Below are positions 1 through 32,000 of a DNA stretch of 32,000 nt, piece after piece. Source of the DNA: Candidatus Paracaedimonas acanthamoebae (GTDB lineage Bacteria; Pseudomonadota; Alphaproteobacteria; Caedimonadales; Caedimonadaceae). The stretch is taken from NCBI GenBank assembly GCA_000743035.1, contig CP008936.1, positions 660,001 to 692,000 on the forward strand, read 5' to 3'. Positions within the stretch are counted from its first letter, which is position 1; each line of letters begins with the position of its first letter. Both the position numbers and the translations under genes were made by a program. Under the pieces are notes generated by a model. It searched no databases and was not told the DNA's origin. It worked only from the letters and a program-made list of their open reading frames with translations.

Positions 1-645
1 CCGCAGTATCTTCAGCTTACTTACAGATTAAGTGCTGTTGCAGCGGGCACATTAATTACGCCGGCATCTCTTGGGCTAATTATCGGGGCGCTTATATCTC
101 CCATTCTTTCAAGAAAAGCAAGAAGTAGTGGAGCGATTATTGGAGCAGGGTTTCTTGTGATGTCAGTAGGTCTTGTTACGATAGCACTTGGCGTTCACCT
201 AGGTCCAGTGTGGGTGGTAGCCGGTCTTGTCATAGTATATTTTGGTTGTGGTCCTTTTGACGCACTCGCCACTGACATCGTGATTTCCTCGGCTCCTGAA
301 GGCAAGAGTGCTTCAGCTGGTGCGGCAGCAGAGACAGCAACTGAACTCGGCATGGGGCTGGGCATAGCCCTTTTTGGTACGCTAGGAACAGCTGTCTATC
401 AGAAAATTTTGACAGGTCGCCTTATTAATGGCGACATTGAGAGTTCTATTATCGAACGGGCTAAGAATTCGTTTTCGGTCGTCATGGCAGAAGCTTCCTG
501 ATTGGGGGGAACTAAAGGTGCATATCTCCAAGAACAAGAAAGTGAAGCCTTCACGGCGGGCCTTGCGACAGTGGCGGGCTCCACTGTAATACTTACCATA
601 TTTTTATCCATACTATCTTTTGCTTTTCTTCGAAGAACTGCTTGA
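1..645 (+). pseudogene. MFS drug:H+ antiporter (DHA2-like), 5' end outside the window, interrupted by an in-frame TGA at 499-501
   Basis: Frame 1 is open from nt 1 and the translation is rich in TM helices (PQYLQLTYRLSAVAAGTL...GLVIVYFGCGPFDALATDIVISSAPEGKSASAGAAAETATELGMGLGIALFGTLG). After the TGA at 499-501 the same frame continues LGGTKGAYLQEQESEAFTAGLATVAGSTVILTIFLSILSFAFLRRTA to a TGA at 643-645. That continuation looks like the usual last loop plus last TM helix of this family. Confidence 0.55.
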
Positions 646-784
646 GGCAGCTTACCCTCTCAAAGAAACATACATATGGCTGAATTTAATCCTGAATTTG
701 GAAAATAAGCATACGCAAAGCTTTTTCACATAGGCTCTTAAATAAATAAGTTTTACCTTTATCTAAAAATTAGACTTAATCAAC

Positions 785-799
785 TTAACTGATCCTTAA
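785..799 (+). promoter_or_regulatory. CtrA-type box TTAA-N7-TTAA upstream of the tadE-like operon
   Basis: TTAACTGATCCTTAA lies about 55 nt upstream of the probable tadE start (854). The motif is short and AT-rich, so chance occurrence is possible. Confidence 0.25.
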
Positions 800-853
800 T
801 ACAATCCTTCTACAATAAAAATGATATCTATTAATCAGGTGAGGTTCCTCATA

Positions 854-1351
854 ATGAGGAAAAAATTTAGTAAACCACTCCGCGCGTTTTTCTATCAATT
901 GCGTCAAGAAGAAGGGGCATCAATTGTTGAATTTGCCCTCATAGCGCCGCTTTTTATTTTTTTTATCTTTGCACTCATTCAGCTGAGTGCGGCATTAATT
1001 ATTGATAATGCTTTAGAAGCCTCTATTCGTGAAGCGGCTCGTTACGGAATTGCTGGTCAAGGATCAGGCGCGCGCGATGACGAAATTCGCAGCCGCATTC
1101 AAACAGTTGCCAGAGATTATAGTGGAGGCCTTATAAACCCAAGCAATCTCACGATTATGATAAATGCTTATCCAAATTTTCAAGCTTTGGATGCCAATAC
1201 TTCTGGGGAAAATGGTTCGGGAAGAGGGAATCAAGCTGTTAAATATCAAGTCCAATATACTTGGGATACCACGATTCCTATTTTTGGGGCTTCGAACTTG
1301 CTTGTTTTAAAGGCCCAAACGCCAGTAATGAACGAAGGTTTTGAAAATTAA
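854..1351 (+). CDS. tadE: TadE-like pseudopilin / Flp pilus assembly protein
   Basis: The ORF is open from 821. An in-frame ATG at 854 is preceded by the RBS AGGTGAGG (837-844). The N-terminus EEGASIVEFALIAPLFIFFIFALIQLS is the TadE-type hydrophobic N-terminal motif. Confidence 0.7.
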   Translation: MRKKFSKPLRAFFYQLRQEEGASIVEFALIAPLFIFFIFALIQLSAALIIDNALEASIREAARYGIAGQGSGARDDEIRSRIQTVARDYSGGLINPSNLTIMINAYPNFQALDANTSGENGSGRGNQAVKYQVQYTWDTTIPIFGASNLLVLKAQTPVMNEGFEN

Positions 1352-1361
1352 AGAGGGTGAA

Positions 1362-1919
1362 GTGCAACTTTTAATTAATTTTTTTCGAAAAAATAGAGGA
1401 AATGTCTTGATTGAATTTGCGGTTATTTTCCCTCTGATATTTGTGCTGTGTGCAGGCGTATTTGAGTTGGTCATGTTTACCTTGTTAAACAATAAGTTAA
1501 TGCGAACAGCAGGTTCCTTAGGGGATGCTATTACCAGAGAAGATATTAAAAGAAGTGAAATCACAGGGATTTTAAATACGGCACGATCGTTTTTAAAGCC
1601 TTTTGACTTTAATCCGGGTGGAAGCATTGTCGTTTCTCAGGTACGCAATGACGGTTTCACAACGGATCCCAGTAAGATGATTATTTCTTGGCAGGTTAAC
1701 ATGAATGGGGCAACGAGCCGATTAGGAGCCGTTGGCGCTCGTCCAGTAAATATGCCTAATAATCTTACGGTTCTGGATGATCAAGCCGTGGTCATTACGG
1801 AAGTCTTTTACCAATATCAACCAATGATTTTTAAAGGTTTTTTCCCGAATAAGACACTTTATCATGTGTCTGTTTTTGTTCCTAGAGTCGGAAGTATGAC
1901 TTCTTTAAAAGATGAGTGA
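1362..1919 (+). CDS. second TadE/TadF-like pseudopilin
   Basis: The ORF is open from 1341. A GTG at 1362 follows the RBS AAGAGGG. The N-terminus RGNVLIEFAVIFPLIFVLCAGVFELV is TadE-like. The gene directly follows the first tadE-like gene. Confidence 0.65.
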   Translation: MQLLINFFRKNRGNVLIEFAVIFPLIFVLCAGVFELVMFTLLNNKLMRTAGSLGDAITREDIKRSEITGILNTARSFLKPFDFNPGGSIVVSQVRNDGFTTDPSKMIISWQVNMNGATSRLGAVGARPVNMPNNLTVLDDQAVVITEVFYQYQPMIFKGFFPNKTLYHVSVFVPRVGSMTSLKDE

Positions 1920-3352
1920 TCACCAAAAAATGGGTAATAATGATGAAAGAGATTAGAAAGAATATACAAGAAATAAGAGAAAATGAAGAAGGAGCTGTTT
2001 ATGTGATATTTGCTTTTCTCCTTATTCCTTTTATCATTCTTGCTGCAATCGCTATCGAAGTCTCACGTGCCTCTTATATTAATACTCAATTAGCGTATGC
2101 CGCAGATGCCGCAGCGCTTGCAGGGGCACGCTACAATGTTGCCGATGCGCAAGAAAATGCACAAAAAGTATTTTACGCCAATTTTCCGAATGGTACACAA
2201 GACGTATTCGTCACACCTCAAGTGACTATTTCAAGTGATCAAAAATTTGTTAGCGTTTCAGTTTCAGGTTCAATGCCAACCATAATTGGAAAATTTGCCG
2301 ATATTCTGTCCCTACGTGTTAAGGCATTTTCGCAAGTTCAACGATCATTTGAAGGGTTAGAATTAGCTCTTGTCTTAGATGTGACAGGATCGATGGCTTC
2401 GAATAATAAAATTGGGGGGCTTATCTCAGCAGCTCGAAACCTTATCGATGTTATCTATGGCCCTAATAATACTAAAGAAAATATGGCAGTCTCGATCGTT
2501 CCTTATGTGGCAACCGTAAATATAGGCTCTCAGCGTACGTCATGGCTTTTAGATCCATCAACCTTAAGCAAATTTCCTAAAAACGTTCCTTGGGAAGGAT
2601 GTGTGAAAGCTGTTGATACGGGGAGCGTAATGGATAAAGACGATGCTCCTAGTTCAAGTCGTAAATGGCCTGTCTACTTTGCTGAATCGACTTATAAAAA
2701 ATATGGTTCTAATAAAAGTGATAATGATTGGATAGAACAACCTGCCGGATCGGTAACAGTAAAAACACCTATTACGAATGTTAAGATTGGCCCTAATAGA
2801 AGTTGTGGTCCTGCAATCATGCCCTTGACGAATAATCGTGATACTCTAAAAGCTAAAATCAGCACATTCACGCCCGTTTATGGGGGTGGAACCTTTGGTA
2901 ATCTAGGGCTTGTGTGGGGGTGGAATACGATCTCACCCAAATGGAGTGGGTTGTGGGGAAATATTAATCCACAACCTTATGATAAAGTATCAAAATATTT
3001 GTTGATCATGACCGATGGCGAAAATAACTGGTTTGATGAAAGTGGATACCAACCGACAGGGGATCCAACAGCTTATGGTCGTCTTCAGGATGGTCTTCTT
3101 GGAACCACGACGATTTCACAAACAAGAGGCAAGATAGATAGTCGCTTATTAGATCTGTGCACCAAGATTAAAGCGACAGGGATTCAAATTTTCACGGTAA
3201 CCTTTCAAGTTTCTGATTCTCAAGCAAAAAATATTTATAAACAATGTGCCAGCAAAGATGAATGGGCTTTCCAAGCTGAAAACTCACAACAATTATATAC
3301 GTTCTTCAGTCAAATCGGAGAAACCGTGAAGAAGATCATTATTGTTAAGTAA
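1916..3352 (+). CDS. tadG: TadG-like pilus assembly protein with von Willebrand A domain
   Basis: The N-terminus has the TadE/G-like segment EEGAVYVIFAFLLIPFIILAAIAIEVSRA. A MIDAS-like LALVLDVTGSMAS motif and a later IMTDGENN motif are typical of vWA domains. An alternative start is the ATG at 1940. The GTGA overlap with the preceding gene suggests translational coupling. Confidence 0.75.
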   Translation: MITKKWVIMMKEIRKNIQEIRENEEGAVYVIFAFLLIPFIILAAIAIEVSRASYINTQLAYAADAAALAGARYNVADAQENAQKVFYANFPNGTQDVFVTPQVTISSDQKFVSVSVSGSMPTIIGKFADILSLRVKAFSQVQRSFEGLELALVLDVTGSMASNNKIGGLISAARNLIDVIYGPNNTKENMAVSIVPYVATVNIGSQRTSWLLDPSTLSKFPKNVPWEGCVKAVDTGSVMDKDDAPSSSRKWPVYFAESTYKKYGSNKSDNDWIEQPAGSVTVKTPITNVKIGPNRSCGPAIMPLTNNRDTLKAKISTFTPVYGGGTFGNLGLVWGWNTISPKWSGLWGNINPQPYDKVSKYLLIMTDGENNWFDESGYQPTGDPTAYGRLQDGLLGTTTISQTRGKIDSRLLDLCTKIKATGIQIFTVTFQVSDSQAKNIYKQCASKDEWAFQAENSQQLYTFFSQIGETVKKIIIVK

Positions 3353-4318
3353 TGATTCTTTTGACGGTGGATTAAGGTGTTTATTTGTCGCAGGAGTTTT
3401 TGGTTGGGCTGAAGAATTTTCAGGATTTTTTTGAGGGAGACTCGGTCCTGTTTTAGAAGAGTCTGTAAGCTTTTTATTGTGAGTCTTTTTCTTATTTTTA
3501 AATTTTTTTGTTGAGGTTTTTGAAATTTCTCGAGATTCAAGCTTAGATGACTTAATGGTTAAAGTAGAGGCTTCTTGACTATTAAGAGATGATAAAAAGT
3601 TAATATTTCTTTGAATGGATTCTTGATCAAGGCCATATTTAAAATACTGATTTGCTTTCTGGTTATCGCCTGCCAGAGCATAGGCAACAGCAAGATTATG
3701 TTTGACATTCGGGGTTGCTTTAGGATGTTGGCTTAACTTGGTAAGATAATTAATACCTTCTTCAATTTTTCCATCCAAAGCCAAGGATAAACCTAAATTG
3801 GATTGAATGTTGATATTGTGATGATCTATTTCAAGCGCTTTTGTATACCACATTTGTGCTTGAGTATGTTGGCTTTTAAGGTCTGAGCAAATTCCCAAGC
3901 CGTTGAGAATAAGGGCATCTTCAGGTTGCATTCCATACATTTTTTTATAAATAATTTCACATTTATCACCTTTATTTGCTGCAATATAAGCTTTTCCAAG
4001 TGCTTTTAATACGGGAAGATGTTGAGGATGAAGTGTTGAGGTTTCCTCAAGTAATTGTATAGCTTCATCTCTTTTTCCTTCTTCAGTAAGGATAGCAGCA
4101 AGGCCAAGCCGTGCCCCGACATGATGAGGAGAGGCATCTAAAATTTGTTGGTAGAGTTTTTTTGCAGTTGCAAAATCCTGAAACTTTTGCATTGATTCTG
4201 CAATTCTTAATAAAGAAGCCGAAGAGCTATCGGCGTAAATTTCTTCTTGGTCTGCACAGCTACATATAAATACTGAAGCCAATAATACGGGTATAAAATT
4301 TGTGATCTTAAGCTTCAT
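3293..4318 (-). CDS. TPR-repeat lipoprotein, TadD-like, with a long basic low-complexity C-terminal tail
   Basis: The signal peptide ends in a Cys (LLASVFICSCADQ). Multiple TPR-like repeats are present (AKKLYQQIL..., GKRDEAIQLLEE..., AQMWYTKALEID..., QKANQYFKYGL). The gene is transcribed divergently from cpaA. Its 3' end overlaps the tadG 3' end by 60 nt. Confidence 0.6.
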   Translation of the reverse strand: MKLKITNFIPVLLASVFICSCADQEEIYADSSSASLLRIAESMQKFQDFATAKKLYQQILDASPHHVGARLGLAAILTEEGKRDEAIQLLEETSTLHPQHLPVLKALGKAYIAANKGDKCEIIYKKMYGMQPEDALILNGLGICSDLKSQHTQAQMWYTKALEIDHHNINIQSNLGLSLALDGKIEEGINYLTKLSQHPKATPNVKHNLAVAYALAGDNQKANQYFKYGLDQESIQRNINFLSSLNSQEASTLTIKSSKLESREISKTSTKKFKNKKKTHNKKLTDSSKTGPSLPQKNPENSSAQPKTPATNKHLNPPSKESLLNNNDLLHGFSDLTEERI

Positions 4319-4400
4319 TTATTTAGCCTTCATTTGTTACAATAAGTTAACAATACGTTCTTTTTATAAACAAATTTTACTATTCATATAATTTATTGAA

Positions 4401-4416
4401 TTAACAAAAATTTAAC
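4401..4416 (+). promoter_or_regulatory. CtrA-type box TTAA-N7-TTAAC in the tadD-like/cpaA divergent intergenic region
   Basis: TTAACAAAAATTTAAC matches the full Caulobacter CtrA consensus and lies about 80 nt upstream of the cpaA start. The AT-rich context means chance occurrence is possible. Confidence 0.3.
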
Positions 4417-4493
4417 AAATTTAAGGATATGGTTAATCACAATTTAAGTCAACGTTAATTAAAAGTTTTGTAAGTTGTGAGGAGCTGATTGAA

Positions 4494-5048
4494 GTGCAAA
4501 CATTTTATATTATCTTTAGTCTGTTAGCATGTTGTGCTGCCATATTTGATTTTCTTTTTTATCGTATACCCAATATTATTTGTATTCTCATTGTATTGTT
4601 CTTCTTTATAGGGAGTACCATTTTTTATCCTGTTGAAAAAATTACAGAAGCTCTTCTTTTTGCTTCAGGAACATTAGGGGTGGGTTTTTTACTCTACGCT
4701 GTTCGAATCTTTGGGCCAGGAGATGCAAAACTTTTAACTGCATCTGTTTTGTGGGTAGAAAGTTCAAATTTCCTTGTATTTATCCTAGCAATAAGTGTTT
4801 GTGGTGGCCTATTAGGTATCTTCTATCTCTCATTATCCGATGAAATAGATAAAATTCGTTTAAAAATAAACATATTTTTAACTAAATTTCTTCAAGATAG
4901 CCTTCTATGGACGTTTTATAAACGTTATCAAGGCTTACCTTTTAAAAATAGTCGCTCAACAGAAAGCAAAAAGGTAATCCTTCCTTATGGTATCGCAATA
5001 TGTGGGGGATGTTTAGTCATAACCTACATAAAGATTTGGGGGGCTTAA
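4494..5048 (+). CDS. cpaA: prepilin peptidase CpaA (A24 family)
   Basis: Polytopic membrane protein with the FGPGDAKLL (GxGDxKL) active-site motif. The GTG start is preceded by the RBS GAGGAG. It is the first gene of the cpa operon. Confidence 0.85.
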   Translation: MQTFYIIFSLLACCAAIFDFLFYRIPNIICILIVLFFFIGSTIFYPVEKITEALLFASGTLGVGFLLYAVRIFGPGDAKLLTASVLWVESSNFLVFILAISVCGGLLGIFYLSLSDEIDKIRLKINIFLTKFLQDSLLWTFYKRYQGLPFKNSRSTESKKVILPYGIAICGGCLVITYIKIWGA

Positions 5049-5050
5049 AA

Positions 5051-5848
5051 ATGAGATCTAAAAGTATATTACTCGTTCTAGGGTCCTTAGTTCTTGCTGT
5101 TTTATTGTCTGTATTATTACAAAGTTTTTTTAACAAAAATGATAAATCTGCTGAAAAGAAAGCCCAAACCGATACGGTTCTTGTCTTGACTGCTCCCGCT
5201 GAATTACTTCCAGGCATGGTTATTTCAATTGAAAAACTTGTTTGGAAAGAGTGGCCTTCTAAAGCTTTAAGCCCTCATTATATCACGAAAGACAAGACAG
5301 AAGAATTAAAGTCTATAAACGGCGCTACTGTAAGGTTTACAATTTTAGCAAATGAGCCAGTTAAGCTTTCAAATGTGGTTACACTTCAAGGGAAAAGTAT
5401 CCTATCCGCAATTATTCGCACAGGCATGAGAGGTGTTACCATACCTTTTTCAAAGGTCGCAAATGCTCCAAGCTTTTTAGCGCCTGGGGATATTATTGAC
5501 GTTGTGATTCCAAAAAGAGCTCAGGAAACCGGTGAAGGGTATTTTGGGCAAACAATCATTAAAGGTGTCCGGATTCTTGCTGTTGATCGTTCTTTACAAA
5601 AACTTGAGGAAAATAAGTCTGAGCAACCTAAAACAATGACTTTAGAAGTGACTGCAGATCAAGCAGAAGACCTCGCTGCTTCAATACGAGGTGGAAATAT
5701 TGTCATCAGTTTGCGAAGCGCTTTTAATGAAACAACAGAAGTAAAAACCTCTCCTGTAAAAGTGGAACAAGTATCAGAAGATAATAAAATAAAAGTTGTG
5801 ACTATGATTCGTGGAAAAGATAAATCACAAATCACTTTAAAAGAATAG
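5051..5848 (+). CDS. cpaB: Flp pilus assembly protein CpaB/RcpC
   Basis: The ORF is open from 5000. The ATG at 5051 gives MRSKSILLVLGSLVLAVLL, an N-terminal anchor. The SAF/RcpC-like body (GMRGVTIPF..., PGDIIDVV, IIKGVRILAVD) and the position after cpaA support the call. Confidence 0.8.
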   Translation: MRSKSILLVLGSLVLAVLLSVLLQSFFNKNDKSAEKKAQTDTVLVLTAPAELLPGMVISIEKLVWKEWPSKALSPHYITKDKTEELKSINGATVRFTILANEPVKLSNVVTLQGKSILSAIIRTGMRGVTIPFSKVANAPSFLAPGDIIDVVIPKRAQETGEGYFGQTIIKGVRILAVDRSLQKLEENKSEQPKTMTLEVTADQAEDLAASIRGGNIVISLRSAFNETTEVKTSPVKVEQVSEDNKIKVVTMIRGKDKSQITLKE

Positions 5849-5853
5849 CAGAG

Positions 5854-7278
5854 ATGAATTTAATAAAGGGATGGAAGATGTATAACTTGATTAAGACTAA
5901 AATAAGGCTCTTTATTTATGCTCTTGGTTTAATATTTATTGTAAATGATGCATATGCAATGAAAGAAATGACAATTGAGCAAAATGTTGCAGAAACAGTT
6001 CATCTTGAAGATCAAGTTGCTGAAATCTTTGTTGCAAATCCTGAAATTGCTGATGTTCAGCTCAATAATCCTAAAGTAGCTTATGTTTTTGGCAATAAAC
6101 CTGGCGTGACAACTGTATTTGCAACAAATAAAGATGGTAAGCTTATTTTGCAACTTCACTTGAAAGTCACGCATAATCTAACTCAACTTAATCAAACCTT
6201 GAAAGCGCTTTATCCTTATGAAGATATACAAACAATTTCAACACCAGGCGGTGTGGTTTTAAATGGAAAAGTATCGACACCAGCGACGGCAAAGAAGATT
6301 GTCGATGTTGCAGCAAAACATATTGGTTCAAAGGATAATGTGATCAACAACCTTCAGATTGGAACTAAAACCCAAGTTTTATTAAAAGTGAAAATTGCAG
6401 AAGTTAGAAGGTCTACACTCAATAAATTAAATATTAACTGGTCATCTGTTGTTAATTCTCCTGCTCATTTTACGTATGGTTTGATGACAGGTCGTGCCCC
6501 TATCGTAGGGGGTACTTTCCAACGTCATAATGGAATTCCCCAATTAGGAAGCATGGGAGCGGCATTTAATGATGGAGTCAGTAATTTTAGTGCCTTGATT
6601 GATGCCTTGGATCAAGAAGGGCTTGGTACAATTTTGGCAGAACCAAACTTAATCGCTGTCTCAGGTGAAACAGCGAGCTTTCTTGCAGGTGGTGAATTTC
6701 CTTTCCCAGTGCCTCAAGATACCAATATTACTATTGAGTTTAAACAGTTTGGTATCAGTCTTGCTTTTACTCCCACTGTTCTTTCATCAAACTTGATTAA
6801 TTTGCGTGTTCGTCCAGAAGTAAGTGAATTAGACGATAGCAATGCACTTGCTATACCGGTTGGGAATTCGTCAATTCCTGTTCGTGTTCCTGCTATAAAA
6901 ACAAGAAGAGCCGAAACTTCGGTCGAGCTTGGTAGTGGTCAAAGCTTAGCAATTGCTGGTCTTATTACAGCTAATACAGCAAATACTTATTCTCAGCTTC
7001 CAGGATTTGGTGATATCCCCGTTTTGGGGGCTCTTTTCAGATCAACTGATTTTCAACGGGAACAAAGTGAGCTTGTGATCATTGTGACGCCTTATATTGT
7101 GGAACCTAACTCAGATCCTAAAGCACTTAAATTACCGACAGATGGGGTAAAACATGCATCTAACCTAGAAACACTTTTTATGAAAAGGTTGAATCGTAAA
7201 AATGTAACACCAGATCAAGTTATTGAAGAAGCGCCTGATTATCGGCTCTTTGGTGTTGCTGGTTTTAATGTAGAGTAA
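5854..7278 (+). CDS. cpaC: secretin CpaC/RcpA
   Basis: BON/secretin-N region followed by a secretin core (ILAEPNLIAVSGETASFLAGGEFPFPV, IEFKQFGISLAFTP, GQSLAIAGLI, PGFGDIPVLGALFRS, ELVIIVTPYIV). An alternative start is the ATG at 5878. Confidence 0.9.
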   Translation: MNLIKGWKMYNLIKTKIRLFIYALGLIFIVNDAYAMKEMTIEQNVAETVHLEDQVAEIFVANPEIADVQLNNPKVAYVFGNKPGVTTVFATNKDGKLILQLHLKVTHNLTQLNQTLKALYPYEDIQTISTPGGVVLNGKVSTPATAKKIVDVAAKHIGSKDNVINNLQIGTKTQVLLKVKIAEVRRSTLNKLNINWSSVVNSPAHFTYGLMTGRAPIVGGTFQRHNGIPQLGSMGAAFNDGVSNFSALIDALDQEGLGTILAEPNLIAVSGETASFLAGGEFPFPVPQDTNITIEFKQFGISLAFTPTVLSSNLINLRVRPEVSELDDSNALAIPVGNSSIPVRVPAIKTRRAETSVELGSGQSLAIAGLITANTANTYSQLPGFGDIPVLGALFRSTDFQREQSELVIIVTPYIVEPNSDPKALKLPTDGVKHASNLETLFMKRLNRKNVTPDQVIEEAPDYRLFGVAGFNVE

Positions 7279-7288
7279 GAGGAATAAA

Positions 7289-7960
7289 ATGTTTAAACAA
7301 TTAGCAGCCCTACTATTAGCGTCTTCTACTATATTACCTGGGTGTTATCTTGAGCGCGACATAAATTACGTACGTCCTGAACAGCCTTTAGTAAAGAAAA
7401 AAACGGTTTCTCAGTTAATTCACTATAAATCAAAACAGAGAGTTAAGCTCACCACGAAAGAGGTTTTTGATCTCAAAGTTAAGGTTAAACAAGCTCAGAA
7501 AGCACAGGATATTCGAGTAAACATTATAGGTCATCACTTGAAGACAATGCGAGAAAATGCTCAAACAAAGGCTCGTATAAATCATTTAATTCGAGTTCTT
7601 AATCGATTAGGTGTTCCAAGTTCTTCAATCCAAATCTTTGATAAAATTAATGCGCCCAACGCCCAGTTAAAATGGGAACCTGATATGATAGCTATTGAAC
7701 TAGAGTGGTATGATCGCCATGCTATTCAATGTCCTGGATGGGATCAAGTGATGGATGGTCATGTTGCCCCCGAAGGAGAAGAAAATTTTGGCTGCACAAC
7801 GCAATCTAATTTAGCGCGAATGATTGTTGATCCAAAAGATTTGATAGTTGGTAAGAATTTAGAAAGTACTGATGGTCAATATAGTAGTATGAGTATTGAG
7901 CGGTACCAGACTGATAAAATGAAAACAATAAAAATTGAGAAGGTCGGCAAGGGGAGATAG
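7289..7960 (+). CDS. cpaD: pilus biogenesis lipoprotein CpaD
   Basis: Lipobox ILPGC. CpaD-like C-terminal region (CPGWD...FGCTTQSNLARMIVDPKDLIVG). Gene order matches cpaC-cpaD-cpaE. Confidence 0.75.
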   Translation: MFKQLAALLLASSTILPGCYLERDINYVRPEQPLVKKKTVSQLIHYKSKQRVKLTTKEVFDLKVKVKQAQKAQDIRVNIIGHHLKTMRENAQTKARINHLIRVLNRLGVPSSSIQIFDKINAPNAQLKWEPDMIAIELEWYDRHAIQCPGWDQVMDGHVAPEGEENFGCTTQSNLARMIVDPKDLIVGKNLESTDGQYSSMSIERYQTDKMKTIKIEKVGKGR

Positions 7961-7981
7961 AGGAGAAAATGAGGTTTTAAC

Positions 7982-9193
7982 GTGACTAAGGACAATAATT
8001 TGAATTCTTTACTATGTTTTTTATCTGATGATACTTCAATCGAAGCAGTTCAAGCGACATCCTTGAATAATTTAGGTATCACTCTTGAGGTCAAAAAAGG
8101 AGGCATAGAAGAGTGTCTAAAACATCTTAAAAGCAACCAATCACCAGATATCCTATTGATTGATATTAGTGAGTCAAAGCTTCCAATGACTGATATGATG
8201 AAGTTAGCAGAAGCTTGTGAGCCTGGTGTTGAAGTTATTACGGTTGGCAATCGTAATGAAGTTGGACTTTTTAGAGATTTAATGCGTTTGGGAATTAAAG
8301 ATTATCTTGTTAAGCCACTGACCTCAATGCACATTTTTAAAACACTAGAGCATATCCTTTTTGAAGAAAAAAAGGTATCTCAACCTGGAAGATTTAATAA
8401 ATCTGGTAAGTTAGTGACATTTATTGGTTCACACGGTGGAACTGGTGTATCAACTTTGGTCGCGAATAGCGCATGGGCGCTTGCTGAGAAGGAAAGTAAA
8501 AAAGTTGCTATTGTTGATTTAGATATTCAGTTAGGAATTATTCCTCACTTTTTTAATCTAGAGTCCTCGATAGGGCTACAAAAGCTTTTTGAGACTCCAG
8601 AGCGTATCGATGAAACTCTAATCAATAGATCAATGACACATGTCGGGCAAAATCTTATGATTTTAAGTTCTCAAACATCCTTACAAGATCAGCCAAACCT
8701 CAGCTTGGAAGCTATTGAATCAATAACTCAAGAATTGCTATCAAACGTCCACTTTGTTTTCGTAGATTTACCAAGAAATTTCTTGACACCTTCAAATACA
8801 TTTCTTTTGCAAAGATCAAATATTGTCGTCGTAACGACAGATTATTCTCTTATAGGGCTCAAAGAAACATCAAGGTTCTTAGAGCTTTGTAAAGATCGCC
8901 TTGTTCCGGATCAGGAAATCATTATTGTTGCAAACAAACTAGGTCAGTATAAAGCCGGAGAATTAACCCGTGAAATGTTTGAAGAAGCCCTGCAACACAA
9001 AGTTACACTTGAAATAGCTTTTGATCCTCTCAATCCTTTGGAAGCTTTAAGAGATGGTACTCCTCTCGTTAATAAAGCGAAAGGTTCGGCTTGTACGGGG
9101 GTTTTGGCAATAGTAAATCGTCTATTAGGAAAAGAAATAAAATCTAAAGAGTTTTCAGGGGTATTAAATTATCTTAAAAGTTTAAAATTTTAA
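7982..9193 (+). CDS. cpaE: CpaE/TadZ: receiver-like N-domain plus ParA/MinD-like ATPase domain with an atypical Walker A
   Basis: REC-like N-terminus (PDILLIDISE..., IKDYLVKPL) followed by TFIGSHGGTGVSTLVAN...VAIVDLD. The position is between cpaD and cpaF. Confidence 0.8.
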   Translation: MTKDNNLNSLLCFLSDDTSIEAVQATSLNNLGITLEVKKGGIEECLKHLKSNQSPDILLIDISESKLPMTDMMKLAEACEPGVEVITVGNRNEVGLFRDLMRLGIKDYLVKPLTSMHIFKTLEHILFEEKKVSQPGRFNKSGKLVTFIGSHGGTGVSTLVANSAWALAEKESKKVAIVDLDIQLGIIPHFFNLESSIGLQKLFETPERIDETLINRSMTHVGQNLMILSSQTSLQDQPNLSLEAIESITQELLSNVHFVFVDLPRNFLTPSNTFLLQRSNIVVVTTDYSLIGLKETSRFLELCKDRLVPDQEIIIVANKLGQYKAGELTREMFEEALQHKVTLEIAFDPLNPLEALRDGTPLVNKAKGSACTGVLAIVNRLLGKEIKSKEFSGVLNYLKSLKF

Positions 9194-9250
9194 GTTTTTC
9201 TTAAGCCTATTGTTATATTTTCTAATTGTAGAGGAATAAAAGAGGGAATA

Positions 9251-10681
9251 ATGTCAAGATTTGGGCGTAAAGACATACCAGAATTAGTTGATACAACGTC
9301 CCAAAAGGCTCCCATATTAAGCTCGGACCTTACGGGTCAGGAGAAAGGAACAAAACAAGGGTTTCATAGTTCTCAAGAAAATAACCATTATAAGACAAAA
9401 GTGGTTAATCAATCCCAAAATGTTTTTGTTTTTAAAGAAAAAGTTTTTGACCGCATTATCAAGCATATTGATTTAGTTGCGGCGGCAAAAATGCCGAGCT
9501 CAGAATTAAGGCATGAAATTGAGCATTATGTATTAGAATATTCAGAGGAACATCAAGCACAAGTAAGTCGAAAAGAACTTCAAGATATCATTAATGATAT
9601 TATGGATGATATGGTCGGATTAGGACCTCTTGAAATTTTGCTTAAAGATTCAACAATAAATGATATTCTTATAAACTCTTATAACCTTGTTTTTGTTGAA
9701 AGATTTGGAAAGCTCTTTAAGACAGATATTTCTTTTCGAGATGAAAAACATGTTTTGCAGATTGCGCAAAGAATTGCAAGTCAAGTCGGGCGCCGTATTG
9801 ACGAACTGAGTCCCATGGTTGATGCACGCTTACAAGATGGCAGCCGTGTCAATATTATTATTCCTCCTGTTTCTTTAGGAGGAGCATCCATATCTATCCG
9901 TAAATTTCAACAACAAAATATAAAATTAAAGGATTTAGTTCAGTATAATAGTCTTTCTTTAAAGATGGCTGAATTCTTGAAAGTAGCAGCAGAGGCTCGT
10001 CTCAATATTATTATTTCAGGTGGAACTGGAGCTGGAAAGACAACTTTGTTAAATGCATTATCTGGGCTTATAGATCCTTCAGAAAGAGTCATCTCAATTG
10101 AAGACTCAGCAGAATTAAAATTATTATTACCTCATGTTGTAAGATTAGAGAGCAGACCTTCAAACATGGAGGGAGCCGGTCTAGTTACAATTAGCGATCT
10201 TCTAAAAAATGCTTTACGAATGAGGCCAGATCGCCTTGTTATTGGCGAGTGTCGGGGAGCGGAGGCATTTGACATGTTGCAAGCTATGAACACCGGACAT
10301 AATGGTTCAATGTCAACTCTGCACTCTAATAATACAAGAGAGGCTCTTCATCGAATAGAAAATATGCTGCTTATGGCGGGTCATGACTTTCCTAATCAAG
10401 TTGTGAAAAGCTATATTGCTGATGCTATTGATTTAATAGTGCATGTCGCACGTATGAAAGATGGTGTGCGGCGAGTCACACAAATAAGTAGTGTTACAGG
10501 GCTTGAAGATAATAAGATTAATATTCAGGATATCTTTCTATTTAATAATGTAACAGAAGAAAAAGGAAAAATTAAAGGGAATTTTGAATTTCAAGATTTA
10601 CCAAAAATGCTATGCGAAAAAATAGAAAACCATGGTGCGGGCAATGCTTTAAATAACTTCTTAAAATTGGTCTCATCATGA
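9251..10681 (+). CDS. cpaF: CpaF/TadA secretion ATPase
   Basis: Walker A GGTGAGKTT, Walker B RPDRLVIGECRG and His box GHNGSMSTLHSN. The N-terminus carries a roughly 60 aa extension. Confidence 0.95.
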   Translation: MSRFGRKDIPELVDTTSQKAPILSSDLTGQEKGTKQGFHSSQENNHYKTKVVNQSQNVFVFKEKVFDRIIKHIDLVAAAKMPSSELRHEIEHYVLEYSEEHQAQVSRKELQDIINDIMDDMVGLGPLEILLKDSTINDILINSYNLVFVERFGKLFKTDISFRDEKHVLQIAQRIASQVGRRIDELSPMVDARLQDGSRVNIIIPPVSLGGASISIRKFQQQNIKLKDLVQYNSLSLKMAEFLKVAAEARLNIIISGGTGAGKTTLLNALSGLIDPSERVISIEDSAELKLLLPHVVRLESRPSNMEGAGLVTISDLLKNALRMRPDRLVIGECRGAEAFDMLQAMNTGHNGSMSTLHSNNTREALHRIENMLLMAGHDFPNQVVKSYIADAIDLIVHVARMKDGVRRVTQISSVTGLEDNKINIQDIFLFNNVTEEKGKIKGNFEFQDLPKMLCEKIENHGAGNALNNFLKLVSS

Positions 10682-11661
10682 GTCAAAATATCTTTTTTTA
10701 TACAAGTTTAATTTTATTTTTCATTATTCTAGGATTGGCGTATAGTATTAACCAACTCCTTGAAAAAAAATCTAATTTACAATCTCGTATTAATAAAGTT
10801 TTAGAAGGGAGAGATATCTCTTTTTTGAGCCAAGAGGGTTTTAAAAAAGTATCTACAAAGCAAACTCTTATAGAGAAGAAATTAAAACAATATCTTTTAC
10901 GGAATCCTAAAAAAGCAGAACAGTTTAATTTGTGGCTTCACCAAAGCGGACTCAAGCTAGAGATGCGAATATTAATAACCATTTTCTTACTGACATGGTG
11001 CATCACTTTTCTTGCTGTGAAATTTTTCATATCTCTCAATATCTTTCTTGCAATTATTGGAAGTTTCATAGGTCATCTTTTTTTATTTTATATATTTATA
11101 GAATATATGGTTTCAAGGCAAAGAACAAAAATCATTAATGAACTCGCGCATGCTGTAGATATTATTGCGAGAGGTATTAAAGCTGGTAGTACTATTGAAA
11201 AAACTTTCCCTGTTGTTATACGAGAAACAAAACCACCATTAAAAGAAGAGTTTATTCGTATGGTACATGAATTAGATTTTGGTATTCCTTTTGAAAAAGT
11301 TATCCATTCTGCAGCTCACAGAATTAATGTCCCTGATTTCTTTTTTTTCGCCAGCGCACTTATTATTCAACGGAGATCAGGGGGAGGATTATATGAAGTT
11401 TTAGAAAATATCGTGACGATGTTACATAAAACAAAAGAAATCAGAATGAAAATAAAAGTATTTTCAGCAGAAAGTAAAGGAAGTGCCGTTATTCTTACAT
11501 CTATTCCTTTTGTTGTCTGGGCTATTGTAATGAGAACAAATTCTAGCTATTTAGAGTTTTTTCTTCATGATCCTTTAGGGAAAAAGCTTCTAATTTTAGT
11601 ATTTGGGCTTGTGGCTGCGACTGTTATATCTGTTAAGAAAATCATAAAATTTGAGGTTTAA
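10678..11661 (+). CDS. tadB: TadB inner-membrane pilus assembly protein (T2SSF-like)
   Basis: ATGA overlap with cpaF. Polytopic membrane protein with a T2SSF-type cytoplasmic domain (DIIARGIKAGSTIEKTF...ALIIQRRSGGGL). Confidence 0.85.
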   Translation: MSQNIFFYTSLILFFIILGLAYSINQLLEKKSNLQSRINKVLEGRDISFLSQEGFKKVSTKQTLIEKKLKQYLLRNPKKAEQFNLWLHQSGLKLEMRILITIFLLTWCITFLAVKFFISLNIFLAIIGSFIGHLFLFYIFIEYMVSRQRTKIINELAHAVDIIARGIKAGSTIEKTFPVVIRETKPPLKEEFIRMVHELDFGIPFEKVIHSAAHRINVPDFFFFASALIIQRRSGGGLYEVLENIVTMLHKTKEIRMKIKVFSAESKGSAVILTSIPFVVWAIVMRTNSSYLEFFLHDPLGKKLLILVFGLVAATVISVKKIIKFEV

Positions 11662-11667
11662 ATTGAA

Positions 11668-12630
11668 ATGTTTGTGGATCTGATAAGCAATAATTTTAAT
11701 TTTATCCTTATAATAGCTATCCTTCTTATTACTTTAGTTCATTTTCTCACTAAAATGGCAGCATCAGAAGATGTAAAAGATCGGATTCAAAAAGTAAAAA
11801 ATTTTGAAATGTTTTCTAAAACTCAAGAAAACGGCAACGTATCGATTGGCAAGACAATAAAGTCTCAAAAAATTTCGGACGCAAGTTTTATCTTGGTATT
11901 AAGAACCAGGCTACATGGAACAATTGATGGTTATAAGTTGCGCTTAGAGCAAGCTGGCTGGAGCTCTGAGAATGGTTTCCTTATATACATTATTTCTAAT
12001 GCCAGCGGCTTTGTTATAGGAACATCATTATATTTCTTTTTAATTTTCTCAGTTCCAAAAATACATGAGCAAAGCTGGATAATTAAACTGGCTATTTTCA
12101 TGTTATTTCTATTTATCTGCATACGTTTTTTTGAATATTTACTCGATTATACTATTGCGAGACGTTATGTGAGGATCAAGAAACATTTGACTTTTGTTGT
12201 CGATCTTTTAGGAATTTGTGTGCGTGCAGGTTTAACAATTGACGGGGCTTTAGAAAAAATAGCAGAAGAAATTGCGACAATTAACCCTGACTTATGCAAA
12301 GAGCTTACTCAAGTCTCGATTGAGCTGGATCTTATCCCTGATCGTCATATTGCTTTTCGTAACTTAGCGCGCCGTGTTGATATTCCCTTGGTTCATATCC
12401 TTATCTCGAGTATCATTCAAGCTGAAGAGCAGGGGGCTTCTATTGGCAATACGCTTACTGTTCTCTCACAAGAATTTACAAAACATAAAATTTTAGAAAT
12501 AGAAGCAAAGGCTGCTCGTCTTCCTGTTTTATTAGCTTTGCCTTTGGCGCTTTTCAGTTTTCCATGTTTGCTCATTATTTTATTAGGGCCAGCTATTGTA
12601 AATATCAGCCGATCTGCTATGTTTCAGTGA
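11668..12630 (+). CDS. tadC: TadC inner-membrane pilus assembly protein (T2SSF-like)
   Basis: Paralogous T2SSF domain (LLGICVRAGLTIDGALEKIAEE...IIQAEEQGASIGNTL). The gene follows tadB. Confidence 0.85.
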   Translation: MFVDLISNNFNFILIIAILLITLVHFLTKMAASEDVKDRIQKVKNFEMFSKTQENGNVSIGKTIKSQKISDASFILVLRTRLHGTIDGYKLRLEQAGWSSENGFLIYIISNASGFVIGTSLYFFLIFSVPKIHEQSWIIKLAIFMLFLFICIRFFEYLLDYTIARRYVRIKKHLTFVVDLLGICVRAGLTIDGALEKIAEEIATINPDLCKELTQVSIELDLIPDRHIAFRNLARRVDIPLVHILISSIIQAEEQGASIGNTLTVLSQEFTKHKILEIEAKAARLPVLLALPLALFSFPCLLIILLGPAIVNISRSAMFQ

Positions 12631-13109
12631 TGAAACAGGCAAGAATTCCTTCGGTTCAATTTATTGCTAAACTTTTACCAAAACTTGTCAAAGCAAGTTT
12701 TGAGAAGAAAGGATTTATTCAGGCTAAAATTCTGCTGGAATGGGGTAAAATTGTTGGACAGGAAATGAGCGAAAAATGCATCCCTGAAAAATTAGTTTTT
12801 CCCAAAGAGAAAAAGATAGACGGGACACTTTACCTGAATGTAGAAATATCTGCGGGTCTTTTAATTGAGTATGGGGCTCCTTTAATTATAGATAAAATAA
12901 ATAGTTACTTTGGCTACCAAGCTGTTACTCGACTTAAACTTAAACAGGTTCTTTATAAGAAGGACTCTGTCCCCTTTTTAAGCAAAGAAGTTCTTAAGGA
13001 TACTTCTTTAACCCCTGAAGAACTCAATCATTTGAATCAAATACCTTCTCATGAGTTAAGAGAAGCTCTAAAAAGCTATTTAATACAATATAAAAAAAGT
13101 GCTTTTTGA
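12630..13109 (+). CDS. DUF721 (DciA-family) protein
   Basis: The ATG overlaps the tadC stop (TGATGA). The pattern KGFIQAKILLEWGKIVGQEMSEKCIPEKL...DGTLYLNVEISAGLLIEYGAPLIIDKINSYFGYQAVTRLKLKQ matches the alphaproteobacterial DUF721 layout. Confidence 0.65.
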   Translation: MKQARIPSVQFIAKLLPKLVKASFEKKGFIQAKILLEWGKIVGQEMSEKCIPEKLVFPKEKKIDGTLYLNVEISAGLLIEYGAPLIIDKINSYFGYQAVTRLKLKQVLYKKDSVPFLSKEVLKDTSLTPEELNHLNQIPSHELREALKSYLIQYKKSAF

Positions 13110-13237
13110 ATGAGTTAAATTTTGCGTAACTATAAAGTAGTTCAGTAAGTTGATGCAGGAGAAGAATTTAAACTATTTTAAAAAACTCTTAAATAGACAT
13201 ATTAGAAGGTCATTGGTGGTTTAAAAAGAGTAGTATC

Positions 13238-13806
13238 ATGGAAAAAATCCATATCGTTTCAGGGGCAAGTGGAAGCAGAAAAACATCTATATACCTTCTT
13301 TAAGAGAAATATTAGGCGCTTTTTTTTCTTTATATGATTTTGATGACATAGGTGTGCCTAAGGATCCAGATAAGAGATGGCGCCAAAAATCGACAGAACA
13401 GTGGTTGCAAAAAATTCTGCAAGAAAGAAACACAACTTGTTTACTAGGGCAAGTAGTTTTAGGCGAGGTTCTATCTCGTCCTGCTGCAAAATATATTGAC
13501 AGAGTTAAATTCTGTTTGCTGGACGTGTTTGACTATAAGCGGATCTTAAGGCTAAAGAAGCGTAATACCTACGGAGTAGATCAGCACATGCTTAATTAGG
13601 CTGCTTGGATTTGAATGCATTTATTTGATCCTCAATGGAGTGCAACATGTAATCAAGGGTGAATGTTGGGATGGTTTGGGTTTTACTCAATGAGATCAAT
13701 TGGATAATTGGAATTTTCTTGCAAATATAAAGCTTCTAGATACAACTAACGTGCCTATAATAAATGTTTCCGAAAATGTTGCTCGTTGGATTTTAGAAAT
13801 AAGTTA
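13238..13806 (+). pseudogene. decayed P-loop NTPase/kinase-like gene
   Basis: MEKIHIVSGASGSRKTS carries a degenerate Walker A (GSGKT changed to GSRKT) and stops after 21 codons. The reading continues in the -1 frame (IPSLREILGAFFSLYDFDDIGVPKDPDKRWRQKSTEQWL...), which is the 81-aa ORF at 13354-13599. Beyond that there are several in-frame TAG/TGA/TAA stops. A final shifted segment reads LDTTNVPIINVSENVARWILEIS*. Confidence 0.55.
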
Positions 13807-14018
13807 ATAGGGCCTGCTGCACAACTCTTCTATATCTAGTATAACTAGAAATTTAAAAATTACTCTTTAAATTTATCAAATTGGTTAAAGCTATTTGGAT
13901 GTATAAACAAGGTATGCTATGAGAAAGTGTGTCACATCATTTTTATTATCGTTAAAGTGCTTAAATGATTTCAAATAAAGGATTACAAGCTTCTTTCCAG
14001 GAGTTTCAAGGAGAAGAT

Positions 14019-16199
14019 ATGAACGAGCAGCATCTCGATGACCTTAATGAGGCGCAACGCATTGCTGTTGAAACCATAGATGGGCCAGTGTTGGTTTTAG
14101 CTGGCGCTGGAACAGGAAAAACGCGCGTGTTAACGACGCGAATTGCTCATATTTTATTGCATCGCTATGCTTGGCCTTCTCAAGTGCTTGCTGTGACCTT
14201 TACAAATAAAGCATCTCAAGAAATGAAAGAGCGTATTAGCCGTCTTATAGGGCACTCAGCTGAGGGTTTATGGTTAGGAACATTTCATTCTTTGTGTGTT
14301 CGTATTCTTCGCCATCACTCTGAACTTATTGGTCTTAAATCTAATTTTACAATTTTAGATACAGATGATCAGCTTCGCTTGATTAAACAGCTGTTGAAAG
14401 CTGAGGAGCTAGATGACAAGCGTTATCCACCTCGGCAGGTGTTAGGTTGTATCGGACGTTGGAAAGATAGGGGATTGTTGCCTGAAAAAGTAACAGCTGC
14501 TCAAATGAGCAAATCCGGCTATGTAGGGGATGAGAATACACTCAAAATTTATAAAGACTATCAACAGCGTCTTCAAATCCTGAATGCGGTAGATTTTGGC
14601 GATTTGCTGCTTTTGGCGGTCACTCTATTCACAACGCATCCGAGTATTCTTAAAACATATCAAGATCAGTTCAAATATATCCTTGTGGATGAGTATCAAG
14701 ATACTAATATTGTTCAATATTTATGGCTTCGACTTTTAGCTATGGGGAATCAAAACAATCTCTGCTGTGTCGGAGATGATGATCAATCAATCTACGGTTG
14801 GCGTGGTGCTGAGATAGGAAATATCTTAAAGTTTGAAGAGGATTTTCCTGGTGCTAAGATTATCCGTCTTGAAGAGAATTATCGTTCTACTCCCCAAATT
14901 TTAGGGGTTGCTTCGACTCTCATTGCTCATAATAGTAGTCGTTTAGGAAAAACACTTCGTACACAACGGGATGTGGGAGATCCTGTTCAGGTCCGAGGAG
15001 TTTGGGATGGCGAAGAAGAGGCTCGTTTTGTAGGGGAAGAAATCGAAAATTTTCATCGAAAAGGTGAGACCTTATCCTCTATGGCAATTCTTGTCCGTGC
15101 TAGTTTTCAAATGCGCGAGTTTGAGGATCGGCTTATTACATTAGGGGTTCCGTACCGTGTCATTGGAGGGCCACGTTTTTATGAGCGCCAAGAAATACGT
15201 GATGCGCTTGCCTATTTGCGTGTGGTGATGCAGCCGAATGATAGCCTTGCTTTTGAGCGTATTATTAATACGCCTAGAAGAGGGATAGGAAATTCAACCC
15301 TACAAACCTTACATGCATATGCTAGAATAAATCTCATTTCTTTAGTTGAAGCCACACGTATTCTTCTAGAAACAGACGAGCTGAGAGGACAGGCTAAAGC
15401 AGCTTTAAATTCTCTTCTATTGGATTTTGATCGATGGCGCAGCATGTTAGAGAAAGTTCCTCCTAAAGAATTAACAGGTATTATCCTTGATGAATCAGGG
15501 TATACAGCAATGTGGCTTGAGGACAAATCTCCTGATGCACCAGGGCGTCTTGAAAACTTAAAAGAGCTCGCTGCGGCTGTGGGACAATTTGAAAACATAG
15601 CTTCTTTCCTAGAACATGTTAGCCTAATTATGGAAAATAGTGTAATCTCCCAAGGCGATATGGTGAGCCTTATGACACTTCATGCGGCTAAAGGGCTAGA
15701 ATTTAATACTGTCTTTTTAGCTGGATGGGAGGAGGGGGTTTTTCCTAACCCGCGGGCATTGACGGAAGCTGGTGAAGGTGGCCTAGAAGAAGAAAGGCGC
15801 TTAGCTTATGTGGGACTCACTCGGGCAAAAAAACGTGCAATTATTACTTTTGCAGTAAATCGGCGCCTTCCAGGCGAATGGCAAAGTTCAATGCCTTCTC
15901 GCTTCATTGATGAGCTTGCACGTGAACATGTAGAGTTTATCAATCAACCAGGAATTTTTGGTCGTAGAAGGGGGGTGTGGGAAGAAACTGTTGCTCTACA
16001 AGAACGTCCTCATTCAGGTCTTCTTTACGACCAATTGGCGCTAAAAACCACTACATCGCTATTTTCTTTAGGAGACCGCGTTTTCCATATTAAATTTGGT
16101 TATGGACGCGTCACAGAAATCAGTGGTGATAAGTTAGATGTTCATTTTGAACATACTGGTCCCAAGAAGGTCATGGCTTCTTTCGTTGTTCGTAAATAG
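14019..16199 (+). CDS. uvrD: ATP-dependent DNA helicase UvrD/PcrA family
   Basis: AGAGTGKT Walker A, VDEYQDTN, VGDDDQSIYGWRGA, TLHAAKGLEF and RLAYVGLTRAK motifs. The RBS AAGGAG precedes the ATG at 14019; the ORF is open from 13965. Confidence 0.95.
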   Translation: MNEQHLDDLNEAQRIAVETIDGPVLVLAGAGTGKTRVLTTRIAHILLHRYAWPSQVLAVTFTNKASQEMKERISRLIGHSAEGLWLGTFHSLCVRILRHHSELIGLKSNFTILDTDDQLRLIKQLLKAEELDDKRYPPRQVLGCIGRWKDRGLLPEKVTAAQMSKSGYVGDENTLKIYKDYQQRLQILNAVDFGDLLLLAVTLFTTHPSILKTYQDQFKYILVDEYQDTNIVQYLWLRLLAMGNQNNLCCVGDDDQSIYGWRGAEIGNILKFEEDFPGAKIIRLEENYRSTPQILGVASTLIAHNSSRLGKTLRTQRDVGDPVQVRGVWDGEEEARFVGEEIENFHRKGETLSSMAILVRASFQMREFEDRLITLGVPYRVIGGPRFYERQEIRDALAYLRVVMQPNDSLAFERIINTPRRGIGNSTLQTLHAYARINLISLVEATRILLETDELRGQAKAALNSLLLDFDRWRSMLEKVPPKELTGIILDESGYTAMWLEDKSPDAPGRLENLKELAAAVGQFENIASFLEHVSLIMENSVISQGDMVSLMTLHAAKGLEFNTVFLAGWEEGVFPNPRALTEAGEGGLEEERRLAYVGLTRAKKRAIITFAVNRRLPGEWQSSMPSRFIDELAREHVEFINQPGIFGRRRGVWEETVALQERPHSGLLYDQLALKTTTSLFSLGDRVFHIKFGYGRVTEISGDKLDVHFEHTGPKKVMASFVVRK

Positions 16200-16218
16200 A
16201 TTTAATGAGAAGTAAGAA

Positions 16219-17094
16219 ATGCTTTATAAACTTGAATTCTACTGTCATAAAACGCACATTTCCTTATTTGAAGAGATTTTAGGAGAGGAACACATTGGCG
16301 TATCTACTTTTGAGCAAAAGGGGAACCCAGATCAATGGAATATAGAAGCCTTATTTGATTTTAGCCCAAATTTACAAGTCTTAAACTATCTCTTTAAAGA
16401 AGAAGCAGAAAAACAAGGGATAGAGGCACCCTATTTAAGTTTGTCATTGGTGCCAGAGATTGATTGGCTCTCAGAAAATCGCAAGGCATTTCCACCACTG
16501 ACAATTGGGGATTTTTATGTTTACGGATCTCACCATGAAGGGTCTATTCCACAAGACAAAATTTCTTTTAAAATCGATGCAGCGACTGCTTTTGGCACTG
16601 GGCAGCATGCCACAACTCAAGGATGTCTTTTAGCATTAGAAAAACTTAAACAAGAAGAGTATGCGCCCCTTAATCCTTTGGATCTAGGTTGTGGGACGGG
16701 CATCCTTGGAATGGCAATAGCTCGTTTATTCAACATAAATGTGGTCATGTCTGATTGCGATATAGAAGCCGTTGAGAAAGCAACTTTTAATGTTGTTGAA
16801 AATGACCTCAGTCCTAAAGTAACTTGTTACTTATCAGGAGGGTTTCAATCTGAGACTCTTAAAAGTAAAGCACCTTACGATCTTGTGACTGCCAATATCC
16901 TTGCAGATCCTCTGATTCAATTGGCACCAGAGATGTATCAATATGTAAATAAAGGTGGGATAGTTATTTTATCTGGACTTCTTGCAACACAAGCTGAGGC
17001 TGTCAGGGAAGCTTATCAAACCTTTTCTTTCAAAGAAATAGACCGTTATCCAATTGATGAATGGATGACATTGGTTTTGATGAAAACGCAATGA
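16219..17094 (+). CDS. prmA: ribosomal protein L11 methyltransferase
   Basis: PrmA layout with IDAATAFGTGQHATTQ and the SAM motif LDLGCGTGILG. Confidence 0.9.
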   Translation: MLYKLEFYCHKTHISLFEEILGEEHIGVSTFEQKGNPDQWNIEALFDFSPNLQVLNYLFKEEAEKQGIEAPYLSLSLVPEIDWLSENRKAFPPLTIGDFYVYGSHHEGSIPQDKISFKIDAATAFGTGQHATTQGCLLALEKLKQEEYAPLNPLDLGCGTGILGMAIARLFNINVVMSDCDIEAVEKATFNVVENDLSPKVTCYLSGGFQSETLKSKAPYDLVTANILADPLIQLAPEMYQYVNKGGIVILSGLLATQAEAVREAYQTFSFKEIDRYPIDEWMTLVLMKTQ

Positions 17095-17505
17095 TTACAC
17101 GACTAAATCACATTAACTTGTCCGTTAAAGATTTAGAAGTATCCTTTTCTTTTTATAAAGACGTGTTAGGATTTAAACCACACGTAAAGTGTGGCAGAAG
17201 GTGCTTACTTTGAGGTTAGAGCTTTATGGTTTTGTTTATTTCTTGATCCTAAAACAAGAGTTGTACCTTTGCGGGAGTATACTCACATAGCCTTCAATGT
17301 TAGCCAAGAACACTTTGGAAATGTTGCAGAACAAATTAAGGTTTCTGGAGCCGTCATTTGGAAAGAAAATAAATCTGAAGGAGACTCTCTTTACTTCCTT
17401 GACCCTAACGGGCGCAAGCTTGAGTTACATGTTGGAAATATTGAGACAAGAATAAAAAAGAAAGAAAATCTAGGTAATTGGGAGAATGTAGAGTGGTTTA
17501 GTTGA
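17091..17505 (+). pseudogene. FosA-like (VOC/glyoxalase superfamily) thiol transferase gene with a 1-nt frameshift
   Basis: The ATG at 17091 (ATGA overlap with prmA) gives MITRLNHINLSVKDLEVSFSFYKDVLGFKPHVK and then runs into a stop at 17211-17213. The +1 frame from 17191 continues AEGAYFEVRALWFCLFLD...YTHIAFNV...NKSEGDSLYFLDPNGRKLELHVG. The joined protein (about 138 aa) is collinear with FosA. An extra T in AAGTG[T]GGCA explains the shift. Confidence 0.75.
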
Positions 17506-17581
17506 GAATACCTTATATTCAATTTTTCTTGCAAATATAAATTTAAATTGTTTTTAGATTAAATAAATTATACAAAGCATC

Positions 17582-17663
17582 AACACCAGGGGTGCAAGCT
17601 TCAATAAAGTTTGCTGAGAAAAACCCTTATAACCTGTTCAGGATAATGCCTGCGAAGGGAGAG
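17582..17663 (+). ncRNA. TPP (THI-box) riboswitch
   Basis: CAGGGGTGC...GCTGAGAAAAACCCTTATAACCTGTTCAGGATAATGCCTGCGAAGGGAGAG matches the conserved THI-element core (GGGGUGC, CUGAGA, ACCUG-N-CAGGAUAAUGCC-GCG-AGGGA). Its 3' end overlaps the RBS of the downstream ORF. Confidence 0.85.
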
Positions 17664-17667
17664 TGAA

Positions 17668-18918
17668 ATGAAATTCAAATCAACTGCACAATCATCATTT
17701 TTAAAAAATAAAGTATTTTTATCGACTGTTGTTGGCAATAGTCTTGATCATTATGATACAGCTTTATATGGTTTTTTAGCGCCTTACATCGCTCCTCTTT
17801 TTTTTCCTAATAATGATCCTGTAGTGGCTCTGATTTATGCATATAGCCTCATATCTGCTTCAATCCTGACTCGCCCATTGGGAGCCTTATTTTTTGGAAA
17901 ATTTAGTGGTGAGAAAGGTGGGAGGCAAGCTTTTATCCTTTCATTATGGGGTGTTGCTTTAACAACTGGGGCAATGGGGATTCTTCCTTCTTATGATAAG
18001 ATTGGTCTGTTTGCGCCGTTAATTCTTGTATTTCTAAGGGCAGGACAAGGTTTTTTTGCTGCTGGTGAATCAACCGTGGCTCCTTTGCTTATGTTAAAGA
18101 ATGTCCCGATTATAGTTCAAGGCCAGGCAAATGGGATTTATCAAAGCTCAACAGTCGCAGGGATTCTTTTGGCTTCCCTAGCGGCAACTCTAGTTTCCTT
18201 CTCAAATAATTCTGATTTATATTGGAGATTTCCATTCTTCTTAAGCTTTTTAACTGGGCTTGCTGGTCTTTATCTCAGGTATCAAATCAATCAAAATATT
18301 TTTGAAGGAAAATTTACTACTCTCCATTCTTTAAAAGTAGTCATAACATTAATAGAACGTAAAAAAGATTTATTAAGAATTATCGCTGTTTCAAGCCTAA
18401 GTTATGTGACGTATGCAATCCCTTTTGTCTTTATGAATGTCTTTATTGTCCAAGTAACAGGATTAACTCTTAGCGAAACATTAGGATTTAATACAGTATT
18501 GTTGGCTTTAGATATGTGTCTTTTGCCATTATTTGGAAAGCTCTCTGATATTATGGGTATCCGAAGACAGATGACGCTTATGGCTTTACTTCTTGCTACT
18601 ACAGCCATTCCACTCTTTGCAATCATCCCTTTTGGCAATGTATTGAGTATTGGATTAATGCGGGTGTGGATTGTTCTTTGTGGGCTTGGCTTTTCTGCTC
18701 CATTGCATGCTTGGTTTACTCAAGCATTTAAAGGCCGAGAAGCTTATCTGTTGACAGGAGTGGGATATGCGCTTGGGTCTGAGTTATTTGGTCGTTCAAC
18801 CCCAGCAATTTGTCTCTCGCTTTGGCATTTAACCAACTGGGCTATAGCCCCTGCTTTTTATATTATTACGATAAGTATTGCTGCAATTCTCGCGCTCCAC
18901 GTAACTCTTTCAAAATAA
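17668..18918 (+). CDS. MFS transporter, metabolite:H+ symporter (MHS)-like; candidate thiamine or thiamine-precursor transporter
   Basis: Twelve-TM-like protein with an MHS-type N-terminus (GNSLDHYDTALYGFLAPYIAPLFFP). The functional prediction rests on the TPP riboswitch directly upstream. Confidence 0.8.
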   Translation: MKFKSTAQSSFLKNKVFLSTVVGNSLDHYDTALYGFLAPYIAPLFFPNNDPVVALIYAYSLISASILTRPLGALFFGKFSGEKGGRQAFILSLWGVALTTGAMGILPSYDKIGLFAPLILVFLRAGQGFFAAGESTVAPLLMLKNVPIIVQGQANGIYQSSTVAGILLASLAATLVSFSNNSDLYWRFPFFLSFLTGLAGLYLRYQINQNIFEGKFTTLHSLKVVITLIERKKDLLRIIAVSSLSYVTYAIPFVFMNVFIVQVTGLTLSETLGFNTVLLALDMCLLPLFGKLSDIMGIRRQMTLMALLLATTAIPLFAIIPFGNVLSIGLMRVWIVLCGLGFSAPLHAWFTQAFKGREAYLLTGVGYALGSELFGRSTPAICLSLWHLTNWAIAPAFYIITISIAAILALHVTLSK

Positions 18919-19039
18919 CATCTTTCATAAGATAAAATTTATAAAGAAGGTAAGCAAGCTTTTGCTTGACGTTCTTTAAATTTTAATTAAAAATTAATTC
19001 TTGATGGTAGGTTGTTAGAAAAATAAAGGTTAGTTATTT

Positions 19040-20383
19040 ATGAGAATGCGGTGGGTAGCACAAACATTTTTAACAATCCTTTTTTCACTATTCTTTTTAG
19101 CAAATAAACCTCTAACAGCTGCCAAATATGCCGCTTATGTTATGGATGCCCAGACAGGACAAGTTTTTCATGCGGAAAACGCACATGGGCGTGTCCATCC
19201 TGCCTCCTTAACAAAGATAGCAACTCTGTACATGATATTTGAAGCCCTGAACCAAGGAAGAGTTAAGCTTGATACAAAGCTCAAAATCTCTGCTCATGCA
19301 GCACGTCAAATTCCAACGAAATTAGGAATACCTGTTGGATCAACAATTTCTGTTAAAGATGCAATTCTTGCGCTTGTGACGAAATCAGCAAACGACGTTG
19401 CTGTTGCTGTTGCTGAACATCTATCTGGTTCTGAGGCCGCTTTTGCTCAGCAAATGACCAGAAGAGTTCGTCAACTTGGGCTTAAGAGTACGCTCTTTAA
19501 AAATGCTTCAGGTGTCCCCAATAAACAACAAATTACAACAGCAGCTGATATGGCAAAGCTTTTACAGATTGTCATTCGTGATTTTCCTAACTATTACAAG
19601 CGTTTTTTTGGGCAAAGAAGCTTTACCTATAATGGCGTTGTTCATGCAAACCATAATAAGCTCTTAGGGAAAGTTGAAGGTTTAGATGGTGGGAAGACAG
19701 GGTTCATTTGTGCTTCTGGTTTTAATATTTCAACTTCAACTATTCGTAATGGGAATAGGCTTATCACCGTGGTCATGGGAGGTGAGACTTCAAGGTGGCG
19801 TGATCAGCGCGTTATTTCTTTAACAAATAAGGGATTTTCTAGATTCAAAAAACGGCGTTTGGATACTGAATATATTGAACAAAGCGATCTTCATGAGTTA
19901 CCTAACCCACGGATGACTTCAGAGGATTCTTTGCAACAAGAAACGCAACAAACGGACAAATTTTCTCCTGACGAATTACCTCAGGTAAAACGTGCTAGTT
20001 TCTCACAATCTGTCCAGGGGATGAGTGCTCGCTATGCAAATAAGCCTTTCAAAAATACAATTGATATAAGCCCACACAAAAAAAAGACAAAAGAGGAAAA
20101 TCGGGGAGAGTGGGGTGTTCAAATCGGATCTTTCAAAGATGCAAACCAAGCGCATATGACGGCGGCTCGTCTACTCGCAAAACTTCCCGAAGATATTGAA
20201 GGCCAAGTTTCTATTACGAGGGCAAACCGTAAACAAGGAAATCCTTACAGGGCTCGTTTAATTGGCTTTAGTAAAGAAGCTGCTCAGCGTGTCTGCTATA
20301 TTATTGAAAACGAGGGGACACCTTGTCTTCCTTTTCAAGGGTATCGTCAAGAAAAGATATATACAGCAATGAATTCTCGCTAA
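19040..20383 (+). CDS. D-alanyl-D-alanine carboxypeptidase (S11, PBP5/6-like) with a C-terminal SPOR domain
   Basis: Signal peptide, then SxxK (PASLTK), SxN (KSANDV) and KTG (GGKTGF) motifs. The C-terminus GEWGVQIGSFKDANQAHMTAARLL...YRARLIGFSKEAAQRVC is SPOR-like. Confidence 0.9.
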   Translation: MRMRWVAQTFLTILFSLFFLANKPLTAAKYAAYVMDAQTGQVFHAENAHGRVHPASLTKIATLYMIFEALNQGRVKLDTKLKISAHAARQIPTKLGIPVGSTISVKDAILALVTKSANDVAVAVAEHLSGSEAAFAQQMTRRVRQLGLKSTLFKNASGVPNKQQITTAADMAKLLQIVIRDFPNYYKRFFGQRSFTYNGVVHANHNKLLGKVEGLDGGKTGFICASGFNISTSTIRNGNRLITVVMGGETSRWRDQRVISLTNKGFSRFKKRRLDTEYIEQSDLHELPNPRMTSEDSLQQETQQTDKFSPDELPQVKRASFSQSVQGMSARYANKPFKNTIDISPHKKKTKEENRGEWGVQIGSFKDANQAHMTAARLLAKLPEDIEGQVSITRANRKQGNPYRARLIGFSKEAAQRVCYIIENEGTPCLPFQGYRQEKIYTAMNSR

Positions 20384-20693
20384 GGTTAGAGTAATTCTGC
20401 TCAAATTACAGTAAAATTTAATTTTAAAACAAAGTACAAGGTTTAGGGTATTTCTTCTTTTTTAAAGAGAAATACGCTTAATTTTTAAATTTTACTCCAA
20501 TAAGCTTAAGAGTTTTTAATATATAGTATATTAAGGAGCTCAAAAAGATATCCCCTAAATTAAAAAGAAATTAGACATAAAGCTATATTGTAGCTTTGGA
20601 GGATATTCTGATAATTAATCAGAGGGCTTGTTTTGATAATGTTTATCCTTAATAAATCTAAATTTATAAGATAAAAGATTTTAGGGAGTAATA

Positions 20694-21206
20694 ATGGGGA
20701 AGACAAAAACCTATAAACCTTCGTCAAAGCAAGAAAAGAATAAAAAATGGGATATAATCAAAAATACTTACCCTTGGCGTTATGGGGTTGATTATAGATT
20801 ACATCCAGAAGAATATCGTGTGGGGAAGGGTGAGCAAGGAGTGCTGATTTGTGAGCCTTTTAAATCAGAAATACTTCCATTGTGGAGGTTTAGGACACCA
20901 GAAATTGCTCAAATAAGTAGCATTAAAATTTTTGAATTATTCAAAGAATATCTAAAAAAAGAAGAATTTGTTGGAGCAGATATGGCTCGAAAATTTTTAC
21001 AGATGGGCTATACAAGAGCTCGAAGATATGTGAATCATAATACAGGAAGAAAATACGATAAACTAACAGGAAAAGAACTTCCTTTAGGTTTATCTAACTT
21101 ATCAAAGGCTAAAAGTGCTCGAATTTTTTATAAAAAATGGAAAAAAGCTGAAACTGATTTTCAATATAAACAACTGAAAAAGAGTTGGAAAGAGAAATAT
21201 GGTTGA
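20694..21206 (+). CDS. DUF4385-family protein
   Basis: VDYRLHPEEYRVGKGEQGVLICEPFKSEILPLWRFRTPEIA...FVGADMARKFLQMGYTRARRYVNH matches my recollection of the DUF4385 signature. The RBS GGGAG lies upstream. Confidence 0.65.
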   Translation: MGKTKTYKPSSKQEKNKKWDIIKNTYPWRYGVDYRLHPEEYRVGKGEQGVLICEPFKSEILPLWRFRTPEIAQISSIKIFELFKEYLKKEEFVGADMARKFLQMGYTRARRYVNHNTGRKYDKLTGKELPLGLSNLSKAKSARIFYKKWKKAETDFQYKQLKKSWKEKYG

Positions 21207-21270
21207 AGTTTTTAATGCTAATTTTTAATATTATTAAAATAGATATCCTTAAATATAATGAATAAATTTA

Positions 21271-21279
21271 TTATAATAA
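21271..21279. repeat. 9-bp direct repeat TTATAATAA (putative target-site duplication, left copy)
   Basis: Directly abuts the left IR. An identical 9-mer abuts the right IR at 24757-24765. Confidence 0.6.
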
Positions 21280-21297
21280 CGCAGTGTGCAAGTTTTA
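21280..21297. repeat. IS terminal inverted repeat (transposase 3' side)
   Basis: CGCAGTGTGCAAGTTTTA. The reverse complement of 24739-24756 is CGCCGTGTGCAAGTTTTA, one mismatch. The repeat overlaps the transposase stop codon. Confidence 0.7.
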
Positions 21298-22191
21298 AGG
21301 CTTAATGATGGCCTGTAATTGTAACGGTTTGTTCGGGTTTTGGCTTAAATTAACAAAGAATGCCATAGTATGGGCCAAGATTTTCCGAACTACCTTGGCC
21401 GTTAAATGCCACAAGTCCTTAGCCCTGATTTTCTGAATATTAAACCGTTCCACAAATTGCCCTATCACTGTCTCTACCTTCCTCCTGACCGATTTGATTT
21501 TTTTGATGAACCACGAAGGTCGTGTCTCCTTCATGTTGTCCCTTAAGGGCGTTTCAAGGGATAAACCCAATCTCGTTAAAAACCCTTTAAGCTCTGGCCT
21601 GATAAGGCCCTTGTCTGCTACAAGGAGGCCCTTCAACCCTTCCACCAGTTCTGGCAAAACATCCCTCTCGTCAATATTGGCCGCCGCCATTGTAAAAGAA
21701 AGGGGGACGCCATGGGAACTCATCAACAGATGGCCTTTGAAGCCAAAATATTTTTCATCCTTGGCGGCGCAATAGCCCACAGATCCTATCCCCCTGAAAG
21801 GGTTCCTTTTTCTCCATGCCCTTTTGATGTGGCAAGTCGGTATAGGGAAGCCATCAAAAATAAACAAATCATCTTGGGCAGGGTAAAGGAGACTGACAAG
21901 CTTCTTTTGGATCCTCCCTTTCAGATACCATGTGTTCGCGCATTGGCGGATAAAGCTTGTCCGGCTCCCAAGCTTTGGAAACCAGTCCTGTCAATGCCAC
22001 TTGAAATATTCCCAGATTCTCTTGTCGCTTCCCAAGCCCAGATGCTCCCCTACGAGTTCCATGGTTATGACCTCGGCATCTGTGAGTTGGGGAGCTTCTC
22101 CACGGGTACGGATTGACGCTCCTCCTAATTCATCCCGAAGAAAATCATCGACAAGGCAAAAAACTGTTGTAATATACATCTCAAGGATCAT
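21295..22191 (-). pseudogene. IS982-family DDE transposase with an in-frame TGA (complement of 21991-21993)
   Basis: The 66-aa ORF (ITTVFCLVDDFLRDE...APQLTDAEVITMEL...EYFKWH*) and the 190-aa ORF are in the same frame. Reading through the single TGA gives ...WH*QDWFPKLGSRTSFIRQCANTWYLKGRIQKKLVSLLYPAQDDLFIFDGFPIPTCH...LLVADKGLIRPELKGFLTRLGLSLETPLRDNMKE. That is a roughly 298-codon IS982-like protein. Confidence 0.8.
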
Positions 22192-22346
22192 GGGTTCCTC
22201 CTTTGTTTATAGGGTGTTTTCACATATTCTTATAAACAAGGGATCCATGACCCTTCAACAGCTTAACACCCATTTGTCCTGTTTTTTCTGGTTACAAACG
22301 GAAAATGCTTCTGTTAATAGCCTATAGGCGCTCAATGCATTATCTT

Positions 22347-22360
22347 ACCTCCCCCCCCGC
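22347..22360. repeat. C-rich direct repeat ACCTCCCCCCCCGC (5' flank of the RT gene)
   Basis: The imperfect partner ACCTCCCCCGC lies at 23634-23644, 3' of the RT stop. Confidence 0.4.
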
Positions 22361-22368
22361 TCTTTACC

Positions 22369-23560
22369 ATGGATGACCTTGCCAGCGCCTATCAATGGAT
22401 CAGCAAGCTCCGGCGTGACTATTCCCCCAACTCCGACATCTGGAACTTCCGCCGGGACTGGAACACGATGAAAGCGGAAATGCTTGCCCAACTTAATGAC
22501 GGATCGTACCAGTTTGGGGTTGATCGACCGCCTGGAATTTGAGGATGCGACCATTTCCCTATGGTCTTCATGCGACATGGTTGCCCTCAAGCTTATCTCT
22601 CAATCCCTGGGGCGGCGGATGGCAAAATACATCCCTAAGTCCTGCTGCCACGTCAAAAACCATGGCGGACTTAAAAAGGCGGTCCGGCAAACTTATGAAG
22701 CTTTACACGAATATCAATATGTTATGCGTTCCGATGTTAAAAGTTATTACAGCTCAATCGATTTTAGCGTCCTAATGGAAATTATCGGGTCTTACGTCAC
22801 CCACCCCATCCTTTTAACCTTGGTTCGTAAAGCTTGCCAGCGAACCGAAACCTGTGGAGGAACCTTCTATGATTATGATACAAAAGGCATTCCAAAGGGC
22901 AGCCCGTTGTCCCCATTATTGGGCGCAGTCGCCTTGATTCTCCTTGATAAAGCCATGGGGAAAATCAAGGGCGTTTTTTACCAACGCTACATGGATGACT
23001 GGTGCGTGCTGACCAAAAGCAAGTCCGCCTTGCGTAAGGTCGTCAAGCGTACCCATGAAGTCATGAGGGACTTAAAGTTTCAGTTGCATCCCCTAAAGAC
23101 ATATATTGGCAAGATCAGCCGAGGCTTTAATTTTTTGGCCTATTACATGGATTATCAAAAAATCTTGCCCTCAAAAGAAACAATCCGGCGTTTCCACGAA
23201 CGCGCCACCGCTCTTTACGAGACCCCGCAATCCGGTCACAACCACACGCCACGCCGCTGTCGGCACACGCCAAAGATAGCTGCACCGCGCGACATATCGG
23301 AATATTTGGTTAACGAGGCAGCTCCCACCAATGCATACCTGGAAGGTGTGCTCCAGAATCTCTTGGCTTTGGCTGCACGATCACCGGACTCCCTTGCGGC
23401 GATGCGGAGGCGCTTCGACCTATGGAAAAGCTGGCTGAGATTCGGTATAGCCACAATCGGGGAGTTTGCAACATCCGTGCAAAATTTCCTGCCCTGCATG
23501 TTTTCATGTTTCATTCAGGGTTTCGCCGCGCCCGCCACGGGCTCGGCAGTTGTTGGCTAA
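22369..23560 (+). pseudogene. stand-alone reverse transcriptase (about 396 aa), class undetermined, interrupted by a 1-nt frameshift near 22519
   Basis: RT motifs occur in order: SDVKSYYSSIDF, GIPKGSPLSPLLGAV, YQRYMDDWCVL (YMDD at 22988-22999) and HPLKTYIGKISRGFNFLAYY. The N-terminal 50 codons (MDDLASAYQWISKLRRDYSPNSDIWNFRRDWNTMKAEMLAQLNDGSYQFG) are in frame 1 from the ATG at 22369. The rest is in frame 2 (LIDRLEFEDATISLW...). One extra G in TTTGGGGTT accounts for the shift. Confidence 0.85.
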
Positions 23561-23568
23561 GCTTTATT

Positions 23569-24384
23569 TCAGTTCACAAACGAAACATGAAATTTTCCAT
23601 GCGCCCGCGTCCGCGACACACCACCAGAATACCACCTCCCCCGCAACCCCGACGGCGCACTTTTTTTCCAATTTTCATATAAATCAATTTTAGATAAATT
23701 ATCCGTATTCTCCGTCGTCAAATAATCCATATCATGATCATCAGCAGCCCAACCCCCCCCCCATGTCCAGAACAACCCAACTGGTGCCTGTTCCTGTTTC
23801 CAGTTATCCATGATTGGCTGGAAGTGCGCCGCCGTGGTGCTGAGTTCCCTTTCAATCAAAAACCTTGGGGCAACCCATATCTCGACCTTAATGGCATTCT
23901 CTTCTTTCTTCCCCTTGCGGTACCCTGTGTTGATGCTCAGATATCTTCCCGCATCGTCACAGTTTGATAGGTTAAACGTCCCTTCGAGAGGGTTCGGCAA
24001 TGCCGAAATGAATAAGTTAATTCGTCCCACATCGTTATCGGGATTAGGCTTATAAATGAGTGTGTCTTTAAAAAAGCGCCAAAAATCATCCTTATTTTTC
24101 TCTCCTATATTAAAATATTCGCAAACCCATCTTTTCGCATTCTCTTTGATGGTTGCGTGCCAATCTTTACAAACAAGTGATAAGTTTTTACAAACCTCCT
24201 CGAAACTCTTGTTTTGTAGCCTATCTAACATAACAGATTCTTCTAGAATGCCATGAGTTAGTTCTGCTGGAAGCTGCGAGACGTAGCATTTTTCGCCCTC
24301 TTCATTTTCCGTTGCCTGGGTTGTCTGGCAGCCTAACGCCAGAAAGGCAAACAGCGCCCATAAAGATTTTCTAATAAAATTCAT
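23569..24384 (-). CDS. secreted protein or lipoprotein with an F-box-like motif; otherwise unknown function
   Basis: The RBS AAGGAG precedes the ATG. The signal peptide carries the lipobox LALGC. The motif SQLPAELTHGILEE...LSLVCKDWHATIKE resembles the F-box pattern LPxExLxxI...L.LVCKxW. The last roughly 30 codons are read from the GC-rich RT 3' flank. Confidence 0.5.
   Translation of the reverse strand: MNFIRKSLWALFAFLALGCQTTQATENEEGEKCYVSQLPAELTHGILEESVMLDRLQNKSFEEVCKNLSLVCKDWHATIKENAKRWVCEYFNIGEKNKDDFWRFFKDTLIYKPNPDNDVGRINLFISALPNPLEGTFNLSNCDDAGRYLSINTGYRKGKKEENAIKVEIWVAPRFLIERELSTTAAHFQPIMDNWKQEQAPVGLFWTWGGGWAADDHDMDYLTTENTDNLSKIDLYENWKKSAPSGLRGRWYSGGVSRTRAHGKFHVSFVN
23634..23644. repeat. 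C-rich direct repeat ACCTCCCCCGC (3' flank of the RT gene)
   Basis: Partner of 22347-22360. It lies in the GC-rich 130-nt stretch between the RT stop and a T7 run. Confidence 0.4.
23753..23762 (-). repeat. homopolymeric G10 tract (C10 on the + strand) inside the F-box-like CDS
   Basis: The coding strand reads TGG GGG GGG GGT, encoding WGGG in ...LFWTWGGGWAADD. Confidence 0.9.
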
Positions 24385-24738
24385 ACTAGTTCTCCTTAAA
24401 TACTTTTATATCATTTTTCCAAAAAACATCTTCAGCTTTTAGTTGATATTTGTGTCATTCATATATCTAAGAACTCAAGGATCAAAATACAAGACACTAC
24501 CCAACTTTTTTGCATTTCTATTTGAAAATTATTTTAATTTGTTGATACTTAATGATAATTATTATAATAACTTCAGCTCGAATTGCAAAAAAATTGATTA
24601 CGAGATGATCAATAGCACGATTTATGAAGGTCAAAGAATTCATAATGTTGCAGGAGATACTGCGCTTCCAATAAGTAAAAGGGCAACCTAGAACTTATCT
24701 TCTCTCATAGAGCGTGCAACCTCATCTACGGCATCCAA

Positions 24739-24756
24739 TAAAACTTGCACACGGCG
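24739..24756. repeat. IS terminal inverted repeat (distal copy)
   Basis: TAAAACTTGCACACGGCG, followed directly by TTATAATAA. Confidence 0.7.
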
Positions 24757-24765
24757 TTATAATAA
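24757..24765. repeat. 9-bp direct repeat TTATAATAA (putative target-site duplication, right copy)
   Basis: Identical to 21271-21279 and directly abuts the IR. Confidence 0.6.
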
Positions 24766-25244
24766 TATATTAATAAACATCAATATTTATAATATGATTA
24801 TTGAAAAAAACCTCTTTTAAATTTTTTAATGAGATATATTTTTGAACTTTTTATATAAATATTTGAGGCTATTAGAATGCTTAATTAAAAACTGTGCAGG
24901 CATTCCTGAATCATACCTATCATAATTTTTTAAAGTTTTTGTGCTTATAGTATGCTTTCTTTCTCTTCTTGCTATCATCTTATTATTTCCTAAATTTAAG
25001 TTTTATTTAATAGACAATAGGATGATCGCTAGTTACTTTACGATGTGAATTATTAGAAGTTTTTAACCAAGAATAAATATTTATAACTTAAATACTTGAA
25101 AAGTAATATTATTTTTATGAAAATTCATAAAGTTTAAAATCATAACAAATTATCGACTTTAACTCAAAGATTTCAATAGCTTAATTTTAAGATGTCTAGG
25201 ATGACTAAAGCAATTTTGCTAAACAACATTTAGAGGTAATAATT

Positions 25245-25376
25245 ATGGCAAAAGATAAAAAGAGTACACGCCATTCCCATGATACACAATATGGTAAGCA
25301 AGGATTTGCTTCATGCCTAAAGAACAAGCTAAAAAAATTGCCAGTAAAGGTTGAAAATCGCATGGAAAGCCCATGA
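25245..25376 (+). pseudogene. remnant of a KGG-repeat (YciG-like) general stress protein gene
   Basis: The RBS AGAGG precedes the ATG. MAKDKKSTRHSHDTQYGKQGFAS then shifts frame into MPKEQAKKIASKG*KSHGKP. The joined GFASMPKEQAKKIASKG(G)KSHG resembles the KGG stress-protein repeat but carries one frameshift and one TGA. Confidence 0.4.
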
Positions 25377-25686
25377 TAGAGATAACGATCGTTCTAGGTA
25401 ACTTATCAGCTTTAAGTTAACGACTTAAAGTACACTTCCCTACCTATTTAGATTCTTACTAAATCCTATAAATTTAAATTATAATATTAACTTCTTATGC
25501 TCTCTCAATTTCATCCTATTTTAAACTTAAAGAAAAATTTATAGCTAAATACCTACTATTGCTTTTTCTTTATTTCCGAGTTATTAAAAGTCAATACAAA
25601 GCAATTCTTATAATTATTAAAAAATTTTGAATTACTTGATTTAAGCCAAGAGTATACATTTAAAATATAAGGAGAAAGACCACTAA

Positions 25687-26811
25687 TTGAATTATTATAT
25701 TTCCAGAAGTGATTTTTATAAAGAATTTTATGATAATGCTCCTGATATGTTTATATGTGTCGATCGCATTTCACAGAAAATTATAGAATGCAACCAAGCC
25801 TGTTCTGATAAACTTGGGTATACTAAAGAAGAACTTCTAAATATGGAGTCTGTAGCTCATATATATCACCAAGATTGCTATGAAGATAGATTAAGGATGA
25901 TAGAGTTATACGATCGTACAGGGAGTGTAAATGATATGGAACTTATTTTAGTAAATAAATGGGGAAATAAGTGTTACGTTTCTTTAAGTATTAAAGCCGT
26001 TAAGGATAAAGATGGTAAAGTTTTATATAGCCGAGGGATATTTCGAGATATTACAAGGCTTATTGAGAAAAGAAAAAAAATAAGAGCTCTTAACAAAGAG
26101 CTTAGTATAAAAAACCAAGATTTAGCAACGCTCTTTCATATTTTATCGCATGACATTCAGTCTTCATTAAGAATTATAAAACATTCCTCAGAATGGATTA
26201 CAGAGGATAAAGAAAGCAATTTATCAACTGATACATTCAAATATTTATCTATGCTTAAGAATGCAGTTAAGCAAATTTATGATACAACTCAGAAAGTTTT
26301 AAAATTATTTATGAGCGATTTCGTTGAAGAGCCATCCATTATCCACCTACCTCATCTGCTTACAGAGATTAAAAATAGATTACTTTTAGAAAATAATGTT
26401 AATATTACTTTAAACACAAATAGAGATTCCTATAGAACCTATAAGCATTTATTGACAGAGGTTTTATATAATTTGATTGGAAACGCAGTTAAACATCATA
26501 CTAATTCAAAATATATAAAAATAATGTTGAATATTACAAGTCAAGAAGATTCAATACTTGTTGAAGTTCAAGACGATGGGCCTGGTATTCCTAAAACGCT
26601 TCAAGGTAAGATTTTTGAACCTTTCCAAAGCTTTAATAAAAATACCAAAGAACAGGGGTTTGGTTTAGGCCTTACAATTGTAAAGAAGATTCTTGAGAAG
26701 CTTAATTCAAATATTGAAATAAAAAGTGACGTAAAGCATGGTACAAGTTTTAACTTTACATGGCCAGTATTTGAGCAAGAATTCCATTATGAGAAAATTG
26801 AGAAATTTTAG
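25687..26811 (+). CDS. PAS-domain sensor histidine kinase (no adjacent response regulator)
   Basis: PAS-like N-terminus, H-box FHILSHDIQSSLRII, N-box LIGNAVKH, G1 VQDDGPGIP and G2 GFGLGLTIVKKILE. The TTG start follows the RBS AAGGAG. Confidence 0.85.
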   Translation: MNYYISRSDFYKEFYDNAPDMFICVDRISQKIIECNQACSDKLGYTKEELLNMESVAHIYHQDCYEDRLRMIELYDRTGSVNDMELILVNKWGNKCYVSLSIKAVKDKDGKVLYSRGIFRDITRLIEKRKKIRALNKELSIKNQDLATLFHILSHDIQSSLRIIKHSSEWITEDKESNLSTDTFKYLSMLKNAVKQIYDTTQKVLKLFMSDFVEEPSIIHLPHLLTEIKNRLLLENNVNITLNTNRDSYRTYKHLLTEVLYNLIGNAVKHHTNSKYIKIMLNITSQEDSILVEVQDDGPGIPKTLQGKIFEPFQSFNKNTKEQGFGLGLTIVKKILEKLNSNIEIKSDVKHGTSFNFTWPVFEQEFHYEKIEKF

Positions 26812-26931
26812 ATGCTTTATTTTATTCTTAACTGAGGGTTTATTAATTAAGCTAAGTTTTCTCTAATGCACTTTTAAACTATAAAGGAGGTAAAGAAAAC
26901 ATTTTTAAAAATGAGTTTAGGAATTTCCTTT

Positions 26932-27462
26932 CTACTTAATGTTAGATAATGCATGAGATTGAGCCCAACTATTTTTTAATTCTTCGTATTCTTGAGTAGT
27001 CGGAGGTGTGATCCCTATTACAATTCCACCTTCTTTAATACCTTGTTCATACTTATTTGCATCTTCATTAGATATTCCTGTGCCGATTAATGCTCCTACT
27101 AAACTGCCTGTAGCTGCTCCTGCGCCTATGCCAGCAAATATTGCTGCAAGCGAACCAACGATTGTAATGCCTAAACCAGGAACCGCTGTAGCGCCTATTG
27201 TAATGAGAGCTGCTGCGATAACGCCTACGGCTCCACCAATAGCACCACCAGCACTGATCTGTTGAAAAGATTTAGCAACCACTTTATTTTCAATATTATG
27301 GTTCTTCGTGAAATGAGTCTCATGGGTATTATTAGACATGATAAGAGTGATATCCTCTTGTTTGTAACCCTTATTCAATAACTCATTATAAGCACTTTCT
27401 GCCTCATAAGGATTTTTAAATAACGCTAGTAAAAACTTAGTTTCATTTGGGGTTGAAAGCAT
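26932..27462 (-). CDS. YflT/general-stress-like protein with a glycine-zipper membrane segment
   Basis: The N-terminal domain FKNPYEAESAYNELLNKGYKQEDITLI is YflT-like. The central Gly/Ala-rich zipper reads GGAIGGAVGVIAAALITIGATAVPGLGITIVGSLAAIFAGIGAGAATGSLVGALIGTG. The C-terminus contains YEQGIKEGGIVIGI. Confidence 0.5.
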   Translation of the reverse strand: MLSTPNETKFLLALFKNPYEAESAYNELLNKGYKQEDITLIMSNNTHETHFTKNHNIENKVVAKSFQQISAGGAIGGAVGVIAAALITIGATAVPGLGITIVGSLAAIFAGIGAGAATGSLVGALIGTGISNEDANKYEQGIKEGGIVIGITPPTTQEYEELKNSWAQSHALSNIK

Positions 27463-28003
27463 ATCTTGCCTACTTTTTTAAATTAAAAATTTAATTACCT
27501 AAAAATTATATTCAACTATGCGTCTCTTCTGAGAAAGTAGAGGAAGAAAAATAATTTAAACTAGAAAATTTTAAGAAGGGGAATCCCATGATTAACTGGA
27601 AGTTTTCCTTATGGGACATTATACATAATTACTACCAACTGATCTTAATTAAAACTTAGATAAAACTTTAACGAATCTAATTGATCCAAAGTTACCCTCT
27701 CAGGAATAGATAGTTCTTTAAGTTGTGTTGCCAATTCTAAAGCATGATTAAATTTAGATCTCTTTGGATCATTTATATTACTAGGATACTTTTAGTTTAA
27801 GAGATCAAGTTGTGTAAGATTCTTTAAGGCAAAAGTAAGAGGAGGCAGTCCTCTGCCAGAATGATGCATATTAAATCTAAATATTTTAACCTCTATAATG
27901 AAAGTAATTTCGATCATCCTTCCTTAATTGTTAAAGCTGAAACCAACTATATTTTAAAGAAAATGCTTATATTTTAGATAATTAATAATGAAAAGAATTA
28001 TAA

Positions 28004-28078
<75 letters not shown>

Positions 28079-28098
28079 CTCACCAAAAGGAATATAGG

Positions 28099-28128
28099 TA
28101 TATAGCATTAGGCTTGGTATTGAATCAA
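28099..28128 (-). promoter_or_regulatory. possible sigma70-type promoter for tRNA-Val
   Basis: On the minus strand the sequence reads TTGATT-N18-TATATA, ending about 20 nt before the mature tRNA 5' end. Confidence 0.25.
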
Positions 28129-28284
28129 GTGTTGAATGCTAAGTACGAATTCTTTTCTTGAAGTCCTGGTAGGTTTTCTTTGAATGAGAGAGAAAAGATT
28201 GTGAAATGAGCTGCTAGAAGATGGAGATGTTGTCCTGATTTTTGGGAGAAAAGCAGCCACTATCTTTGTCCTGTGGGCTAACAC

Positions 28285-28872
28285 TTATTGTGAAGAGGTA
28301 GAAAAATTTACGCGATGCTCATTAGATATATGTCTTAAACCAAACCGACAGTAATCATAGCCTGTCATTAAGGTTAAAACGGCAGAAACCCATAATCCAA
28401 ATATTCCTAGAGCATGGAGATATAAGAAATTTGTGATGGGGGTAGCTGCGATAAGAATTGTGAGAGAGGTCATTTGAAGGGCTGTTTTCCACTTCGCCAA
28501 TGGAGTCACGGGCATGGACATCTTTGTCTCAGCTAAGAATTCTCTAAGGCCAGAGACAAGAAGCTCGCGACATAAAATAATAATGGCTGGAATAAGTGAA
28601 ATTCCCTTAATGCGGTCAAATCCAACTAAGAGCAATAGGGTTGAAGCGATTAATAATTTATCGGCCATAGGATCTAAAAATTGACCTAATTGCGTTGTTT
28701 GTCTTAACGTACGTGCATAGTAGCCATCTAAGTAATCTGTAATGCAGGCAATCACAAAAAAGAAGCTTGCAATCCAATAGCCTAGATCTGAGTTTAAATA
28801 AAATAATGCAGCGACGACAGGAATAAGAGCAATACGAAAGAGCGTTAAATAATTTGGTAAACCTGCTAACAC
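28285..28872 (-). CDS. pgsA: CDP-diacylglycerol--glycerol-3-phosphate 3-phosphatidyltransferase
   Basis: CDP-alcohol phosphatidyltransferase motif DYLDGYYARTLRQTTQLGQFLDPMADKLL. The GTG start is preceded by the RBS AAGGAG. Confidence 0.9.
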   Translation of the reverse strand: MLAGLPNYLTLFRIALIPVVAALFYLNSDLGYWIASFFFVIACITDYLDGYYARTLRQTTQLGQFLDPMADKLLIASTLLLLVGFDRIKGISLIPAIIILCRELLVSGLREFLAETKMSMPVTPLAKWKTALQMTSLTILIAATPITNFLYLHALGIFGLWVSAVLTLMTGYDYCRFGLRHISNEHRVNFSTSSQ

Positions 28873-28922
28873 TTACTTATTTCTCCTTCTTTAAACTTAT
28901 GCTTTGAATTCATTTACATTCT

Positions 28923-30785
28923 TTAATGAAAATAATCATATATTTTTTGAGCTAAACTTGCACTAATTCCTTTTACAGATTGCAAATCCTCAATACCAGC
29001 ACGAGCAACCTCACGCGTTGAACCAAAATGACGCAGTAAAGACTTTTTGCGATGTGCCCCAATCCCAACAATATCATCAAGCATAGAACGTTCAATCATT
29101 TTCGCTCTTTTTTGTCGATGAAATGTAATTGCAAAACGATGGGCTTCATCGCGCAATTGTTGGAGATAGAAAAGGATGGTTTTATATTTCTCCAGTGAGA
29201 AGGGAGCACGACCAGGTTGATAAAAAGTCTCTTTTCCAGCATTTCTTTCTGACCCTTTTGCAATGGCTACCACAGGGATGGAAAGCCCAATATCTTCAAG
29301 TGTTTCATAAACAGCATTAAGGTGACCTATTCCTCCATCAATCAGAAGAAGGTGTGGAAATGGATTGCGAGATTGCTCTTGAGATAAAGAACCTGAAAAA
29401 CGTCTTTGAATGACTTCTCTCATCATACCGTAATCATCTCCGGGATTAGGGGCGCCTTTCTCGTCTAGTTTGATTGTAAATTTGCGATAGCTTGCTTTAT
29501 CAAAACCTTGAGGGCCTGCAACGATCATCGCTCCAATTGCATTGGTTCCCTGGATATGGCTATTATCATAGACTTCAATGCGTTGAGGCATCTCCGTAAG
29601 CCCAAAAACGTCAGCTACTTCGTTTAATATTTTCAACTGTGATCGATTTGTTGAAAGATAACGTGCGAGCGCTTCTTCAGCATTTTCAATGGCTTGCCTC
29701 AAAATTCTTACGCATTGTCCCCGTTTTGGGATACTAATATTTACTTTTCGTTGTGCTGTTATTGAGAGAGCTTCTTCAACGAGGGACTGTTCATTTAAAG
29801 GATGGCTTAAAAGAATTTCTTGAGGAGGAAGTGTGTCTTGATAAAAAAGTGTTAAAAAGCTGGTCAATATCTCCTCAACCGATAAATCTTTTATGTGTTC
29901 AGGAAAAAAACTATGACTGCCAAAATTACTGCCATGCCGAAAAAAGAAAATTTGAATACAGGTTGTTTCGCCATGAGAAGCAATCGCAATAACGTCTGTA
30001 TCTTCTTTCAACGCCGTATTAATATTTTGTTGGGCTTGAATCTGGGTCAGGGCGCGAATTTGATCTCGGTAGAGAGCGGCTTTTTCATAATCTTGGTGTT
30101 CACTGGCTTCATGCATACGTTGACTTAGGTTTTGTTGAAGTTCGTGCGATTTTCCTTCAAGAAATGCCTTGGTTTGATTAACATATTCTTTATAGTCAGG
30201 GGCATTAATGTAGCGGGTACATGGAGCAGTACATCTCTTAATATGGTATTGTAAGCACGGCCTTTTTCGGCTTGCAAAAAAACTATCACTACATGAACGC
30301 AGCTTAAAAATTCGATACATTGTGGTGAGTGTTTGATTTACAGCATAAGTAGAGGCAAAGGGGCCATAATAAATACCGGAAAGTGTTTTAGCACCTCGAT
30401 GTTTTGTGAGGCGAGGCCATGCATGATCTGTCAATAAGATATATGAAAAAAACTTATTATCCTTCAATAGAATATTATAGCGAGGTTTAAGGCGCTTAAT
30501 CAAATTGGCTTCAAGAAGTAGAGCCTCAACTTCTGTGTGTGTTGTAATAAATTCCATTGTGTGGGTTTCAGCCACCATACGTTGTAAACGATTGGGAAGG
30601 CGGTATGCTTGTATATAGCTAAGGACTCTTTTCTTTAAGTTTTTGGCTTTCCCAACATATAAAACTTCTTCTTGTTGATTAATCATGCGGTAAACACCGG
30701 GAGAAGACGTTAATGTCCTGGCATGCGTTGCAATGGTAGAAATACCTTGCTCTAAAGAAGTATGAAAAGCAGGAGAATGTGTCAT
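28923..30785 (-). CDS. uvrC: excinuclease ABC subunit C
   Basis: GIY-YIG N-terminus (GVYRMINQQEEVLYVGKAKNLKKRVLSY), a UVR domain (QDYEKAALYRDQIRAL), the UvrC endonuclease domain and a C-terminal HhH region. Confidence 0.95.
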   Translation of the reverse strand: MTHSPAFHTSLEQGISTIATHARTLTSSPGVYRMINQQEEVLYVGKAKNLKKRVLSYIQAYRLPNRLQRMVAETHTMEFITTHTEVEALLLEANLIKRLKPRYNILLKDNKFFSYILLTDHAWPRLTKHRGAKTLSGIYYGPFASTYAVNQTLTTMYRIFKLRSCSDSFFASRKRPCLQYHIKRCTAPCTRYINAPDYKEYVNQTKAFLEGKSHELQQNLSQRMHEASEHQDYEKAALYRDQIRALTQIQAQQNINTALKEDTDVIAIASHGETTCIQIFFFRHGSNFGSHSFFPEHIKDLSVEEILTSFLTLFYQDTLPPQEILLSHPLNEQSLVEEALSITAQRKVNISIPKRGQCVRILRQAIENAEEALARYLSTNRSQLKILNEVADVFGLTEMPQRIEVYDNSHIQGTNAIGAMIVAGPQGFDKASYRKFTIKLDEKGAPNPGDDYGMMREVIQRRFSGSLSQEQSRNPFPHLLLIDGGIGHLNAVYETLEDIGLSIPVVAIAKGSERNAGKETFYQPGRAPFSLEKYKTILFYLQQLRDEAHRFAITFHRQKRAKMIERSMLDDIVGIGAHRKKSLLRHFGSTREVARAGIEDLQSVKGISASLAQKIYDYFH

Positions 30786-31025
30786 AGGACCATTGTGTAA
30801 TAGATCACCCTAATGTCAATCAAAAGATTGACCTCTCAACGCCCAAATAATATTTGGTTAATATAAAAGTTACAAAAATGAACCTTAAAGTCATCCCATA
30901 CCAAGCAATATTTTCATCCCCAAAAATTGTGAATAAGTCTGTGGATAAAGCGTAGTATAAAGGCAAAATTCCTTGAAAGGACTTCAGCTAGCATTAAGTT
31001 GCTTAAATTTTATGCAAATCAAAAA

Positions 31026-31040
31026 AAGGTTGGAAACCTT
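31026..31040 (-). terminator. weak rho-independent terminator candidate downstream of the M23 peptidase gene
   Basis: The minus strand reads AAGGTT-TCC-AACCTT followed by TTTTTGATTT. The stem is only 6 bp and lies about 190 nt past the stop codon. Confidence 0.3.
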
Positions 31041-31231
31041 AAGTTTCTTTTTAAATCAAGTAAATTTTTTTCTTATGATAAAAAAAATGTGTTGACACAT
31101 AAAAGTATACAACAAGGCTTGTGCATAAGTTTTAATATTCTTTAGTATTCAAAGAAAAGTTGAAGAAGACTCTTGTAATTCTAGGATTAATAAATCTTAA
31201 CCTTTTTTCACTAATAACTTTTTTATAAGAG

Positions 31232-32000
31232 TTACGAGTTGGGTGCCGTAATAGGGGAGGTTCTTTGTCCAGGCGCTTTATTCTCCAGTGTTGATCGCTT
31301 CTCATAAAGAGTTTTATATTGTTGATCAATTTCCTCTTTATGCATCATAAAGTTTTTCAGTTCTTGTCCTATCAATTTGCCGGTAGGTAACATTTTGATG
31401 CTTGAGGGATTAATCTGAACATTATGACGTAAGAGCTCATAATGGAGGTGAGGACCAGTTGTACGCCCGGTTGCTCCAACGTACCCAATAATTTGCGCTT
31501 GCTTAACGCGTTTTCCAGGACTAATTCCTTTCGCAAATCGGCTTAAGTGCGCATAAGCAGTTGAAAATTCGCTATTATGCCGGATACGAATGTAATTTCC
31601 ATAGCTTGCCCATGGGCCAGCTTTTTCGATAACACCATCACCTGAAGCCATAATAGGCGTACCAGCAGGAGCGGCAAAATCCACACCTTTATGTTGTTTT
31701 GTGTATCCTAAAACAGGATGTCTCCGGTTTCCATATCCTGAGGAAATACGTGCACCATCAATAGGTGTTCGTAATAACCCTTTTCTCACGCTTTCACCTT
31801 TCTCATTAAAATATGCATAATCTCCACTTTCGGTTTTAAAACGATAAATAGAAATTTTTTTACCTTGTAAAGTTAGTGTTGCATAAAGAAGATCTCCTGC
31901 TTCCTCTCGGTGCGTATTGGGGTCAGAATAAAGATCAAATACTAATGCATACTCGTCGTTAGCATGGAAGCTTCTTTGAAAATCAATATCATAACTAAAT
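31232..32000 (-). CDS. M23-family metallopeptidase (5' end outside the window)
   Basis: HxxxD and HxH motifs (HKGVDFAAPAGTPI, GPHLHYEL). The frame stays open upstream of the GTG listed in the ORF track, all the way to the window edge (...YAYFNEKGESVRKGLLRTP). Confidence 0.85.
   Translation of the reverse strand, partial: FSYDIDFQRSFHANDEYALVFDLYSDPNTHREEAGDLLYATLTLQGKKISIYRFKTESGDYAYFNEKGESVRKGLLRTPIDGARISSGYGNRRHPVLGYTKQHKGVDFAAPAGTPIMASGDGVIEKAGPWASYGNYIRIRHNSEFSTAYAHLSRFAKGISPGKRVKQAQIIGYVGATGRTTGPHLHYELLRHNVQINPSSIKMLPTGKLIGQELKNFMMHKEEIDQQYKTLYEKRSTLENKAPGQRTSPITAPNS

Follow-up and report, generated by a model that had tools for sequence, protein, structure and literature searches.

A UG4-class reverse transcriptase and an F-box-like gene within what is very probably a single IS982-family copy in Candidatus Paracaedimonas acanthamoebae

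We analysed a 32,000-nt stretch of DNA (the window) from the chromosome of Candidatus Paracaedimonas acanthamoebae (Holosporales), an amoeba symbiont with a genome of 1.72 Mb. The locus described here contains an IS982-family transposase gene with an in-frame TGA, a reverse transcriptase (RT) gene on the plus strand and a convergent F-box-like gene, enclosed by terminal inverted repeats (IRs) and a flanking direct repeat (Table 1). All of these features had been predicted from the sequence, and all could be confirmed. The IRs span 3,479 bp and enclose three genes, while IS982-family elements measure about 1.0–1.15 kb and carry a single ORF. This wide spacing is due to an unrelated stretch of 2,453 bp in the IS leader, subsequently referred to as cargo. 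The IS's own sequence amounts to 1,026 bp (21279–22267 plus 24721–24757), and only with 22268–24720 taken out does the element reach the usual single-ORF length of about 1 kb. The locus is thus very probably one IS982-family copy with an internal insertion. Transposase, RT and convergent gene are all broken now; the lesions could be specified for the transposase and the RT.

Table 1. Features of the IS982-family locus (window coordinates)
Feature	Position	Strand	Basis
Left target duplication TATAATA, 7 bp, if the IS ends are AC...GT	21272..21278		Relatives' ends
Left IR, IS982-family, adjoining the transposase stop codon (ACGCAGTGTGCAAGTTTTA)	21279..21297	-	IR search; same end in relatives
IS982-family DDE transposase pseudogene, 298–299 codons	21295..22191	-	Pfam, homologues
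Promoter-distal part of IS leader	22192..22267	-	Alignment with cargo-free leaders
Cargo, 2,453 bp, in IS 5' leader, 37 bp inside IRL end	22268..24720		Leader alignment
Cargo left end, 78 bp upstream of RT	22268..22345	+	Comparison with other loci
UG4-class RT pseudogene, about 397 aa once repaired	22369..23560	+	RVT_1, PADLOC
Conserved structured element across both stop codons	23491..23592		Covariation, folding
Cdom, conserved C-terminal domain, and hypervariable tail	23569..24084	-	Family alignment
N-terminal part: signal-peptide-like start and F-box-like region	24085..24384	-	Pfam, family comparison
AT-rich region upstream of F-box/Cdom gene, 30% GC	24385..24720	-	GC, promoter scan
IRL-proximal 37 bp of IS: leader start and IR at 24739–24757	24721..24757	-	Leader alignment
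Right target duplication TATAATA	24758..24764		Relatives' ends

The 18-nt core of the left IR, CGCAGTGTGCAAGTTTTA (21280–21297), recurs as its reverse complement with one mismatch at 24739–24756. These are the only two matches with up to three mismatches in the 32-kb window, against a chance expectation of 0.03. Both IS ends, ACGCAGTGTGCAAGTTTTA and ACGCCGTGTGCAAGTTTTA, start with 5'-AC, as do IS982-family IRs, which measure about 18–35 bp, and the left-end sequence was also found in L001, in L122–L130 and in genome loci. Directly outside both IRs we observed the 9-bp direct repeat that had been predicted, TTATAATAA (21271–21279 and 24757–24765). Given the AT-rich composition of the surroundings, the chance of meeting this 9-mer at a single given position is about 1.8e-4; the window contains three copies in all, the additional one at 24562. 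The repeat itself stands, but its length needs correction. Since the IS of every relative has AC...GT termini, the element more likely extends from 21279 to 24757, and judging from these ends the target duplication is probably the 7-bp TATAATA. Target duplications of the relatives measure 6–9 bp, within the 3–9 bp expected of the family.

The transposase matches Pfam DDE_Tnp_1_3 (3.4e-19). It has 1,317 homologues, with 53–82% identity in full-length matches. Homologues are annotated as IS982 family, and one from Ca. Hamiltonella defensa (P0058) bears the name 'IS982 family transposase'. The single in-frame TGA is located at 21991–21993, where relatives have TGG (Trp). No relative more than 82% identical was found among 5.8 billion protein clusters, including the annotated proteins of this genome. 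A leader inverted repeat (about 22186–22253) covers the ribosome-binding site and the ATG, and its arms, TTGTTTATA...TATAAACAA, are conserved in relatives. This hairpin was also scored as spurious miRNA matches by Rfam and as a terminator-like site. The start codon of the transposase is 2,548 bp away from the right IR, in line with the predicted distance of about 2.5 kb. The cargo splits the gene from the IRL-proximal leader, which may reduce transposition in cis. Together with the stop codon and the lack of a close homologue, this makes the earlier suggestion that the unit is probably immobile now a reasonable one.

The limits of the cargo could be defined by comparison with cargo-free relatives, which are 991–1023 bp long (991–1018 bp in 14 complete ones, 1,023 bp in L001). 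In L001, the closest of them (82% aa identity), the second IR lies 110 nt upstream of the transposase ATG; its sequence matches the leader of the window at 22192–22267 and again at 24721–24756. Once 22268–24720 is taken out, three cargo-free leaders can be aligned with the window sequence over their whole length. Leader homology stops at 22267/22268 and resumes at 24720/24721, and a second IR near 22250–22340 was seen in no relative. On the basis of these alignments, the left and the right IR form a true pair. The relatives and the leader alignment also support the notion that an IS carries an RT and an F-box-like gene or has been invaded by them. The original prediction had placed the junctions at 22347 and 24694, leaving about 1.12 kb of cargo-free IS; neither value agrees with the homology limits (22267 and 24721) or with the 1,026 bp obtained by alignment. 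The heptamer TTATCTT is indeed present at 22340 and 24695, but these limits and its frequency (eight occurrences per strand in the window) rule it out as a junction.

The cargo is flanked by the trinucleotide AAC (22265–22267 and 24718–24720), and no terminal inverted repeats of its own were found. Its outer parts (22268–22345 and 24655–24720) have no significant match in L001–L131 or elsewhere in the window. Its interior (window 22715–24654) is contiguous in the independent Logan contig L069. The best match in a scan of genome contigs, to which the source genome did not belong, was 57% identical.

We examined the two cargo genes and their surroundings in turn. The RT matches RVT_1 (1.4e-16); an extra T near 22524 causes a +1 frameshift, and the YMDD motif is intact. 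Scored on a homologue that is 85% identical (P0121), the best PADLOC model was RT_UG4 (4.6e-86, next class 4.6e-36), which places the enzyme in the UG4 class of prokaryotic RTs (Mestre et al. 2022, PMC9226505; Sharifi and Ye 2022, PMC8934634). The 5.8-billion-cluster search, again including the annotated proteins of this genome, returned no RT relative above 85% identity. An 11-nt repeat, CCGCTCTTTAC, is found at 22357 and 23208. We considered it as a conserved element boundary and rejected this, as it is confined to the closest RT subgroup and explained by coding (LFT vs LYE). The repeat may account for the deletion in locus L134; the remnants in L132 and L133 are not explained by it.

The convergent gene (23569–24384, minus strand) encodes a product 100% identical to IM40_03570 of Ca. 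Paracaedimonas acanthamoebae. Its F-box-like region (residues 36–81, nt 24142–24279) gives a weak match (E 0.034) that does not reach the Pfam cut-off; the domain is matched by 14 of 46 family members, at best with 5e-7. The C-terminal domain, here called Cdom, defines a family of about 730 cluster representatives that is without a Pfam, NCBIfam, PADLOC or structural match. In its occurrences elsewhere, the domain has F-box, U-box, TIR, ankyrin, LRR, Sel1, lipase, protease and GTPase domains as fusion partners, a repertoire that is typical of effectors aimed at eukaryotic hosts. The Cdom gene is convergent to a UG4-like RT in 23 of the 25 informative metagenome loci, and in other loci the RT–Cdom module is located in ordinary chromosomal or plasmid contexts. 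No Cdom was found in the PLSDB plasmids, and IMG/VR contained only one occurrence, with no RT nearby. The most variable part of the locus is the RT-proximal end of the effector gene, where the tail shows a mosaic, recombination-like variation with length changes and not adenine-specific substitutions. Upstream of the gene lies the roughly 300 bp of AT-rich DNA noted in the original prediction (24385–24720). It contains a promoter-like site (-35 TTGCAA, -10 TATAAT, 24589 to 24561) that includes the internal copy of TTATAATAA, a copy that reads TTTATAACA in a related contig. The portion 24385–24654 is common to the window and L069, with 96–97% identity.

Across the two stop codons we noticed a conserved structured element. 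It consists of a hairpin H1 (23491–23500 paired with 23512–23521) and a GC-rich hairpin H2 (23525–23547). The H1 loop, TTTCATGTT (23502–23510), is complementary to AACATGAAA (23584–23592), and this pairing covaries. The counts of G-U versus A-C pairs, used as a strand test, were 17 vs 16 and 10 vs 10, and the folding energies are similar on both strands.

How the cargo came to lie within the IS can be approached through base composition. The host has a GC content of 36%, compared to 46% for the IS, 51% for the RT and 47% for Cdom. As IS and cargo both exceed the host in GC and no intact copy of either is on record, the most economical history is that the composite arrived as a unit. Because the cargo lacks ends of its own and shows just the 3-bp AAC, illegitimate recombination is its probable route into an IS copy. 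In the resulting account, the cargo would have joined an IS copy elsewhere by such an event. The 3.48-kb composite would then have transposed as a unit into an AT-rich intergenic site and produced the duplication, in the manner of transporter ISs (tIS), which are IS derivatives with passenger genes between their IRs (PMC9330008). Decay would have followed, with TGG changed to TGA in the transposase and the +1 frameshift in the RT, leaving the unit immobile. The question of unit transposition rests on one 3.5-kb copy, that of this window, and we consider it evenly poised. For the account as a whole, comprising an IS982 with leader cargo, unit transposition and decay, we likewise see the chances as balanced.

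The duplication is compatible with the cargo arriving before or after IS transposition. It is quite conceivable, with a likelihood somewhat short of even, that a 1.03-kb IS inserted first and made the duplication, which fits that order equally well, and that the cargo came later by illegitimate recombination at the AAC microhomology, so that the composite never moved. A segment without transposon-like ends and with only a 3-bp flanking repeat would suit such an invasion. In addition, the pairing of IS and cargo was seen in no other locus: the cargo is present in 0 of 77 loci with IS982 relatives, and this IS982 lineage in 0 of 52 RT loci, where the sole transposase match (L116) is 28% identical. 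The association thus looks like a one-off. Invasions of this kind do occur, since in the related IS982 copy L002 a bona fide mobile element of the IS200/IS605 type is nested in the same leader region, which shows that this leader tolerates insertions. A host-like GC content (30–39%) was measured for the N-terminal half of the effector gene and for the promoter region, which fits a long residence in the lineage. However, with invasion in place, GC-rich foreign DNA would have had to arrive twice independently at a 1-kb target in a 1.72-Mb genome, and a non-mobile segment would have needed an integration route. Nor do the records for this genome show the cargo or its genes a second time.

A more far-reaching possibility, which we regard as rather unlikely, is that the cargo is a novel type of functional unit, with a UG4-like RT acting via the conserved junction RNA on the 3' end of the effector gene, for example by diversifying or exchanging the hypervariable tail or the Cdom cassette of effectors directed against eukaryotes. 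The IS982 composite would then be the vehicle that moves the cassette between amoeba symbionts.

We regard it as very improbable that the cargo is itself a retroelement and actively targeted the IS leader, be it as a group II intron, retron, DGR or RT-driven element of an unknown kind. It does encode an RT with a conserved RNA-like structure at its 3' end, and in L133 a true group II intron directly follows the Cdom stop codon, suggesting that this neighbourhood attracts retroelements. However, an Rfam search of 20500–25500 with E values up to 1, group II intron models included, yielded nothing but the two spurious miRNA matches from the leader hairpin. The space upstream of the RT amounts to only about 100 nt, and both the group II and the retron models of NCBIfam score far under their cut-offs. 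A group II intron was rejected for lack of a ribozyme match in Rfam and of a maturase domain (TIGR04416: 97 bits, cut-off 300). A retron was rejected for lack of an msr/msd ncRNA match in Rfam and for the low scores of the retron RT models. As for a DGR, a TR/VR pair is absent: no repeat longer than 17 nt joins the variable region to the rest of the module. Furthermore, one gene of the module runs in the opposite direction and has its own promoter, nothing else matches the ends of the module, and elsewhere the module resides in the ordinary contexts mentioned above.

Least probable, to the point of being negligible, is an IS truncated near 22250–22340 with the right IR as a separate solo IR or MITE (24562–24765) bearing its own TTATAATAA duplication: the third TTATAATAA (24562–24570) and the 13-nt TTATTATAATAAC, identical at 21268 and 24559, fit this reading, but no IR is present where the left end would be (24571 onward), the IS leader that is broken at 22267 is taken up again from exactly that point by the 37 bp inside the right IR, the internal TTATAATAA overlaps the TATAAT -10 box of the promoter-like site, and in L069 the stretch 24385–24654, with the motif TTTTTATAACAAC, is contiguous with the F-box gene and thus ancestral upstream DNA. 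Homology between the left flank and the AT-rich part of the cargo, considered as a source of the duplicated target, was at chance level, as 88 of 1000 shuffles reached the score of the best local alignment.

In its IS part, the locus resembles IS982-family elements such as ISAba9, ISAba825 and IS1187. It shares with them a DDE transposase matching DDE_Tnp_1_3, IRs of about 19 bp starting with AC, a stop codon overlapping one IR, a core of about 1 kb, a leader hairpin covering the ribosome-binding site and a target duplication of 6–9 bp in AT-rich DNA. Insertions nested in IS982-family elements have been documented, for example ISAba1 in ISAba9 (PMC9330008). As in that case and in L002, foreign DNA separates the IRL end from the transposase start, but here it is no recognisable mobile element, having neither IRs nor a transposase of its own nor IS200-type hairpin ends. 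The likeness to a tIS lies in the passengers, RT and F-box/Cdom gene, being located inside one pair of IS ends with one target duplication around them. The locus differs from tIS in that a single copy is known and in the nature of the passengers, an RT and an effector-like gene. We know of no tIS described for the IS982 family in ISfinder, and this would be the first member known to us with passengers between its ends. As it is a single decayed copy, its value for IS biology is that of a lead and not of a demonstrated tIS.

The cargo pair matters more than the IS. To our knowledge, UG4 is among the few bacterial RT classes without an assigned function or an enrichment in defence islands. The RT–Cdom pairing, the covarying junction element and the variable effector end together offer a testable entry point to the function of UG4-type RTs. 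The enzyme resembles UG4 RTs in being free-standing, about 400 aa long and without a fused known domain, with plasmid-like DNA in some loci (L079), but it shares only about 30% identity with the UG4 RTs from Salmonella and Serratia plasmids. An association with fimbrial genes has been reported for a UG4 subgroup and is not a strict criterion; here, fimbrial neighbours are absent, and a convergent Cdom gene and a structured 3' element are present instead. From DGRs the module differs in its convergent orientation, the UG4 class of its RT, the mosaic variation and the lack of Avd and of a template/variable repeat pair. Nevertheless, it shares with them an RT beside the 3' end of a target-like gene, a hypervariable RT-proximal end next to an otherwise conserved sequence, and a structured element at the junction.

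The element is delimited by two terminal inverted repeats (IRs), whose sequence CGCAGTGTGCAAGTTTTA has only these two matches in the 32-kb window, even when three mismatches are allowed (0.03 expected by chance). As originally predicted, the IRs differ by one mismatch and are flanked by outer repeats: the 9-mer TTATAATAA lies directly outside each of them. The window has only three copies of it (21271, 24562 and 24757), and the chance of meeting it at a given position in DNA as AT-rich as the surroundings is about 1.8e-4. The transposase, correctly predicted to be of the IS982 family and interrupted by a TGA, matches Pfam DDE_Tnp_1_3 at 3.4e-19, and those of its more than 1,300 homologues that are named are IS982-family transposases.

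Features of the IS982-type element and its cargo
Feature	Position	Strand	Description
Left terminal IR	21280-21297		CGCAGTGTGCAAGTTTTA, 18 nt
DDE transposase ORF	21295-22191	minus	298 residues, one in-frame TGA at 21991-21993
AAC flanks of cargo	22265-22267 and 24718-24720
H1			hairpin within the last RT codons
H2			GC-rich hairpin; stem sequence clade-dependent, at least 5 different stems
Loop pairing			H1 loop UUUCAUGUU complementary to AACAUGAAA ~75 nt downstream, in the last codons of the convergent gene's C-terminal domain; site AACATGAAA
Convergent gene	23569-24384		271 aa
AT-rich DNA beyond convergent gene			336 bp, 30% GC
Right terminal IR	24739-24756		reverse complement of CGCAGTGTGCAAGTTTTA, one mismatch

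The nearest relative of the transposase (P0001, 82% amino acid identity) is encoded on the 1,055-bp Logan contig L001, inside a complete 1,023-bp element whose second IR lies 110 nt upstream of the transposase ATG. In a BLASTN comparison, L001 1053-72 matches window 21279-22259, and the remaining 41 nt of L001 (the IR at the transposase-leader side, IRL, and the start of the leader) have their counterpart at window 24721-24757. With 22268-24720 taken out, the window sequence can be aligned over the whole length of the leaders in three cargo-free relatives (82%, 72% and 69% amino acid identity; alignment A2), so the cargo comprises the 2,453 bp at 22268-24720, and the TTATCTT sites proposed as internal junctions have to be given up. 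A short core does remain, as expected, but it measures 1,026 bp rather than ~1.12 kb. The 14 complete relatives found in genome loci are 991-1018 bp long, end in ACGC...GCGT or AGGC...GCCT and are bordered by duplications of 6-9 bp. Judged by these ends and duplications, the window element most plausibly extends from 21279 to 24757. Its direct repeat, present on both sides, is then probably a 7-bp target duplication (TATAATA) and not the 9-bp one first assumed, although the length may be 9 bp, the terminal A/T being ambiguous. We also noticed an outward promoter-like site (10/12 match, minus strand, 21270-21298) with its -35 TTAAAA within the IS end and its -10 TATAAT within the duplicated target; it is directed antisense into a DUF4385 gene. 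On its other side, the element is followed by a histidine-kinase gene.

Relatives have TGG where the window transposase has TGA, and the reading frame of the reverse transcriptase (RT) contains one extra T near 22524. A protein search of a collection that includes the annotated proteins of the same genome found no transposase above 82% and no RT above 85% identity. Because of these two lesions and the lack of a close intact homologue, the element is dead with no sign of an intact helper copy, in agreement with its predicted immobility; ACGCNGTGTGCAAGTTTTA can serve as search string for further copies. The host is an Acanthamoeba endosymbiont of the order Holosporales. GC content is 36% in the window outside the element, 46% in the IS and 51% in the RT gene; in the convergent gene it is 47% in the conserved C-terminal domain (Cdom) and 39% in the N-terminal domain, and it is 30% in the promoter region.

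To our knowledge, the IS982 family is not known for passengers. The cargo itself contains no inverted repeats, transposase or recognisable ends, and its outermost 78 bp and 66 bp have no counterpart among the sequences fetched. The simplest route of entry is illegitimate recombination. The leader of such IS982 elements does receive insertions. For example, a relative 72% identical (L002) carries an IS200/IS605 element between IRL and the transposase ATG, and ISAba1 is nested within the IS982-family element ISAba9 (PMC9330008). The tnpA element in L002 spans 1438-2070, and elements of this type are also nested in L003 and L004; L002 additionally harbors a MITE-like sequence of ~85 bp with IS982-type IRs (900-990).

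The alignments with cargo-free elements leave standing the original alternative of an IS carrying, or invaded by, the RT and F-box-like genes. The cargo was absent from all 77 loci with IS982 relatives (521 kb), and the IS982 lineage of the window from all 52 RT loci. We slightly prefer a scenario in which the cargo would have entered the IS by illegitimate recombination and the composite would then have transposed here as a unit, a reading that, with one copy seen, could go either way. It asks for one foreign arrival by ordinary transposition, whereas an invasion in situ, with the cargo joining an IS already at this site, presupposes that foreign DNA reached the same 1-kb target twice independently; we regard the latter as a serious but somewhat less probable course. 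In L069, the contig with the closest cargo relative, an IS with a DUF772 transposase (1-1079) cuts the RT at the equivalent of window 22715, and an IS6-like element (2955-3261) cuts the AT-rich region at the equivalent of 24654, so a former IS982 enclosure cannot be seen there. A separate solo IR or MITE at 24562-24765, to which the right IR would belong, was suggested by the third TTATAATAA at 24562, which together with adjoining bases is identical to the left flank over 13 nt. This reading was rejected because no IR marks the left end of such an element, 24385-24654 adjoins the F-box gene without a break in the independent contig L069 (96-97% identity), the motif reads TTTTTATAACAAC in L069 and forms the -10 box within a promoter-like site (10/12 match) directed at the F-box gene, and the best local alignment between left flank and 24562 region is at chance level (equalled by 88 of 1000 shuffles). 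On the IS side, this is one dead copy that represents a nested insertion and possibly a transporter IS, and the cargo is the more valuable outcome.

All predicted parts of the cargo, namely a plus-strand RT, a convergent F-box-like gene and AT-rich DNA, are present. The RT matches RVT_1 at 1.4e-16 and, once repaired, has ~397 aa with an intact YMDD; full-length alignments connect it to a well-populated family (49-85% identity), and its best PADLOC model is RT_UG4 (4.6e-86). Cluster representatives of the RT number roughly 180. C homopolymers of ~8 nt just upstream of the RT start (22351-22358) and ~10 nt in the variable region of Cdom (~23755-23765) vary in length among relatives, possibly by slipped-strand variation or sequencing error.

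The convergent gene encodes a protein with 100% identity to 'hypothetical protein IM40_03570' from Candidatus Paracaedimonas acanthamoebae, and the last ~170 residues of that protein form Cdom. Cdom is a near-obligate partner of the RT: of the 25 RT loci whose downstream sequence extends for 500 nt or more, 23 have a convergent Cdom gene that terminates no more than 400 nt from the RT. The tie is weaker from the Cdom side. L132 (Ca. Odyssella acanthamoebae CP008941.1; 8948-9200) and L134 (5814-6107) combine a Cdom gene with only the last 90-120 RT codons, L133 has a group II intron right after the Cdom stop codon (6352-8200), and one IMG/VR contig encodes Cdom without RT. The L133 intron starts with GTGCG, encodes a 443-aa RT and lies between the Cdom gene and the remnant of a UG4-like RT. 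The deletion endpoint in L134 falls at an 11-nt direct repeat, CCGCTCTTTAC, which is found in the window at 22357 and 23208.

A search of 1.84 billion proteins with a Cdom profile retrieved 732 cluster representatives, with lengths of 143-1,826 aa and the domain nearly always at the C-terminal end. Among the domains that precede it are F-box, U-box, Sel1, TIR, trypsin, class-3 lipase, ankyrin, LRR and dynamin-like GTPase domains, a set typical of effectors against eukaryotic hosts. The F-box-like match of the window protein is weak (E 0.034), and the putative assignment is supported at the family level. AlphaFold models Cdom with a pLDDT of ~90-95; Foldseek finds no counterpart of this model in PDB or BFVD, and the family is without a match in Pfam, NCBIfam or PADLOC. 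Intact homologues of the module exist, for example in L068 and L079, and that of L079 resides on a plasmid-like contig with RepA and BrnT/BrnA. Here, 2437-7688 holds RepA (RPA), iteron-like repeats, BrnT/BrnA, the UG4-like RT and a trypsin-Cdom gene, and a second Cdom gene lies at 113-505.

Where RT and Cdom genes meet, 24 loci (in the range L068-L114) share one architecture of hairpins and loop pairing that spans both stop codons (~23491-23592). In H1 and the loop pairing, 82.7% of cells pair, as compared to 34-50% with the partners slid, and double-change cells number 39 versus 7-24 in the slid controls; the covariation score was reached by none of 500 shuffles. In four loci of one clade (L075, L086, L094 and L113), the loop pairing has undergone two compensatory changes side by side, which probably go back to one evolutionary event. 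Of 11 single-sequence folds, 10 had z-scores between about -1.6 and -5.4, and Rfam contains no match. With either strand a candidate, the element may act at the DNA level or in transcription termination. It is still kept by the Cdom genes of L132 and L134. Homologues read the conserved nucleotides at the Cdom end in two frames (KFHVxFVN* and FxFRL*); since the same nucleotides serve different frames, this points to a constraint at the nucleotide level.

Close relatives have nearly the same RT (96-100% identity between window and L069, 96-99% between L079 and L081). In the Cdom tail, directly past the stop codon of the RT, identity collapses to 41-79% with length changes, and it is partly restored in the Cdom core. 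The drop is sharp at window 23560-23960 against L069, and likewise between L079 and L081, while the RT and the remaining parts are 93-100% identical; RTs that scarcely differ are coupled to differing effector genes. The window Cdom looks like a mosaic of segments resembling different homologues, which leads us to favour cassette recombination over templated mutagenesis as the probable source of tail variation; no TR/VR repeat was found. As a hypothesis, the RT could act on the 3' end of the effector gene via the junction element.

In the cargo, a UG4-like RT is thus coupled to a convergent, near-obligate partner whose family is large, unannotated and associated with effectors, and a covarying structured element links the two. 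UG4 RTs have no known function and no enrichment in defence islands, and have been reported on plasmids, some beside fimbrial genes (PMC9226505, PMC8934634). The UG4 RTs of enterobacterial plasmids, however, are only ~30% identical to the window RT.

Follow-up and report, generated by a model that had tools for sequence, protein, structure and literature searches.

The DNA analysed here is a 32-kb window of the Candidatus Paracaedimonas acanthamoebae genome (GCA_000743035.1 CP008936.1:660001-692000), and all positions are counted within this window. It contains a reverse transcriptase (RT) gene and a second gene, the partner c1, which converges on its 3' end, with a structured motif and a GC-rich hypervariable cassette at their junction (Table 1). 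The surrounding insertion sequence (IS) is delimited by inverted repeats whose 22-nt core occurs at these two sites only in the window, against a chance expectation of 0, and the 190-aa part of its transposase matches Pfam DDE_Tnp_1_3 (2.9e-19) and DDE_Tnp_1 (6e-14). An earlier note on this DNA had described the RT as nested in the IS, which holds in so far as the 36-nt inverted repeat encloses the region, but it is the whole RT and partner module, and not the RT alone, that sits between the transposase start and the right repeat. The same note judged that the window is richest in GC here, which the values bear out, at 0.47-0.51 in the RT region compared with 0.44 or less elsewhere. Upstream of c1, on the minus strand, the module includes a promoter-like TTTGCA-17-TATAAT at 24589-24561. 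Related loci frequently have a plasmid-like character.

Table 1. Coordinates of the features at the locus, in window positions.
Feature	Position	Strand	Basis or remark
Left inverted repeat of enclosing IS	21262..21297	.	36-nt arm, 89% complementary to 24739-24774
IS transposase, two ORFs (21295-21867 and 21991-22191)	21295..22191	-	ORF list, Pfam
C-run leader (ACCTCCCCCCCCGCTCTTTACC), abutting the RT start on its 5' side	22347..22368	+	Reads PPPPLFT in frame; homology to relatives begins here
RT gene, UG4 class by profile, +1 frameshift at 22516-22521	22369..23560	+	RVT_1, RT_UG4 profile, homologues
Structured 3' motif of RT gene	23496..23597	+	Covariance model, covariation
Conserved element (GCTTTATTTCAGTTCACAAACGAAACATGAAAT), motif 3' half, stopping the partner ORF in three frames	23561..23593	.	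Conservation at DNA level
GC-rich hypervariable cassette, coding the partner C-terminal tail (…KKSAPSGLRGRWYSGGVSRTRAHGK…)	23594..23660	.	Comparison with L001 and L138
T7 run, partner-side cassette boundary (A-run, 'KK' codons on the partner strand)	23661..23667	.	Shared boundary
Partner gene c1	23569..24384	-	Convergent with RT; ORF list and conserved linkage
c1 upstream region, part of the module	24385..24654	-	Homology to L138 extends to 24654
Right inverted repeat of enclosing IS	24739..24774	.	Partner arm of 21262-21297

Once one base is removed, the RT ORF encodes 396 aa with RVT_1 as its sole Pfam domain, in line with the compact enzyme free of maturase or endonuclease extension that had been described from the sequence. 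The catalytic YMDD is intact, motif 4 reads GSPLSP, and D209 and D210 are invariant across 43 homologues. We collected 220 homologues, the best of which is 85% identical over its full length. An AlphaFold2 (AF2) model of the protein reached a pLDDT of 84, and its nearest folds are GsI-IIC, G2L4, the DGR enzyme bRT and DRT9. Comparison with the closest intact homologue, L001 (CAGTTTGGGGTGATC), confirms that the window copy (CAGTTTGGGGTTGATC) is frameshifted, although the extra base appears as a T at 22520/22521 and not necessarily as the single G proposed before. The window copy may therefore now be inactive or rely on another copy, or the shift may be a sequencing error.

The C-run, together with GCTCTTTACC, is kept in many family members, where it codes the PPLFT of N-terminally extended homologues; blastn homology to L038 starts at 22356, and across the family no conservation was found upstream of the RT beyond this leader. 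We considered the C-run as a 5' retrotransposition junction and rejected this reading because several lineages carry conserved or coding sequence upstream of it. Two C-rich sequences, ACCTCCCCCCCCGC (22347-22360) and ACCTCCCCCGC (23634-23644), had been taken for direct repeats bracketing the gene. Both are present, but they are incidental and do not form a pair, since the first belongs to the family-conserved leader (PPPLFT of the N-terminal extension) and the second lies inside the non-conserved cassette.

The reverse transcriptase class and the convergent partner

Among the PADLOC profiles the window RT matched RT_UG4 best (E 6.8e-85, 282.9 bits, model positions 5-285 of 307), followed by UG18 (2.5e-33), with UG17, characterised as DRT10, among the next-best matches; the homologue P0001 gave the same UG4 outcome. 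By these profile scores the RT belongs to UG4, a member of UG/Abi class 2, and its clade is a long, divergent UG4 subclade typical of Holosporales-like alphaproteobacterial endosymbionts and MAGs. The earlier exclusion of group II, retron and DGR enzymes holds, in agreement with UG4 being the best profile, with the lack of a template/variable repeat (TR/VR) pair, and with an Rfam search (gathering threshold and E<=1) that returned only sub-threshold miRNA-like matches on the IS palindrome.

Like UG4 as described by Simon & Zimmerly (2008) and Mestre et al. (2022), the window RT lies on mobile or plasmid-like DNA. It is also a compact RT in which no further Pfam domain was found, but at 396 aa it is longer than the roughly 280-350 aa of an RT-domain-only UG4 protein. 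The 3' flanks vary among related copies here, as they do in Francisella UG4 (PMC2602772); Simon & Zimmerly described two UG4 copies more than 90% identical with identical 5' flanks and 3' flanks showing no identity (PMC2602772). UG4 is frequent on plasmids and is among the UG groups in which no defence-island enrichment was detected (PMC9226505). Classical members differ in length (278-347 aa), whereas the RTs of this clade have 396-420 aa and carry in addition a disordered linker and a C-terminal region of four helices, a conserved helical extension that lies outside the 307-position UG4 profile. The window RT also scores lower on that profile (283 bits) than classical members from other loci (327-450 bits, 1e-98 to 1e-135). 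A further contrast concerns the neighbourhood: a UG4 subgroup is marked by fimbrial neighbours (66% in myRT), a context that we met only at the E. marmotae plasmid L124 among the loci inspected, whereas here the partner belongs to a new effector-like family, and other UG4 loci neighbour PEP-CTERM proteins and inverse autotransporter adhesins. On UG4 function or RT-linked hypervariable tails, our literature search found only classification papers.

The partner c1 has a signal-peptide-like N-terminus, a weak F-box-like region (F-box-like at E 0.034 being the only Pfam match), a conserved C-terminal domain of ~160 aa with no Pfam domain and no PDB fold match, and a hypervariable tail; its AF2 model has a pLDDT of 80. 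The 3' end of this ORF, which the earlier note had missed, fills what was described there as a GC-rich 3' flank. Tail-to-tail linkage is strict, with a convergent partner at 38/38 related close-clade loci having at least 500 nt downstream of the RT; the c1 domain lies downstream and convergent at 36 of them and a second partner family at the other 2. With one exception, directly adjacent c1 partners stop between -7 and +45 nt from the RT stop. We found no other conserved neighbour of the RT, including no Avd-like ORF and no defence genes. Because a convergent partner abuts the RT stop at every related locus with enough sequence, the RT, although UG-like as suggested, does not stand alone, and its genomic arrangement identifies it not as an orphan but as part of a fixed module with a secreted, effector-like gene. 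Nor are homologues tied to partner genes that the window lacks, the condition under which the earlier note would have seen a dead fragment of a known system, since the partner is present in the window.

The c1 family comprises 752 clusters at 50% identity, in genomes of obligate-endosymbiont type, and across it the partner N-termini carry a U-box, an F-box-like region or a GTPase. In almost all of 181 family proteins inspected the conserved domain is C-terminal and followed by a non-conserved tail, which extends a median of 21 aa past the profile match and, by eye, ends in element-encoded peptides in the majority. At L118 and L122 one RT faces differing partner genes, an exchange for which mobility or recombination would account just as readily as diversification.

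The structured motif and the hypervariable cassette

A covariance model seeded from 8 other loci matches the window at 39.3 bits (E 2.9e-5), and an equivalent site is found in 45 loci. The motif combines the final ~100 nt of the RT gene with 33 nt lying 3' of it and folds into two helices, P1 (23502-23512 with 23582-23592) and the hairpin P2 (23525-23547), with the RT stop at 23558-23560. Pairing is kept in 88% of cells, compared with 32-47% in slid controls, the covariation score is 0.361 versus 0.139 in shuffles, and compensatory changes occur in 13/17 pairs, so that the structured nucleic-acid element suspected near this RT is indeed linked to it. MAFFT/RNAalifold on the raw alignment recovered P1 alone, because P2 is too variable to align, and the seed covariance model then resolved it; hairpins were also obtained locus by locus. 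As to the strand, folding energies gave no significant difference (the plus strand is more stable in 17/25, p 0.48) and wobble counts no decision (GU/UG 32 cells, AC/CA 27).

The 3' half of the motif, which we term the element, is conserved as DNA between RTs of only ~60% identity, and depending on the locus it is read by the partner in each of the three frames, as FHVSFVN*, SCSFCELK* or FTFRL*. Stops in all 3 frames occur at 17/25 loci versus 3.6 expected.

Between the motif and the final conserved codons of the partner lies the cassette, 33-130 nt long, in which the last 20-45 codons of the partner are encoded. The T-run that bounds it on the partner side is also found at L002, L018/L043, L055 and L064/L065. 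Cassette GC is 0.68 in the window, compared with 0.46-0.50 in the flanking genes; across loci it ranges from 0.47 to 0.82 and is at least 0.55 in 25/30 loci, beside partner genes of 0.34-0.51 and RT genes of 0.38-0.56. Since these cassettes are GC-rich in AT-rich genomes, relaxed drift would not be expected to yield such a composition. Some lineages show the opposite compositional bias, with G/T-rich cassettes. RY/YR steps are enriched in cassettes.

Differences between closely related loci are concentrated in this segment. The window cassette cannot be aligned to that of L001 although the flanks are 76-85% identical, and in comparison with L138, at 90.5% identity, the two cassettes differ in sequence, length and reading frame. 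Near-identical pairs make the contrast sharper: L132 and L133 differ at 11 positions in an 81-nt cassette and at 1 in 4,873 nt outside (p 1e-19), L018 and L043 at 30/63 versus 2/2,994, L064 and L065 at 48/78 versus 19/1,269, and L002 and L039 at 11/132 versus 5/2,693. At L135, L136 and L137 an identical RT protein is followed by three different sequences right after the element. The changes have sharp boundaries and range from clustered substitutions and 1-nt indels up to full replacement with a new length; in the two partial cases they are found on the side nearer the motif. These two cases are unlike each other in their substitution spectra, and neither shows an adenine bias, L132/L133 with mostly C<->T and A<->G plus a 1-nt deletion, and L002/L039 with G<->C and C<->T and none involving A.

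The variable segment is translated, in-frame stops occurring in its variable part at 2/31 loci versus 17/31 in each other frame. One sublineage is exceptional in that tails are conserved across three 50%-clusters (P0142, P0143, P0145). As the earlier note had observed, there is no template/variable repeat pair: at 30 loci a search of the surrounding +-4 kb detected no template copy of a cassette (z about 0), and in whole long loci and the 32-kb window, too, nothing exceeded shuffled controls. An all-vs-all comparison of cassettes behaved like shuffles, showing them to be unrelated between loci, and we therefore rejected a common donor or spacer-like shared source. We also discarded the idea that cassette and T-run form an intrinsic terminator; a terminator-like hairpin is present in some loci but is not general, and the window copy has none. 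Contigs L127-L131, which share an identical RT fragment, stop inside the RT gene and contribute nothing on the junction. Differences between cassettes are seen, too, when one of the RT copies compared has lost its 5' part (L018, L138) or is frameshifted (the window), and such variation may be older than the decay of the RT, depend on a copy acting in trans, or be independent of the RT. We found no earlier description in the literature of the RT 3' motif, the three-frame stop or the hypervariable cassette.

Possible origins of cassette variation

The strict linkage of RT and partner, and the position of the variable boundary at the motif end, suggest to us, at a little less than an even chance, that the RT rewrites the cassette from its own 3' element. 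The RT would bind the motif in cis, and DNA synthesis would begin at the motif end and proceed into the cassette, either as very low-fidelity copying of either overlapping convergent transcript or as template-free addition. The product would then replace the resident cassette, with the motif on one side and the conserved partner 3' codons and T-run on the other acting as homology arms. The outcome would be a diversified C-terminal tail on an effector-like protein, a DGR-like result reached with no template repeat. There is precedent in other UG/Abi RTs, whose products are semirandom DNA made without a template or DNA copied from an ncRNA (PMC13275509).

Alternatively, the RT unit (5' leader, RT and structured 3' end) could be a site-specific, non-LTR-like retroelement that inserts by target-primed reverse transcription (TPRT) at the A-run of partner-type gene 3' ends. 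The cassette would then be non-templated junctional filler added before the RT engages its own RNA 3' end, the three-frame stop would only terminate the interrupted ORF, and tail diversity would be a by-product. We consider this unlikely, although the partner strand does present the geometry of TPRT, from conserved codons through A-run and G-rich filler to the complement of the RT RNA 3' end, and RNAs that their own RT recognises in cis typically have a structured 3' end. A mobile unit would account for one RT with several partners (L118 versus L122, the classical UG4 loci L073 versus L075, and Salmonella plasmids, in which the RT forms a discrete unit of 1.4 kb) and for the inverted, 5'-truncated copy at L123 with an unchanged 3' junction, and UG4 is the sole non-group-II RT for which Simon & Zimmerly saw a hint of retromobility (PMC2602772); yet no empty target was found, no partner without a tail past the c1 domain was found among 181 proteins, most of these tails seemingly being derived from the element, and the RT has no endonuclease domain. 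A genome does hold several modules, and within contigs there are 5'-truncated copies that retain the 3' end (L011, L017, L018, L118-122, L138), but the paralogous modules within a genome are old (60-80% identity) and not recent copies, and the 5' boundary of most copies is not variable as LINE-like truncation predicts. Clustered point substitutions in an otherwise identical 5-kb locus (L132/L133) would also be hard to obtain by re-insertion.

It is likewise improbable, in our judgement, that the RT is irrelevant to the cassette and has its role elsewhere, in plasmid addiction, in regulation through overlapping antisense 3' ends or in a class-2 UG/Abi function. Cassettes would in that case vary by recombination between paralogous modules at the element and the partner 3' end, by slippage or instability of alternating-CG DNA, or by transcription-collision mutagenesis. 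The conserved sequence on both sides of the cassette could provide recombination arms, and each genome holds several modules, but these arms measure only ~25-35 nt, from which tracts exactly cassette-wide with 100% identical flanks, as at L018/L043, would hardly be expected. Recombination moreover creates no diversity, and no cassette matches another at any locus. This reading is favoured by the enrichment of RY/YR steps, by the cassette differences beside truncated or frameshifted RT copies, and by the plasmid-like loci, with UG4 frequent on plasmids (PMC9226505); GC-rich cassettes in AT-rich genomes nevertheless need a dedicated source, and the 38/38 cis linkage and a boundary at the end of a covarying RT-linked motif would be left unexplained.

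Finally, the defence role suggested by the earlier note, here taken as that of a stand-alone DRT-like RT acting against phages with a flanking ncRNA, has on its side the UG/Abi lineage with UG17 (DRT10) among the next-best profiles and the structured element attached to the RT, but we regard it as very improbable, because UG4 shows no detected defence-island enrichment (PMC9226505), no conserved defence genes adjoin the RT, its conserved neighbour is a secreted effector-like gene in genomes of obligate-endosymbiont type, other UG4 loci neighbour PEP-CTERM proteins and inverse autotransporter adhesins, and nothing here points to defence.

Returning to rewriting of the cassette by the RT, we tentatively extend it to a more general proposal, which we hold with somewhat less confidence. 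UG4 RTs may be diversity-generating retroelements of a second type, with a mechanism of its own. They would be anchored on the structured element with which the RT gene ends and would write new DNA, template-free or self-templated, indel-prone and GC-biased, where this gene meets a convergent one. The C-terminal tails of secreted or surface proteins would be continually re-created, those of effector-like proteins in endosymbionts of protists and perhaps, in other bacteria, those of PEP-CTERM proteins and inverse-autotransporter adhesins. The three-frame stop would end any frame, and the whole would be a bacterial counterpart to junctional N-region diversity.

UG4, in the catalogues since 2008, has neither a known function nor a link to defence, and if the RT drives this turnover, an unexplained RT class would gain a function. 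Targeted protein diversification would then work without the template repeat that current DGR-finding software requires, and in protist endosymbionts a large effector-like family (at least 750 clusters at 50% identity) would carry deliberately randomised C-termini. The system is compact (an RT of ~400 aa, a motif of ~100 nt and the cassette) and could thus be reconstituted, with a possible use in localised in-vivo mutagenesis. Even without RT causality, a sharply bounded, translated hypervariable segment combined with a three-frame stop is unusual and calls for explanation.

Comparison with known systems

One parallel is with DGRs, in which, as here, the RT lies in cis with its target gene, hypervariation is limited to a short 3' stretch of a cis-linked gene for a secreted or surface protein, and a structured RNA element adjoins the varied segment; the RT fold is also near that of bRT (rmsd 3.7 A over 289 columns). 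In contrast to DGRs, no TR/VR pair was found here, whether in the surrounding +-4 kb or across the 32-kb window, there is no adenine-specific pattern, and indels and length changes occur. Its RT falls outside the DGR clade (GSPLSP and not ...SQ, best profile UG4) and has no conserved Avd-like ORF beside it, and the target is convergent, its varied segment being a predicted disordered tail and not a CLec fold.

By sequence and fold, the closest solved structures are the group II and group II-like RTs GsI-IIC and G2L4 (E 4e-18 and 2e-17). Unlike group II introns, however, the locus yields no ribozyme in Rfam to E<=1, its flanks being IS and partner ORF, and the RT has no maturase (GIIM) or endonuclease domain, with TIGR04416 at 96 bits against a cutoff of 300. 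Retrons differ as well, with no Rfam retron match here and retron_St85 at 44 bits against a cutoff of 235. The TPRT elements R2 and LINE-1 share with this system a structured RNA 3' end, extra unrelated nucleotides at the 3' junction, 5'-truncated copies that keep the 3' end and several copies per genome; they differ in that here there is no endonuclease, no empty target sites were found, and the junction changes in situ by point substitutions and is translated and kept open.

As to the kind of DNA that would have to be made, UG/Abi RTs of class 1 and class 3 are documented to synthesise DNA without a template, whereas UG4 belongs to class 2, whose characterised members use ncRNA templates (PMC13275509). 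The products of AbiK, Abi-P2 and DRT1 are protein-linked, non-genomic DNA acting in defence, for which incorporation into chromosomal coding sequence is undescribed. The likeness to these enzymes and to N-addition by terminal transferase in V(D)J joining lies in the cassettes themselves, which are compositionally biased, random-like and variable in length at a fixed junction.

Class and reading frame of the reverse transcriptase

The reverse transcriptase (RT) gene is read in two overlapping frames which, once one base near 22516-22521 is dropped, give a single protein of 396 aa with RVT_1 as its sole Pfam domain (E 1.7e-16). The catalytic YMDD and the GSPLSP motif described in the earlier note are both present, none of 43 aligned homologues departs from D209 or D210, and the RT region is also the GC peak of the window (0.47-0.51 compared with at most 0.44 elsewhere). 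The gene had been thought to be split by a single extra G; there is indeed one surplus base, through mutation or sequencing error, but at the site where the closest intact homologue (locus L001, its RT gene 86% identical in DNA) has CAGTTTGGGGTGATC, the window has CAGTTTGGGGTTGATC, which suggests most simply that it is a T at 22520/22521.

Profile-HMM comparison with the UG classes, which the earlier note had proposed, placed the RT in unknown group 4 (UG4) of the UG/Abi RTs (PADLOC RT_UG4, E 6.8e-85), with UG18 and UG17 far behind at about 1e-33. Scores on the NCBIfam group II, retron and DRT models were far under all cutoffs and an Rfam search returned no intron, retron or other family at the RT locus, in agreement with the view that this is no group II intron, retron or DGR enzyme. 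The AlphaFold model (pLDDT 84) has fingers and palm, a disordered linker at 285-309 and a small four-helix C-terminal region, and among solved structures it comes closest in fold to the group II RT GsI-IIC, G2L4, a DGR RT and DRT9. Since the classical UG4 RTs, from other loci, are shorter and outscore the window RT on the same profile (327-450 bits versus 283), sequence comparison places the latter in a divergent, longer UG4 subclade. Its closest genomic relatives are MAGs labelled Candidatus Finniella and uncultured Alphaproteobacteria, and the low-GC window would probably derive from a protist endosymbiont of the Holosporales type. UG4 is a class 2 UG/Abi group without known function, not enriched in defence islands, common on plasmids and with one subgroup near fimbrial genes (PMC9226505, PMC8934634). 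The plasmid-like settings often seen for RT-partner modules (L118-L121, L135, L136, L007, L012), with the RPA replication protein PF10134, HicAB, ParE/YafQ, relaxase-type helicases and IS256-type transposases nearby, agree with this reported bias.

Coordinates of the features discussed in the window
Feature	Position	Strand	Remarks
TPP riboswitch	17578-17678	+	66.7 bits; ahead of ORF 17668-18918; ordinary chromosomal feature
IS inverted repeat pair, 36 nt	21262-21297 / 24739-24774		Encloses split DDE transposase (-), RT and partner
RT open reading frames	22369-22542 and 22484-23560	+	Overlapping
P1/P2 motif	23496-23597		
Element GCTTTATTTCAGTTCACAAACGAAACATGAAAT	23561-23593		Directly 3' of RT stop; DNA conserved among RTs only ~60% identical
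Partner gene	23569-24384	-	Signal-peptide-like N-terminus, weak F-box-like region, c1 domain, 32-aa tail
Cassette	23594-23660		Between motif and partner's last conserved codons; 33-130 nt across loci
tRNA gene	28008-28079	-	Ordinary chromosomal feature

The module within the insertion sequence

Homology to locus L138 spans 22715-24654, covering the RT from the point where the L138 copy is truncated, the partner gene and a further 270 nt on the upstream side of the partner, and homology to other relatives begins at a C-run, about 22356. The module, about 2.3 kb long (22347-24654), therefore lies in its entirety between the transposase start and the right inverted repeat. The RT does lie nested within the insertion sequence (IS), as previously noted, but what is nested is the RT-partner module and not the RT alone. 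Because transposase and RT are both disrupted and the partner ORF is intact, the window copy may be a decaying module; these are common among relatives, several RT copies being frameshifted or truncated. The imperfect C-rich direct repeats said to bracket the gene are both present (22347-22360 and 23634-23644), but they are no meaningful pair, since the first is a conserved leader in which a C-run and then GCTCTTTACC encode PPPLFT of an N-terminal extension found in many homologues, and the second falls in a segment conserved in no relative.

Some further features of this region deserve mention. The window (22347-22360) shares with L003, L005, L048, L053 and L069 a homopolymeric stretch of 5-12 C, placed either just 5' of the N-terminal extension of the RT or within it; in L005 an upstream ATG with C11 is out of the RT frame and C10 would restore it, so that the run could be a slipped-strand on/off switch. 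Ten C at 23755-23764 (G10 on the coding strand), a run shorter in homologues, encode WGGGW of the partner's c1 domain and form a slippage-prone site within that gene. A long imperfect palindrome over the transposase start codon (22183-22256), with sub-threshold miRNA-precursor-like Rfam matches and a terminator-like stem, probably belongs to the IS and serves to hide the translation start of its transposase.

Convergent partner genes, the P1/P2 motif and the cassette

We compared 36 genomic and 80 metagenomic loci, plus further contigs, 51 loci forming the close clade. The RT had been regarded as an orphan, yet all 38 close-clade loci with at least 500 nt of downstream sequence carry a convergent partner, which in 36 is a gene with a conserved C-terminal domain of about 160 aa (c1) and in the other two a second family at the identical position. 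The latter (L009, 7165-8121; L051, 1144-2070; both minus strand) has a signal peptide, an F-box-like LxxxCKAW motif, a C-terminal domain different from c1 and divergent tails ending in element-encoded peptides. In other loci the partner may begin with a U-box (E 9e-16) or a dynamin-like GTPase, both of them modules typical of eukaryote-like effectors. The c1 domain matched nothing in Pfam or in a PDB fold comparison; its family comprises 752 clusters at 50% identity, in which c1 nearly always stands at the C-terminal end with just a short tail, not conserved, behind it. Some members (protein clusters P0161-P0171 and others) have two c1 domains or one far from the C-terminus, such as the 950-aa P0204 with c1 at 342-508, and may be fusions from loss of the stop element.

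The partner ORF terminates within the element that follows the RT stop. Because loci differ in the frame used and all three occur (…FHVSFVN*, …SCSFCELK*, …FTFRL*), the element is conserved at the level of nucleic acid and not of protein; three-frame stops on the partner strand are found in 17/25 loci, against 3.6 expected from shuffles. Helix P1 joins the element's 3' end, GAAACATGAAA, to TTTCATGTTTC, which lies within the RT ORF some 75 nt further upstream; inside P1 a GC-rich hairpin of lineage-specific sequence, P2, lies just 5' of the RT stop codon. A covariance model built from eight loci, with the window left out, found the full motif at the matching position in 45 loci, the window among them, and had no match in the classical UG4 loci searched. 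In the alignment fitted to this model, 88% of cells pair (32-47% with partners slid), 13 of the 17 pairs, including all eight of P2, show compensatory double changes, and covariation reaches 0.361 versus 0.139 in shuffles; P1 was already supported by an unfitted MAFFT alignment. A covariation search, which the earlier note had suggested for the RT flanks, did yield a motif, at the 3' end of the RT gene; the comparisons made favour neither strand as the one on which it would act. Classical UG4 loci (L081, L092, L098, L099, L106, L113 and others) have a lineage-specific hairpin about 150 nt before the RT stop, inside the coding sequence and directly after conserved LYEQ codons (AAAAGCCATCC-TAAT-TGGATGGCTTTT, AACGGCGCC-AGAA-GGCGCCGTT and GCAGGGGGAGCC-TTCC-GGCTCCCCCTGC, for example), which may be the counterpart of P2.

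Near-identical loci differ chiefly in the cassette. L132 and L133 show 11 differences in the 81 nt of the cassette window and 1 in 4,873 nt outside it (Fisher p 1e-19); transitions predominate, and the loss of one nucleotide moves the partner's stop. The corresponding figures are 30 in 63 columns and 2 in 2,994 for L018 and L043 (cassettes of 46 and 59 nt), 48 in 78 and 19 in 1,269 for L064 and L065, and 11 in 132 and 5 in 2,693 for L002 and L039. The contigs L135-L137 share one RT protein, and each of the three continues with another sequence right after …CATGAAATTTT; L138, the window's nearest relative (90.5% identical over 1.7 kb), differs from it in cassette sequence, cassette length and element reading frame. 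The variation has sharp boundaries, and where only part of the cassette is changed, as in two of the pairs, it is the part nearer the motif. Of the metagenomic contigs, eight (L038, L041, L044, L046, L050, L082, L135, L137) end at the cassette or within it, 30-146 nt past the RT stop, which is only a hint of assembly breaks on within-sample polymorphism.

Cassette GC is 0.47-0.82 (at least 0.55 in 25/30 loci), whereas the partner gene next to it has 0.34-0.51 and the RT gene 0.38-0.56; cassettes are mostly C-rich on the RT strand and G/T-rich in a few lineages. Those of different loci are unrelated to one another, and a second copy sought nearby was not found. The cassette is translated, its variable part containing a stop in the partner frame in only 2/31 loci versus 17/31 for each other frame, and the partner's last conserved codons (…NLYENWKK) form a T-run on the plus strand.

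Possible origins of cassette variation and comparison with known systems

These data call for a process that works at a fixed site set by an RT-linked structured element, gives rise to substitutions and indels as well as to replacement of the entire cassette, leaves a base composition of its own and needs no donor copy; the three-frame stop downstream makes its output tolerable. The RT, tied in cis to every such site, is the simplest agent. The comparisons establish the junction anatomy and the variation pattern; from these we infer the four steps of a model of RT-driven diversification of the partner's C-terminal tail, which we hold tentatively, at somewhat under an even chance. The P1/P2 motif would be recognised by the RT; DNA synthesis would run from the motif end into the cassette, with one of the two convergent transcripts, which overlap, being copied at very low fidelity, or with no template at all; recombination or repair, acting between the motif and the conserved 3' end of the partner, would exchange the resident cassette for the product; and the C-terminal tails of secreted effector-like proteins would be diversified. 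Template-free semirandom DNA synthesis and ncRNA-guided synthesis both have precedents in the UG/Abi lineage (PMC13275509).

Classical UG4 loci also have convergent neighbours. In one group of marine/gammaproteobacterial contigs (L073, L075, L084, L085, L089, L092, L097, L102-L105, L107, L110, L111, L024, L026) the RT 3' end is overlapped, in most cases over some 50-80 nt, by a gene whose product has a signal peptide and a PEP-CTERM sorting signal (Pfam PF07589); L073 and L075 are 98.8% identical across the RT and 26 nt past its stop, beyond which lie unrelated protein bodies with the PEP-CTERM tail alone in common. On Salmonella IncF plasmids (L123, NZ_CP019190.1; L125, CP147853.1; L126, NZ_CP051369.1) the UG4 RT is convergent to an inverse autotransporter (intimin/invasin-type) adhesin gene, overlapping or abutting its 3' end; the plasmids cease to be homologous to one another some 125 nt ahead of the RT stop, homology being back 3.2 kb later in the beta-domain, and in L123 an inverted 5'-truncated RT fragment adjoins a second such gene.

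It is less likely that the RT is a site-specific retroelement which inserts by target-primed reverse transcription and leaves the cassette as filler at the junction. The same RT occurs with different partners (L118 and L122; classical L073 and L075), the 1.4-kb RT unit of the Salmonella plasmids is 95% identical when the adjoining 3.2 kb of adhesin gene is not, the inverted copy in L123 terminates at the same junction, RT copies with 5' truncation exist and UG4 retromobility was suspected early by Simon & Zimmerly (PMC2602772); however, no partner gene lacking a tail past the c1 domain was found among 181 proteins, and point changes arise in situ in the cassette. Similarly improbable is RT-independent variation, whether paralogous modules recombine or alternating-CG DNA is unstable, which leaves the source of diversity, the exact tract limits, the GC bias and the obligatory linkage unexplained. 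The UG-like assignment of the earlier note holds, as UG4 by profile, but its stand-alone defence RT is very improbable, with little support from neighbours or literature.

The RT class itself is already known. For the obligate convergent partner and the c1 family, as for the covarying 3' motif, three-frame stop and template-less hypervariable cassette, we found no prior description in open-access papers and bioRxiv. That the system is a distinct template-free diversity generator is a more radical reading, to which we give slightly less weight than to the RT-driven model. Because, of the defining DGR features tested, it shares only the outcome itself, we rate it as a form of RT-linked targeted diversification rather than a member of the DGRs.
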